DNA of 39,777 nt from Candidatus Parcubacteria bacterium (lineage in GTDB: Bacteria; Patescibacteriota; Minisyncoccia; Phycocordibacterales; JAACPR01): contig JAACPR010000006.1 of NCBI GenBank assembly GCA_009995365.1, forward strand, positions 1 to 39,777, written 5' to 3'. This document shows, one piece after another, positions 1-39,777 of this stretch. The first letter of the stretch is position 1. The number at the start of each line of letters is the position of its first letter. A program made the translations under genes and the position numbers. The notes under the pieces were generated by a model. The model searched no databases. It worked only from the letters and a program-made list of their open reading frames with translations, and was not told the origin of the DNA.

Positions 1-730
<730 letters not shown>

Positions 731-1036
731 GGAAATCTAAAAACCACTATATGTTTCTACGAGGTAAATTCTTACAAAAGTAAAAATTTACCTATTTTTT
801 ATGTTTGTGAAAATACAATTTCCTGATTGTATTTTTCAATATTACCACCCAAATGACGTTTAAGACTCTTAAATAAATTTGGATGGTTTGTTTATGTCAA
901 AGTTCAATTTACGAAATTAAGATTTTAGGTTTTTAAAAACCGCTTATGGTTTAAAGCGGCCTCTTTGAAAACATCTAGCAGATGCTCTTAAACTGACCAC
1001 TTGAACCTAAATCTTTTTCTCATAAATGTAGTGGCT

Positions 1037-1064
1037 ATTATACGCATGCAAATAAATAAGTCAA
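1037..1064 (-). promoter_or_regulatory. sigma70 promoter for the 23S rRNA gene
   Basis: TTGACT (1064-1059), 16 bp spacer, TATAAT (1042-1037), about 300 nt upstream of the 23S 5' end. Confidence 0.8.
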
Positions 1065-1170
1065 TACTTTTTAGCAAAAGAAAATTTGATGAAAAGTGGA
1101 TAACAATTTTAAAAAAATTCATACCCTATTCACGCCCCACTAGCACCGCTTTAAACATCAATTACACAAC

Positions 1171-1204
1171 CAAAAACCACCCCATAAATCAGAGGTGGTT
1201 TTTG
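1171..1204 (-). terminator. intrinsic terminator (probably bidirectional)
   Basis: CAAAAACCACC-N12-GGTGGTTTTTG inverted repeat just downstream of the 1226..1918 gene. Confidence 0.75.
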
Positions 1205-1225
1205 CTTTTCTTCAAAAAACTTTAA

Positions 1226-1918
1226 CTAGTTTTTCTCAGTAATTTCTTTTTTGATTTTATCAACAGCTTCTGCTGCAGCGTCTTTACCACCGATACCAAA
1301 TGCGATACCTAGTGCAATAGCAAGAGCAGCAACAACACCTGTGAATAATGTTTGGATAAAGATAACTCCAATTCCAAGTTGAACAAGTGCAGCTAGTGCG
1401 GCAAAAATCCAAATTGACCATTTTGTAACTGAACCTAGAAAGTTTGCTGATTCTAGATTTGCAGCTTTAGCGCTGGCAACAACTGTTTTTCTAAGTGCTT
1501 CACCAATTAGTGCGGCAATAAATAGAATCAATACTGCGGCAATAACTTGTGGGATGTAATTAACAACAACACCTGATAGGAAGTCATTTACTTGTGTAAG
1601 TCCTAGAACATCAAAAGCTGTAATCAAGAAAACTACAATAGTAAACCATTTTACAAGTTCACCTAGGAATTTTCCTGAATTTAATTTAAAGCCTCCTTTT
1701 TCTATAACTTCACCAATTCCTGCTGAAGAAAGTGCGCTATCTAATTTAAGTGATTTAATTACTTGTTCAATCACTTTTGAAAGTGCTGCACCAATTATCC
1801 ATCCAAGTAGGACGATAATAACAGCAATTATTATATTTGGAAGTACTCCGATTACACCATTCAAAACATTTGTGAATGATGATTCTAGAACTACTGTCCA
1901 CATTTCTAATGTATTCAT
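1226..1918 (-). CDS. MscS/CmpX-type conserved TM-helix membrane protein
   Basis: 230 aa, two repeats of 'LPNIIIAVIIVLLGW' / 'YIPQVIAAVLILFIA' and C-terminal 'LALGIAFGIGGKD'-like motif typical of the TM_helix/CmpX family. Confidence 0.8.
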   Translation of the reverse strand: MNTLEMWTVVLESSFTNVLNGVIGVLPNIIIAVIIVLLGWIIGAALSKVIEQVIKSLKLDSALSSAGIGEVIEKGGFKLNSGKFLGELVKWFTIVVFLITAFDVLGLTQVNDFLSGVVVNYIPQVIAAVLILFIAALIGEALRKTVVASAKAANLESANFLGSVTKWSIWIFAALAALVQLGIGVIFIQTLFTGVVAALAIALGIAFGIGGKDAAAEAVDKIKKEITEKN

Positions 1919-2012
1919 AAATTCTGTTAAGTTTAATTATTAATTTTTAAATATTAAGTGCGGTTTCGACCGCCACGTGACGACTCGATAAGTCGTACTT
2001 TTATTATAACAT

Positions 2013-2630
2013 CTATAACTCAAATCCAAGTCTATCTATCACCACCTGGTGAGGATAATCGAAAACATCGCGAACTAGTCTGTCGTGTATTCCTAATCGA
2101 TATTTGAAATCCTGCGACCCTAAAATGGCGTATCGAAGCTCTTTCCCTACCTCTGATTCGAGCGTTGAAATCAAATTTTTGAGACTGCGGTCTTTCACAT
2201 CATCCGCTACAATCAGCATATCAATTCTGCTATCGTCGTTTTGAATGAAAATTCCAGAAACAGCGAACAGCTTTAATTTACCAATTCTCTGCATCCTCTT
2301 TCCCACATCGGCATGCTTGAAAGGTTCAGTATTAATAAGCAAACTTTTCAAGTGATTCAAATAAACAAAATTTTTATTCAAAACATAACCATTCACTCTT
2401 TTCTTTTTTATCCCAGTTTTTAACTTTATCTCTTTAAAAAAACTGCGCTTGCGAATTAAACCGACATTATCCAAATTACTAAGTTCTTTTTTAGTTTGTT
2501 GTTTGGTAAGTTTTGTCTTTTTAGATATTTCTGGCAGATCGAGATCCTCATCAGGATTGAATAGGAAAAGTTTCATTATTTTGACTCGAGCCATGCTCCC
2601 AAACAGCTTTTCAAGTATTTGCATTGACAT
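2013..2630 (-). CDS. winged-HTH protein with degenerate nucleotidyltransferase-like C-terminal domain
   Basis: N-terminal 'LFGSMARVKIMKLFLFNP...EISKKT...KELSNL..VGLI' HTH; C-terminal 'SGIF...SRIDMLIVAD...LESEVGKELRY'. Confidence 0.65.
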   Translation of the reverse strand: MSMQILEKLFGSMARVKIMKLFLFNPDEDLDLPEISKKTKLTKQQTKKELSNLDNVGLIRKRSFFKEIKLKTGIKKKRVNGYVLNKNFVYLNHLKSLLINTEPFKHADVGKRMQRIGKLKLFAVSGIFIQNDDSRIDMLIVADDVKDRSLKNLISTLESEVGKELRYAILGSQDFKYRLGIHDRLVRDVFDYPHQVVIDRLGFEL

Positions 2631-2799
2631 ATCTTTCTTTGATTACTGATTTAAATAAATTAACAAGAGACTAGTTGCTAAAATTGAAACAAAAACTAAT
2701 ATGAATGTTAACGATGTCTTGTTTAGCATAATTCCCTTTTAATAAAATTATTATAGCAAAAAATGGATGAAATTTATATAGATTCTTGATTCTGATTCT

Positions 2800-4149
2800 T
2801 TATTTCATATAAAGTTCATAAATATTTATTATTTCTTCAAAATCATTTCTACGATCTGAATTTACATACTCAGATATTTCGTTTAAATCAAGCGTCTTTT
2901 CTTCTGTTTCAATATTTATTTGTTTATATTTTTTTCGATTTGGATAGTAAAATTTTATTTCACCCTTTTTATAAGGAAAGTTTGTTACTTCACCAGTCAA
3001 AACCAAAGTCTTTTCAGAGTCCAAAATAGTGTCTTCGGCAATTTTAAAAACAATCTTTTCATCAGTATCTACCTCAAAAGGTTCAAAGACAAGCGTAAAC
3101 CTACCAATATTGATTTCTTGTTTTAAAGTGTTTTTCAACAGAACATCCACAGTTTTTCCACTTTTTGAATAATCCAAGTTTATTTCGGGATTCGAGACGA
3201 AGACCTTGGTTCTGGCAGTTGAATCGCTTTGACCTTTTACAGCTTTTAGAACGACATTATAGACACCGGCTGAATTGTAGGAATAACTGATTTCATCCCC
3301 TCTCAATTGCTTGCCATCACCCATAGACCATAGCGCCTTTATACCACTTCCTTTTGATTGGTTGTGCTCAAGATGGAAATCAATTTCGGAATTAACCAAA
3401 GCGTAGCGATTGCGACCAGCAGAAACCTTTAGGTCGACTTTTGGTTTGTAGTTTGAGAGGTCGCTTATTCCGGAATGAGTCGATTTTGTGCCAGATGAAG
3501 TTCCAGAACCAGCGGAAGAACCACCACCCGAATCAGCGCCAGAGCCATCATCAGAATCACCTTGGTCACTTTGGTCGTCTGCCGAGGTTGCATTCTCTAG
3601 GAAGGGTGTTGGCTGGGCGGGGATCCAATCAGATGCGGAACTGGTAGTAAGTCCGCCATCACTAGAACTAGAGAGGTTGGTATTTTGCAGTGAACTACCT
3701 GTTCCGTCAGCTCCCCACTCTGGATCATATGTGACCGTGTAGATAATCTCTCCGTCAGGATTCACAATTGAAAGCTCTTCGCCTGTGTTTTTGAGTGAGA
3801 AAACCGAGTCTATCAATAATTCGTTCTCAGAGTAATCCTCCAAAAATTTGGTGGAATTGTCAGCAATAATGGCATATTTTTGTGGCTCTAATAATAACCC
3901 AGTGTCGTCTGGATTATGTGGCGACAATCTGTGGGCGACATCGTTTTCTAAAAATCTATAATTTATTAGGTCGATCGATTCGTCGCCTGTATTATAGACC
4001 TCGATCCATTCCCTACCAGAGTCAGCACCCTCGGGGTTATACATTATTTCGGTGATTATAATTTCGGCATGAAGTGTAAGGGGAAATATACAGAAAAGGT
4101 AGAAAAATACGGATAAAAATATTAATTTGGTATTTGAAATTATTGGCAT
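2800..4149 (-). CDS. secreted lamin-tail-domain (LTD) + PKD domain protein
   Basis: Signal peptide, 'IIITEIMYNPEGADSGREWIEVYN' LTD start, 'PTP' LTD end, Gly/Ser linker, 'WSMGDG...YSYNSAGVYNVVL' PKD motif. Confidence 0.85.
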   Translation of the reverse strand: MPIISNTKLIFLSVFFYLFCIFPLTLHAEIIITEIMYNPEGADSGREWIEVYNTGDESIDLINYRFLENDVAHRLSPHNPDDTGLLLEPQKYAIIADNSTKFLEDYSENELLIDSVFSLKNTGEELSIVNPDGEIIYTVTYDPEWGADGTGSSLQNTNLSSSSDGGLTTSSASDWIPAQPTPFLENATSADDQSDQGDSDDGSGADSGGGSSAGSGTSSGTKSTHSGISDLSNYKPKVDLKVSAGRNRYALVNSEIDFHLEHNQSKGSGIKALWSMGDGKQLRGDEISYSYNSAGVYNVVLKAVKGQSDSTARTKVFVSNPEINLDYSKSGKTVDVLLKNTLKQEINIGRFTLVFEPFEVDTDEKIVFKIAEDTILDSEKTLVLTGEVTNFPYKKGEIKFYYPNRKKYKQINIETEEKTLDLNEISEYVNSDRRNDFEEIINIYELYMK

Positions 4150-4169
4150 GAATCAAAGGTAGCACATGA

Positions 4170-4246
4170 ACACTAAAATAGTTTTAAAGAAAAGTTAAAA
4201 TCCGTCTAAAGACAAGTTTTGACAAGAGAGGTAGGTTTGTTAGTAT
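4170..4246. repeat. array repeat copy A (degenerate left half, intact + strand promoter)
   Basis: CACTAAAATAGTTTTAAAGAAAAGTTAAAATCCGTCTAAAGACAAGTTTTGACA...TGTTAGTAT aligns with copies B-E; TTGACA 4219-4224, TAGTAT 4241-4246. Confidence 0.85.
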
Positions 4247-4252
4247 GTAATC

Positions 4253-4305
4253 ATAAATGGCAATTGAGCCGACCGAGGAACCACCTAGAAATAGGTGGTT
4301 CCGTT
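4253..4305 (+). ncRNA. putative small RNA convergent on PemK/MazF gene 4306..4698
   Basis: Follows the promoter; GGC-AATTGA-GCC then GGAACCACCTA-GAAA-TAGGTGGTTCC (4277-4302) and a short U run. Transcription is inferred. Confidence 0.55.
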
Positions 4306-4698
4306 TTATTTAATCAAATCTATTACCCTCTCTTTAATTTGGTTAAAATCATTAAAATATAACTTACTAATAAATCTCCTCAATCTCTTAACACTCATTA
4401 ACTTAATTTGAGACAAAATAACAAAATTTTCAAGTCCGTTAATTTTTATCTTGTGATAGAATTTTTCGTCACCACTTTTGGAACTTATAGGTAGTGTTAA
4501 ACAAATTCTATTATTAAAATTCTTTAAAATTAAAACGGGTCTTTCATACCTATTTTTCTTGCCGTTTTCCTCATCACCTATATTTAACCCAACGGATGCC
4601 CACCAAACCTGTCTTTCTTTTATTTCCAAAAAATTGATTTTATTATCAATCTTTTTCTTCATCTTATTCCACTCATCAAAGTCTTTGCGCACCACCAT
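4306..4698 (-). CDS. PemK/MazF-family endoribonuclease (orphan toxin)
   Basis: 'QVWWASVGLNIGDEENGK...RPVLIL...LPISS...ILSQIKLMSVKRL' MazF motifs. True start may be the GTG at 4692. Confidence 0.9.
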   Translation of the reverse strand: MVVRKDFDEWNKMKKKIDNKINFLEIKERQVWWASVGLNIGDEENGKKNRYERPVLILKNFNNRICLTLPISSKSGDEKFYHKIKINGLENFVILSQIKLMSVKRLRRFISKLYFNDFNQIKERVIDLIK

Positions 4699-4788
4699 AC
4701 CCTATCAAACACACCTAAAATCCTGATAAAGAAAGGTTGAAATCCGTCTCAAGACAAGTTTTGACAAGAAAAATGAATTTGATAATAT
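4650..4788. repeat. array repeat copy B (first toxin codons, toxin promoter, divergent sRNA promoter)
   Basis: ...CTTATTCCACTCATCAAAGTCTTTGCGCACCACCA-ACCCTA-CAAA-CACCTAAAATCCTGATAAAGAAAG...TTTTGACA-16-TAATAT (4761-4788). Confidence 0.9.
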
Positions 4789-4794
4789 AGAAGA

Positions 4795-4835
4795 TACAAG
4801 TGCCGTAGGCCCGCCTTCGAAAGAAGGCTAAAAGA
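4795..4835 (+). ncRNA. putative small RNA convergent on PemK/MazF gene 4850..5242
   Basis: TACAAG, GCC-GTA-GGC, then GCCTTC-GAAA-GAAGGC (4813-4828). 3' end uncertain. Confidence 0.55.
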
Positions 4836-4849
4836 AATACAAAAAGCGA

Positions 4850-5242
4850 TTAAAACAAATCTTTAATCGCTTTTTTAATTTCTTGAAATAAATCCTCGGC
4901 TAATACACAAATTAGTTGAGATAATCTTTTAGTATCTACGACCTTCATTTGAGATATAATTGCTTTTGCCTGTTTACCGCCAATTAGCCCAACATCAAAT
5001 CTATATTTATGCTCTTGTTGTGAAGTGGTGAGTGGTATTGCAAAGAAAGTCATTAGACTCAACCCTTTAATAACTATAACGGGTCTTTTAAAATTAATAT
5101 AATCACCATGTTGCTCGTTACCTATATTCAGCCCTATATTACACCACCATACTTCCCCTTCATGATAAAAACGACCTTTTGATTTTCTATCAATCTTTTT
5201 CTTCATCTTATTCCACTCATCAAAATTTTTGCGCACCACCAA
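4850..5242 (-). CDS. PemK/MazF-family endoribonuclease (orphan toxin)
   Basis: 'GEVWWCNIGLNIGNEQHG...KRPVIVI...IPLTT...IISQMKVVDTKRL'. True start may be the GTG at 5236. Confidence 0.9.
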   Translation of the reverse strand: MVVRKNFDEWNKMKKKIDRKSKGRFYHEGEVWWCNIGLNIGNEQHGDYINFKRPVIVIKGLSLMTFFAIPLTTSQQEHKYRFDVGLIGGKQAKAIISQMKVVDTKRLSQLICVLAEDLFQEIKKAIKDLF

Positions 5243-5310
5243 ACCCTACCAAAACCACCTAAAATCCTGATAAAGAAAAGTTTTGACAAGAGAGGCAGGT
5301 TTGTTATCAT
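5190..5310. repeat. array repeat copy C (internal deletion of about 22 bp)
   Basis: Same repeat but lacking the AAATCCGTCTCAAGAC segment; TTGACA 5283-5288, 16 bp, TATCAT 5305-5310. Confidence 0.9.
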
Positions 5311-5316
5311 TATGAA

Positions 5317-5358
5317 TACAAACGGCTTCGGCAAGACCTTGCGAAAGCAAGGGTAACA
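5317..5358 (+). ncRNA. putative small RNA convergent on PemK/MazF gene 5371..5769
   Basis: TACAAA, GC-TTCG-GC, then CCTTGC-GAAA-GCAAGG (5337-5352). 3' end uncertain. Confidence 0.55.
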
Positions 5359-5370
5359 AATAGAAAAAAT

Positions 5371-5769
5371 TCAAGGGAGTAATTCCTTGAATTTTTTATT
5401 TAAATCTTCAAAATCTAACGATTCAATATAATCAATTTTATTTAATAACCTCTTTGAATCCAGTAACCGAATCTGAGAAAGTATCGCTGTGCTTTTTTGA
5501 TCATCAAATACCGATTGGAAGGTGTGATAAAATGGCAATGTTTTTATTGTTCTCGTTAGGGGAATAGCCCAAAATATGGATTTATTAAACTTTTTAAAAA
5601 TCAAAACTGGTCTTATAAAATTAGCCCCGACACCATCTTGTTCACTAGAGATATTCAACCCTAAATTACAATTCCAAATTTCTCTCTCATAAAAAATTGG
5701 TTTATTTTCAGATAAATTTATCTGCTTATTCATCTTATTCCACTCATCAAAGTCTTTGCGCACCACCAA
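5371..5769 (-). CDS. PemK/MazF-family endoribonuclease (orphan toxin)
   Basis: 'REIWNCNLGLNISSEQDG...RPVLIF...IPLT...ILSQIRLLDSKRL'. True start may be the GTG at 5763. Confidence 0.9.
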   Translation of the reverse strand: MVVRKDFDEWNKMNKQINLSENKPIFYEREIWNCNLGLNISSEQDGVGANFIRPVLIFKKFNKSIFWAIPLTRTIKTLPFYHTFQSVFDDQKSTAILSQIRLLDSKRLLNKIDYIESLDFEDLNKKFKELLP

Positions 5770-5859
5770 ACCCTAACAAACTCACCTAAAATCATTATAA
5801 AGAAAGATTAAAATCGAACTAAAAACCAATTTTGACATTAAAAATGAATTTGATACTAT
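5729..5859. repeat. array repeat copy D
   Basis: Same repeat; TTGACA 5832-5837, 16 bp, TACTAT 5854-5859. Confidence 0.9.
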
Positions 5860-5865
5860 AAAAAC

Positions 5866-5916
5866 ATCACGACGAAAAGGTTTTGTAGGGGTTCCGTCCC
5901 TTACAAAGCCTTTTTA
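5866..5916 (+). ncRNA. putative small RNA convergent on the NYN gene
   Basis: One long hairpin AAAAGGTTTTGTAGGGG-TTCCGT-CCCTTACAAAGCCTTTT (5875-5914) with two G-U pairs valid only on +, followed by a U tract. Confidence 0.55.
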
Positions 5917-5918
5917 TT

Positions 5919-6416
5919 TTATTTAAGCTCTAACTTGTTTCTTTTTCTATTTAAAAATTCAAAAATGTTTTTATCAGGGCGACTAAGCCTCTTCAGCAAA
6001 GCTGAATATTTCTTTTCATCTGGCACCAAAACAATCTCTAATTTATTTTCATTTAGCAAATATTCAACTAAACAATAAAAATCGCCATCACCAGAGACAA
6101 CGATTGCTTTATCAAAATTCTTATACTGTATCATTGTGTGCAAAATTAATTCTGCGTCAACATTTCCTTTTATTTTTCCACCTTTCAATTCAAGAGTTGG
6201 TTTAAAGATACAAATGTAGCCCATGTTTTGAAGTTTTGTATATAATGTTTCATTTCCAGGTATATAACCTATAAATATATAGGCTTTTGTAGTAGAATAT
6301 TTTTCTTTTAAATATTTATAAAATTTTTTAAAGTCCAATTCCCAACCGAGATCTCTAATCCCAAGATTTAAATTCTGACTGTCTATAAAAGCAAAGTTAT
6401 TAACTAATTTTTTCAT
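5919..6416 (-). CDS. NYN-domain (LabA/DUF88, PIN-like) ribonuclease
   Basis: 'AFIDSQNL', 'KGNVDAEL', 'VVSGDGDF' acidic catalytic motifs, 'YSALLK'. Confidence 0.92.
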   Translation of the reverse strand: MKKLVNNFAFIDSQNLNLGIRDLGWELDFKKFYKYLKEKYSTTKAYIFIGYIPGNETLYTKLQNMGYICIFKPTLELKGGKIKGNVDAELILHTMIQYKNFDKAIVVSGDGDFYCLVEYLLNENKLEIVLVPDEKKYSALLKRLSRPDKNIFEFLNRKRNKLELK

Positions 6417-6440
6417 CGATTAACATATTAATAAAATTTA

Positions 6441-6529
6441 TCCTACCAAAACCACCTAAAATCCTGATAAAAAAAGATTAAAATCCGGCTCAAGACGAAT
6501 TTTGACAAAAAAGCTGAGTTTGATATTAT
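6441..6529. repeat. array repeat copy E
   Basis: CCTACCAAAACCACCTAAAATCCTGATAAA...AAATCCGGCTCAAGAC...TTGACA 6502-6507, 16 bp, TATTAT 6524-6529. Confidence 0.9.
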
Positions 6530-6535
6530 GGAGGG

Positions 6536-6575
6536 TACAAATGCCTTCGGGCCCGCCCTCGAAAGAGGGAAAACA
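6536..6575 (+). ncRNA. putative small RNA convergent on PemK/MazF gene 6581..6973
   Basis: TACAAA, GCC-TTCG-GGC (6543-6552), CCCTC-GAAA-GAGGG (6556-6569). 3' end uncertain. Confidence 0.55.
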
Positions 6576-6580
6576 AAAAG

Positions 6581-6973
6581 CTACCAGAACATGTTTCTGA
6601 TAGTTTTTTTGATTAAATTAAAAGTTTCTTTATCTAGAATAGCTTCTCTTTTATAAAATCTTTTTGTGTCTATTAATTTAATTTGAGATATTATTACTTT
6701 CGCATTTTTACCTCCTATTTTACCTATTGATATATAATATTTATTATTCTTATTAGAAGTAGTTAAAGGAGCAACTATAGAAATATCTTTATTGAACCTC
6801 TTGATAACTAATACTGGTCTATCAAATTCCTTACCTGTTCCATCTTGTTCAAAACCAATATTAATCCCCAACTTACACCACCAAATTTCTCTTGCTTTAT
6901 AATACCGCCTATTGTTATAAGCATTAACATTCTTCTTAACCTTATTCCACTCATCAAAGTCTTTAAGCACCAC
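6581..6973 (-). CDS. PemK/MazF-family endoribonuclease (orphan toxin)
   Basis: 'REIWWCKLGINIGFEQDG...RPVLVI...APLTT...IISQIKLIDTKRF'. True start may be the GTG at 6970. Confidence 0.9.
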   Translation of the reverse strand: MVLKDFDEWNKVKKNVNAYNNRRYYKAREIWWCKLGINIGFEQDGTGKEFDRPVLVIKRFNKDISIVAPLTTSNKNNKYYISIGKIGGKNAKVIISQIKLIDTKRFYKREAILDKETFNLIKKTIRNMFW

Positions 6974-7010
6974 CAGACCCTAACAAAACCCCCTAAAATC
7001 CTGATAAATA
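6941..7010. repeat. array repeat copy F (toxin-side half only)
   Basis: CTTATTCCACTCATCAAAGTCTTT..GCACCACCA.ACCCTAACAAAACCCCCTAAAATCCTGATAAA; no TTGACA half follows. Confidence 0.85.
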
Positions 7011-7080
7011 AAATCTAAACCGAACAAAATATAAAACACAAAAACCCCGCCGTTTTACGAGCGGGATTTTTGAGGTAAAC

Positions 7081-7108
7081 AAAAAACCACTCTTGCGAGT
7101 GGTTTTTT
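7081..7108 (-). terminator. intrinsic terminator of the surface-protein gene
   Basis: AAAAAACCACTC-TTGC-GAGTGGTTTTTT perfect hairpin (GCAA loop on minus); a second imperfect hairpin at about 7040-7072. Confidence 0.85.
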
Positions 7109-7190
7109 GCTGAACTTTTAAGTTGTTCTAAACTTTTCGATTTTTGCTATCGAGAAACTCTCAATTACTTTCAGAAATTTTTAACTAAAA

Positions 7191-9173
7191 CTAGTTAAGA
7201 ATTTGTTCTGAAGGTGATTGGTAATCTGATGTAGGAACTGCATCTTGTGAGTCATCTCCAGCAGCTTTTGTATCATTGAAGTTAACTTGTCCAAGTTGTC
7301 CTCTAAAGTTTCCTGTAGAAGCAGCATCGTGGTAAAGAGTTAATTTCAAATCAACTTCTTGTCCTGGGTTTAATCTCACGTAGTTTCCATCGATTGTACC
7401 ACCACTAACTCTTTCTAGAGTTGCTGTAGTTGTACCTGTTGAAACAACAACATCGTTATTGTTCACATCTTCAATGTAACCGTATGCACCTGCAGCGCTA
7501 ACTGCTGTATTTGTAGTTGTAGCTGTAAGAGCAATGTAAGCTGTTTCATCGAATGCTTTAACTGTGAAGTTAATTTCGAACTTACCTTGGTCATCAGTAC
7601 TTGTTGTATCTAGGTTAAAGATTCTAGCTGAAGAATCATTATCCCCTTCTGACAACATGATTCCTGTTGCAGCGAAACTAATGTCATCAGCTTGTGCTGA
7701 ACCTTTTAGATCTGTAACAGTATCACCGTTTTCATCATCAGCATCAATGTCAGCTGAATCGATAAATACAACTGAGAATGAATCACCATTTGTGAATCCT
7801 CCATCAATATCATTGATGTCAGCTTTCAATACAAATGAAACTCTATCTCCTTCTTCGATAACTACATCATCATCATCAAGATCGATGAATGTAAGTGTTC
7901 TTGTTGGGACTGAGCTTGAAGCGAAACTTCCACCATCAATTGTTACTCTACCAACTTCTTTTCCTTCCATAAATAATTCGAAGTCGTTAGCAATTTCAGT
8001 AACACCAGCACCTACTGATGTAATATCGATTTCCAATGAATCAAGTTCTAGATCAGAACCTTCAGCTTCTAATTCGAAGCTTAGGATTTCAACACCATTT
8101 GTGTCGCTTGTTTCTGAAATTTCAATTGTTCTTGCATTGTTAATTGATGAATCATCTTCACGAACTGTTAGTTCAACATCTCCTGAAGTTGAAAGATCTT
8201 CAAAAGTAAATGTTTCTGTGATTGTTCCATTTACTCCTGTACCTGTTGCGTCAGTTAGGATTGCTCCTGTTGCATCTTCATATCTGATTTGACCAATAGC
8301 AACTTCCCAATTTTCATCAAGATCGTTACTATCAATATTTCTGATTGCTGAAACAGCAACATAGAATCTTTCTTCTTCATCTTCATCAATAATAGCATTT
8401 GAAACTGCAATGTTTCTTGAATACACATCATTGTTTTCTGAGAAATCATCTACGTCAACTGTACCAACAACTGTGTTTCCCATCATGATTTGTACTTCAT
8501 CAACATAACGATCTAGTCTGTCTGAACCTGAACCATCGTGTTCAAATTCAACACGTACTGAAGTAACTGCGATGTCTGATCCTGTAGCTTCAATTTCGAA
8601 ACCAAGAACTTTAACCTCGTTTGCTCCTTCTAGAACTTCATCTTCAACACCTGATGATCTTTCTGTTACATCAATACTTCCAGCTCCACCTTGTAGACCA
8701 GTACTTGGTGTAGTTGGTGTAGTTGGTGTAGTTGGTGTAGAAACTAGACCTGCGAATGCTGATCTAGTGATTGGACCAAAGTATCCTGATGCTGGTGAGA
8801 TTCCTTCAGCTGCTTGCATTGAAGCTAGAGCTGATTGTGTAAGAGAACCGAAGTACCCTTTTGAAACACCTGCTGGGATATTTAAGTATCCTAGGTCAAT
8901 AAGAACATCTTGTAGGGCTACTACATCTGCTCCTGTTGATCCGATTGTTAAGTCTCTAGTGAAGTTGTATCCTGCTGCAGTTGAACCTGAAGTAGAACCA
9001 GTTGTTCCTAGAGCTGCGCGAGCTGCATCTGCTTTTTCTGAAGAAATGATATCTAGAGAAATAAGCAATTCAACTAACTCGCTTGCTGTCAAAGCAGAAG
9101 CTGGAACTGCTACACCTACGAAAAGTGCAATAGCTACAACAACACCTGCTGTTTTTGCGATTAAATTTTGCAT
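7191..9173 (-). CDS. secreted peptidoglycan-binding-domain surface (S-layer-like) protein
   Basis: Signal peptide ending PASA; 'FTRDLTIGSTGADVVALQ...GYFGSLTQSAL...GYFGPITR' PG_binding_1 motif; PT linker; acidic beta-rich remainder; strongly biased codon usage. Confidence 0.85.
   Translation of the reverse strand: MQNLIAKTAGVVVAIALFVGVAVPASALTASELVELLISLDIISSEKADAARAALGTTGSTSGSTAAGYNFTRDLTIGSTGADVVALQDVLIDLGYLNIPAGVSKGYFGSLTQSALASMQAAEGISPASGYFGPITRSAFAGLVSTPTTPTTPTTPSTGLQGGAGSIDVTERSSGVEDEVLEGANEVKVLGFEIEATGSDIAVTSVRVEFEHDGSGSDRLDRYVDEVQIMMGNTVVGTVDVDDFSENNDVYSRNIAVSNAIIDEDEEERFYVAVSAIRNIDSNDLDENWEVAIGQIRYEDATGAILTDATGTGVNGTITETFTFEDLSTSGDVELTVREDDSSINNARTIEISETSDTNGVEILSFELEAEGSDLELDSLEIDITSVGAGVTEIANDFELFMEGKEVGRVTIDGGSFASSSVPTRTLTFIDLDDDDVVIEEGDRVSFVLKADINDIDGGFTNGDSFSVVFIDSADIDADDENGDTVTDLKGSAQADDISFAATGIMLSEGDNDSSARIFNLDTTSTDDQGKFEINFTVKAFDETAYIALTATTTNTAVSAAGAYGYIEDVNNNDVVVSTGTTTATLERVSGGTIDGNYVRLNPGQEVDLKLTLYHDAASTGNFRGQLGQVNFNDTKAAGDDSQDAVPTSDYQSPSEQILN
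8705..8740. repeat. 9-bp tandem repeat x4 encoding the Thr-Pro-Thr linker
   Basis: (TTGGTGTAG)4 exact. Confidence 0.95.
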
Positions 9174-9672
9174 AATTTTTTTTAATTTTTAAGTCTTAAG
9201 TTATGAGTCGATCCGTTAACTTTTAAATTTGTGGATCTCCTCGGACTAATTTACTAATAAACGTTTACTAATAACACGACGGGTCCAATACCCCATCTCA
9301 GTTTCTATCATGACTGTCCTGCGGAATTTTACCGCGTATGGGCGCGGCAGACATTTCTGTCTGATTGCTTGTAATCTCCATCTCAAAAAAGTTTTCGACA
9401 AACTTGATTTGAGTTTTGGATTCTTTGTTGCTGTCTTTTTCTGTCTTGTCTGTCGTTCATTTTTGCTCTGCATATTTCTAAAAATGTTTTTTATTTTTTT
9501 CAAAACTTCAAAATAAATTTCAAAATACAACAAGCAAAAAATCGGGATTGATCATCCTTTCTGTAAAAATAGTTTACAACGTTTACGATGCATAACCGTA
9601 TTTAATTGTAAATGTTCACTTCGTTCTGAGTTCACCAATATAAGCGATCTATCATTCGATCCGTATGTCTAT

Positions 9673-9700
9673 ATTATAAGCCCATTTACATTGCTGTAAA
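9673..9700 (-). promoter_or_regulatory. putative sigma70 promoter of the surface-protein gene
   Basis: TTTACA (9700-9695), 16 bp, TATAAT (9678-9673); perfect DnaA-box sequence TGTGGATAA at 9708-9716 just upstream. Confidence 0.55.
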
Positions 9701-9928
9701 GTAATGATGTGGATAACTTTATTTTTAAGCATTTTTTCAGCAAAAATAAATAAAATTATTCATTCTAATCCAATCACTACCCTATCGATGGACATTGAAA
9801 TATTAACAGAAAATCCTTAATATCTCAATACCTACCAATAGTTTTCTGTGACACGGCGACTTTTATTTTCTATTTCGGATTGGCAGTTTGCGGACCGGCA
9901 TTCTGATTGGCATTTTGATATTTAAATT

Positions 9929-10765
9929 TTATTGTCCTTTAATCATGTATCTGCTCCATCGTCTCTCGCCCTCTTTCTCAAGGACACCTTCCTCGACCAT
10001 CGAAACTAATTCCCTCTGAAGTGTCTTTTCACTAGTGTCTTTTATAATAGCAGAAATGTCTTTTACAGAAACATCTTTCTTTTGTTTTATGATATTAATA
10101 ATCTCTTCCCTTCTCTTGTTTCTCTCGTGAATTTTGTTTGTAGTTTTGTTTGTAGTTTTGTTTTCAGTAAGTGTCTTTTTTGGTGTCTTTTTAATTACTG
10201 ATGAATATGCGGAATTTTGTTCATCCTCCTCAAAGACATTTCTATCAGACATTGATTGATGTCCTTTTTGTTTTTGTTGTCCTTTATAAAAGACGTTGTC
10301 TTTTATAATTTCTCCAGCAGGTTCTGCGAAGAAATCGTCTTTAATAATTCTTGTCCTTGATTCATTTTCTTTCATATCAAATTCATCAACAAAGTTTGCT
10401 ATTTTATTTAACTCTTCGTTAACGATTCTATAATTCATTTCTGATATAAAACCAGATCTAAACGCCACATTATACAGTGAGATTAATTGAAATAGTTTTT
10501 GACTAATATCTCGTAGGACCGATTCCCTAGAAGACATGGTTGCATTACTCAAGGACATAACATTGTCCAATAGGTTTAATGTTGTTTTTCTCAGTTGCCA
10601 TTTGATAGGTTCTTGGACACTCATCAAATTTGTTATGAGATAGATAGCGGTAGAAAGTCTTTCTGTCTTTTTGTATAAAAAGACAAAACTTTCGTCCTTG
10701 AAAATAGTTAGGTTTGTATTGCTACTTGTAGCCAAGTCTTTATTTGATTGTTTTCTAAAATCCAT
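9929..10765 (-). CDS. protein with N-terminal helical bundle and C-terminal DeoR-like winged HTH
   Basis: C-terminal 'RREEIINIIKQKKDVSVKDIS....SEKTLQRELVSMVEEGVLEKEGERRWSRY'; N-terminal 'YKKTERLSTAIYLIT...EPIKWQLRK' resembles four-helix-bundle proteins. Confidence 0.75.
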   Translation of the reverse strand: MDFRKQSNKDLATSSNTNLTIFKDESFVFLYKKTERLSTAIYLITNLMSVQEPIKWQLRKTTLNLLDNVMSLSNATMSSRESVLRDISQKLFQLISLYNVAFRSGFISEMNYRIVNEELNKIANFVDEFDMKENESRTRIIKDDFFAEPAGEIIKDNVFYKGQQKQKGHQSMSDRNVFEEDEQNSAYSSVIKKTPKKTLTENKTTNKTTNKIHERNKRREEIINIIKQKKDVSVKDISAIIKDTSEKTLQRELVSMVEEGVLEKEGERRWSRYMIKGQ

Positions 10766-10880
10766 AATGTCTTTTAGATATGTCTTTTACTTAAAAACAA
10801 AAGTGTCCTTTTGGTTTAGGACACTTTTATGTAAAAGACACTCTTATTAGACATAATACTGATATTGTCTTTAATGTCAA
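10766..10880 (-). promoter_or_regulatory. promoter with clustered TGTCY/RGACA sites
   Basis: TTGACA (10880-10875), 16 bp, TATTAT (10858-10853); seven TGTCY/RGACA motifs, including palindrome AAAAGTGTCCT-N8-AGGACACTTTT (10799-10828). Confidence 0.7.
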
Positions 10881-11022
10881 GGTTTTTAGTCTTTTATTAA
10901 CGTCTCAGTCTTATCACGCTTTAATTCATGATCAAATCTTGATTTCCGAGATAGTCGAGATAGTTAAAATAAAACTAAAATTTATTATTGACTTTAAAAT
11001 ACTATTGTATATACTTTGGTAT

Positions 11023-11298
11023 ATGTATACAATTTTAAATGTTAAAACAGATAAAAAACTAAAAGAAGAGGCTCGGAGAGTTGCTTCTGAAATAGGTGTT
11101 CCGCTAAGCACTGTTGTTAACTCTTTCCTAAAACAATTCGTAAGAGATCAAGAAGTTACTTTCTCTGCAAAAGAATATAAGATGACCCCTTATCTAGAAT
11201 CTTTGATTGAGGAAACTGAGCAAGACTACAAGAAAGGAAAACTTGAAGGTCCTTTTGACAATGCTGACGATTTCATTAAAAACCTAAACAAACAGTAA
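11023..11298 (+). CDS. RelB/DinJ-family antitoxin
   Basis: 'ILNVKTDKKLKEEARRVASEIGVPLSTVVNSFLKQFVR' RHH; start moved to ATG 11023, 7 nt after TTGACT-16-TATACT (10988-11015). Confidence 0.88.
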   Translation: MYTILNVKTDKKLKEEARRVASEIGVPLSTVVNSFLKQFVRDQEVTFSAKEYKMTPYLESLIEETEQDYKKGKLEGPFDNADDFIKNLNKQ

Positions 11299-11561
11299 TG
11301 CTAATTCTTTACAAAAAGAAATTTGAAAAAGAATACCAAAAATTAACAAAAGCAAACAAAGACAAGTTTAATTTAAAGATAAAACTACTACTCGTTGATT
11401 TACACGACAAAAGACTAAATACTCATAAACTTCACGGGAAATATAAAGACTGTTTTAGTATAAACATCACTGGTGACATCAGAGCAGTTTTTAGACTTAA
11501 GGAAAATAATAAAGTTATCATTTTTATAGATATAGGAACACACAGCAAATTATACAAATAA
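11298..11561 (+). CDS. RelE/YafQ-family mRNA interferase toxin
   Basis: 'HKLHGKYKDCFSINITGDIRAVF...DIGTHSKLY'; TAATG overlap with the antitoxin. Confidence 0.9.
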   Translation: MLILYKKKFEKEYQKLTKANKDKFNLKIKLLLVDLHDKRLNTHKLHGKYKDCFSINITGDIRAVFRLKENNKVIIFIDIGTHSKLYK

Positions 11562-11615
11562 AATCTTGATAAAATCCCCACCCCTCAAATCACAATATGC
11601 TATAATTCTTTAAAT

Positions 11616-13856
11616 ATGGGACGAAAAAAGAAGAACAAAAAAGAAGATTCTGAAAGCTTTTTAAATGCTTTCAAAAAAGAAACTCTTGAGGGTATTACCG
11701 CAATATTTTTTATTATAATTTCATTATTTTTGGTGCTGTCGCCTTTTGGTAAGGCAGGGATAGTTGGGACTGCAGTTCATAATTTTTTAGAATTAATTTT
11801 TGGACCGATTGGTTATTATTTGTTGCCAATTATTTTATTGATACTCGGAGCTTCATTTATAAAATCTCTTAGCCACAATTTGGCGTGGCCGAAAATTATA
11901 GGAGCTTCGCTGATGCTAATGACCGGACTTGGACTGATAGATATCGTAATAAAAGAAGGAGGAATGATCGGACACTACATCAATGTTCCCCTACTCTCTC
12001 TTTTTGGCACATGGATGACAGTCATCGGACACATCGGAGTTTTAATTATTTCAATTTTAGTCATTTTTGATCTTTCACTAAAATTCTCACACATCCAAGA
12101 CTTCATGAGCAAATACTTTTCTCGTGACAAAAAAGAAAGCGACGAGGAGGTTGAGCCGGAAATCAAGCAACCTGAAGATGAGTCGACCGAAGAAGCAGAA
12201 GAGAGTGATGAGGAAGAAGACGAGGAAATCGAAGTGGTCAGAAAAGACAAAAAAGAAGAAGAACCGAAAAAAACAAATGGACTTATTTTCTTTTCTCGAA
12301 AAAATGAAAGCTTCAAAGAATACACAGCTCCCCCACTCTCACTACTATCAAAAGATTCCGGAAAGCCAGGAGTCGGCGATATCAAAGCAAACACAAATAT
12401 CATCAAGAGGACTTTGGCGAATTTTGGAATCCAAGTCGAAATGGATGAAGTTTCAGTCGGACCATCGGTTACTCGTTACGCCTTGAAACCTGCCCAAGGG
12501 GTCAAGCTTTCAAAAATCGTCTCTCTGCAAAATGATCTGGCTCTGGCGCTAGCTGCCCACCCTCTTCGTATCGAGGCACCTATTCCTGGAAAGTCTCTTG
12601 TCGGGATTGAAATTCCAAACTCAAGCAAAACAACGGTCGGACTTGCCTCTATTTTCAAAAATACTGAATTCCAAAAAAGCGATAAGCCCTTGTTGCTCGG
12701 ACTTGGACGAGGAATTTCTGGAGATTCACTCTTTACAAACCTTGCCAAGGCTCCTCACATGCTGATTGCTGGTGCAACTGGTGCCGGAAAGTCTGTAACG
12801 ATTCACGCTATTATTACTTCTCTATTATATAGAAACTCCCCTGAGATGCTGAAGTTCATCATGATTGACCCAAAACGCGTTGAACTTACCATGTATAACA
12901 AAATCCCTCACTTATTAACGCCTGTTATTACTGATCCAAAGAAAACTATCCTTTCGCTAAAATGGGCCGGAAAAGAAATGAGTCGTCGTTATGACATTTT
13001 AGAAGAGCACGGTGTTCGCGATATCACCTCTTATCATGAAAATATTTTGGAGCCTGCCCTTAAAAAAGGTGGTGACCCTGAAGATATGCCCGAAAAAATG
13101 CCTTATATCGTCGTTATTATTGATGAGTTGGCTGATATTATGCAGACTTATCCTCGCGAATTAGAGTCTGGAATAGTTCGTTTGGCTCAAATGTCTCGTG
13201 CTGTTGGGATTCACTTGATTATTTCAACACAAAGACCTTCTGTTAATGTTATTACTGGTCTTATCAAAGCCAATATCCCATCTAGAATTGCCCTCCAAGT
13301 CGCCTCTCAGATTGACTCTAGGACAATTTTGGATATGCCGGGTGCTGAGAAACTGCTCGGCGCTGGAGATATGCTTTTCCTTTCTGGAGATATTTCACAA
13401 CCTCGCCGTATTCAATCAGCCTTTATTTCAGAGAATGAAGTGAAAAGTGTTGTAAGTTATCTGTATAAAAATTACGAATTCGATGGATTAAGCGATGCGA
13501 TTGATCTAGATGCAAAAGCCGAAGAATCAAATAGTGAGTCATTATTTAACGCAATAGAAGATGACGGCGAGGACGAAGACGATTTATACAGTGAAGCCAA
13601 AGCGGTCGTCATCCATGCAGGAAAAGCCTCTACTTCATACCTACAAAGAAAACTAAAAATTGGTTACTCTCGTGCGGCTAGAATTATGGATATTTTGGAA
13701 GAAAACGGTGTAATTGGACCAGCCGACGGATCAAAACCTCGTGAAATATTGACCGGAGGTGATGATGGTGATGGCGCTGATAGCGGCAACTCTTATGATG
13801 AAGCTTCTTCAGATTCAGACGAAGATAATTCAGAAGAAGAAAATGAGCAAATATAA
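11616..13856 (+). CDS. ftsK: DNA translocase FtsK
   Basis: 4 TM N-terminus, Walker A 'GATGAGKS', 'MIDPKRVEL', 'IIDELAD', 'TQRPS', gamma domain 'STSYLQRKLKIGYSRAARIMD'. Confidence 0.97.
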   Translation: MGRKKKNKKEDSESFLNAFKKETLEGITAIFFIIISLFLVLSPFGKAGIVGTAVHNFLELIFGPIGYYLLPIILLILGASFIKSLSHNLAWPKIIGASLMLMTGLGLIDIVIKEGGMIGHYINVPLLSLFGTWMTVIGHIGVLIISILVIFDLSLKFSHIQDFMSKYFSRDKKESDEEVEPEIKQPEDESTEEAEESDEEEDEEIEVVRKDKKEEEPKKTNGLIFFSRKNESFKEYTAPPLSLLSKDSGKPGVGDIKANTNIIKRTLANFGIQVEMDEVSVGPSVTRYALKPAQGVKLSKIVSLQNDLALALAAHPLRIEAPIPGKSLVGIEIPNSSKTTVGLASIFKNTEFQKSDKPLLLGLGRGISGDSLFTNLAKAPHMLIAGATGAGKSVTIHAIITSLLYRNSPEMLKFIMIDPKRVELTMYNKIPHLLTPVITDPKKTILSLKWAGKEMSRRYDILEEHGVRDITSYHENILEPALKKGGDPEDMPEKMPYIVVIIDELADIMQTYPRELESGIVRLAQMSRAVGIHLIISTQRPSVNVITGLIKANIPSRIALQVASQIDSRTILDMPGAEKLLGAGDMLFLSGDISQPRRIQSAFISENEVKSVVSYLYKNYEFDGLSDAIDLDAKAEESNSESLFNAIEDDGEDEDDLYSEAKAVVIHAGKASTSYLQRKLKIGYSRAARIMDILEENGVIGPADGSKPREILTGGDDGDGADSGNSYDEASSDSDEDNSEEENEQI

Positions 13857-14352
13857 CACTGCTAAAATAATAAAGAACGCTATTTACCTGTTTTTTGTTG
13901 TTGCAATAGTCGGTTATGCCCTATACAACTCTAGGATTTTTATTGCGGGGCCTCAGATTGAAATTTTCGCTCCGCAAAGTGGTGTGACGATTGAGGAAAG
14001 TCCTCTAGTTTTGATCGAGGGTGAAGCGCGAAATATCGCATTTATCGAGCTTAACAATAGGAAAATCAATACTAACGAAGAAAATCGATTTAGTGAGCCG
14101 GTTCTACTCTACCCTGGTTATAATATAATAACTATTTTAGCTAGAGATAAATTTGATAGGAGGATTGAAAAGCAGATTGAATTGGTTTACGAGGGTAAAA
14201 ATCCAGAGGAATTTTTGGACGAACTTTTGGATGAAAATGATCAAATAGAAAATGAGGGTGTCGAAGAAGGTGGTGAAAATATTTTAGAAAATGCCACAAC
14301 AAGCCTAGAAACAAGCGCTTCCTCCCCTTCTACTTCTTTAGACGAATTTTAA
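13843..14352 (+). CDS. membrane-anchored Ig-like domain protein
   Basis: Start at ATG 13843 overlapping the ftsK end; one TM helix, 'GPQIEIFAP...LYPGYNIITILARDKF', acidic tail. Confidence 0.7.
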   Translation: MSKYNTAKIIKNAIYLFFVVAIVGYALYNSRIFIAGPQIEIFAPQSGVTIEESPLVLIEGEARNIAFIELNNRKINTNEENRFSEPVLLYPGYNIITILARDKFDRRIEKQIELVYEGKNPEEFLDELLDENDQIENEGVEEGGENILENATTSLETSASSPSTSLDEF

Positions 14353-14388
14353 AGAAATTTTAGTAATAGATGTTAAAATACAAGAACT

Positions 14389-15465
14389 ATGCCAAAAAAG
14401 AAAACAACAAAAAAAGATATCGAAGTTAAAAAAGATGTAGAAAAAAATACAGAGAAAATGTCGTCTGCTGACAAAAAAGCAGAAAACCAAATTAACATCG
14501 AAGCAACTCTAAAAGAGATCAAGACAAAGTTTGGGGATGAATCAATCATGAAACTTGGTGAGAGTCGCAAGGTAAATGTCGATGCAATACCTACAGGGTC
14601 AATCGGTCTCGATGATGCGTTGGGAATCGGTGGAATACCAAAAGGTAGGATTGTGGAAATTTATGGACCAGAATCTTCTGGTAAGACGACGCTTGCGCTT
14701 CACATTATTGCTGAAGCTCAGAAAAATGACGGAATTTGTGCCTTTGTCGATGCAGAGCATGCCATGGATCCTGATTATTCCAAGAAAATTGGTGTTAATA
14801 CGGACGATTTATTGATTTCTCAACCTGATACTGGTGAACAGGCTCTTGAAATTACAGAATCACTGGTTAGGTCTGGCAAGATTTCTGTGATTGTTATCGA
14901 CTCTGTAGCGGCTTTGACGCCAAAGGATGAGATTGAGGGAGATATGGGAGCTTATCATGTTGGAAAGCAGGCTCGTCTGATGTCTCAGGCACTACGCAAA
15001 TTGACTGCTCTCGTTGCAAAGACTGGAACAGTAGTTATTTTCATTAACCAAATCAGAATGCAAATCGGGGTGATGTTTGGTAATCCAGAGACGACTCCAG
15101 GTGGTCGGGCTTTGAAATTCTATACTTCAGTTCGATTAGATATTCGTCGAATCGCTCAAATTAAAAAAGGTGAAGAAATTATGGGCGGTAGGATACGCGT
15201 CAAAGTCGTCAAAAACAAGGTCGCTTCCCCATTCAAGATGACAGAATTTGATCTGATGTATAACGAAGGTATTTCTCGCGAAGGTGAAATGCTTGCCTTG
15301 GGTGAAAAATACGAAATCATCAGCAAAGCTGGTGCATTCTACTCATACGGTGAAGAAAAATTGGGTCGTGGTTATGATGCTGCTAGGACTTATCTAAAAG
15401 AAAATAAAAAAGTCAGCAATGAAATAATGACTAAAATAAGAAAAGCCCTTAAAGAAGACAATTAA
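14389..15465 (+). CDS. recA: recombinase RecA
   Basis: '[16 protein letters not shown]', 'DAEHA', 'DSVAAL', '[10 protein letters not shown]', '[15 protein letters not shown]'. Confidence 0.99.
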
Positions 15466-15487
15466 TTGTGCTAATATCTTCCCTATT

Positions 15488-16069
15488 ATGTTGAATTACA
15501 ATGAAATAAAAGAAAGAAAGTATATCGTTTTGGGCGATGAGCCTTATGAAGTGCTTAGCTCGAATGTTTTTCGCAAACAACAGAGAAAGCCGGTTAACCA
15601 AACCAAACTGCGTAATTTAATTACCGGCTCTGTCCGCGCCGAGACTTTTCATGTGACTGACACTGTTGAGGAGGCAGACTTGGACTATAAAAAGATAAAA
15701 TTTTTATTCAAAAAGCCAAATCGCCAAGCAAACACAAATGAATTTTGGTTTTGTGAAATTAATAACCCAGCAAATCGTTTTGAACTAGACGAGGAAGTCA
15801 TTGGTGACAAGGTAAAATTTATCAAAGAAAATTCAGAGGTCGATGCTCTGCTATTCGATGAAAAAATTATTGGTATCAAAATTCCTATCAAGGTTGAATT
15901 AAAGGTTGTCGATGCCCCACCAGCCGTCAAAGGCAACACCGCAACTGGTGCTAACAAGCAAATCACTCTAGAGACTGGGCTAGTTGTAAATGCCCCTATT
16001 TTTATCGAAGAAGGTGAAAGCGTTGTTATTAATACTGAAAAGTCTGAATATGTCGAGAGGGTAAAATAA
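15488..16069 (+). CDS. efp: translation elongation factor P
   Basis: 'TKLRNLITG', 'PPAVKGNTATGANK...LETGLVVNAPIFIEEGE...NTEKSEYVER'. Confidence 0.93.
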   Translation: MLNYNEIKERKYIVLGDEPYEVLSSNVFRKQQRKPVNQTKLRNLITGSVRAETFHVTDTVEEADLDYKKIKFLFKKPNRQANTNEFWFCEINNPANRFELDEEVIGDKVKFIKENSEVDALLFDEKIIGIKIPIKVELKVVDAPPAVKGNTATGANKQITLETGLVVNAPIFIEEGESVVINTEKSEYVERVK

Positions 16070-16090
16070 TTATTAAATTTCATTCTTTAA

Positions 16091-16130
16091 AAAACAAAAA
16101 AACCCCGCTCGAAAGCGGGGTTGTTTGTTT
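16091..16130. terminator. bidirectional intrinsic terminator
   Basis: A tract, AACCCCGCT-CGAA-AGCGGGGTT, T-rich tail, between convergent genes. Confidence 0.85.
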
Positions 16131-16160
16131 ATGAAAAAATCTGCAATCTGCAGTGAGAAT

Positions 16161-16703
16161 TTAGTAGGCTGGCCTACCGCATTCAGTCAGTTCGCAAATA
16201 CGATTTGGCTCCTCATCAGGATCAATCATACCAATATGAGAACAGTCCTGCTCTACAGAATTCATACTACCTCTGACAAATGACTCAACAAGAATATCTT
16301 GCATATCGCCCAAATCATCAAGGCCATGTTCTTTCGCAAGATCAATAGCTTGTCTGATAAGTTTACTTGTGCAGTATCGCTTACCACCATTGTATTTACT
16401 ATTTTGGTAAATACTACGAAGATAATCGACTGTAGAACTAAGCTCTTCTTCGGTAAACTCTTTACCCAAGAAAATTTCAGCAAATTCCCCAAGATGATCA
16501 ATTGGAATCGGTCTCTTACTACCACAGGAATCCAGATAGGAAACCTTATACATAGCAACCACCTCTTCACAACCAAAACCTTCTTTTAGAAGTTTTCTGA
16601 TCTTTGGACATTTAATTTTACTGAAACTAGCCCCTGTTTCCTCCAAGACCTCCATTCTCAGAGTTTGCAGTTCTGTTAGCTCAATTTTATTTTCCCTTTT
16701 CAT
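16161..16703 (-). CDS. hypothetical protein
   Basis: Open frame of 180-196 codons filling the gap between two terminators; ATG at 16703 preferred over GTG at 16751; no family recognised. Confidence 0.65.
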   Translation of the reverse strand: MKRENKIELTELQTLRMEVLEETGASFSKIKCPKIRKLLKEGFGCEEVVAMYKVSYLDSCGSKRPIPIDHLGEFAEIFLGKEFTEEELSSTVDYLRSIYQNSKYNGGKRYCTSKLIRQAIDLAKEHGLDDLGDMQDILVESFVRGSMNSVEQDCSHIGMIDPDEEPNRICELTECGRPAY

Positions 16704-16804
16704 TAATGCACCTTTCGTTGTTGGTTTTTGTTTTTTTGAACTAGCATCCACCAGCTCTAATATTTGATGTTATTACTTTTATTTTAAATGTCAAACAATT
16801 TAAA

Positions 16805-16838
16805 AACAAAAAACGCGATTAGTGTCGCGTTTTTTGTT
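16805..16838 (-). terminator. intrinsic terminator after rpsR
   Basis: AACAAAAAACGCGA-TTAGTG-TCGCGTTTTTTGTT. Confidence 0.85.
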
Positions 16839-16870
16839 ATTTTTTATCTTAAAGAAGGTATCGAATTTTA

Positions 16871-17077
16871 CTATCGATTGATGTATGGCATCAAAGCCAT
16901 GAATCTTGCTCTTTTGATTGCTTTTGCCAGACGTCTTTGCATTTTTGCACTGACAGCTGATCTCTTGCTACCAATAATTCTACCGTTTGGATTTACGAAT
17001 TGTTTTAGAACATGAACATCTTTGTAATCGATATGTTCAATATTGTTTTCTTTAAAGAAACATTGTTTTTCAGACAT
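16871..17077 (-). CDS. rpsR: 30S ribosomal protein S18
   Basis: 'IDYKDVHVLKQFV...GRI...QRRLAKAIKRARFMALMPY'. Confidence 0.97.
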   Translation of the reverse strand: MSEKQCFFKENNIEHIDYKDVHVLKQFVNPNGRIIGSKRSAVSAKMQRRLAKAIKRARFMALMPYINR

Positions 17078-17128
17078 ATTTAGTAATTAAATTACGGTCG
17101 TTTTTTTGAAGAGTCGACACTCTAGCTA

Positions 17129-17572
17129 CTAAAACGGAATATCTTCTGGATTGATTTCATCCTCTGGATATTCAATTTGATTACCATCATCTGATGGAGA
17201 TTCTTGTGGTTTCTCAGCATCTGATTTTGGCGTATCAGCCATACTACCAGACTTTGGTCCAAATTGCACGCTTTCTGCGACCACTTCAGTTCTATATTTT
17301 TTAACTCCGTCTTGTTCCCAAGATCTAGTTTGCATTCTACCTTCAACAAAACATGACTGCCCTTTCTTCAAATATTGCCCTGAAGTCTCGGCCTGACGAC
17401 CAAAAACGACAATATTGTGATAATCTACATTTTCTTGCTTGTTACCCTCTTTATCCTTATAAACACGATTTGTGGCCAAACTAAATGTTGTAACCGCAAT
17501 TCCTGATGGCAAGGTTTTTTGTTCTGGGTCCCTTGTCAAATTTCCCACTATCATTGCTTTATTTATATACAT
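17129..17572 (-). CDS. ssb: single-stranded DNA-binding protein
   Basis: 'NKAMIVGNLTRDPE', 'YLKKG..CFVEGRMQTRSW', C-terminal 'EDIPF'. Confidence 0.98.
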   Translation of the reverse strand: MYINKAMIVGNLTRDPEQKTLPSGIAVTTFSLATNRVYKDKEGNKQENVDYHNIVVFGRQAETSGQYLKKGQSCFVEGRMQTRSWEQDGVKKYRTEVVAESVQFGPKSGSMADTPKSDAEKPQESPSDDGNQIEYPEDEINPEDIPF

Positions 17573-17612
17573 GATTAAATCTTAACCGAAAATCGCCGAT
17601 AGTCAATTTGAA

Positions 17613-17632
17613 ATTTTAGAAAGATTTTAGAA
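17613..17632. repeat. 20-bp direct repeat, left of the HicA module
   Basis: ATTTTAGAAAGATTTTAGAA, identical to 18243-18262; 17 of its bases recur at 29910-29926. Confidence 0.9.
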
Positions 17633-17644
17633 TTTGAAATTAAA

Positions 17645-17956
17645 TTAATTTAATGCTAAATCACGCAGGTATTGCGATACTGAATCATACCCCTTAGATA
17701 TGGCCTTTTTTTCAATTCTCATTTTGTCTTTTGGAGAAATCCTAAATCTAATTATTTCATTTTGTTTATCTAAATACTTTTGTTCAGCGATAATTAAATT
17801 TGGTAAGTCTATAATTAAATTTGGGATATCCTCATTCAAAAAAACTTGATCAATGTTTGCATCTTTTGATATTAGACGAATTCTATTTTTGGTTTTTTTC
17901 TCCAAAATATAAGAGTAATTTTTATTTTTTATTTTAATGAATGATTTTGTTTTCAT
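17645..17956 (-). CDS. putative antitoxin with C-terminal ribbon-helix-helix (HicB position)
   Basis: ATGA overlap with hicA; 'EIIRFRISPKDKMRIEKKAISKGYDSVSQYLRDLAL' RHH. Confidence 0.7.
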   Translation of the reverse strand: MKTKSFIKIKNKNYSYILEKKTKNRIRLISKDANIDQVFLNEDIPNLIIDLPNLIIAEQKYLDKQNEIIRFRISPKDKMRIEKKAISKGYDSVSQYLRDLALN

Positions 17957-18198
17957 TTTATTATTTTATTTATAATTAATATTTTAAGTATTTCTTTTTT
18001 ATAGAAATTTTTGCATTCACCATTATGGATTGGAACAATAACATCTGTATTCAATTTAGAATGTTTATACTTAACATGACTACCTTTTGCCTTGATTAAA
18101 TCAAATTCAAGATGAATTAAAACATTCTTAATATTTCTATATTTTAGGGTTTCGGGATTTGTTTTAAATTTGTGAATTAATTTATCTATCTTACTCAC
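17953..18198 (-). CDS. hicA: HicA-family toxin
   Basis: 'KGSHVKYKH...IVPIH' HicA motif; GTG start; palindrome GTAGCTAC twice upstream (18199-18206, 18220-18227), likely operators. Confidence 0.88.
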   Translation of the reverse strand: MSKIDKLIHKFKTNPETLKYRNIKNVLIHLEFDLIKAKGSHVKYKHSKLNTDVIVPIHNGECKNFYKKEILKILIINKIIK

Positions 18199-18242
18199 GT
18201 AGCTACATATTATTATAAAGTAGCTACATTTGTCAATACAGT

Positions 18243-18262
18243 ATTTTAGAAAGATTTTAGAA
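18243..18262. repeat. 20-bp direct repeat, right of the HicA module
   Basis: ATTTTAGAAAGATTTTAGAA. Confidence 0.9.
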
Positions 18263-18314
18263 AAAAGAAAAAACGCCTTTTGGCGCTTTCCCTACTCTGT
18301 ATTTTGGAGATGAA

Positions 18315-18827
18315 TTATTTATCGTCTTCTGAATCATCAGCAGGAGCTTCTTCGGTATCTTCCTCAGAATCATCTTGTTCTGAAACTTCTACTGTCTCTG
18401 GTGCTTTTTCTTCTTCTGATCCTTCTCCCTCTGAATCGTCTTCTTCTGACTTGTCCTCGTTAGTAATTTTTGAAGTGCTATGTTCATCATCATCTGTAGT
18501 TTTTATAATAATACTTCTGATAATTTCATCATTAGCATCAATTTCTTCTTTTATTGATTCAATCCCTTCTGCTGTAGAATTAAACTTAATCCATGCAAAA
18601 GTTGAAGTTGTAAATCTTTCATTTTTTCCAGCAATACTTTTAGTTATTTCATAAACTAATTTCATAGCTTGTGGTTCACCCTCTTTAACAATCTCTGCGC
18701 CATTTTTTGTTAAAACAGCCTTTATTTCATCGATTTTCTTTGAAATTTGGTCATCGTTAATAGCAGGATTAACATGAAATCCTAATTCATAAAGCTTTGC
18801 TTCGTTTGTTGTATTTTCATCTGTCAT
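18315..18827 (-). CDS. rpsF: 30S ribosomal protein S6 with long acidic tail
   Basis: 'LYELGFHVNP', 'MKLVYEI.K', 'IIRSIIIK'; position upstream of ssb-rpsR. Confidence 0.88.
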   Translation of the reverse strand: MTDENTTNEAKLYELGFHVNPAINDDQISKKIDEIKAVLTKNGAEIVKEGEPQAMKLVYEITKSIAGKNERFTTSTFAWIKFNSTAEGIESIKEEIDANDEIIRSIIIKTTDDDEHSTSKITNEDKSEEDDSEGEGSEEEKAPETVEVSEQDDSEEDTEEAPADDSEDDK

Positions 18828-18943
18828 GGGAAAAAGATTAGCACAATATATACCTATTTACAAGAGTATATATAACCCCACCAATTTTTGCAGTCTACTG
18901 TTATTTTCAATTGATTGGTAAATTAGATACAATAAGAAGCACT

Positions 18944-19888
18944 ATGAGAGTCAAGCTAGGGATCGTATCCGAAACGAATAGTAAATTTATAAATCAGGTA
19001 AAGCTGCTGATTTATTCGCTTAGAAAAAATGGCGGGTTATACAAAGATACCCCGGTGGTTTTAATAACAAACGACAAGCCGATTCAGAAAAAAGATAGAG
19101 AATTTCTTGAAAAGCACTTTTCACCTATTGAATTCAAGACAATGCCGAGATTAGGAGCAATTCCCCACACTTCTAAATTGAATGTTTTCCATGCGATTGA
19201 CCCGTCTACTTATGACGCTCTTCTTTTCATGGACTGCGATACAGTTATCAAAGCGCCGTTAGATTCATTATTTGATCCAATCGAGAAAGGAGAAGCGGAA
19301 TTTTTGTGTAGAAGAGGCGGGAAAAGTGACAGAGAATCTTTTGTTGATTTTGATTCTTTGGTAAAGGAATTTTGCGGAGATAACTACCAAGAAAAAACCT
19401 CACTCAGAGTTAATTTTGGAGGAGAAAAAGAATGGCCAATGTTTAATACGGGCGTCTTTGTCGCAACACCGAATGTAGCCGAGAAAATAAAAGATGATTC
19501 AATTCAAATAACTTACAAGATTTTTAATGAGTGGAGAATCAGAAATATAATAGAAAGTATCCCCTTATTCAGCTTTTTATACAAAAAAGGAATTCTGAAA
19601 TCAAAGAAAAAAGTCATCCCCTCTTGGCCAATTGAACAAGGTGCGGTGGCATTATCCTGTATTAAAAACGGAGTCAAAGTGCAATACTTGGATGAAATAT
19701 ATAACAGCTGGGGCAACCTCGAAGACTTGAAAATACTGCACTGTTTTAAATCAGCATATAAATTTGATAGGAGTAAAATGTTTACAAGCGACTCTGATGC
19801 TTGGATAAAAGAATACGAAAAATCTGACACCCCTGGCAAAGTTTTTCTGGCAGAAATTATGAAAGAGTATAAAGATAAATATTGTTGA
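18944..19888 (+). CDS. GT-A fold glycosyltransferase (GT8-like)
   Basis: 'LFMDCDTVI' DxD, 'FNTGVF', 'EQGA', 'YNSW', 'ILH'; start taken at ATG 18944. Confidence 0.75.
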   Translation: MRVKLGIVSETNSKFINQVKLLIYSLRKNGGLYKDTPVVLITNDKPIQKKDREFLEKHFSPIEFKTMPRLGAIPHTSKLNVFHAIDPSTYDALLFMDCDTVIKAPLDSLFDPIEKGEAEFLCRRGGKSDRESFVDFDSLVKEFCGDNYQEKTSLRVNFGGEKEWPMFNTGVFVATPNVAEKIKDDSIQITYKIFNEWRIRNIIESIPLFSFLYKKGILKSKKKVIPSWPIEQGAVALSCIKNGVKVQYLDEIYNSWGNLEDLKILHCFKSAYKFDRSKMFTSDSDAWIKEYEKSDTPGKVFLAEIMKEYKDKYC

Positions 19889-19890
19889 GT

Positions 19891-20829
19891 ATGATTACTT
19901 TTTTAAAAAAGATAAAAAGAATTATATATTCACACAAAATAAAACCAAGTTTTTTTAAAAAAATTGTGTACTTATTTTTCATAAGATTTATGTTTAAAAA
20001 CATACAAAATACAAAACCTATTAAATCTGACAATAAATCTGAAACAGAAGTTCATAGTCTTGTGTGTCACAGAGATTTATATGTTTATTTATATTCAATT
20101 AAAAGCTTTATCAAAAACACAACTAATAACTGCTCAATAATTGTCCACGATGATGGAAGCCTAACCGAAGACGACATTAGAATGCTCAAAAAACACATAG
20201 AAGGATTAAAAATATATAACGTAAAAGAGGCGGATAAAATTGTTATACCAAAACTGGAAAAGTACCCATTGATTAAAAAACTAAGAAGTGAAAATGTCTT
20301 ATTGAGAAAATTAACTGATTTTTATTTTTTATCTAAGACCGGAAAAATAATATCTCTTGATTCAGATATATTGTTTTTAAGAAAAGCAAAAGAGATAAAA
20401 AATTGGATCGATATGGACAAAAAAGAAGCATTGTTAAGTAGCGAATACCCTGTTAACTCGCATCAAGATAAATATTTAATTAATACTGAATTAAATTATG
20501 TGAAAAATCTTAATAGCGGGCTTATATGCTACTATAAATCCATGATAAATTTAGAACTGGCGGAGAAATGTTTTAAAATGGAAAATTTTGTTACTTTATA
20601 TAGACCAAATGGTGTTGGAGACCAAAAATTTATGGCGGTTAATTTTGGCGAGGCAAGAGAAAGGAAAAATATAAAAATAAACAGATTAAATCCAAATCTT
20701 TATATACATAATCGAAATATAGAAAATAAATATGCGATTGCTAAACACTATTGGAGTTCAAAATATTCGCTAAGGAAAATCTACGCGTACTACAAAGATG
20801 TGAATAGAGTCTATAATCATATAAAATGA
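19891..20829 (+). CDS. putative glycosyltransferase
   Basis: 'VHDDGSL', 'SLDSDILF', 'LNSGL', 'GDQ', 'AKHY'. Confidence 0.7.
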   Translation: MITFLKKIKRIIYSHKIKPSFFKKIVYLFFIRFMFKNIQNTKPIKSDNKSETEVHSLVCHRDLYVYLYSIKSFIKNTTNNCSIIVHDDGSLTEDDIRMLKKHIEGLKIYNVKEADKIVIPKLEKYPLIKKLRSENVLLRKLTDFYFLSKTGKIISLDSDILFLRKAKEIKNWIDMDKKEALLSSEYPVNSHQDKYLINTELNYVKNLNSGLICYYKSMINLELAEKCFKMENFVTLYRPNGVGDQKFMAVNFGEARERKNIKINRLNPNLYIHNRNIENKYAIAKHYWSSKYSLRKIYAYYKDVNRVYNHIK

Positions 20830-20830
20830 T

Positions 20831-21907
20831 ATGAAAAAATACTTAATTAACCTAATTGAATCTAAAAAATTAGATAATATACAAAAAAACACAAGAGTTG
20901 TTTTCGGTCCTCCATTAATAAACTACTCTACCAACGAAGCAATAGTTTTGTGTCTTGTTAAAAATGGTGAGACTTGGATCAAGGATTTTATCGAACATTA
21001 CCAAAAAAAAGGCTTCAAACATATTGTGTTTCTCGATAATAGGTCAAAAGACGAGACATTAGAAATTGCCAAGGATTATGAAAATATAACCATTCTGCAA
21101 ACAGATGTTCCATTTAAAAATAACAATATCCTTTTAAGGAGATACCTTGTGGAGAGATTCGCTAAAAATAGATGGAGTCTAACTGTTGATATAGATGAGC
21201 TATGGGACTACCCTCATTCTGATAAGATAAGTTTAGAGCAATTTCTGAGTTATATTAAAAAAAGTGGTGCTAATGCGGTTGTTGCGCAGATGCTTGATAT
21301 GTTTATGGAAAAGATACCTAACGAAAAACACAGCCTCAGTGATTATAATTATTACGATGTTAGCCAAATAAGAAAAGATGATTTCAATGAGAATGGGAAA
21401 TTTGCTCCAAATGACTTTGAGCTTGTTGGGCTATTTAAAAAAATAATAAAATTATTTAGAGGTGGGATAATAAATAGAATTTTTTCAGTAAATTTTTATT
21501 ATAAAGAAATATTAAATGACGATATTAAAATATTTAGAGGTGGAATAAGAAGTACAATTTTTGGATTAGATAGAGTTTGGCTAACAAAGATGCCCCTACT
21601 ATTTTACGATGATTCAATAGAGCCAATTGCCCACCAACACTTCTCTAACAATGCAATCATCGCTGATACAAGCACTGTCCTTTTGCATTATAAATTCACC
21701 CACGATTTCAAAGAAAATATTCAGCAAGCAGTAAAAAACAAGCAATACGCCAGCAATTCAGAATAATACCGCAGATACTTGGAGAAATATAAAGAGAATC
21801 CAAATATTGTCTTCAAGCAGTCAACTTCAAAAAAATTAAATTCTGTCGATCAATTGGTTGATGATGATTTTTTGGTAGTTTCGAAGAGTTATAAAAAATT
21901 GTTTTAA
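20831..21907 (+). pseudogene. GT2-family (Glyco_tranf_2_4-like) glycosyltransferase interrupted by in-frame TAA at 21764-21766
   Basis: 'LVKNGE..I.DFIEHY', 'LDNRSKD', 'VDIDE', 'LLHYKF'; the same frame continues 46 codons past the TAA to a stop at 21905-21907, 2 nt before the next gene. Confidence 0.75.
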
Positions 21908-21909
21908 AA

Positions 21910-22719
21910 ATGAAGAAAAATACACCCAAAAAAATAAATTACGTAATATTAACAAGCCCAAGAACAGGTTCTACATTTTTTTGTGACATGCTTTACAACT
22001 TAAATATTATGGATAAAATTGATCCATTTTATGAGATTTTACATCCTGATATTTTAAAAAATAGCAAAAAAATACCTGATAAAAACTTTCTTATAAATGA
22101 ATTTGATAAACACAGGATAAAAGGCATGTCTGGTTTCAAAATTATGTATGGTCAACTTGATAAGATATTAACTAAAAAAAATATACCTATTGAAAAATCA
22201 ATTGATTTATTTCCAGAAAAAACTAAATTTATTGTAATAACTAGAAGGAATGTATTAAGGCAAGCTATATCTTTTCTAAAAGCATTAAAATTAAATGAAT
22301 GGAAAAAAACTAATAATCCAAACAAGCAAAAAGAAATTTCATTAAAAAATTGTGAGATTGATAGAAAAATACATGAATTAAAAAAAGAAAATTTACTTAT
22401 TAAAAAATTTTGTAAAGTAAATAACATAGAACCACTAACTTTATGTTACGAAGATTTCGCCGATAATAAAGAAATTGCTCTTAAAAAGATATTAGATTAT
22501 TTAGATGCAAAAATTGAAAATCCAATAATAAAAACTAGTTTAGTAAAACAATCAGATGATGTAACGGAGAAAATAATAAAAAACTACTCTGGAATAATGA
22601 CAAAAAGTAAAAATAGACAAAAAATTTACTTTTTAAAACGCGATATTTTAAACCCTTTCTATAGATTATTTTCTTTTATTAAAAGACGAATAGCAAAATA
22701 TAAAAAAGTAAAAAATTAA
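21910..22719 (+). CDS. Stf0-family sulfotransferase
   Basis: 5'-PSB 'TSPRTGSTF', 'GFKIMY', 3'-PB 'RRNVLRQAISF', 'YED', 'KQSD'. Confidence 0.85.
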   Translation: MKKNTPKKINYVILTSPRTGSTFFCDMLYNLNIMDKIDPFYEILHPDILKNSKKIPDKNFLINEFDKHRIKGMSGFKIMYGQLDKILTKKNIPIEKSIDLFPEKTKFIVITRRNVLRQAISFLKALKLNEWKKTNNPNKQKEISLKNCEIDRKIHELKKENLLIKKFCKVNNIEPLTLCYEDFADNKEIALKKILDYLDAKIENPIIKTSLVKQSDDVTEKIIKNYSGIMTKSKNRQKIYFLKRDILNPFYRLFSFIKRRIAKYKKVKN

Positions 22720-23612
22720 TCTAACAAATCCTCAATTTTATACTTAGAAAAATCTGGCTCGATATCATTCACACCATAACCAAGCGTCACTGAACCATCG
22801 AAAATCTGCAGACCTGAAAAATAAGTACAAGAAAAAAGATTTGTATTATGTTTAATCTTGCTACCCAGCAAACTTTTGAGTGAATACACGAGCCACTTCT
22901 TCCCTGTCTTTATTTTTTTGTTCCCAAAATCAAACGAACAAAATTTTCCAAAATATATTTTTTTCCATAAAAATTTAATCTTTTTGTGTGCCACAAAATT
23001 ATATCCACCTTTACTCTTATATAATTGTGTACCAATTGTTAAATCTGATGGAATATTCTGCTCTTCATTACCTGAATAGTAATCTTCAAATTCCCAACTC
23101 TCTTCACCTCTTCTCTTTAATTTCAATATTTTTAAAGGATTAACCCAGTAAAGCGCATATATATCTCCGTCCTCAAAGAAAAACGTCCAGTTTCTTTCTT
23201 GCTCTTTTCTTTTGTTGTAAATTATTTTTTTGGGGGGCTCTATTACAGGATATATTTTCATTACAAAAAGACTGTTTCCTTTTGGATTCCAGCCAGAGTT
23301 AAATGTTAAGTACAATTCATTATCAAGTTTTGTCACTTTAGGATCGATTAATTGATCTGTATCTAATTTTTCAGAAAACTCTTCTGAAATATTTTTTATA
23401 ATTTGTTTTTCTTTATCTTTAATAATGACGAAAGAAGAAATTTTATCTTCCCCGCTTTTTATAGCTCTGAACGAAAATATTTCTACATTTTCATCAATAT
23501 AAAAACTTGGATTAAAAACATTATGTATAGATAACGAAGACAAAGATTTTTTAAATTTGTTTAAAATTGCGTCGTCTTTATTTTTCTTACAAAAAAGTAA
23601 TTTAAATACCAT
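22716..23612 (-). CDS. predicted beta-propeller glycoside hydrolase/phosphorylase-like protein (GH130/GH43-like)
   Basis: 'VFNPSF', 'IDPKV', 'QERNWTFF', 'LGYGVND' motifs. Confidence 0.55.
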   Translation of the reverse strand: MVFKLLFCKKNKDDAILNKFKKSLSSLSIHNVFNPSFYIDENVEIFSFRAIKSGEDKISSFVIIKDKEKQIIKNISEEFSEKLDTDQLIDPKVTKLDNELYLTFNSGWNPKGNSLFVMKIYPVIEPPKKIIYNKRKEQERNWTFFFEDGDIYALYWVNPLKILKLKRRGEESWEFEDYYSGNEEQNIPSDLTIGTQLYKSKGGYNFVAHKKIKFLWKKIYFGKFCSFDFGNKKIKTGKKWLVYSLKSLLGSKIKHNTNLFSCTYFSGLQIFDGSVTLGYGVNDIEPDFSKYKIEDLLD

Positions 23613-24508
23613 TATTTTATAATATTACCCCACCCTCTCTCTAGTCCATCCCTGATAGCCTCGTCTCTAATTGATAAATGTTTTTTTCGATTTTCTAAAG
23701 CAAAAAATGCCGGTAGATCAGAAATTTTATGTTTTATCGGAATTAGGTAACTTGGTTTTTTAAATTTTCTCTGTAATGCGATGTTTGCCCTTAAGTCATC
23801 CTCGGACATCAGAGCTGGAGTATCTAAATTTGAATTAGTGATTTCTTCAATTCCTTTTTTAGATATTATATGAAATCTACCCTTAATTAAATCAATAGGG
23901 ACTGTATTTTTATAAGCAAATTTATATTTACCCGATGTATAAGCTGTTTTAGGTTCATCTATATTTAATTCATACCCAAAAAACCCGATTACACTTTCCT
24001 GGCCAAATTTTCTCATAACAGAAAGAACCTCTTCGGAACAGTCTTGTTTTAGCATTAGGTCATCATCAGAAAAAACGAAATAATCATAACCATTCATCTC
24101 TGCCGCAATTTGATGCCTAACAACGCAACCCAAATTTTCTTCATTAAAAATATTTTTACACCCAGGAACCCGAAGCCAAGAAGGTTTATTGTGCACAATC
24201 ACAATATCATCAATAAAAGACTGCTTTTTCAAGCCGTAGACAACTAGCGGAAGATTTGCACAGCGCTTCCAACTTAGGACTATAGCAACAACTCGCTCTT
24301 TTCTTTCTTCGATTTTATCTTTTGATTGTTTTTTAAAAAATAATAAAAAATAAAGAAATATAGATTTTGGGAGATTTATAATGTATTGAACTGATTGAAT
24401 AATTTTATTAAACCAAATACTATCTTTTAAAATGAAAAAATGTCTCCATAAAAAAAAGTCTGAATTCCGCTTATCTTTAATTTTTTTCTTCAGTTTTCGC
24501 AACCCCAT
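23612..24508 (-). CDS. putative GT-A glycosyltransferase
   Basis: 'AIVLSWKR..NL', 'VFSDDDL', 'SEDDL'. Confidence 0.7.
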   Translation of the reverse strand: MGLRKLKKKIKDKRNSDFFLWRHFFILKDSIWFNKIIQSVQYIINLPKSIFLYFLLFFKKQSKDKIEERKERVVAIVLSWKRCANLPLVVYGLKKQSFIDDIVIVHNKPSWLRVPGCKNIFNEENLGCVVRHQIAAEMNGYDYFVFSDDDLMLKQDCSEEVLSVMRKFGQESVIGFFGYELNIDEPKTAYTSGKYKFAYKNTVPIDLIKGRFHIISKKGIEEITNSNLDTPALMSEDDLRANIALQRKFKKPSYLIPIKHKISDLPAFFALENRKKHLSIRDEAIRDGLERGWGNIIK

Positions 24509-24530
24509 TATTTTATTCTACCATGTTTAG

Positions 24531-25382
24531 TTAATTCAATTTAAATAATCTTCTAGCGTTTTCAACTAACTGCTTTTCAGCTTCATTAAAAGAGACTTCC
24601 TTGATATCAGCAATGCGATTCACAACTTTCTCTACATAATTAGGTTCATTACGCCTACCGCGAAATGGCACTGGGGCAACATAAGGGCTATCAGTTTCGG
24701 CGTGCATTAATTCGAGTGGAACATATTTTACTAACTCCTTGTATTGTTCAGCGAAAGTAATAACACCCGTAAATGAAACGGTAAAATTCATGTCCAAAAA
24801 TTCTTTGGCGTGTTCAATTGTTCCTGCAAAAAAATGGCAATTTCCGTGCAATCTCTCTGGTGCATAAATCTCACCCCCTCTTTTCATTTCACCCATGTTT
24901 AATTTTTCTCTATATTCTTTTAAAATTTTAATGACATCATCATAAGCATCTCTGCAATGAATCATAATCGGCAAACTGTTTTCAATTGCAAATTCAATCT
25001 GGTCACGAAAAACTTTTTTCTGAATATTTTTTTCTGATTCCCTTTCTTCTTCGGTCTCACCTTTCAAATGAAAATAGTCTAGTCCGCACTCACCCACTCC
25101 GACAATTTTAGAATTTTCGTCTTTTTTATCATCATCAATTAATTTTTTAAATTCTTCAGCTCGAAATTCTGACTCTTCATTAGTATAGATTGGATGAACT
25201 CCGATAGTCGCCCACATATTTTTATTCTGATAAGCCAATTCGATAACTTCTTTAGATGTTTCCAATCCTGTCCCAATATTAATCATCCCTAAATCATTTT
25301 CTTTAGCGCGCTCTATAATTTCCTCTCGATCTTCATCGAAATCTTTGAAATTTAAATGGCAGTGTATATCGATATATCTCAT
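24531..25382 (-). CDS. tatD: TatD-family hydrolase
   Basis: 'IDIHCHL', 'GVHP', 'GECGLDY', 'IHCRDA', 'ETDSPY', 'RNEP'. Confidence 0.96.
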   Translation of the reverse strand: MRYIDIHCHLNFKDFDEDREEIIERAKENDLGMINIGTGLETSKEVIELAYQNKNMWATIGVHPIYTNEESEFRAEEFKKLIDDDKKDENSKIVGVGECGLDYFHLKGETEEERESEKNIQKKVFRDQIEFAIENSLPIMIHCRDAYDDVIKILKEYREKLNMGEMKRGGEIYAPERLHGNCHFFAGTIEHAKEFLDMNFTVSFTGVITFAEQYKELVKYVPLELMHAETDSPYVAPVPFRGRRNEPNYVEKVVNRIADIKEVSFNEAEKQLVENARRLFKLN

Positions 25383-25391
25383 AAAAAATAT

Positions 25392-26849
25392 TTAATTTAT
25401 ACGAGCAAAGATTGGTTCGGACGGTTTTTTATTTTCTTTGATTGCTTTTTGAATTTTTTCAGCAGTTTCTGGCAAAAGTGGCTCTAGCATTTTTGATGTC
25501 TTATATAGCTTGACGACTAATTCTCGAATTATTTCCTGGGCTTTTTCTTTGTCTTCTTTGACAAGCTTGAAGGGCTCTGTTTCTTGGATTCTTTGATCGA
25601 TTTCTCCAATATAACTCCAAACAATATCTGCTACTTTTTGCAGATTGAATACATTAAAATATTTAATATATTCGTCACCTACAATTTTAGAAAAATCCGT
25701 ATCGAAACCTAATTCTTCATCTGATACTTTATTAATATGATCTTCAGCCATCTTCATAATCCGGCTAGTTAAATTCCCTATTCCGTTGGCTAAATTAGCA
25801 TTATAAGATTCTTTAAAAGAGTTTATTGTGAAATCAGAATCCTCGAACGGCGAAAGTTCGCGAATCAAATAATAGCGCAGCGCATCAGTTCCATATTCAT
25901 TCAAAACATCCATTGGGTCGATAACATTGCCGACACTTTTTGACATCTTCTTTCCATCACTCAATACAAACCCATTTACAATAACATTATTAGAAACAGG
26001 AAGGCCAACAGACATTAGCATTGCCTGCCAACGAGCTGATTGATGTTGAATATTGTCTTTTCCACAATACTGAACAGGAGTCCCATTTACCCAGAACTTT
26101 TCAAAATTTTCTTTGTTATCTGGCCAACCAAGGGTAGAAATATAATTAACCAAAGCATCAAACCAAACATACATAACATGTTCAGAATCTCCTGGAACCT
26201 CTACTCCCCAAGGCATTTTTTCTTTTAAGCGTGAAATTGAAAAATCGTTGAGACCTTCTTTAACAAAAGAACTAATCTCTTTCAGGCGATTTTCTGGTAT
26301 AACGAAATCTGGACGAGTTTCATATAATTCTTTTAACTTGTCTGCAAACTCACTATATTTGAAAAAGTAATTCTCTTCTGAAATTTCTTCTATTTTTTTT
26401 CCTGAGTGGTCGGGACACTCTCCGTTGATTAATTCTTTTTCTGTTTTAAACATTTCACAACCGACACAATAAAGACCGCTATATTGTTTTTTGTAGATAA
26501 AACCATTTTGATCGCAAATCTTCCAAAATTCTTGGGCAGCTTTTTCATGCTCTGGATCAGTCGTTCGAATAAACTTGTCATAACTAATGTTAAGTTTCTC
26601 TGCCAAAATTTTGAAATGTTCAACACCTTCATTCAAAAAATCCATTACATCTTTCCCCTCTTCTTGAGCTTTTTGATAAATTTTTATTCCATGTTCATCT
26701 GTCCCCGTATTGAAAAAGACTTCGTGGCCTGTAGCACGTTTAAATCTGGCCACAGCATCAGCACGAGCAAATTCTACCGCATGACCGACATGAGGCTTTG
26801 AATTAGCATAAGGTAGCGTTGTTGTTATATAGAAAGGTTTTTTATTCAT
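25392..26849 (-). CDS. metG: methionine--tRNA ligase (short form)
   Basis: 'YITTTLPYAN..PHVGH', 'GTDEHG', 'YVWFDAL', 'KMSKS'. Confidence 0.97.
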   Translation of the reverse strand: MNKKPFYITTTLPYANSKPHVGHAVEFARADAVARFKRATGHEVFFNTGTDEHGIKIYQKAQEEGKDVMDFLNEGVEHFKILAEKLNISYDKFIRTTDPEHEKAAQEFWKICDQNGFIYKKQYSGLYCVGCEMFKTEKELINGECPDHSGKKIEEISEENYFFKYSEFADKLKELYETRPDFVIPENRLKEISSFVKEGLNDFSISRLKEKMPWGVEVPGDSEHVMYVWFDALVNYISTLGWPDNKENFEKFWVNGTPVQYCGKDNIQHQSARWQAMLMSVGLPVSNNVIVNGFVLSDGKKMSKSVGNVIDPMDVLNEYGTDALRYYLIRELSPFEDSDFTINSFKESYNANLANGIGNLTSRIMKMAEDHINKVSDEELGFDTDFSKIVGDEYIKYFNVFNLQKVADIVWSYIGEIDQRIQETEPFKLVKEDKEKAQEIIRELVVKLYKTSKMLEPLLPETAEKIQKAIKENKKPSEPIFARIN

Positions 26850-26890
26850 CTTTTCTTTTTTTATTGTTTTTATAACTTATACACAAAGAG

Positions 26891-27967
26891 CTAGATACTC
26901 ATTTTTTCGAATTGATCCTTTTTTCGTCTTTCGATGTCACCCAAGTATTCCATAATGACTGCGGCGACCGGCACAGATAATATTATTCCCAAAAATCCTG
27001 CTAGTTGAGCTCCGATTATCAAAGAGACGATAGCAATCAAAGCTGGTATACCGATTATTTTCTTTACAACTAATGGGTGAATCAATTGGCTTTCAAATTG
27101 TTGAATAATTACGTATAGACCGATAACCAAAAAACCTAGTGTAGGCCCACCTTGGACAAAACCAAAGGCGGCAGCTGGAACAGCGGCTAATATTGGCCCA
27201 AAGACTGGGATTAACTCGAATGCTGCGGCAATTACTGCCAACAACAAAGCGTTTTCAATTCCTAGAATGCTCAGACCTAAATAGGTCAAAACACCAATCA
27301 AAACTGCCAGAACCAACTGCCCTTGCATCCACAGACCAATTTTTCTTTGAGCTCTCTTCCAAAGATCTAATATATATTTTTCATGTTGAATTGGTGTAAT
27401 TATTTTCAAGAAATTGGCCACACCGTCCTCCTGAACAGAGAGATAGAACGACAGAACAATAATCAAAACGAAACTCATTATTCCACCGAAAATGGCACTA
27501 GCCGTTGTCAAAAATCCAAATGTTGCTCCAGAAATTCCCTTACCAATTGAAGACAAAACACCAGAGTCGGTAAACGATTCTGACACACTTTTCAAAAAAT
27601 CTTGAACTGCAGGAACATTTTGAATTGTTTTAGTATCAACCGCCAAGGTTTCTATATAATCAGGTAAAGTATTAATAAAGTTAGTTGTATCCTTTACAAG
27701 TGGTGGCAAAAAGAAATATAGAAATGAAGCCATCACCAACATTATAGAGATATAAATAACCAAAACGGAAATAATCCTAGGAAGTTTTCTTTTCATCAGC
27801 CATTTAGTTCCTGGCTCTACAGATGAAGCAATTACAATAGAGGCTAGCAAAATCAAAAGTAAGTCTTTGATAATAAAAGCAAAATACAACATCAAAATAA
27901 TAACTAAAGTTTTGATAATTGTCCCAGCTGTAATGGTTATATTAATTGGTTGATTTATGTTTTTCAT
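26891..27967 (-). CDS. AI-2E (PerM/UPF0118) family transporter
   Basis: Multi-TM; 'ELIPVFGP', 'QQFESQLIHP', 'GFLGIILSVP'; ATG at 27967 preferred. Confidence 0.9.
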   Translation of the reverse strand: MKNINQPINITITAGTIIKTLVIILMLYFAFIIKDLLLILLASIVIASSVEPGTKWLMKRKLPRIISVLVIYISIMLVMASFLYFFLPPLVKDTTNFINTLPDYIETLAVDTKTIQNVPAVQDFLKSVSESFTDSGVLSSIGKGISGATFGFLTTASAIFGGIMSFVLIIVLSFYLSVQEDGVANFLKIITPIQHEKYILDLWKRAQRKIGLWMQGQLVLAVLIGVLTYLGLSILGIENALLLAVIAAAFELIPVFGPILAAVPAAAFGFVQGGPTLGFLVIGLYVIIQQFESQLIHPLVVKKIIGIPALIAIVSLIIGAQLAGFLGIILSVPVAAVIMEYLGDIERRKKDQFEKMSI

Positions 27968-28047
27968 ACTAAACAATATATCATTTTTAATGACAAATTT
28001 GAACCTTTGAGAAAATTACTCCAATAAATTAGCCTTTCTAGCATTTG

Positions 28048-29313
28048 CTAGACTTTTAAGTGTTTTTCGAATTTACGAGAATCCTTGTGAGGGCCAATCA
28101 TGGCTAGATTTAGTTTATCTTTTTTAATAACCTGTTTTAGAACACGTTTTATATCTTTTACAGTTACAGCGCGAATTTCTTTTTCTATTTGCTTGAGAGT
28201 TTTTATCTCTTGATGAAGTAGTTCTTGGAATCCGAAATAATCTGCCCATGACTCTGATGTTTCGTGGCTAGTTGCCATGTTTCCCATTATAAATTCTTTA
28301 GCTTTCTTTAATTCTTTTTCATCGATTTCATCATCACGAAGTTTTTTGAACTCATCGATGATAACTGAGACAGCTTCTTCGGCACGCGAATTACCTACAC
28401 CAGCAGCTACAACAAAATTACCAGCATCAGTTGAAGTCGAAAGCATGGCGCGAGTGTAATAACACATTCCTAATTCTTCACGCATCTTTCTGAAAAGTCT
28501 TGAGCTCATTCCACCACCTAGAATTGTCTTTGCAACAGCTAGCGGAATATTTCTCTTGTCACCTAATTTAAATGAGTGAAACCCAATCCTGAGATGAGTC
28601 TGGTCTAATTTTTTGTTTTTGATTTTTATTGCAGGAGTTTTTTGAGATATTTTTATTTTTTGTTTTTTAACAACTTTAGCTGTTTTGGCTTTGCCAAATT
28701 TTTCTTTCACTTGTTTCAAGATATCTTTTTTATCAATGTTTCCAGCCACTACCACAACGGTTTTTTGCGGAATATAATGAGTTTCATAATAATTAACAAA
28801 ATCATCTCGAGTGAATTTTTTAATATTTTCTTTTGGACCAAGAATTGGACGCCCTGCCGGCTGATCTCCATAGAGAAGCTCTTCCATCAAGACCTCAACA
28901 TTTCTCATCGGCAAATCTTCATACATGTTTATTTCTTCGATAATAACTCCTCTTTCAGTTTCAATATCTTTTTCTGGGAAAAGTGGATTCAAATACATAT
29001 CAGAAACAACATCTAAAATCTTTCCAACTTTTTTAGAATGTGCTTTGGCATAATAGCCGGTAAATTCATCACTAGTAAATGCATTCGATTCAGCACCAAG
29101 TGAATCAAGCTCGTAATTAATTTGCTCCCCTGTTCTATTTTCAGTTCCCTTGAAACACATGTGCTCTAGGAAGTGTGATAATCCATTTATTTTTTTATCT
29201 TCGTAATGTGAACCTGCCTCTACTGCAACCATCGCAATTGCTGATTGTGAATCTTTCATCGGCACAGTGATGACGCGAAGTCCATTATCTAAAACGTCTT
29301 TGTAATATTTCAT
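28048..29313 (-). CDS. M16-family (pitrilysin) zinc peptidase
   Basis: 'GLSHFLEHMCFKGT', 'NAFT', 'ERGVIIEE', 'GGGMSSRLF'. Confidence 0.95.
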   Translation of the reverse strand: MKYYKDVLDNGLRVITVPMKDSQSAIAMVAVEAGSHYEDKKINGLSHFLEHMCFKGTENRTGEQINYELDSLGAESNAFTSDEFTGYYAKAHSKKVGKILDVVSDMYLNPLFPEKDIETERGVIIEEINMYEDLPMRNVEVLMEELLYGDQPAGRPILGPKENIKKFTRDDFVNYYETHYIPQKTVVVVAGNIDKKDILKQVKEKFGKAKTAKVVKKQKIKISQKTPAIKIKNKKLDQTHLRIGFHSFKLGDKRNIPLAVAKTILGGGMSSRLFRKMREELGMCYYTRAMLSTSTDAGNFVVAAGVGNSRAEEAVSVIIDEFKKLRDDEIDEKELKKAKEFIMGNMATSHETSESWADYFGFQELLHQEIKTLKQIEKEIRAVTVKDIKRVLKQVIKKDKLNLAMIGPHKDSRKFEKHLKV

Positions 29314-29356
29314 ATGTTGGTTAGTTTAACAGAAAGCATTAAAATAATAAAACATC

Positions 29357-29620
29357 TTATTGATAAATTTGATGACCGCCGACTTTTAATAAAATTATTT
29401 GATTATTTTTCTTATCGATTTCAAAAACAACTCGATATCTGTAATCAACAGAGAAAGAATAGAAACCAGACAATTGACCACTTAGCTTGTGCGCTTTCAA
29501 AGTTTTATTTTTAGGATTTTTTTGAAATTTATTAATTGACAGTTTAGTTTTCTTTTTTAGAGATGGAGTAAGTTTTTTGTATTGTTTTATAAAGTGTTTT
29601 GTATAAAATATTTTAATCAT
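29357..29620 (-). CDS. RelE/YafQ-family toxin
   Basis: 'HKLSGQLSGFYSFSVDYRYRVVF...VGGHQIY'. Confidence 0.88.
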   Translation of the reverse strand: MIKIFYTKHFIKQYKKLTPSLKKKTKLSINKFQKNPKNKTLKAHKLSGQLSGFYSFSVDYRYRVVFEIDKKNNQIILLKVGGHQIYQ

Positions 29621-29623
29621 ATT

Positions 29624-29845
29624 TTAAGAAACTTTTTTTACTAACTGATCTATATCTCCTTCAAAAATTTCTCCCAATTTTGCCATTTTTGATGCTTCAT
29701 GAATTTCTGCTATTTCTTTTTCTTCAATCATTTTTTTAATAGCATTACGAATAAATTGAGAACGACTGTCAAAATCACCTTTTTCGATTTCGGCGTCGAT
29801 ATATTCGAGATACTCTTTTTGGATTGGAATACTGATATTAGTCAT
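29624..29845 (-). CDS. ribbon-helix-helix antitoxin (CopG/ParD-like)
   Basis: 'NISIPI....YID..IEKGDFDSRSQFIRNAIK'; acidic, 3 nt upstream of the toxin. Confidence 0.82.
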   Translation of the reverse strand: MTNISIPIQKEYLEYIDAEIEKGDFDSRSQFIRNAIKKMIEEKEIAEIHEASKMAKLGEIFEGDIDQLVKKVS

Positions 29846-29926
29846 AATATTTTTTATTATTATTTAATAAATTTTATTATACACAAAACGAGTCAAAAAT
29901 CAATCACGGATTTTAGAAAGATTTTA

Positions 29927-31333
29927 TTATTTTAATTGATTCTTTAGATGAGAAAGAATTTCCCCAACCTTTACCCTCTCTTGCTTTCCTGTATCGCGAT
30001 CACGCACAGTTACTTCGGCGTCTTGATCGGCGCCATCAAATTCAATAGTTTCAAAATCAACCGTCACACAAACTGGTGTTCCGATTTCATCTTGTCTACG
30101 ATAACGCTTTCCGATATTTCCATTTGTATCAAACATAATTTGTGGAATTTCTTTTCGGATCATTTCGTAAATTTCACGCGCCTTTTTCAAAAGCTCTGGT
30201 TTATTTTTTAAAAGTGGGAAAACGGCGACCTTGATCGGAGCAACGCTAGGTGCTAATTTCAAGAAAGAACGCGGTTCTCCGTCCAATTCGTCCTCTGTAT
30301 AAGCACTGGTTAAAACTGCCAAAATTGTTCGTCCTACCCCAAGAGAAGGCTCGATAACATGTGGCAAGATTTTCTCACCAGAATCTGAATCAACATAGTC
30401 GATTTTCGATCCACTACCCTCTTTATGTTTAGTTAAATCGTAATCTCCACGATAAGCCAGCCCGTAAAGCTCTTTTCGTCCAAAAGGATAATCAAATTCA
30501 AAATCAATTGTGCGTTTTGAATAGTGAGCGCGATCTTCCTCTGGAACTTCTAATTCATGAACTAAATCACGAGGCAAACCTATCGCTTCCACATAATTCC
30601 ACATATCTTTACGCCATTTTTCAAAGTGCTCTTCCCAATTCTCTGGACGAACAAAATATTCAACCTCCATTTGTTCTAATTCGCGAACGCGGAAAATAAA
30701 ATCACGAGGAGCAATTTCGTTTCTAAAGGCTTTACCAATTTGTGCAATTCCAAAAGGAAGTTTTGGATGAAAAGAATCAACAACATTTTTAAAGTTAACA
30801 AAAATACCTCCGGCAGTTTCAGGACGCAAATATGAAACATTTTCGCCAGCAGCTTCAGCATCATCATAAGCACCGATTTTGGTTTCGAACATCATCTTGA
30901 AATTTTGAACTCCACCTAATTCATTTCCATCAGGAGATTTAACGCCGGCTCGCACGATTTCTGCTGACATTTCTTCAATAGACATCCCCGCTGGATTTAT
31001 CCCCGCTTCTTCCAAGAGATGATCTGCACGATAGCGCTTTTTAGTTTTTTTATCTTCAACAAGAGGATCAGAGAAAGAATCGACATGCCCACTTGAACGC
31101 CACACATTTGGATTCATCAAAATCGCGGCATCAATTCCATACATATCTTCGCGACTATCAACAAACATTCTCCACCAAATATTTTCAATATTTTTCTTAA
31201 GCGCTACGCCCAAAGGACCATAATCCCATGTCCCAGCTAGACCACCATAAATTTCTGAACCTTGATAAATAAAACCTCGCCTCTTACAAAGAGAGATAAT
31301 CTTTTCCATTTTATTGTCTTTATTTTCACTCAT
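29927..31333 (-). CDS. glyS: glycine--tRNA ligase, alpha2 homodimeric type
   Basis: 'LCKRRGF', 'DYGPLG', 'YLRPETA', 'QIGKAFRNEI', 'VIEPS', 'IGKRYRRQDEIGTP'. Confidence 0.97.
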   Translation of the reverse strand: MSENKDNKMEKIISLCKRRGFIYQGSEIYGGLAGTWDYGPLGVALKKNIENIWWRMFVDSREDMYGIDAAILMNPNVWRSSGHVDSFSDPLVEDKKTKKRYRADHLLEEAGINPAGMSIEEMSAEIVRAGVKSPDGNELGGVQNFKMMFETKIGAYDDAEAAGENVSYLRPETAGGIFVNFKNVVDSFHPKLPFGIAQIGKAFRNEIAPRDFIFRVRELEQMEVEYFVRPENWEEHFEKWRKDMWNYVEAIGLPRDLVHELEVPEEDRAHYSKRTIDFEFDYPFGRKELYGLAYRGDYDLTKHKEGSGSKIDYVDSDSGEKILPHVIEPSLGVGRTILAVLTSAYTEDELDGEPRSFLKLAPSVAPIKVAVFPLLKNKPELLKKAREIYEMIRKEIPQIMFDTNGNIGKRYRRQDEIGTPVCVTVDFETIEFDGADQDAEVTVRDRDTGKQERVKVGEILSHLKNQLK

Positions 31334-31339
31334 ATTTAC

Positions 31340-33292
31340 CTATTCAACCACAATTTCGTGCTTATTAATAGTGCTACCGTTTGTTAAAACAGTATTTGGT
31401 AGCGGTCCCTGGATTTCTATTTGGGTATCTGTAAATGTATCCAGAGCAGTAAAAGTTAGATTTCTTAATAAGTTTGGCTTTTCACCGACCTGACTAATGC
31501 TTGGGAAAAGTGACACCTGGAATGAAATCTCTCGTGCGTTTGAATTTATTCCTGTTCCAGCCGGCATATTACCTATATTCCAAACTAGAGTCTTAGAATT
31601 TTCATCATACGAATACACCTCACTAGAAGGGCTAACTTTATTATTCCAAAAAACATACTGAGGGAGAACCGCCGTCATTCTAGCGTTATTTAAGTCATTT
31701 GAACTATTCGAAGCATTTAAGGTAACTGTGTAAGTTGTTTCTGTATCAACTTTTGGTGGTATAGGACCAATATTTTGAAATGGACCTGATTCTCTTAGTG
31801 TGAAAGATCTGACAGAAACATCTGACAATAATTTAATAACTTTTGTTGAAGTTTCTTTTATCTCTGTCTCTGAATTTGAACTGGAAACCCTCTTTCCGTT
31901 AACCATTAAATCAATTTTTACATCTGGATTTTTAACATTTAAATTAGACCTCAATAAATCTTTTATTCTAAAACTAAAATCAGTTCTGATTTCTTCTCTT
32001 GCATCTATCCGCTCTAGAGATGGAAAATTTTCAGAATTAAATATGAGTGTATTATCAGCTGAACGATAATACCCATCAGAAGCTCTAATTTCTGATTCAT
32101 CAAAAGCCACCCCATCAAATCTCAGTCTAATATCCAAATCATTAATAACATCATTTGTATTATTATTAAAAACTAAATCAGCTCTGATTCTCTCTCCGCC
32201 ATTTACAACGACTACCGGATCCGAATTACCATTAATACTTAGATTAAGTCCGACGAATGGTTTTTTGATAACCAAATCATGAATATAATTATTAAACACA
32301 ACCCCAATCTCTTCTGGATTTTCATCACTAACTAAACCAGTATTAAATCTAAATACACGCTCCTCTTCATCTTGCCCTGTAATTGTTCCTCTGATTTTTA
32401 TTTCTTTCTTTTCATTTGGCGATAAGGAATCTATAACCCAAATATTATTTGAATAAGTAGGGTCTACGCTAGATTTTATAAAATTAAAACCAAATGGGTA
32501 TCTAGTTGTAACCATCAAGTTTTTTATTTCCGATGTAGAATTAGAAGTAACAGTCGCAACAAATTCAACTTCCTGACCAGAAGAAACTTCTTCTAAAGCA
32601 GAGACAGAAATTCTAGCTGGTGCAGCATTCAAAATAATACTAAATTTTTTCTCTTTACTGAAAATAGCGTTTGAGCCATCAACTTGATATTCAATTTTAA
32701 CTGATATTTCTTTGTTATCTCCTTCATCACCAAATAAAACAGCTTCTGCAGTCTCTCTAGTCAAAGTCCCTGGCTCTACGTCGTCTATCCTCTCCACAAC
32801 CCTATTTACCGGATCAACTAAATTTTCTGATGATTTTGTTCCAGACGGCCAATTAATAATCAAATCAACATCTTTTAGAGCAACAGGATTATTATTTTGA
32901 ATAATTAAATCTAGAGATAAATTTTCTCCTGCCCCAACAGATACGGGTCCTGAAATTGTGATATCAACATCGTTTGCTGATATTGTTTGAGTCCCCCCAA
33001 AAAATACATAACCCGCATAAGAAATAGAAGCTAAAAAGAAAATAAAAGCCAAGATCATCGTATAGCCAAAAAAACCAATTCTCTTTTTCTTTTTTTCATC
33101 AATAAAATCAGAAAAATCTTTGTATTCGGATTCTTTTTTTGATTTATCTTCCCAATCCGTATTTAAATTATAATTTTTATTATCCAAACTATGCCTTTTT
33201 GTTTTTTCTTGAACAAAATTTTTTTCGTAAAGTTTTTTCTGTATTTTCTCTAGACGAGTTTTGTCTTTATTATTGAAATCATTCATTTGCAT
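31340..33292 (-). CDS. single-TM protein with repeated Ig-like (DUF11-like) domains
   Basis: One TM near the N-terminus; repeated beta-sandwich motifs 'YPFGFNF..S.P....W.I..L', 'LVWNIGNM'. Confidence 0.7.
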   Translation of the reverse strand: MQMNDFNNKDKTRLEKIQKKLYEKNFVQEKTKRHSLDNKNYNLNTDWEDKSKKESEYKDFSDFIDEKKKKRIGFFGYTMILAFIFFLASISYAGYVFFGGTQTISANDVDITISGPVSVGAGENLSLDLIIQNNNPVALKDVDLIINWPSGTKSSENLVDPVNRVVERIDDVEPGTLTRETAEAVLFGDEGDNKEISVKIEYQVDGSNAIFSKEKKFSIILNAAPARISVSALEEVSSGQEVEFVATVTSNSTSEIKNLMVTTRYPFGFNFIKSSVDPTYSNNIWVIDSLSPNEKKEIKIRGTITGQDEEERVFRFNTGLVSDENPEEIGVVFNNYIHDLVIKKPFVGLNLSINGNSDPVVVVNGGERIRADLVFNNNTNDVINDLDIRLRFDGVAFDESEIRASDGYYRSADNTLIFNSENFPSLERIDAREEIRTDFSFRIKDLLRSNLNVKNPDVKIDLMVNGKRVSSSNSETEIKETSTKVIKLLSDVSVRSFTLRESGPFQNIGPIPPKVDTETTYTVTLNASNSSNDLNNARMTAVLPQYVFWNNKVSPSSEVYSYDENSKTLVWNIGNMPAGTGINSNAREISFQVSLFPSISQVGEKPNLLRNLTFTALDTFTDTQIEIQGPLPNTVLTNGSTINKHEIVVE

Positions 33293-33316
33293 TTTATTAT
33301 AACAAATTTATTCAAA

Positions 33317-33913
33317 TTACAGACCCGAACTTTTGATTGAATGGTTGATAATTCTATTAATCTTTTTGCGATCATCTTGATCGATGCGATTGATAAGATT
33401 CAAATCGAGTTTTTCCATATTAAATTCATCATCAATAAAATTACCTTCGCTGATGTAGCCTAGAATATCTAGAATTTGATAAACAAAAACTGATTCAAAA
33501 TTACTAATTTGATCTTCATGTAATATTTGTTTTTGATTTTTAATCGCAAATTCTACAAATTCCAAAACTAAATCAAATAAATCGTCCTCTGACTCCCCTA
33601 AAACAAGTCTTTCTATTAAATTAAAAGTTCTAACAATAGATTTGAAAAGTTTCTGGTTTTCGATTTTAGACGGGATGAAATAAATAATTTGAGCGTTAGT
33701 TAATCGCCATCCTGTTCTCCCCTTCACCAGCGCAACATCAGAAACCGAAAAATCCTGAATCGATTGTCGAAGTTTTGATTCAATTTTTCGAGTTCCTTGT
33801 CCGATTACTCGAATCAGCCCGAAATCTTGAGTTAACAAAATTAGTTGCTTATCAGCTTCCTTGATTGGCTGACTGTTCAAAATAATTGCCCGAGTTTTGT
33901 AGATGTGGTGCAT
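33317..33913 (-). CDS. recO: DNA repair protein RecO (short form)
   Basis: 'AIIL...IKEADK...LLTQDFGLIRV..QG.RKIESKL' RecO N-terminal OB fold. Confidence 0.85.
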   Translation of the reverse strand: MHHIYKTRAIILNSQPIKEADKQLILLTQDFGLIRVIGQGTRKIESKLRQSIQDFSVSDVALVKGRTGWRLTNAQIIYFIPSKIENQKLFKSIVRTFNLIERLVLGESEDDLFDLVLEFVEFAIKNQKQILHEDQISNFESVFVYQILDILGYISEGNFIDDEFNMEKLDLNLINRIDQDDRKKINRIINHSIKSSGL

Positions 33914-33919
33914 TGTCTT

Positions 33920-36900
33920 TTACCGATTGATCTTCACAACAAACTTCATATTATCAATATCGATATCTTTTCCGTCGTCAATCATGTCAGCGAAATCTAG
34001 TTCACTAGAATTTGTAATTTTTTGGATGTATTTTGCAAATTGCTTTATTAATTCTGGCTTGTCAGTTTTGATTTTTATACGAATTTTGTCACCCGGATTT
34101 AATTTTATTTCCTTACGATAATTTTGAATAAAACGGACAAGCTCACGGACATTTCCCTCTTGGCGTAGCTCTGGTGTAATTTCTGTATCCAACTTTATCT
34201 CTCTCTCTTTTAGACTCTCATCAAAAACAACTTCTTTAACGTTTATTTCATCAGCAACAATACTCTTCATTTGCTCATCAAGCTCTACACCGATTGAAAC
34301 TTTTTGGAGAGGTTGGCGAACTTTTATTCCAGCTTTATCACGCGCTTCTAGTGAGTTAGCTACGACGATGCGAACTTTTTTCATTTTTTCCAAGACATCA
34401 TCATCTGGTTTTTGGAAAGCTGTCCAAGATTCCAAGTGAACGGACTTTTCATCATTTTTAAAATTAAAGCCAGTCATTTTTTGATAAACAGTTTCAGACA
34501 AGAAAGGCATAAACGGTGCAGACATCTTTGCGAACTCTAAAATCACAAAAGACAATGTCGCTAAAGCGCTCTCTTTGTCTTGAAGTTTTTCTTTGTTCAA
34601 TTGCTCCCCCTTGAATCTATCTCTCGAACGACGCAAATACCATGTAGATAAATCATCAACAAAATCAAAGAAAGGTCTACAAGCTGAATCAAGCTTGTAA
34701 CTTTCCAAATTCTCGGTAGTTTCTTTCAAAGTCTCGTCGAAACGAGCCAAAATCCACTTATCCAAAACATTTTCTGAATCAGGACGATCAAAATTTTCGA
34801 CTGGTGAATTTTCATCTGGCAATTCTGGATCCTTATCAAAAATTGAATCTTTATAAAGGTCGTAGAAAGAGATGACATTTATAAATCTTTGAATGATTTT
34901 CTTTTGAACTTCGTCGACCCCTTTTTCGGTAAAGCTTAGTGGCTCCGCCTGAACAAGTGGAGAAGAAATCAAATAGTAACGCATCGCATCAGCACTATAT
35001 TTGTCGATTATCAACATTGGATCTGGATAGTTATTCATACTCTTTGACATTTTCTGACCGTCTTCAGCCAGGACAAGTCCATTTGCTATAACATTTTTAT
35101 AAGGAGCCTTTCCAAATAAAGCAGTATTAAGAGCAAGCAAAGTATAGAACCAGCCACGAGTTTGATCTAATCCTTCGGCAATGAAATCAGCCGGGAATCT
35201 CTGTGAAGATTTCAAAAATCCGCCCGGTGACATTTTCTTTTCGGGATTTTTCTCAAAAGGATAATGAGGAACAGTAAAAGGCATTGAGCCGGAATCAACC
35301 CAGCCATCAAAAATGTCTTGGATTCGATGCATTTCTTTTCCATTTTTATCGAAAGTAATTTCATCAATATATGGACGATGCAGGTCTAGAATATAATCAT
35401 CGTCATGAGGTAATTCAGCAAAATCATATTTTGCAAAATGTCCTGTTGGAACAAAGTCATGTTCGTATTCTTTTAAATCTGCCATCTTTTGATTATCTAG
35501 TCCGTCCTTAACAGCCATAAAAGCCCAAGCAGGATATTCGTGAGTTATAATCAAAATGTTTTTATTCTGATATTTTGAATTAACATCATAAATAAAGTCT
35601 CCAATCCTGCGACGAATATCAGCAATCGTTTCCCCACCCTCTGGAGCAATTTCAAATTTATCTAAAATGTTTTCAAAAAGTTTTCTATATTCATCGACAC
35701 TTTGACCATTTAAAACGCCAGTTTGAGTTTCAGTAATTCTTTCATCAACAATAATATCTTTTTCATTGAAGCCAATTTTTTGAGCAACAATTTCTGCTGT
35801 CTTTTTAGTCCTGAATAATGGAGAACAGAAAATCACATCAATATTTTTATCTTTCAGATTTTCCCCCATGTCTTCTGCTTGCCTTATTCCTGTTTCGGTT
35901 AAGTTTGAAATGACACTATCGTCAGCATTCAAAAAATGTTTGACGTTGTGATCAGCTTCTCCGTGACGAGCCAAGAAATAATTATTGGTAGACTTGGTTC
36001 TTTTTTTGATATCTCCGATTGAACCCAAGACTTCTACCTCAGAGCCGTCTTCTGATTTCCAAATTGGAATCGGAGTTCCCCAAAAGCGAGAGCGAGAAAC
36101 ACCCCAATCCTTTGAGTTTTTCAGCCAATTACCAAATCTCTTTTGACCAACCGCCTCTGGCACCCAATTAATTTTGTCATTAAGTGAAGACATTTTATCT
36201 TTGAAATCTGTCACTTTAATAAACCAAGATGAAAGAGCGTAGTTAAGAAGTGGGGCTTTTGTTCTATCGCAATGAGGATAGCTGTGAGTATATTTTTTCT
36301 TTGCAAAAAGTTTTCCTGTTGGAGCCAACAATTTCAAAACTTCAATATCAGTTTCTTGATGCTTGTTTGGTTCTTCGTCAGTTGCTTTTGGTTTAGCTTG
36401 GCGACCGACAAGTTCTGGAATATCTTCTTTGATTGAGCCATCAATATTTACATGTTGAACAAATGGCAGTTTTTCTTTTTGTCCAAGCACAAGGTCATCT
36501 TCACCGAAAGCGGGTGCAATGTGCACGATTCCAGTTCCATCTTCGGTGGTAACAAAATCAGCAGAATAAACTTTCCAACCATTTTGATGATTTTCTAATT
36601 CGGTTTGTTTTGAATAATGATCGAAAGCTGACTCATAGGCAAGTCCTACTAAATCTGCGCCAGAGATTTCTTCGATAATTTCATGTTCATAATTTTCGAA
36701 AACTTCTTCGGTTCGGTCTTTTGCGACAATCACTAAATCTTGTGCCTTTTCGTCATCAGAATTTTGATTGTTCGAATTTTTTGCAGAAACTTTTGCTTTT
36801 ACATAAGTAATTTCTGGATTAACTGCCAAAGCAACATTTCCAAACAAAGTCCATGGAGTTGTCGTCCACGCAATCAAGCTCGTTGGTTTATCGGTTTCTT

Positions 36901-37648
36901 TTTGTCCAACTTTGTCGCGCAATTGAAACTTTACATAAATAGAGATGTCGGTAATTTCTTTGTAGTTTTGGTTCACTTCGAAATTTGAAAGCGGTGTCTC
37001 GAGTGCAGGTGAGATATGCATTGAGCGAAAATTTTCATAAACAAGTCCCTTGTCATGAAGCCTTTTGAATCCCCACCAAACAGATTCCATGAAATTATTA
37101 TCCATGGTTGTATATTGATCTTCCATATCAACCCAGCGACCTGTTCTCGGGATTACTTCTTTCCAATCGGCGTCATAGCGAAAGACGCTCGCCTTGGCTG
37201 CTTTGTTGAAATTTTTAATACCGAAAGCTTCGATATCTTTTTTAGTATTTAAATTATTTTCTTTTTGAATAAGGCTTTCGATTGGAAGCCCGTGACAGTC
37301 CCACCCCCAACGACGCTCTACATGATAGCCTTGCATAGTTTTATATCGAGGAATTACATCTTTGATTGTTCCAGCCAATATGTGCCCATAGTGAGGCTTG
37401 CCCGTTGCAAAAGGAGGACCATCATAAAAAACGAATTCTCCCTGCGGCGATTCTTTGTTTAAAGATTTTTTAAAAGTTTCGTTATTTTGCCAAAAGCGAA
37501 GAACCCGCTCTTCTGCCTCGGCGTTTTGTGATTTAGTTTGTAAATTTTGTGCTGAATCTGTGGCAGAGTTTTGAGCCTGCGACTTTTGTTGAGCAATTTG
37601 CTCGGTTTTAGGTGAGAAATCAGCATCACCTTTTTTATCGTCAGTCAT
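33920..37648 (-). CDS. ileS: isoleucine--tRNA ligase (type 2) with inserted histidine-phosphatase domain
   Basis: 'FYDGPPFATGKPHYGH', 'GWDCHGLP', 'WTTTPWTL', 'SRSRFWGTPIP', 'EGLDQTRGWFY', 'KMSKS'; insert with 'ARHGE...SPLFRTKKTA...GGET...ITHE'. Confidence 0.96.
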   Translation of the reverse strand: MTDDKKGDADFSPKTEQIAQQKSQAQNSATDSAQNLQTKSQNAEAEERVLRFWQNNETFKKSLNKESPQGEFVFYDGPPFATGKPHYGHILAGTIKDVIPRYKTMQGYHVERRWGWDCHGLPIESLIQKENNLNTKKDIEAFGIKNFNKAAKASVFRYDADWKEVIPRTGRWVDMEDQYTTMDNNFMESVWWGFKRLHDKGLVYENFRSMHISPALETPLSNFEVNQNYKEITDISIYVKFQLRDKVGQKETDKPTSLIAWTTTPWTLFGNVALAVNPEITYVKAKVSAKNSNNQNSDDEKAQDLVIVAKDRTEEVFENYEHEIIEEISGADLVGLAYESAFDHYSKQTELENHQNGWKVYSADFVTTEDGTGIVHIAPAFGEDDLVLGQKEKLPFVQHVNIDGSIKEDIPELVGRQAKPKATDEEPNKHQETDIEVLKLLAPTGKLFAKKKYTHSYPHCDRTKAPLLNYALSSWFIKVTDFKDKMSSLNDKINWVPEAVGQKRFGNWLKNSKDWGVSRSRFWGTPIPIWKSEDGSEVEVLGSIGDIKKRTKSTNNYFLARHGEADHNVKHFLNADDSVISNLTETGIRQAEDMGENLKDKNIDVIFCSPLFRTKKTAEIVAQKIGFNEKDIIVDERITETQTGVLNGQSVDEYRKLFENILDKFEIAPEGGETIADIRRRIGDFIYDVNSKYQNKNILIITHEYPAWAFMAVKDGLDNQKMADLKEYEHDFVPTGHFAKYDFAELPHDDDYILDLHRPYIDEITFDKNGKEMHRIQDIFDGWVDSGSMPFTVPHYPFEKNPEKKMSPGGFLKSSQRFPADFIAEGLDQTRGWFYTLLALNTALFGKAPYKNVIANGLVLAEDGQKMSKSMNNYPDPMLIIDKYSADAMRYYLISSPLVQAEPLSFTEKGVDEVQKKIIQRFINVISFYDLYKDSIFDKDPELPDENSPVENFDRPDSENVLDKWILARFDETLKETTENLESYKLDSACRPFFDFVDDLSTWYLRRSRDRFKGEQLNKEKLQDKESALATLSFVILEFAKMSAPFMPFLSETVYQKMTGFNFKNDEKSVHLESWTAFQKPDDDVLEKMKKVRIVVANSLEARDKAGIKVRQPLQKVSIGVELDEQMKSIVADEINVKEVVFDESLKEREIKLDTEITPELRQEGNVRELVRFIQNYRKEIKLNPGDKIRIKIKTDKPELIKQFAKYIQKITNSSELDFADMIDDGKDIDIDNMKFVVKINR

Positions 37649-37702
37649 AATAGTGTTATCTTAGCACTTTTTTTGTTTTTTTGAAGTAAATAAATGAAGT
37701 AA

Positions 37703-37733
37703 GAAAAAAGCCGCGCACTTGATGTGCGCGGCT
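37703..37733 (-). terminator. intrinsic terminator
   Basis: AGCCGCGCAC-TTGAT-GTGCGCGGCT (37709-37733) followed by a T tract on minus. Confidence 0.85.
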
Positions 37734-37754
37734 GAAATGTGCTGATATGAAAAC

Positions 37755-38807
37755 TTAGCCTTTGCCGGGAGGCGAATTCCACCCCGACTCTTCGAGGACT
37801 TCATACTCGAGTCGGAGATAGTATTCTCCTGGCTCAAGTTCAACCTTTAGGCCGTCATCTTTGTAGAAAACTTCTTCTTCGAAGCTGTCTCCTACTTTTT
37901 CCAGCCATCCTCGTTCTGGGGTGTGAACACTAACCAAATTAGGAGAACCTTTTAAGTTTTGATAAAGATAAGATTCCACCTTGAATGTAGTCGTCTCAGT
38001 CACCTTTAGGTAGTAAACCGGCGCAGTTCTCCGAACTCCGCTTTCGGTATACTCTGATGTATACCATTGGTCATATCGTCCACCACCATTGAGAGTCATT
38101 TCGCGATAGTTATCAATGGAAACCGATTTTTCTACCACGAAATCTTTTTCGGTTAGTCGATTTCCTGATTCTAGGTCGTAATTAAACTCTTGACCTTTTG
38201 AATCAATGAAAACGATTTCACCAAATTCGCCAGCATGTCGAGTTGGGAAATAAAATTCACCCATATGATGACCAACTTTTGTGGTCTGGGTGACATTCCC
38301 CCACTCATCACGAATGCGGATTTCAACATCTTCCACATCTCCTGGAGCATCTGGAATCGGCATTTTGATATTCTCTTGCAGAACAAGAGTAACCGGAACC
38401 AATTCGAAACTCCAAGAACCGTCATCATTTTTCGTAAGCTCAATTTTTTTTGAGCTTCCAGAAAAATAGGCAGTGTCATTGGACCCTCTAAGATAGACAT
38501 GGACCGTGATTTCCTCGTCTTCAGGACGAAGAGTCTCGACGTTGATTTCGTGGCTCATAATATCTTTAACGATTCCCTCAGGGCTTTCGCCCGAAAAGGT
38601 CCTTTCAATGTTGTCTCCATATTTTACGGAAACGAACATGTATCCCTGAGTCACCCGCTTGAGAGCATACTGTTTGATAGCTCCTTTAGAGTATGTCGGG
38701 ACCGACAGATCTTCAAAGGCCTCACCATCAACCGGCATGGCTGATAGAGAAACACTGATGAAAAGTGTAGCAACAAGGGCTACGAGAATTTGAAATGTGT
38801 TTTTCAT
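37755..38807 (-). CDS. secreted hypothetical protein
   Basis: Signal peptide 'MKNTFQILVALVATLFISVSLSA', acidic beta-rich body; no family recognised. Confidence 0.75.
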   Translation of the reverse strand: MKNTFQILVALVATLFISVSLSAMPVDGEAFEDLSVPTYSKGAIKQYALKRVTQGYMFVSVKYGDNIERTFSGESPEGIVKDIMSHEINVETLRPEDEEITVHVYLRGSNDTAYFSGSSKKIELTKNDDGSWSFELVPVTLVLQENIKMPIPDAPGDVEDVEIRIRDEWGNVTQTTKVGHHMGEFYFPTRHAGEFGEIVFIDSKGQEFNYDLESGNRLTEKDFVVEKSVSIDNYREMTLNGGGRYDQWYTSEYTESGVRRTAPVYYLKVTETTTFKVESYLYQNLKGSPNLVSVHTPERGWLEKVGDSFEEEVFYKDDGLKVELEPGEYYLRLEYEVLEESGWNSPPGKG

Positions 38808-38842
38808 TTTTTCCTTTCTTTTGTTTTTGTTTGATTTGAGAA

Positions 38843-39067
38843 TTATTCAATAGAAAGAGAAACTTTCCCTTTCACGAGCGTTGTTTGTTTTTTGGAAGCC
38901 TCACCAGTTTCAGATGAGACCTCTTTGATTTCCTCAATCGAGGAAAGTGAATTCGACGCAGGTAATTCTTTTACACCTGAATTATCGGAATGCTGAAACA
39001 AAAAAGTTCCAACAATAGCAAACGAAACGACTAAAAAGCCGACGAGTATGTATTTTTGTGTTTTCAT
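38843..39067 (-). CDS. small membrane-anchored hypothetical protein
   Basis: 74 aa with N-terminal hydrophobic helix; promoter TTGACT (39144-39139)-16-TATTAT (39122-39117) upstream. Confidence 0.6.
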   Translation of the reverse strand: MKTQKYILVGFLVVSFAIVGTFLFQHSDNSGVKELPASNSLSSIEEIKEVSSETGEASKKQTTLVKGKVSLSIE

Positions 39068-39166
39068 ATTCTATTGTAAAAAAGATGCCCAGAATTAGGC
39101 ATCCCATCCACCTATAATAATATCACGAATATACCAAAAGTCAACCTTACGCGCGTTTCACCTCCT

Positions 39167-39777
39167 CTACATCCTCTCCGGCACGCGAATTCCTAAAACT
39201 TTCAAAGCGTTGGCGATTGTATACTTCACAGCTTTGGCTAATGCGACTTTATACTCTTGGTTTTCAGAGTCATCTAAAATTTGAGTTGAAGCATAATAAG
39301 AATTAAACTCCCCTGCTAAATCAGTAACAAAAGTTACGATTTGCTGAGGCGCAACTTCTTCGTATGCTTTTTCGACAACTTCCGGAAAGCGATAAATTTT
39401 CTTTTCCAACACAGATTGACCAAATTTAAAATCATCACTACCCTCTGCAGAAAAATCACGAACAGAACCATCTTCGTTTCTCAAAATATCTACCGGCTTG
39501 ATTCCCTGCTTGCCCGCTTTATCTACAACTGACTTCGCTCGACTATAAGTGTATTGTAGATAAGGACCAGAATCTCCTTCAAAAGAAACAGAATTTTCAG
39601 GATCAAAAATAATATCTCGCCCAAGCGCATTTTTAAGAATTGAATATTTAATAGCCCCAATCGCTACATCGACTTTTACCTTTTTCGATTCATCCTCATC
39701 AAAATCACGATCAGCAATTTTCTCCTCGACCAGTTTTTCCATATCATTAATCAGTGATTCGCCAGTAATAACATTCC
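39167..39777 (-). CDS. argS: arginine--tRNA ligase, C-terminal part (5' end outside window)
   Basis: Frame open to the window edge (NVITGESLIND...); 'GAIKY', 'SFEGDSGPYLQYTYSRA', 'FNSYY', C-terminal 'LGIRVPERM'. Confidence 0.96.
   Translation of the reverse strand, partial: NVITGESLINDMEKLVEEKIADRDFDEDESKKVKVDVAIGAIKYSILKNALGRDIIFDPENSVSFEGDSGPYLQYTYSRAKSVVDKAGKQGIKPVDILRNEDGSVRDFSAEGSDDFKFGQSVLEKKIYRFPEVVEKAYEEVAPQQIVTFVTDLAGEFNSYYASTQILDDSENQEYKVALAKAVKYTIANALKVLGIRVPERM

Follow-up and report, generated by a model that had tools for sequence, protein, structure and literature searches.

How would a cell restrain a row of toxin-like ribonucleases that have no protein antitoxin beside them? 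The question is raised by positions 4170–7010 of the window (the whole stretch of 39 777 nt that was analysed, contig JAACPR010000006.1 of a Candidatus Parcubacteria bacterium), where the minus strand carries a tandem series of four PemK/MazF genes and one NYN gene (Table 1), an assignment made in a preliminary description and confirmed by Pfam domain matches. The intergenic gaps are 151, 128, 149 and 164 nt; the size class given earlier (130–165 bp) stands, with an exact range of 128–164 nt, and, as had been claimed, the gaps leave no room for a MazE/PemI antitoxin, nor is a MazE/PemI gene adjacent. The five cassettes are paralogous repeats and do not count as independent events.

Table 1. 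Nuclease genes, small RNAs (sRNAs) and putative promoters of the array, in window coordinates
Feature	Position	Strand	Remarks
sRNA-0 promoter	4219–4246	+	TTGACA, 16-nt spacer, TGT-TAGTAT; 10/12 hexamer matches, TG present
sRNA-0, ~58 nt, 'CCGAG' class, faces toxin 1	4253–4312	+	Short P1 hairpin and long GAAA-looped terminator hairpin (4277–4302); fold z −5.44
Toxin 1, PemK/MazF family	4306–4698	−	PemK_toxin PF02452, E 1.2e-9; probable start GTG at 4692
Toxin 1 putative promoter	4699–4729	−	−35-like TTATCA, extended −10 TGATAGGGT; read from sequence
sRNA-1 promoter	4761–4788	+	10/12 hexamer matches, TG present
sRNA-1, R1 family, overlaps toxin 2 end	4795–4882	+	R1 match 4793–4886, E 5.9e-18; fold z −6.63; terminators predicted on both strands at 4841–4875
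Toxin 2, PemK/MazF family	4850–5242	−	PemK_toxin PF02452, E 3.8e-13; probable start GTG at 5236
Toxin 2 putative promoter	5243–5273	−	TGGTAGGGT extended −10; sequence reading and alignment A1
sRNA-2 promoter	5283–5310	+	11/12 hexamer matches, TG present
sRNA-2, R1 family, faces toxin 3	5317–5403	+	R1 match 5315–5410, E 4.9e-7; fold z −5.88
Toxin 3, PemK/MazF family	5371–5769	−	PemK_toxin PF02452, E 7.6e-9; probable start GTG at 5763
Toxin 3 putative promoter	5770–5800	−	TGTTAGGGT extended −10; sequence reading and alignment
sRNA-3 promoter	5832–5859	+	10/12 hexamer matches, TG present
sRNA-3, NYN-linked family R2	5866–5925	+	R2 match 5865–5925, E 5e-15; fold z −7.14; covariation
NYN-domain nuclease gene	5919–6416	−	NYN PF01936, E 2.9e-14
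NYN gene putative promoter	6440–6470	−	TGGTAGGAT extended −10, then ~20-nt leader; sequence reading and alignment
sRNA-4 promoter	6502–6529	+	11/12 hexamer matches, TG present
sRNA-4, R1 family, overlaps toxin 5 end	6536–6612	+	R1 match 6534–6620, E 9.1e-19; fold z −3.78
Toxin 5, PemK/MazF family	6581–6973	−	PemK_toxin PF02452, E 3.6e-14; probable start GTG at 6970
Toxin 5 putative promoter	6977–7007	−	TGTTAGGGT extended −10; sequence reading and alignment A1; right end of repeated junction

The 3′-end of each nuclease gene is faced by a plus-strand promoter of the form TTGACA-16-TGnTAnnAT, with a hairpin RNA and a terminator downstream. The five promoters described earlier (perfect TTGACA, 16 bp spacer, TGn-TAnnnT) were all recovered by a promoter scan, in which they took five of the top six rows, with TTGACA, a 16-nt spacer and a TG ahead of the −10 in each. 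The lenient scan showed no enrichment overall (14 sites versus 14.5 ± 3.8 in shuffles); the strict pattern TTGACA-N13-15-TGnTAnnnT was found at only 23 sites on both strands of the 758-kb genome, five of them in the array. A sixth such site faces the genome's other NYN gene, and the same combination of perfect TTGACA and TGnTAnnnT also precedes the genes for S19/L22, S14, EF-Tu and NusG.

The conserved spacer also carries, on the minus strand, an extended −10 (TGnTAGGGT) for each toxin gene. At toxin 1 this element ends 6 nt ahead of the GTG, so that the mRNA would be leaderless. Among homologues TAnnnT ends 4–9 nt ahead of the start codon in 20 of 30 cases, with a core resembling a Shine–Dalgarno sequence in 1 of 30; the mRNAs of the PemK genes look leaderless. 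The predicted RNA promoters are far stronger than the predicted toxin promoters.

Measured from putative start to U-tract, the RNAs are ~58–88 nt long, which replaces the 40–55 nt of structured sequence reported at first. They had also been said to end beside the stop codon; this holds only in part, as three of them (facing the genes at 4850, 5371 and 6581) end ~30 nt inside the toxin ORF because its last codons form the terminator stem. No shuffled sequence (0/200) folded as stably as the five array RNAs, and the array has 12 terminator-like sites versus 1.8 ± 1.4 expected. In sRNA-1 we recognized a 5′ UACAAG leader, hairpin P1, a GAAA-looped P2, an A-rich linker and a bidirectional terminator; in sRNA-4 the UACAAAUG leader precedes a UUCG-looped P1, a GAAA-looped P2 and a terminator. 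In sRNA-3 a 5′ AUCACGACGAAAAG leads into an 18-bp hairpin, which has the loop GUUCCGU and doubles as terminator. For sRNA-0 there was no match to covariance model R1; this RNA aligns with seven homologous RNAs, with CCGAG invariant in all.

The claim that each nuclease is paired with its own convergent structured RNA is borne out by the regions downstream of homologous genes. A convergent TTGAC[AT]-N16-19-TAnnnT was found within 200 nt past the stop codon in 41 of 49 PemK-like copies (same strand, 3 of 49; shuffle mean, 0.45), with a median of 57 nt from the −10 end to the toxin stop. Of 80 loci selected solely by protein similarity, 74 have an R1 match at the 3′-end of the toxin gene, running opposite to it. 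Among R1 matches with E-value ≤1e-6, 33 of 43 converge on a PemK match; R1-type RNA was seen beside 42 of 87 PemK matches among the rows matched, the others carrying variant RNAs classed by eye. In the R1 alignment, which like the R2 alignment was fitted to its covariance model, 92.2% of cells are paired and compensatory changes occur in 21 of 22 pairs; none of 500 shuffles equalled this and slid controls stayed at ≤57%. Of 41 RNAs, 27 have UUCG as the P1 loop, and the P2 loop is GCAA in 9 and GAAA in 5; the 5′ leader contains UACA in 27 of the 41 and ACA in 34, so that 14 are without UACA.

A second, different RNA family, R2, sits in the same position at NYN genes: 22 of 31 matches with E-value ≤1e-5 converge on an NYN match (matched by hand), and in the fitted alignment 86.5% of cells are paired, with 14 of 18 pairs compensatory. 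Judged by these matches, the RNA family tracks the nuclease family, R1 being linked to PemK and R2 to NYN genes. R1-type units consisting of the RNA alone adjoin NYN cassettes (L097); therefore, the class of an RNA does not always correspond to its neighbour. Such RNA-only units, with intact promoters, were found at L048 (beside a 36-aa toxin stump), L051, L098, L099, L097 (twice), L100 and L010. Among evaluable copies we saw no toxin copy lacking a convergent promoter and hairpin (variants judged by eye).

One could argue that all this is ordinary regulation or insulation, with convergent promoters and bidirectional terminators merely damping or insulating non-toxic housekeeping RNases, and with the repeated junctions being scars of recombination or duplication in the style of cassette arrays. 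In favour of this, the array is embedded in chromosomal genes for housekeeping functions and surface proteins, and none of the 10 ORFs flanking it is a mobile-element gene. Its junctions have a mosaic character, with 74–94% identity over the first 51 nt of the toxin genes versus 55–63% over the remainder, which fits inter-cassette recombination. Still, insulation has no need for an RNA domain that is conserved and family-specific, covaries and bears UUCG and GNRA loops; the pairing also exists at single-copy genes in many genomes, beyond arrays; MazF catalytic residues are retained; and close relatives have from 0 to 7 copies per genome, as is typical for accessory toxin genes. We consider such an explanation improbable.

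In the alignment of PemK-like homologues R52, P53, E42 and Q97 do not vary and T71 hardly does; R52 aligns with the R of the VRP motif in Bacillus subtilis MazF, and by this comparison the MazF active site is kept. The closest solved relatives, B. subtilis MazF and B. anthracis MoxT, are only ~23% identical (toxin profile versus 4mdx, E 1.6e-10; Foldseek TM 0.68–0.76 to solved MazF). A search by eye of 25 homologue loci revealed no recurrent abutting ORF that could be a candidate protein antitoxin. Only one MazE domain in the genome was above the cut-off, and it is partnered by a canonical MazF without the N-terminal DFDEWN helix. PADLOC gave no match for the four PemK proteins and a weak one for the NYN protein, leaving the suggestion of a stacked anti-phage arsenal unsupported.

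The RNA-linked subfamily has a specific 22-residue N-terminal extension (K4, F6, W9, N10 and K13 conserved), predicted to be helical at residues 5–18 (pLDDT ~60); PDB profile matches start at profile position 23–24, and the extension is unmatched in solved MazF structures. The helix might be a built-in inhibitor, in which case the nucleases would be self-restrained and the RNA would serve them as cofactor, guide, activator or substrate rather than as antitoxin. Its DFDEW motif recalls the acidic-aromatic EFDWGEP tail of the genome's canonical MazE at C19, but the likeness is one of five residues only. Moreover, the NYN nucleases have no such helix, yet show the same RNA arrangement, and the persistence of RNA-only orphans would be unexplained; we thus see self-restraint as very unlikely.

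We infer transcription, toxicity, binding and all mechanistic steps from sequence. The preliminary description saw each cassette as a nuclease with a convergently transcribed RNA antitoxin; the comparative evidence upholds the pairing, and the antitoxin role is consistent with the lack of a recurrent protein partner, the stronger predicted RNA promoters, and the occurrence of RNA-only orphans, no toxin-only copy having been seen.

An RNA antitoxin could act as in type I systems, in cis, as antisense on the 3′-end of the nuclease mRNA. Contact, probably beginning loop to loop, would involve the A-rich/U-tract region and the terminator hairpin common to both transcripts, and would lead to mRNA decay or transcription interference, with P1 and P2 only stabilizing the RNA or recruiting an RNase. 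In intact pairs the toxin stop codon falls inside the RNA, at position 47–61 of ~90; terminators on both strands are predicted in three of the five cassettes; the NYN-linked RNA is nearly all hairpin common to the mRNA end, with its loop conserved; and the RNA position is constant in both nuclease families. However, antisense fails to explain the best-conserved part of the PemK-linked RNA (UACAAAUG, P1 and P2), because this domain is not part of the overlap and lacks pairing to the 5′-end of the toxin mRNA (20 cognate pairs, mean z −0.11). The apparently leaderless toxin mRNAs would offer no ribosome-binding site to mask, and RNA-only units with intact promoters persist despite the absence of a cis target. 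It also counts against antisense that type I toxins known so far are small membrane peptides and that the nuclease toxins SymE and RalR have RNA partners in other layouts. Antisense is a close rival, possible but rather doubtful.

Direct neutralization of the nuclease by the RNA, as a type III-like decoy, is the most likely mechanism, though we propose it tentatively. Each unit would be a two-part toxin–antitoxin-like module. A weak promoter would keep synthesis of the MazF-family or NYN ribonuclease low, in the PemK genes via a leaderless mRNA, and the small structured RNA would be made in excess from the opposite-strand consensus promoter, ending at the terminator common to the nuclease gene. 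In the PemK-linked RNA, the 5′ domain outside the overlap, a single-stranded UACAAAUG leader followed by P1 (UUCG loop) and P2 (GNRA loop), would fill the RNA-binding groove of the MazF dimer as decoy or pseudo-substrate; the conserved N-terminal helix of the subfamily may contribute to its retention. The NYN nucleases would be restrained by an RNA family of their own. Once RNA synthesis stops, the nuclease would be freed.

In favour of the decoy, the leader's UACA matches the specificity of B. subtilis MazF, which cleaves UACAU according to a passage of PMC7781912, though through relatives only ~23% identical and with 14 of 41 RNAs lacking the motif. Against it, the strictly convergent, terminator-sharing position of the RNA is one that cis-antisense requires and a protein-binding RNA does not. 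The R1-type RNA-only units beside NYN cassettes also count against it, as do the absence of ToxI-like tandem RNA repeats and the identity of the toxins, which belong to MazF proper rather than to ToxN.

The preliminary description did not recognize the arrangement among known toxin–antitoxin types. It is, in fact, the standard layout of Gram-positive type I systems, in which, as part of PMC8594479 describes it, a convergent antisense RNA overlaps part of the toxin mRNA 3′-end; the layout is therefore not unprecedented. Fst/RNAII, TxpA/RatA, BsrG/SR4 and SprA1/SprA1as are alike in having convergent genes, an RNA with its own promoter on the toxin 3′ side, and a partial overlap at a common terminator that often takes in the ORF end; in two of these 3′-overlap families functional contact lies outside the overlap, as stated in a section of PMC8594479. 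Gram-positive type I toxins are hydrophobic peptides of less than ~60 aa, whereas those of the array are MazF-family and NYN ribonucleases of 130–165 aa. The array differs further in that its non-overlapping RNA domain is not complementary to the 5′-end of the toxin mRNA and its toxin mRNAs look leaderless. SymE/SymR and RalR/RalA also have a nuclease toxin under small-RNA rather than protein control; neither SymE nor RalR is a MazF-family or NYN protein, unlike the array nucleases, and the placement of the RNA differs from that in the array. A part of PMC7781912 counts SymE among the type I toxins, as an endoribonuclease.

Type III systems (ToxIN, AbiQ/antiQ) share with the array a MazF/Kid-kind endoribonuclease, a structured RNA partner and the absence of a protein antitoxin. 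The type III toxin recognizes and cuts its own antitoxin RNA (an excerpt of PMC7781912), which the UACA-bearing leader of the array would parallel. However, the array RNA is single-copy, has a consensus promoter to itself and sits at the 3′-end on the strand opposite to the toxin gene, whereas type III RNA comes as 2.8–5.5 tandem repeats upstream on the same strand, and the array toxins match PemK_toxin and solved MazF, not ToxN or AbiQ. Type II MazEF (B. subtilis EndoA/MazF with MazE; PDB 4mdx, 4me7), of which the genome also encodes one canonical pair, has the same toxin fold and catalytic motif. Unlike it, the array has neither an adjacent antitoxin gene nor room for one, its PemK toxins have an extra conserved N-terminal helix, and each toxin has its own extended −10 promoter directly ahead of the start codon.

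The Rfam pemK motif RF02913 is likewise a structured RNA, named after its association with pemK genes; it is not mentioned in the main text of PMC5737381. The comparison with Rfam that had been proposed for the RNAs matched no family, RF02913 included: its model had no match at the array (the best in the genome, E 3.5, is elsewhere), none at E ≤ 1 in 20 homologue loci and none in 61 relatives, control genomes being likewise without a match. Recurring across many tiny-genome bacteria, the predicted pairing of nuclease gene and convergent RNA points to a widespread, undescribed RNA-antitoxin system.

The reading that covers most of the facts, and which from the sequence we consider the most likely, is that the RNA predicted opposite each nuclease gene of the array acts as an antitoxin. 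Four lines of evidence lead to it: MazF catalytic residues kept intact in the absence of a protein partner, a promoter stronger for the RNA than for the toxin, RNAs specific to each nuclease family, and an asymmetry between orphan RNAs and orphan toxins.

The window is contig C17 in a genome of 758 kb (24 contigs, 34% G+C). Within 4170-7010 the five nuclease genes form a head-to-tail series on the minus strand, with intergenic gaps of 151, 128, 149 and 164 nt. Coordinates of the genes and promoters are collected in the table.

Nuclease genes and predicted promoters of the array, with related features on other contigs (C7, C19) of the same genome (G000); L001 and L037 are the corresponding homologue loci
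Feature	Position	Strand	Evidence or remark
PemK_toxin gene	4306-4698	minus	PF02452, E 1.2e-9
PemK_toxin gene	4850-5242	minus	PF02452, E 3.8e-13
PemK_toxin gene	5371-5769	minus	PF02452, E 7.6e-9
PemK_toxin gene	6581-6973	minus	PF02452, E 3.6e-14
NYN gene	5919-6416	minus	NYN match, E 2.9e-14
sRNA promoters, TTGACA + 16-nt spacer + TGnTAnnAT	4219, 4761, 5283, 5832, 6502	plus	promoter scan, 10-11 of 12 matches
Second NYN gene	G000:C7:12098-12592 (L037 12098-12720)	plus	own consensus promoter upstream
Convergent promoter on C7, TTGACA/TGnTAnnAT	12701-12674	opposite to NYN gene	predicted to drive the third NYN-linked RNA form
Canonical MazE-MazF pair	G000:C19:104878-105536 (L001)		AbrB-type antitoxin directly upstream; toxin without the DFDEWN N-terminal helix

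A lenient promoter scan gave no overall enrichment (14 sites; shuffles gave 14.5 ± 3.8). Sites of the strict form, TTGACA-N13-15-TGnTAnnnT, number only 23 genome-wide; five of them are in the array, and another points toward the 3′-end of the one NYN gene outside the array, on contig C7. Several other strict sites are situated upstream of genes for ribosomal proteins, EF-Tu and NusG; thus, the sRNA promoters share their consensus with genes expected to be highly expressed. The array sRNA regions fold with z-scores from -3.8 to -7.1, none of 200 shuffles equaling any of them, and terminator-like sites number 12 where 1.8 are expected. Gene calls, promoter scan, folding and terminator count together confirm the tandem nucleases with convergent promoters and structured RNAs of the preliminary description; the RNA length stated there, 40-55 nt ending beside the stop codon, has to be corrected, however, to ∼58-88 nt, with three RNAs reaching ∼30 nt into the toxin ORF.

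At four strict promoters elsewhere in the genome (C6:15683, C6:19431, C6:10398 and C13:8154) short GC hairpins with U-tracts follow immediately; these sites precede the ribosomal-protein, EF-Tu and NusG genes and are possible leader or attenuator elements. The flanks of the array encode surface proteins, FtsK, RecA and EF-P; with regard to an integron-like reading of the array, no recombinase was found among the 10 flanking ORFs scanned. Two stacked bidirectional terminators (7033-7170 of the window) separate the array from the next gene, with weak look-alikes of the Rfam families RNAI, Thr-leader and rimP-leader, all below gathering score. At 10939-11298 (plus strand) there is a 119-aa ORF with weak matches to RelB antitoxin (E 7e-5) and DUF6364 (E 6e-6).

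PemK_toxin is the sole Pfam match of the PemK proteins at E≤0.1. In an alignment of 30 sequences W9, G36, N38, E42, G45, R52, P53, Q97 and R105 are invariant, and K4, F6, N10, K13 and T71 nearly so. From its position 23 on, the toxin profile matches Bacillus subtilis MazF/EndoA (4mdx, E 1.6e-10); R52 aligns with the arginine of the VRP motif and T71 with the threonine of AAIT, which we take to be the catalytic residues R25 and T48. The predicted structure (pLDDT 82) has the MazF fold, with MoxT and B. subtilis MazF as top Foldseek matches. In the model, residues 1-22 make up an additional helix of low confidence, with no solved counterpart; that this N-terminal helix inhibits the enzyme by itself, leaving the RNA to another role, we consider quite improbable.

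The gaps of the array (128-164 nt) contain no conserved ORF and the single MazE domain above cut-off in the genome is upstream of the canonical MazF on C19, in agreement with the earlier claim that the array has no room for a protein antitoxin. The pair on C19 indicates that the organism also uses the ordinary type II form. Among 25 homologue loci a same-strand ORF of at least 40 aa abuts the toxin in 17, and no recurrent protein antitoxin was found; some of the abutting ORFs are large genes without relationship to each other, and the rest are short, atypical frames, dissimilar by eye.

PemK-like proteins were matched in 28 of 61 related genomes (0.5-1 Mb in size, up to seven copies each). In the loci fetched from this set, 19 of 31 copies have the strict promoter in convergent orientation, 57-120 nt beyond the stop codon, except for a misplaced site at 8 nt in locus L032, where the stop is unreliable. 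Nearly all 31 copies share an RNA consisting of the UACAAAUG leader, a 3-bp hairpin P1 with a UUCG loop, a second hairpin P2 and, after an A-rich linker, a terminator with a 3′ arm complementary to the final codons of the toxin. With a relaxed pattern (TTGAC[AT]-N16-19-TAnnnT within 200 nt past the stop) a convergent promoter was seen in 41 of the 49 copies with enough flank, its -10 element ending at a median of 57 nt from the toxin stop; a same-strand promoter was seen in three of 49, and the shuffle mean was 0.45.

A covariance model, R1, built from 12 PemK-linked RNAs matches three RNAs of the window (E 9e-19, 6e-18 and 5e-7); in relatives, 33 of its 43 matches at E≤1e-6 are convergent on a PemK hit. 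As an independent set we used the best 80 of 304 relatives from a protein-only scan, one genome per species, most of these loci carrying Patescibacteria or CPR labels. According to the table of matches, an R1 match lies at the gene's 3′-end, on the opposite strand, in 74 of the 80 loci (64 of them with E<1e-9), and of the six loci without a match one lacks any flanking sequence; in most genomes of this set the gene-RNA unit is single. The downstream regions of homologues thus support the proposal that each nuclease has a convergent structured RNA of its own.

Three observations were made at individual homologue loci. In L205, from a Nitratiruptor plasmid (NZ_AP023062.1, Campylobacterota), a PemK homologue, 34% identical and with the N-terminal motif, is faced at 1570-1650 by an extended -10 element and two hairpins on the convergent strand, exactly where the best R1 match of the locus, a weak one (E 0.15), falls; a small CopG-like ORF is next on the toxin strand. 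In L101 an R1-like RNA (1099-1211, E 3e-7) faces a 147-aa protein (659-1102) with no Pfam family, possibly another type of toxin that has such an RNA as its partner. In L027 a type III hammerhead ribozyme-like match (2718-2773, minus strand; 35.4 bits versus a gathering score of 48.5, E 6.5e-4) lies ∼1.4 kb from the PemK module.

In an alignment of 41 R1 matches, fitted to the model and thus biased toward the structure, with two rows being opposite-strand terminator images, 92.2% of cells are paired and compensatory changes occur at 21 of 22 pairs; none of 500 shuffles was as good and slid controls reached at most 57% paired. The P1 loop is UUCG in 27 of the 41 and the P2 loop is GCAA or GAAA in 14, which places the structure on the RNA strand rather than on the toxin mRNA strand. 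A peptide antitoxin within the RNA was considered and rejected: the AUG of UACAAAUG varies (GUG, ACG) and, as read from the sequence of sRNA-1, one of the window RNAs, the frame ends after two codons.

R1-type RNA was found at 42 of 87 PemK hits, as judged from 62 matched rows (all 43 at E≤1e-6 plus a selection of weaker ones); the model covers neither sRNA-0, another RNA of the window, nor about half of the PemK-like copies. For such divergent copies 20 extra loci were fetched, 19 of them evaluable. By script, a strict promoter is present in 10 and an extended -10 element alone in six; by eye, most of the nine copies with no strict promoter have TTGACT and a TATAAT-like box 17-19 nt on, L122 being doubtful. 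Hairpins are present in all 19, in a few variant forms sorted by eye. Beyond R1 and the main NYN-linked family described below, the RNA forms include a CCGAG class, a GGGGUAACCC class and a second NYN-linked class; sRNA-0 belongs to the first, aligning with seven RNAs in which CCGAG is invariant.

NYN homologues, found in 27 of the 61 genomes, carry a different RNA in their 3′ flanks, in which AUCACGACGAAAAG precedes a long hairpin; this hairpin, whose loop is GGUUCCGUCC, doubles as the terminator. A model of this RNA, R2, built from 11 sequences has matches in 26 of the 61 genomes; of 31 matches at E≤1e-5, 22 lie opposite the 3′-end of a NYN gene (matched by hand) and three more are tandem extras beside a paired copy. 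In 24 aligned matches 86.5% of cells are paired, with compensatory changes at 14 of 18 pairs, and the frequency of G-U pairs (e.g. 13 of 24 at the outermost pair) favors the RNA strand as the structured one. The NYN gene on C7, which has no R2 match, is linked to a third form of RNA with a CCGAACGGCUAAAUACCUAAGG core, also present in loci L068, L083 and L087. Nucleases of both families are mixed in another genome as well, in a NYN-PemK-NYN array (L097, G010:C1:15500-18863). Two identical RNA-only R1-type units are found in L097, each upstream of the own RNA of a NYN cassette, and in another genome (G009:C4:20247-20556) three NYN-type RNAs stand in tandem before a single NYN gene.

The spacers of the array align as repeats of a single unit. 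Every junction has, on its minus strand, a -35-like TTATCA and an extended -10 element TGnTAGGGT, the latter ending 6 nt ahead of the ORF's second GTG. We read the junction as two predicted promoters placed back to back, a weak one for the left-hand toxin and a consensus one for the RNA facing the right-hand toxin. Of 30 homologues from other genomes, 20 have a TAnnnT that ends 4-9 nt short of the start codon, the four window genes counting as misses only through a start set two codons too early, and one of the 30 has an SD-like core; PemK-type toxin mRNAs are therefore probably leaderless, with a GTG start in the window genes. Identity among the four toxin genes is 74-94% over their first 51 nt and 55-63% over the remainder, a mosaic pattern that would fit recombination or gene conversion between cassettes. 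Contigs from four DNA runs (X15, X16, X21 and X22) tile the array in the order of the window and break at the repeated junctions; no joints were found in these contigs.

Compared with known systems, the unit, judged by its predicted parts, lacks a defining feature of each. With type II MazEF/PemIK it shares the toxin family, the aligned R52 and T71 and the MazF fold; unlike these, the array has no adjacent co-transcribed MazE or PemI. In type III systems (ToxIN/AbiQ) the toxin is ToxN/AbiQ rather than PemK_toxin/MazF, and the antitoxin RNA is made of upstream same-strand tandem direct repeats followed by a terminator, whereas the array RNA is single-copy and convergent; no ToxI-type repeat array was found at the locus. 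With the 3′-overlap class of type I the unit shares, as far as promoters, terminators and the stop codon inside the RNA indicate, an RNA gene that converges on the toxin gene, has a promoter of its own and partially overlaps the toxin 3′-end; toxins of that class are small hydrophobic peptides, while those of the array are soluble nucleases of 130-165 aa.

Neither the array nor 20 homologue loci gave an Rfam 15 match at gathering score, the weak rows being terminator look-alikes. The comparison with the Rfam pemK motif (RF02913) proposed in the preliminary description produced no match at the array or in the 61 genomes, and none in any control genome either, so it had no working positive control; the main text of Weinberg 2017 (PMC5737381) has no mention of pemK, and the motif may be described in its supplements. 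No account of the arrangement was found in literature on PemK/MazF or NYN RNA antitoxins, Patescibacteria toxin-antitoxin systems or CPR noncoding RNA. The idea of an anti-phage arsenal found no support in PADLOC, which had no match for the four PemK proteins.

How the RNA would act is a separate question. Its strict convergence on the toxin gene, with a shared terminator, is the layout seen in Gram-positive type I families, according to passages of PMC8594479, and would suit antisense action on the toxin mRNA; the overlap is complementary by construction and the NYN-linked RNA is almost wholly common to the mRNA end. No extra pairing with the 5′-end of the toxin mRNA was found: for 20 pairs of the sRNA 5′ domain and the toxin mRNA start the mean z was -0.11, and pairing in trans was rejected. 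We regard antisense action as rather unlikely, though a close rival of direct binding. Direct binding of the nuclease protein by the RNA is favored by the best-conserved part of the RNA being outside the overlap and having no complementarity to the toxin mRNA start. The leader of the RNA contains UACA in 27 of 41 sequences and ACA in 34 of 41, and the nearest characterized MazF relatives cut UACAU or UACA, as stated in a part of PMC7781912; this coincidence also favors direct binding.

Units consisting of RNA only, with intact promoters, do exist: one in locus L048 is beside a 36-aa toxin stump and others face pheS or genes of no known function, or stand in tandem. Conversely, no toxin copy lacking the convergent promoter and hairpin was found among the evaluable copies, which were checked partly by eye. 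Orphan RNAs would make sense only if acting in trans and are counted in favor of direct binding, a mechanism that we hold tentatively, at somewhat less than even confidence. Plain regulation or insulation, as a rival to the antitoxin reading, appears improbable.

MazF is a textbook type II toxin, and we know of no NYN nuclease established as a toxin of a toxin-antitoxin system; in the literature searched no RNA antitoxin for MazF was found. The units are read as putative toxin modules under the control of RNA, their toxins being NYN nucleases and members of the MazF family, with no fewer than two new RNA families. A wider proposal, which we put forward as speculative and doubtful, is a Patescibacteria-wide toxin-antitoxin class distinct from types I and III, in which MazF-family and NYN ribonucleases would be checked by single-copy decoy RNAs with their own promoters, bearing the recognition motif of the toxin beside UUCG/GNRA hairpins, and in which junction-sharing cassettes would recombine into diversifying mixed-nuclease arrays. 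As the conserved domain of the RNA is physically apart from the overlapping domain, the layout is suited to a clean test of antisense versus protein binding. If the antitoxin reading is true, at least two RNA families are absent from Rfam, orphan nuclease genes with a consensus promoter facing their 3′-end would provide a search signature for RNA-controlled toxins, and many annotations of 'type II PemK/MazF family toxin' in bacteria with tiny genomes (304 relatives, up to seven copies per genome) would be wrong.

Follow-up and report, generated by a model that had tools for sequence, protein, structure and literature searches.

Few bacterial toxins have been studied as closely as MazF, which is known as the partner of the protein MazE. 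The window analysed here, a 39,777-nucleotide stretch from a Candidatus Parcubacteria bacterium (GCA_009995365.1, JAACPR010000006.1:1-39777), carries four PemK/MazF genes (36-53 bits against the PF02452 gathering cut-off of 23.1), and the gaps of about 150 nt between toxin genes are filled by a promoter and a small RNA. A preliminary description of positions 4253-6575 had assigned to the four genes RNAs sharing a covarying two-hairpin fold with a GAAA loop, mostly behind a 5' UACAA, and had proposed that this leader could mimic the toxin's substrate. The small RNA probably counteracts the toxin, a task that otherwise falls to a protein. Direct binding is the favoured mode of action, and antisense action at the 3' end of the toxin mRNA is its main rival.

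Arrangement of the toxin-RNA array

RNAs A, B, C and E are each predicted to start 6-7 nt past a near-consensus promoter on the + strand and to converge on the 3' end of a - strand PemK/MazF gene, and an NYN gene forms a cassette within the MazF array. The features are listed below, with hp1 and hp2 denoting the two hairpins of the computed fold.

4219..4246, +, promoter of RNA A: TTGACA, 16 nt, TG-n-TAGTAT (10/12 matches plus the TG extension)
4253..4311, +, RNA A, type 1: AUAAAU leader; hp1 4259-4270, GGC-AAUUGA-GCC; linker GACCGAG; hp2 4277-4302, an 11-bp stem closed by a GAAA loop, also the terminator, with a U tract after it
4306..4698, -, toxin A, PemK/MazF family, 130 aa (Pfam PF02452, E 1.2e-9)
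4660..4790, no strand assigned, constant inter-cassette module: first ~16 toxin codons, toxin 5' leader and next RNA promoter
4761..4788, +, promoter of RNA B (promoter scan)
4795..4881, +, RNA B, type 2: UACAAGU leader; hp1 4802-4810, GCC-GUA-GGC; hp2 4813-4828, GCCUUC-GAAA-GAAGGC; A-rich linker including UACAAAAA; bidirectional terminator 4841-4875
4850..5242, -, toxin B, PemK/MazF family, 130 aa (Pfam E 3.8e-13)
5283..5310, +, promoter of RNA C (11/12 matches plus TG)
5317..5403, +, RNA C, variant: UACAAAC leader; 2-bp UUCG hairpin 5325-5332, GC-UUCG-GC; hp2 5337-5352, CCUUGC-GAAA-GCAAGG; linker with AACAAAU; terminator 5364-5397
5371..5769, -, toxin C, PemK/MazF family, 132 aa (Pfam E 7.6e-9)
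5832-5859, +, promoter of RNA D (promoter scan)
5866-5925, +, RNA D: 5' AUCACGACGA, then an 18-bp terminator hairpin; a separate, NYN-linked RNA family
5919..6416, -, NYN-domain (LabA-like) nuclease gene, 165 aa (Pfam PF01936, E 2.9e-14; PADLOC NYN model, E 1.2e-7)
6502..6529, +, promoter of RNA E (11/12 matches plus TG)
6536..6611, +, RNA E, type 2: UACAAAU leader; hp1 6543-6552, GCC-UUCG-GGC; hp2 6556-6569, CCCUC-GAAA-GAGGG; linker AAAACAAAAA; terminator core 6581-6603
6581..6973, -, toxin E, PemK/MazF family, 130 aa (Pfam E 3.6e-14)

The inter-cassette module recurs at about 5204-5312 and 5731-5861, and the alignment also finds partial copies at 6440-6531 and 6937-7010. Nucleotide identity among the four toxins is 88% over codons 1-16, compared with 53% over codons 17-132.

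The best five hits of the promoter scan of the window are strong promoters on the + strand (TTGACA, 16 nt, TGnTAnnAT), and these place the predicted RNA starts at approximately 4253, 4795, 5317, 5866 and 6536. Fold z-scores on the + strand range from -3.8 to -6.5, with 0/200 shuffles equally stable. Sequence and computed folds agree with the two-hairpin fold first proposed for the four MazF-linked RNAs, including UACAA at the start of B, C and E, AUAAAU at the start of A, and a tiny UUCG hairpin in C and E. When small-peptide coding was considered, no conserved start codon or ORF was found in the RNAs.

The observation that no U tract follows the main stem of B, C and E also holds. Separate third hairpins, 5-12 nt past the GAAA stem, had been overlooked; each is a canonical bidirectional terminator (A tract, stem, U tract) overlapping the toxin stop codon, and that of RNA B contains the last ~10 codons of toxin B. 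A G+C-rich stem with a U tract, the mark of an intrinsic terminator, is found in these third hairpins and in the GAAA stem of A, which is read as a terminator because GUUUUAUUU lies directly 3' of it. No U tract directly follows any hp1, nor the GAAA stem in B, C or E. The antisense overlap between RNA and toxin ORF is about 27-35 nt in B, C and E and ~6 nt in A.

The AF2 model of toxin B (pLDDT 84.3) has a MazF fold, and its top Foldseek PDB matches are all MazF, e.g. 4mzm (TM 0.78) and 4mdx (TM 0.75); ToxN/AbiQ was not among the PDB matches listed, and Pfam gives PemK only. A phmmer search of toxin B against PDB sequences gave no match at E ≤ 0.01. The nearest solved relative in a family-profile search is B. 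subtilis MazF (E 1e-7), and alignment of the profile to 4MDX/1NE8 places RP on RP and the conserved Thr on Thr, aligning the catalytic Arg and Thr. By analogy with type II MazF, the toxins are likely to cut single-stranded RNA in a sequence-specific manner. The family has a conserved extra N-terminal helix at residues 7-19 (motif K-D-F-D-E-W-N) and a longer loop before the catalytic Arg. Among 19 small upstream ORFs tested from 80 genome loci, only one (L058) is MazE-like, the screen being confined to small same-strand ORFs ending ≤80 nt upstream of the toxin. PADLOC defence-system models gave no match to the MazF proteins, and no homologue was found in phage records.

The RNA family in related loci

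The MazF subfamily was found in 256 confirmed stretches of species genomes and at least 468 metagenome stretches, and in 51/401 sampled genomes of this phylum. One relative is carried by a cultured host, Nitratiruptor sp. YY08-14. It lies on a plasmid, beside a replication gene, and just downstream is a 62-aa ORF that was read by eye as ribbon-helix-helix-like.

The linkage to MazF extends across the relatives, the same RNA lying antisense and just beyond the toxin stop in a set of 160 related loci. Covariance models of type 1 (R1) and type 2 (R2) RNAs were built from small gapless seed alignments, MAFFT alignments of the RNAs having misplaced the linkers. For 145/173 toxin copies, one or other model matches on the opposite strand at the toxin's 3' end. 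In the window, R1 scores RNA A at 70.9 bits and R2 scores RNA E at 65.1 bits, both being seed sequences of the respective model, while RNA B, not a seed, scores 37.7 bits with R2 (E 6e-8) and RNA C is undetected by either model at E ≤ 0.01. What had been described as four copies of one RNA kind is hence one type 1 RNA (A), two of type 2 (B and E) and a variant outside both models (C). The GAAA loop, present in all four window copies, does not stand as a family rule; it is the local case of GNRA, which accounts for 42/48 four-base loops in type 2 and 26/36 in type 1, GCAA being the commonest loop in relatives.

Covariation in these larger alignments is strong. In type 1, 95.6% of cells are paired, double changes occur in 15/15 pairs and 131 cells are doubly changed versus 28.8 in shuffles; in type 2 the values are 93.5%, 7/9 pairs and 78 versus 26.9, where both alignments were fitted to their models and favour structure somewhat. 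The excess of G-U over A-C pairs (27:3 in type 1 and 8:1 in type 2, together 35 to 4) fixes the structure on the + strand, where the promoters also lie, as the preliminary description had read it. Since the structure lies opposite the toxin strand, the RNAs are not simply terminators or stabilisers of the toxin mRNA, the alternative that had been raised against the proposal.

A scan of 151 genomes with R1 gave 15 non-own matches, of which only ~4 are true family members and only 2 adjoin a detectable toxin; the remaining 11, with 9 full-length and 2 partial matches at 25-33 bits, are ordinary terminators. R1 E-values near 1e-4 are therefore unreliable, and a model-free control was added. The resulting motif rule is satisfied at 117/146 distinct toxin copies, compared with 10, 12 and 6 of 146 in three control regions. 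Most of the 28/173 toxin copies that have no model match carry variant RNAs by eye, and a few (L033, L048, L070, L101) have no RNA visible by eye. A few model-positive RNAs adjoin non-MazF genes, namely an NYN-like ORF (L019), a 116-aa hydrophobic ORF (L043/L209) and an 86-aa ORF (L203).

The two RNA types track two toxin clades. One clade, to which toxin A belongs, has 28 R1 matches, 1 R2 match and 14 members with neither, and the other has 64 R2 matches, 2 members matching both and 5 matching neither, a pattern that physical linkage alone would also give. The 5' module outside the overlap, made up of ACAAAU and a G/C hairpin, keeps its sequence in records of Patescibacteria and Campylobacterota and in Rickettsiales-labelled ones, the toxins of which share only about 30-50% identity. 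A promoter score of at least 10 of 13 is reached upstream of the RNA in 126/149 loci, versus 17/149 upstream of the toxin and 12/149 in a control region. Antisense overlap with the toxin end is present in most type 2 relatives. In type 1 loci, sequences read by eye have no U tract after the hairpin on the toxin strand, and transcription of the toxin mRNA may consequently continue past it, giving full complementarity to the RNA.

A convergent RNA specific to their own family accompanies NYN genes at 26/29 loci, versus 0/29 in control regions. The convergent, overlapping layout is common to two unrelated toxin families, and the parallel points to a general design more than to an isolated case.

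An A[CU]A triplet stands at the predicted +1, the 7th nt after the -10 hexamer, in 92/135 distinct promoters, and the commonest leaders are ACAAAU (51) and ACAAGU (20). The leader is not universal, with UAUUAG, CUAAAU and ACAGUU variants in some relatives, and T-A at -1/+1 is also what transcription starts ordinarily show. The putative role of the 5' UACAA as a substrate mimic is consistent with the cleavage of U^ACAU by B. subtilis MazF, as given in PMC7781912. A closing stem between the leader and the U-rich tail was rejected as a general feature, the signal being weak: complement length averages 3.2 versus 2.9 (13/500 permutations equally high), and a C at position 2 occurs together with UUUGU in only 3/32 cases.

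Candidate roles of the RNA

We place at roughly 45% the probability that the RNA is a cognate antitoxin that neutralises the MazF-fold toxin by binding it directly, in a type III-like manner. An RNA of ~55-85 nt would be transcribed independently from a strong constitutive promoter, tail-to-tail with the endoribonuclease gene, and its two hairpins (UUCG-type and GNRA-type) would present a single-stranded leader, (U)ACAAAU, resembling a MazF recognition site, to the RNA-binding groove of the toxin, where the leader could act as a pseudo-substrate or product mimic. The near-consensus promoter of the RNA, set against the weak toxin promoter, would keep the RNA in excess; loss of the locus or a halt in transcription would release the stable RNase. 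A further level of control may come from the 3' antisense overlap.

This reading is supported by the asymmetry of promoters, the linkage, the covariation, the failure to find a protein antitoxin, the match of RNA type to toxin clade, the A[CU]A at the predicted +1 with B. subtilis MazF as the nearest solved relative, the second RNase family with the same arrangement, the plasmid relative beside a replication gene, and the conserved 5' module outside the overlap, since an antisense role alone does not require such conservation. Against binding as the sole mode of action stands the convergent overlap in two unrelated toxin families, which is expected of 3' antisense action and would be superfluous for an RNA that only binds the protein. 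The leader variants, the T-A context of the start, the type 1 toxin strand lacking a U tract, the clade match being expected from linkage, the MazE-like ORF at L058, the 62-aa ORF on the Nitratiruptor plasmid and the toxin copies that match neither model also count against the proposal.

The terminators overlooked earlier, with their 27-35 nt of overlap, make a type I-like mechanism a serious if rather unlikely rival. Modelled on the 3'-overlapping Bacillus pairs txpA/RatA and bsrG/SR4, the small RNA would act on the toxin mRNA and not on the protein: the terminator of B, C and E, or the whole body of A if there is read-through, would pair with the 3' end of the toxin mRNA and lead to duplex cleavage and decay, or convergent transcription would itself hinder toxin expression. 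The overlap with the toxin's last codons in B, C, E and most type 2 relatives, the tail-to-tail layout repeated at NYN genes, a strong RNA promoter opposite a weakly promoted toxin gene and the type 1 toxin strand lacking a U tract past the hairpin all suit this reading, whereas the type 2 module that covaries outside the overlap would be superfluous for pure antisense, copy A hardly overlaps its toxin ORF, and bidirectional terminators of convergent genes are common and need not regulate. Pairing in trans with the translation start of the toxin was rejected, as duplex energies are alike for cognate and non-cognate combinations (-20.5 versus -19.4 kcal/mol, 122 pairs, p = 0.15). That the RNA is instead a cofactor, activator, natural substrate or decoy of the RNase, tuning or directing an enzyme restrained otherwise, e.g. 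by its N-terminal helix in cis, appears improbable. The conserved helix and the few RNAs beside non-MazF genes point that way, but a stand-alone active RNase, with catalytic Arg and Thr aligned and no protein partner found, needs an inhibitor, and the promoter asymmetry is typical of antitoxins that are held in surplus. Plasmids, beside replication genes, are the usual place of addiction modules, and the plasmid site beside a rep gene fits such a module and likewise counts against a role other than antitoxin.

Least probable is a structural by-product, with hairpins that serve just to terminate transcripts or stabilise 3' ends and promoters that yield spurious short RNAs, where the conservation reflects constraint on the 3' end of the toxin gene. 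This view draws on hp2 being the terminator in A and type 1 relatives and on the matches of R1 to plain terminators, but covariation and strand go most of the way to refuting it. Neither hp1 nor the 5' leader belongs to a coding sequence or a terminator, and they are nevertheless conserved and covarying; the G-U pairs place the structure opposite the toxin; a U tract is missing after hp2 in B, C and E; near-consensus promoters keep a constant distance to the structure; and the motif rule far exceeds its controls.

Extending direct binding further, we suggest more tentatively that MazF-fold RNases and, in parallel, NYN RNases of ultra-small CPR bacteria, as well as of some Rickettsiales and Campylobacterota, may be held in check by single-copy small RNAs dedicated to them and not by protein antitoxins, which would make a new RNA-antitoxin class. 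The transcript would start at the recognition triplet itself (pppACA...), so that it would mimic the 3' cleavage product and could not be cut, and the two hairpins would clamp the RNA to the toxin. Arrays would grow via the constant recombination segment of ~130 bp, made up of the toxin 5' end and the next RNA promoter. Should the subfamily be under the control of a conserved small RNA, the few RNA-antitoxin systems would gain a new family, a MazF-fold RNase would have a compact inhibitor in the form of a natural RNA, and toxin regulation in genome-reduced bacteria, which has to manage with minimal coding space, would be better understood.

Comparison with known systems

The RNA family is widespread and was found described nowhere in Rfam or in the literature as judged from listings and abstracts, where full-text searching found no structured small RNA convergent with a toxin of the MazF/PemK or NYN kind. 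At gathering score, Rfam gave nothing but LSU rRNA in the window and tRNAs only in 20 related loci. The pemK RNA motif, presumably a 5'-UTR element of Firmicutes, was included when positions 4100-7150 were searched at E ≤ 10, and no relevant match was found. This motif, a structured RNA named after pemK genes, is an Rfam family according to 10.1101/2024.10.12.618037.

With type II MazEF/PemIK the locus shares the toxin family, the fold and the aligned catalytic residues. It differs in having no MazE/PemI gene (apart from the single MazE-like ORF above), in the extra N-terminal helix and the longer loop of the toxin, and in a conserved convergent small RNA where the antitoxin would be expected.

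Type III systems (ToxIN, AbiQ/antiQ, CptIN, TenpIN) likewise combine an endoribonuclease of MazF/Kid-like fold with a structured RNA in excess, and that RNA carries the toxin's own recognition sequence, according to PMC7781912. The toxin here is a true PemK/MazF (PF02452) and not ToxN/AbiQ, CptN or TenpN. Type III RNAs comprise 2.8-5.5 tandem repeats of 34-36 nt upstream in the same operon, with a terminator before the toxin gene, whereas here a single-copy RNA with a promoter of its own converges on the toxin gene; Tandem Repeats Finder returned only three short low-complexity rows and no ToxI-like tandem repeats.

The 3'-overlapping type I pairs txpA/RatA and bsrG/SR4 also have a convergent small RNA overlapping the 3' end of the toxin mRNA. 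However, most type I toxins are small hydrophobic peptides, unlike the soluble 130-aa RNase-fold proteins found here, and those antisense RNAs are not known to be conserved in sequence and structure across phyla outside the overlap. SymE/SymR resembles the present arrangement in setting an RNA antitoxin against a toxin that is associated with RNA cleavage and is not a membrane peptide, and differs in that SymR overlaps the 5' end and not the 3' end.

The gene array and its convergent RNAs

Five short genes lie in a row on the minus strand between positions 4150 and 7100 of the window. Four of them (A, B, C and E) predict toxins of the PemK/MazF family, with E-values of 1e-9 to 4e-14 against Pfam PF02452, and are the only MazF homologues in the 758-kb, 24-contig genome. 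The remaining gene, D, predicts an NYN-domain nuclease. Each gap of ∼150 nt holds a near-consensus promoter on the plus strand (TTGACA, 16 nt, TGnTAnnAT). The five gap promoters are the top five matches in the promoter scan, and 3′ of each is a short structured region that heads for the 3′-end of the following gene.

Features of the array (window coordinates)
4306-4698, minus strand: toxin A, PemK/MazF family (PF02452)
4841-4875: bidirectional terminator of RNA B
4850-5242, minus strand: toxin B, PemK/MazF family (PF02452)
5364-5397: bidirectional terminator of RNA C
5371-5769, minus strand: toxin C, PemK/MazF family (PF02452)
5832-6416: promoter-to-gene cassette of D
5866-5925: RNA D, member of the NYN-linked RNA family
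5919-6416, minus strand: gene D, NYN-domain nuclease
6581-6603: bidirectional terminator of RNA E
6581-6973, minus strand: toxin E, PemK/MazF family (PF02452)
4660-4790, 5204-5312, 5731-5861, 6440-6531, 6937-7010: copies of a constant segment

A preliminary description made from the sequence alone gave the four MazF-linked RNAs GAAA-loop stems, small upstream hairpins and a 5′ TACAA or ATAAAT, in exact agreement with the sequence and folds. The hairpins of B, C and E were also correctly described there, but a separate third hairpin, 5-12 nt past the GAAA stem, was overlooked. The A tract before this hairpin and the U tract after it indicate a bidirectional intrinsic terminator, which in all three cases spans the toxin stop codon and last codons. 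In RNA A, the GAAA stem is followed by GUUUUAUUU and is itself the terminator. Transcript lengths predicted from these terminator positions are ∼59 nt for RNA A and 76-87 nt for RNAs B, C and E.

Two strong terminator hairpins are found upstream of toxin E (7033-7146). A weak full-length match (22.8 bits) to R1, the covariance model of RNAs like A, at 7077-7146 on the minus strand most likely reflects nothing more than the terminator of a 660-aa gene (7191-9173). At 1-730, also on the minus strand, is the 5′ part of a 23S rRNA gene, cut by the window edge.

The toxins and the linkage of RNA to toxin in relatives

The family profile matches Bacillus subtilis MazF/EndoA (4MDX, 1NE8, 4ME7; E-value 1e-7), with the catalytic Arg (within RP) and the Thr in register and 5 residues inserted into the loop that precedes the Arg. 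An AF2 model of toxin B (pLDDT 84.3, 114-sequence alignment) predicts a MazF barrel with an extra N-terminal helix (residues 7-19), the site of the family's K-D-F-D-E-W-N motif. Confidence is low in the loop at 40-47; every top Foldseek match to this model in the PDB is a MazF protein. According to a passage in PMC7781912, E. coli MazF cleaves before ACA and B. subtilis MazF at U^ACAU. The window has no room for a protein antitoxin. At about half of the 80 genome loci described below, no ORF on the toxin strand ends in the 80 nt preceding the toxin, and only one of the 19 small upstream ORFs scanned at these genome loci is MazE-like (L058).

Searched with the four toxins, species genomes gave 256 confirmed stretches, the best 80 of which were analysed, and a metagenome scan gave at least 468, with the best 80 of those listed analysed. 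Genome-record titles name many Patescibacteria lineages, MAGs of Rickettsiales and other Alphaproteobacteria, and Campylobacterota. In total, tblastn located 175 toxin copies in 161 sources including the window, and nearly every relative carries, on the opposite strand just past the toxin stop, a promoter, 6-7 nt and then the RNA.

Models were built from 5 gapless type 1 sequences (R1) and 11 gapless type 2 sequences (R2) and searched against 160 loci and the window at E ≤ 0.01. Among the 173 toxin copies followed by 110 nt or more, 145 had a match opposite the toxin 3′-end (84 R2, 58 R1, 3 both). All full-length matches oppose the strand of the adjacent toxin, same-strand matches comprising the hairpin only, and 8 matches have no detected adjacent toxin. 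RNAs A and E scored 70.9 and 65.1 bits, both being model seeds; RNA B, a non-seed, scored 37.7 bits (E-value 6e-8), and RNA C had no R1 or R2 match at E ≤ 0.01. When R1 was run over 151 genomes of the phylum, it gave 15 matches outside the own genome. Only two directly adjoin a detectable toxin (L202, at 5 nt, and L197, next to a truncated copy). In L209 the leader and hairpin are present, with the nearest toxin match 955 nt off, and L203 is a possible fourth family member. The other 11 are ordinary terminators at 25-33 bits (9 full-length, 2 partial), so R1 E-values near 1e-4 are too generous.

A rule independent of the models, calling for a -10-like hexamer and then, 5-8 nt on, A[CT]A[AGT][AGT] and a small G/C hairpin, was applied to 200-nt regions of 146 distinct toxin copies. 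It found 117/146 in the downstream antisense region, and 10/146, 12/146 and 6/146 in the downstream sense, upstream antisense and upstream sense controls.

A few model-positive RNAs have no MazF neighbour. The RNA at L019 (3923-3989) precedes an NYN-like ORF on its own strand. That at L043 (3833-3885, the same place as L209) converges on a hydrophobic ORF of 116 aa and that at L203 (1501-1584) on an ORF of 86 aa, GIY-YIG-like by eye; the one at L142 (2224-2271) has no obvious partner. At L046 (1903-2442), the gene directly upstream of the toxin predicts a 2H/LigT-type phosphoesterase (Pfam PF13563, PF02834); such enzymes act on 2′,3′-cyclic phosphate ends, as left by MazF-type cleavage. tRNA genes, where mobile elements often land, occur within 1-2 kb of the toxin-RNA modules at L008, L014, L062 and L157, and also L066. 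A toxin relative accompanied by the same arrangement of RNA is found in a cultured organism, on the Nitratiruptor sp. YY08-14 plasmid (NZ_AP023062.1, 24558-25218; L195), not far from its gene for replication initiation. Just downstream there, a hypothetical ORF of 62 aa overlaps the RNA promoter region and looks ribbon-helix-helix-like by eye.

RNA types, promoters and toxin clades

Type 1 RNAs, like A, consist of (U)ACAAAU, a 3-4-bp G/C hairpin, YCCGAG and a long stem ending in CG and a U tract, which is the terminator. Type 2 RNAs, like B and E, consist of (U)ACAA(G/A)U, G(G/C)C-UUCG-G(C/G)C, UCG and a short CCCYC-GNRA-GRGGG hairpin, followed by an A-rich stretch and a separate terminator containing the toxin stop codon. 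The four copies, given one shared fold in the preliminary description, belong to more than one type, C having the type 2 layout but a degenerate first hairpin. That the folds covary is borne out for both types, in alignments that were fitted to R1 and R2 and so are biased in favour of structure.

Pairing in the model-fitted alignments
Cells paired: type 1, 95.6% (46 distinct); type 2, 93.5% (72 distinct)
Pairs with double changes: type 1, 15/15; type 2, 7/9
Doubly changed cells, observed vs shuffled: type 1, 131 vs 28.8; type 2, 78 vs 26.9
Shuffles with as many doubly changed cells as observed: type 1, 0/500; type 2, 0/500
Paired after sliding 3′ partners: type 1, 37-58%; type 2, 32-86%

The middle pair of the first type 2 hairpin switches cleanly between G-C (41) and C-G (30), and 65 of the 72 type 2 RNAs have UUCG as the loop of this hairpin. 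Four-base loops of the second hairpin are GNRA in 42/48 type 2 and 26/36 type 1 RNAs, GCAA being commoner than GAAA. G-U pairs exceed A-C pairs (27:3 and 8:1), which places the fold on the strand opposite the toxin, the strand of the promoters and the one on which it was originally read.

Among 135 distinct promoter-RNA pairs, 110 have TTGAC[AT] as the -35 hexamer and 78 a TG extension. Counting from the -10 hexamer, the A of A[CT]A falls on the 7th base, the predicted start, in 92/135, and a T directly precedes this A in 87 of the 120 pairs having this triplet. Leaders are ACAAAU (51), ACAAGU (20), AUAAAU (6) and smaller groups including ACAGUU; UAUUAG and CUAAAU were also seen by eye among relatives. 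Promoter scores of at least 10 of 13 were reached by the RNA promoter at 126/149 loci, and upstream of the toxin at 17/149, not far above the 12/149 of the control.

A quick IQ-TREE analysis of 114 toxins gave two groups (SH-aLRT 90 each), one of 43 toxins (28 R1, 1 R2, 14 without a match) and one of 71 (64 R2, 2 both, 5 without a match). That RNA type follows toxin clade shows co-inheritance and not interaction, since linkage alone would give the same pattern. The window toxins are not mutual closest relatives: A is in the R1 clade, C is next to L063, B groups with L076, and E is elsewhere in the R2 clade. A constant segment of ∼130 bp recurs between the cassettes and is made up of the toxin's leader and initial ∼16 codons together with the promoter of the next RNA. 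Nucleotide identity among the four toxins is 86-88% over the first 16 codons and 5′ leaders and 88% over codons 1-16, but 53% over the rest of the gene. Given the different clades, the array has the appearance of separate modules that were joined, or made uniform, by way of this segment, suggesting gene conversion or cassette exchange.

NYN-linked RNAs and possible modes of action

Among 401 genomes sampled from the phylum, 121 have homologues of gene D. At 26 of the 29 NYN loci fetched, a -10-like hexamer followed by AUCA[CU]NA (typically AUCACGAUGA) is located antisense just past the stop; each of three control regions gave 0/29. By eye, a TTGACA-type promoter precedes most of these RNAs. 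They begin with AUCACGAUGA and form a long hairpin with a covarying outer stem (7/8 predicted pairs) and a conserved GGUUUCGUCC apex, and their U tract lies over the NYN stop codon (L166-L194). The second NYN gene of the own genome (contig 7, 11600-13000; L214) also has one. Two unrelated RNase families are therefore each accompanied by a family-specific convergent small RNA. The 5′ AUCAC (window 5866-5875; L166-L194) is identical to the AUCAC that directly precedes the anti-Shine-Dalgarno at the 16S rRNA 3′-end. If this likeness of five bases, possibly a chance match, is real, the 16S site might be the target of the NYN toxin and the RNA a mimic of it.

The RNA and toxin gene most likely constitute a toxin-antitoxin pair with an RNA antitoxin. 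This reading is based on an intact RNase that lacks a protein partner, the pairing of a strong promoter for the small RNA with a weak one for the toxin gene, the tight linkage of the two genes, and the relative adjoining the replication gene of the Nitratiruptor plasmid. Neutralisation by direct binding of RNA to toxin, in a type III-like manner, is the favoured mode, at a probability of about 0.45. It would account for the MazF-like ACA with which the 5′ module opens, for the module being particular to each toxin family and for its conservation, outside the overlap, in sequence and structure across phyla. The tail-to-tail, overlapping layout, kept in both MazF and NYN families, would instead be explained by a type I-like antisense effect on the toxin mRNA 3′-end, the main competing mode, which we hold to be less probable. 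Direct binding, the preferred reading, and antisense pairing could also act together.

No Rfam family matches the MazF-linked RNAs of the window or of 20 related loci, and no description of such systems was found in the literature, where subscription-journal papers and supplements may contain one. The pairs are not type II MazEF systems because they lack MazE. They differ from the known type III families in toxin family, in having no tandem repeats and in being convergent rather than operonic, and are not typical type I systems because the toxin is a 130-aa enzyme.
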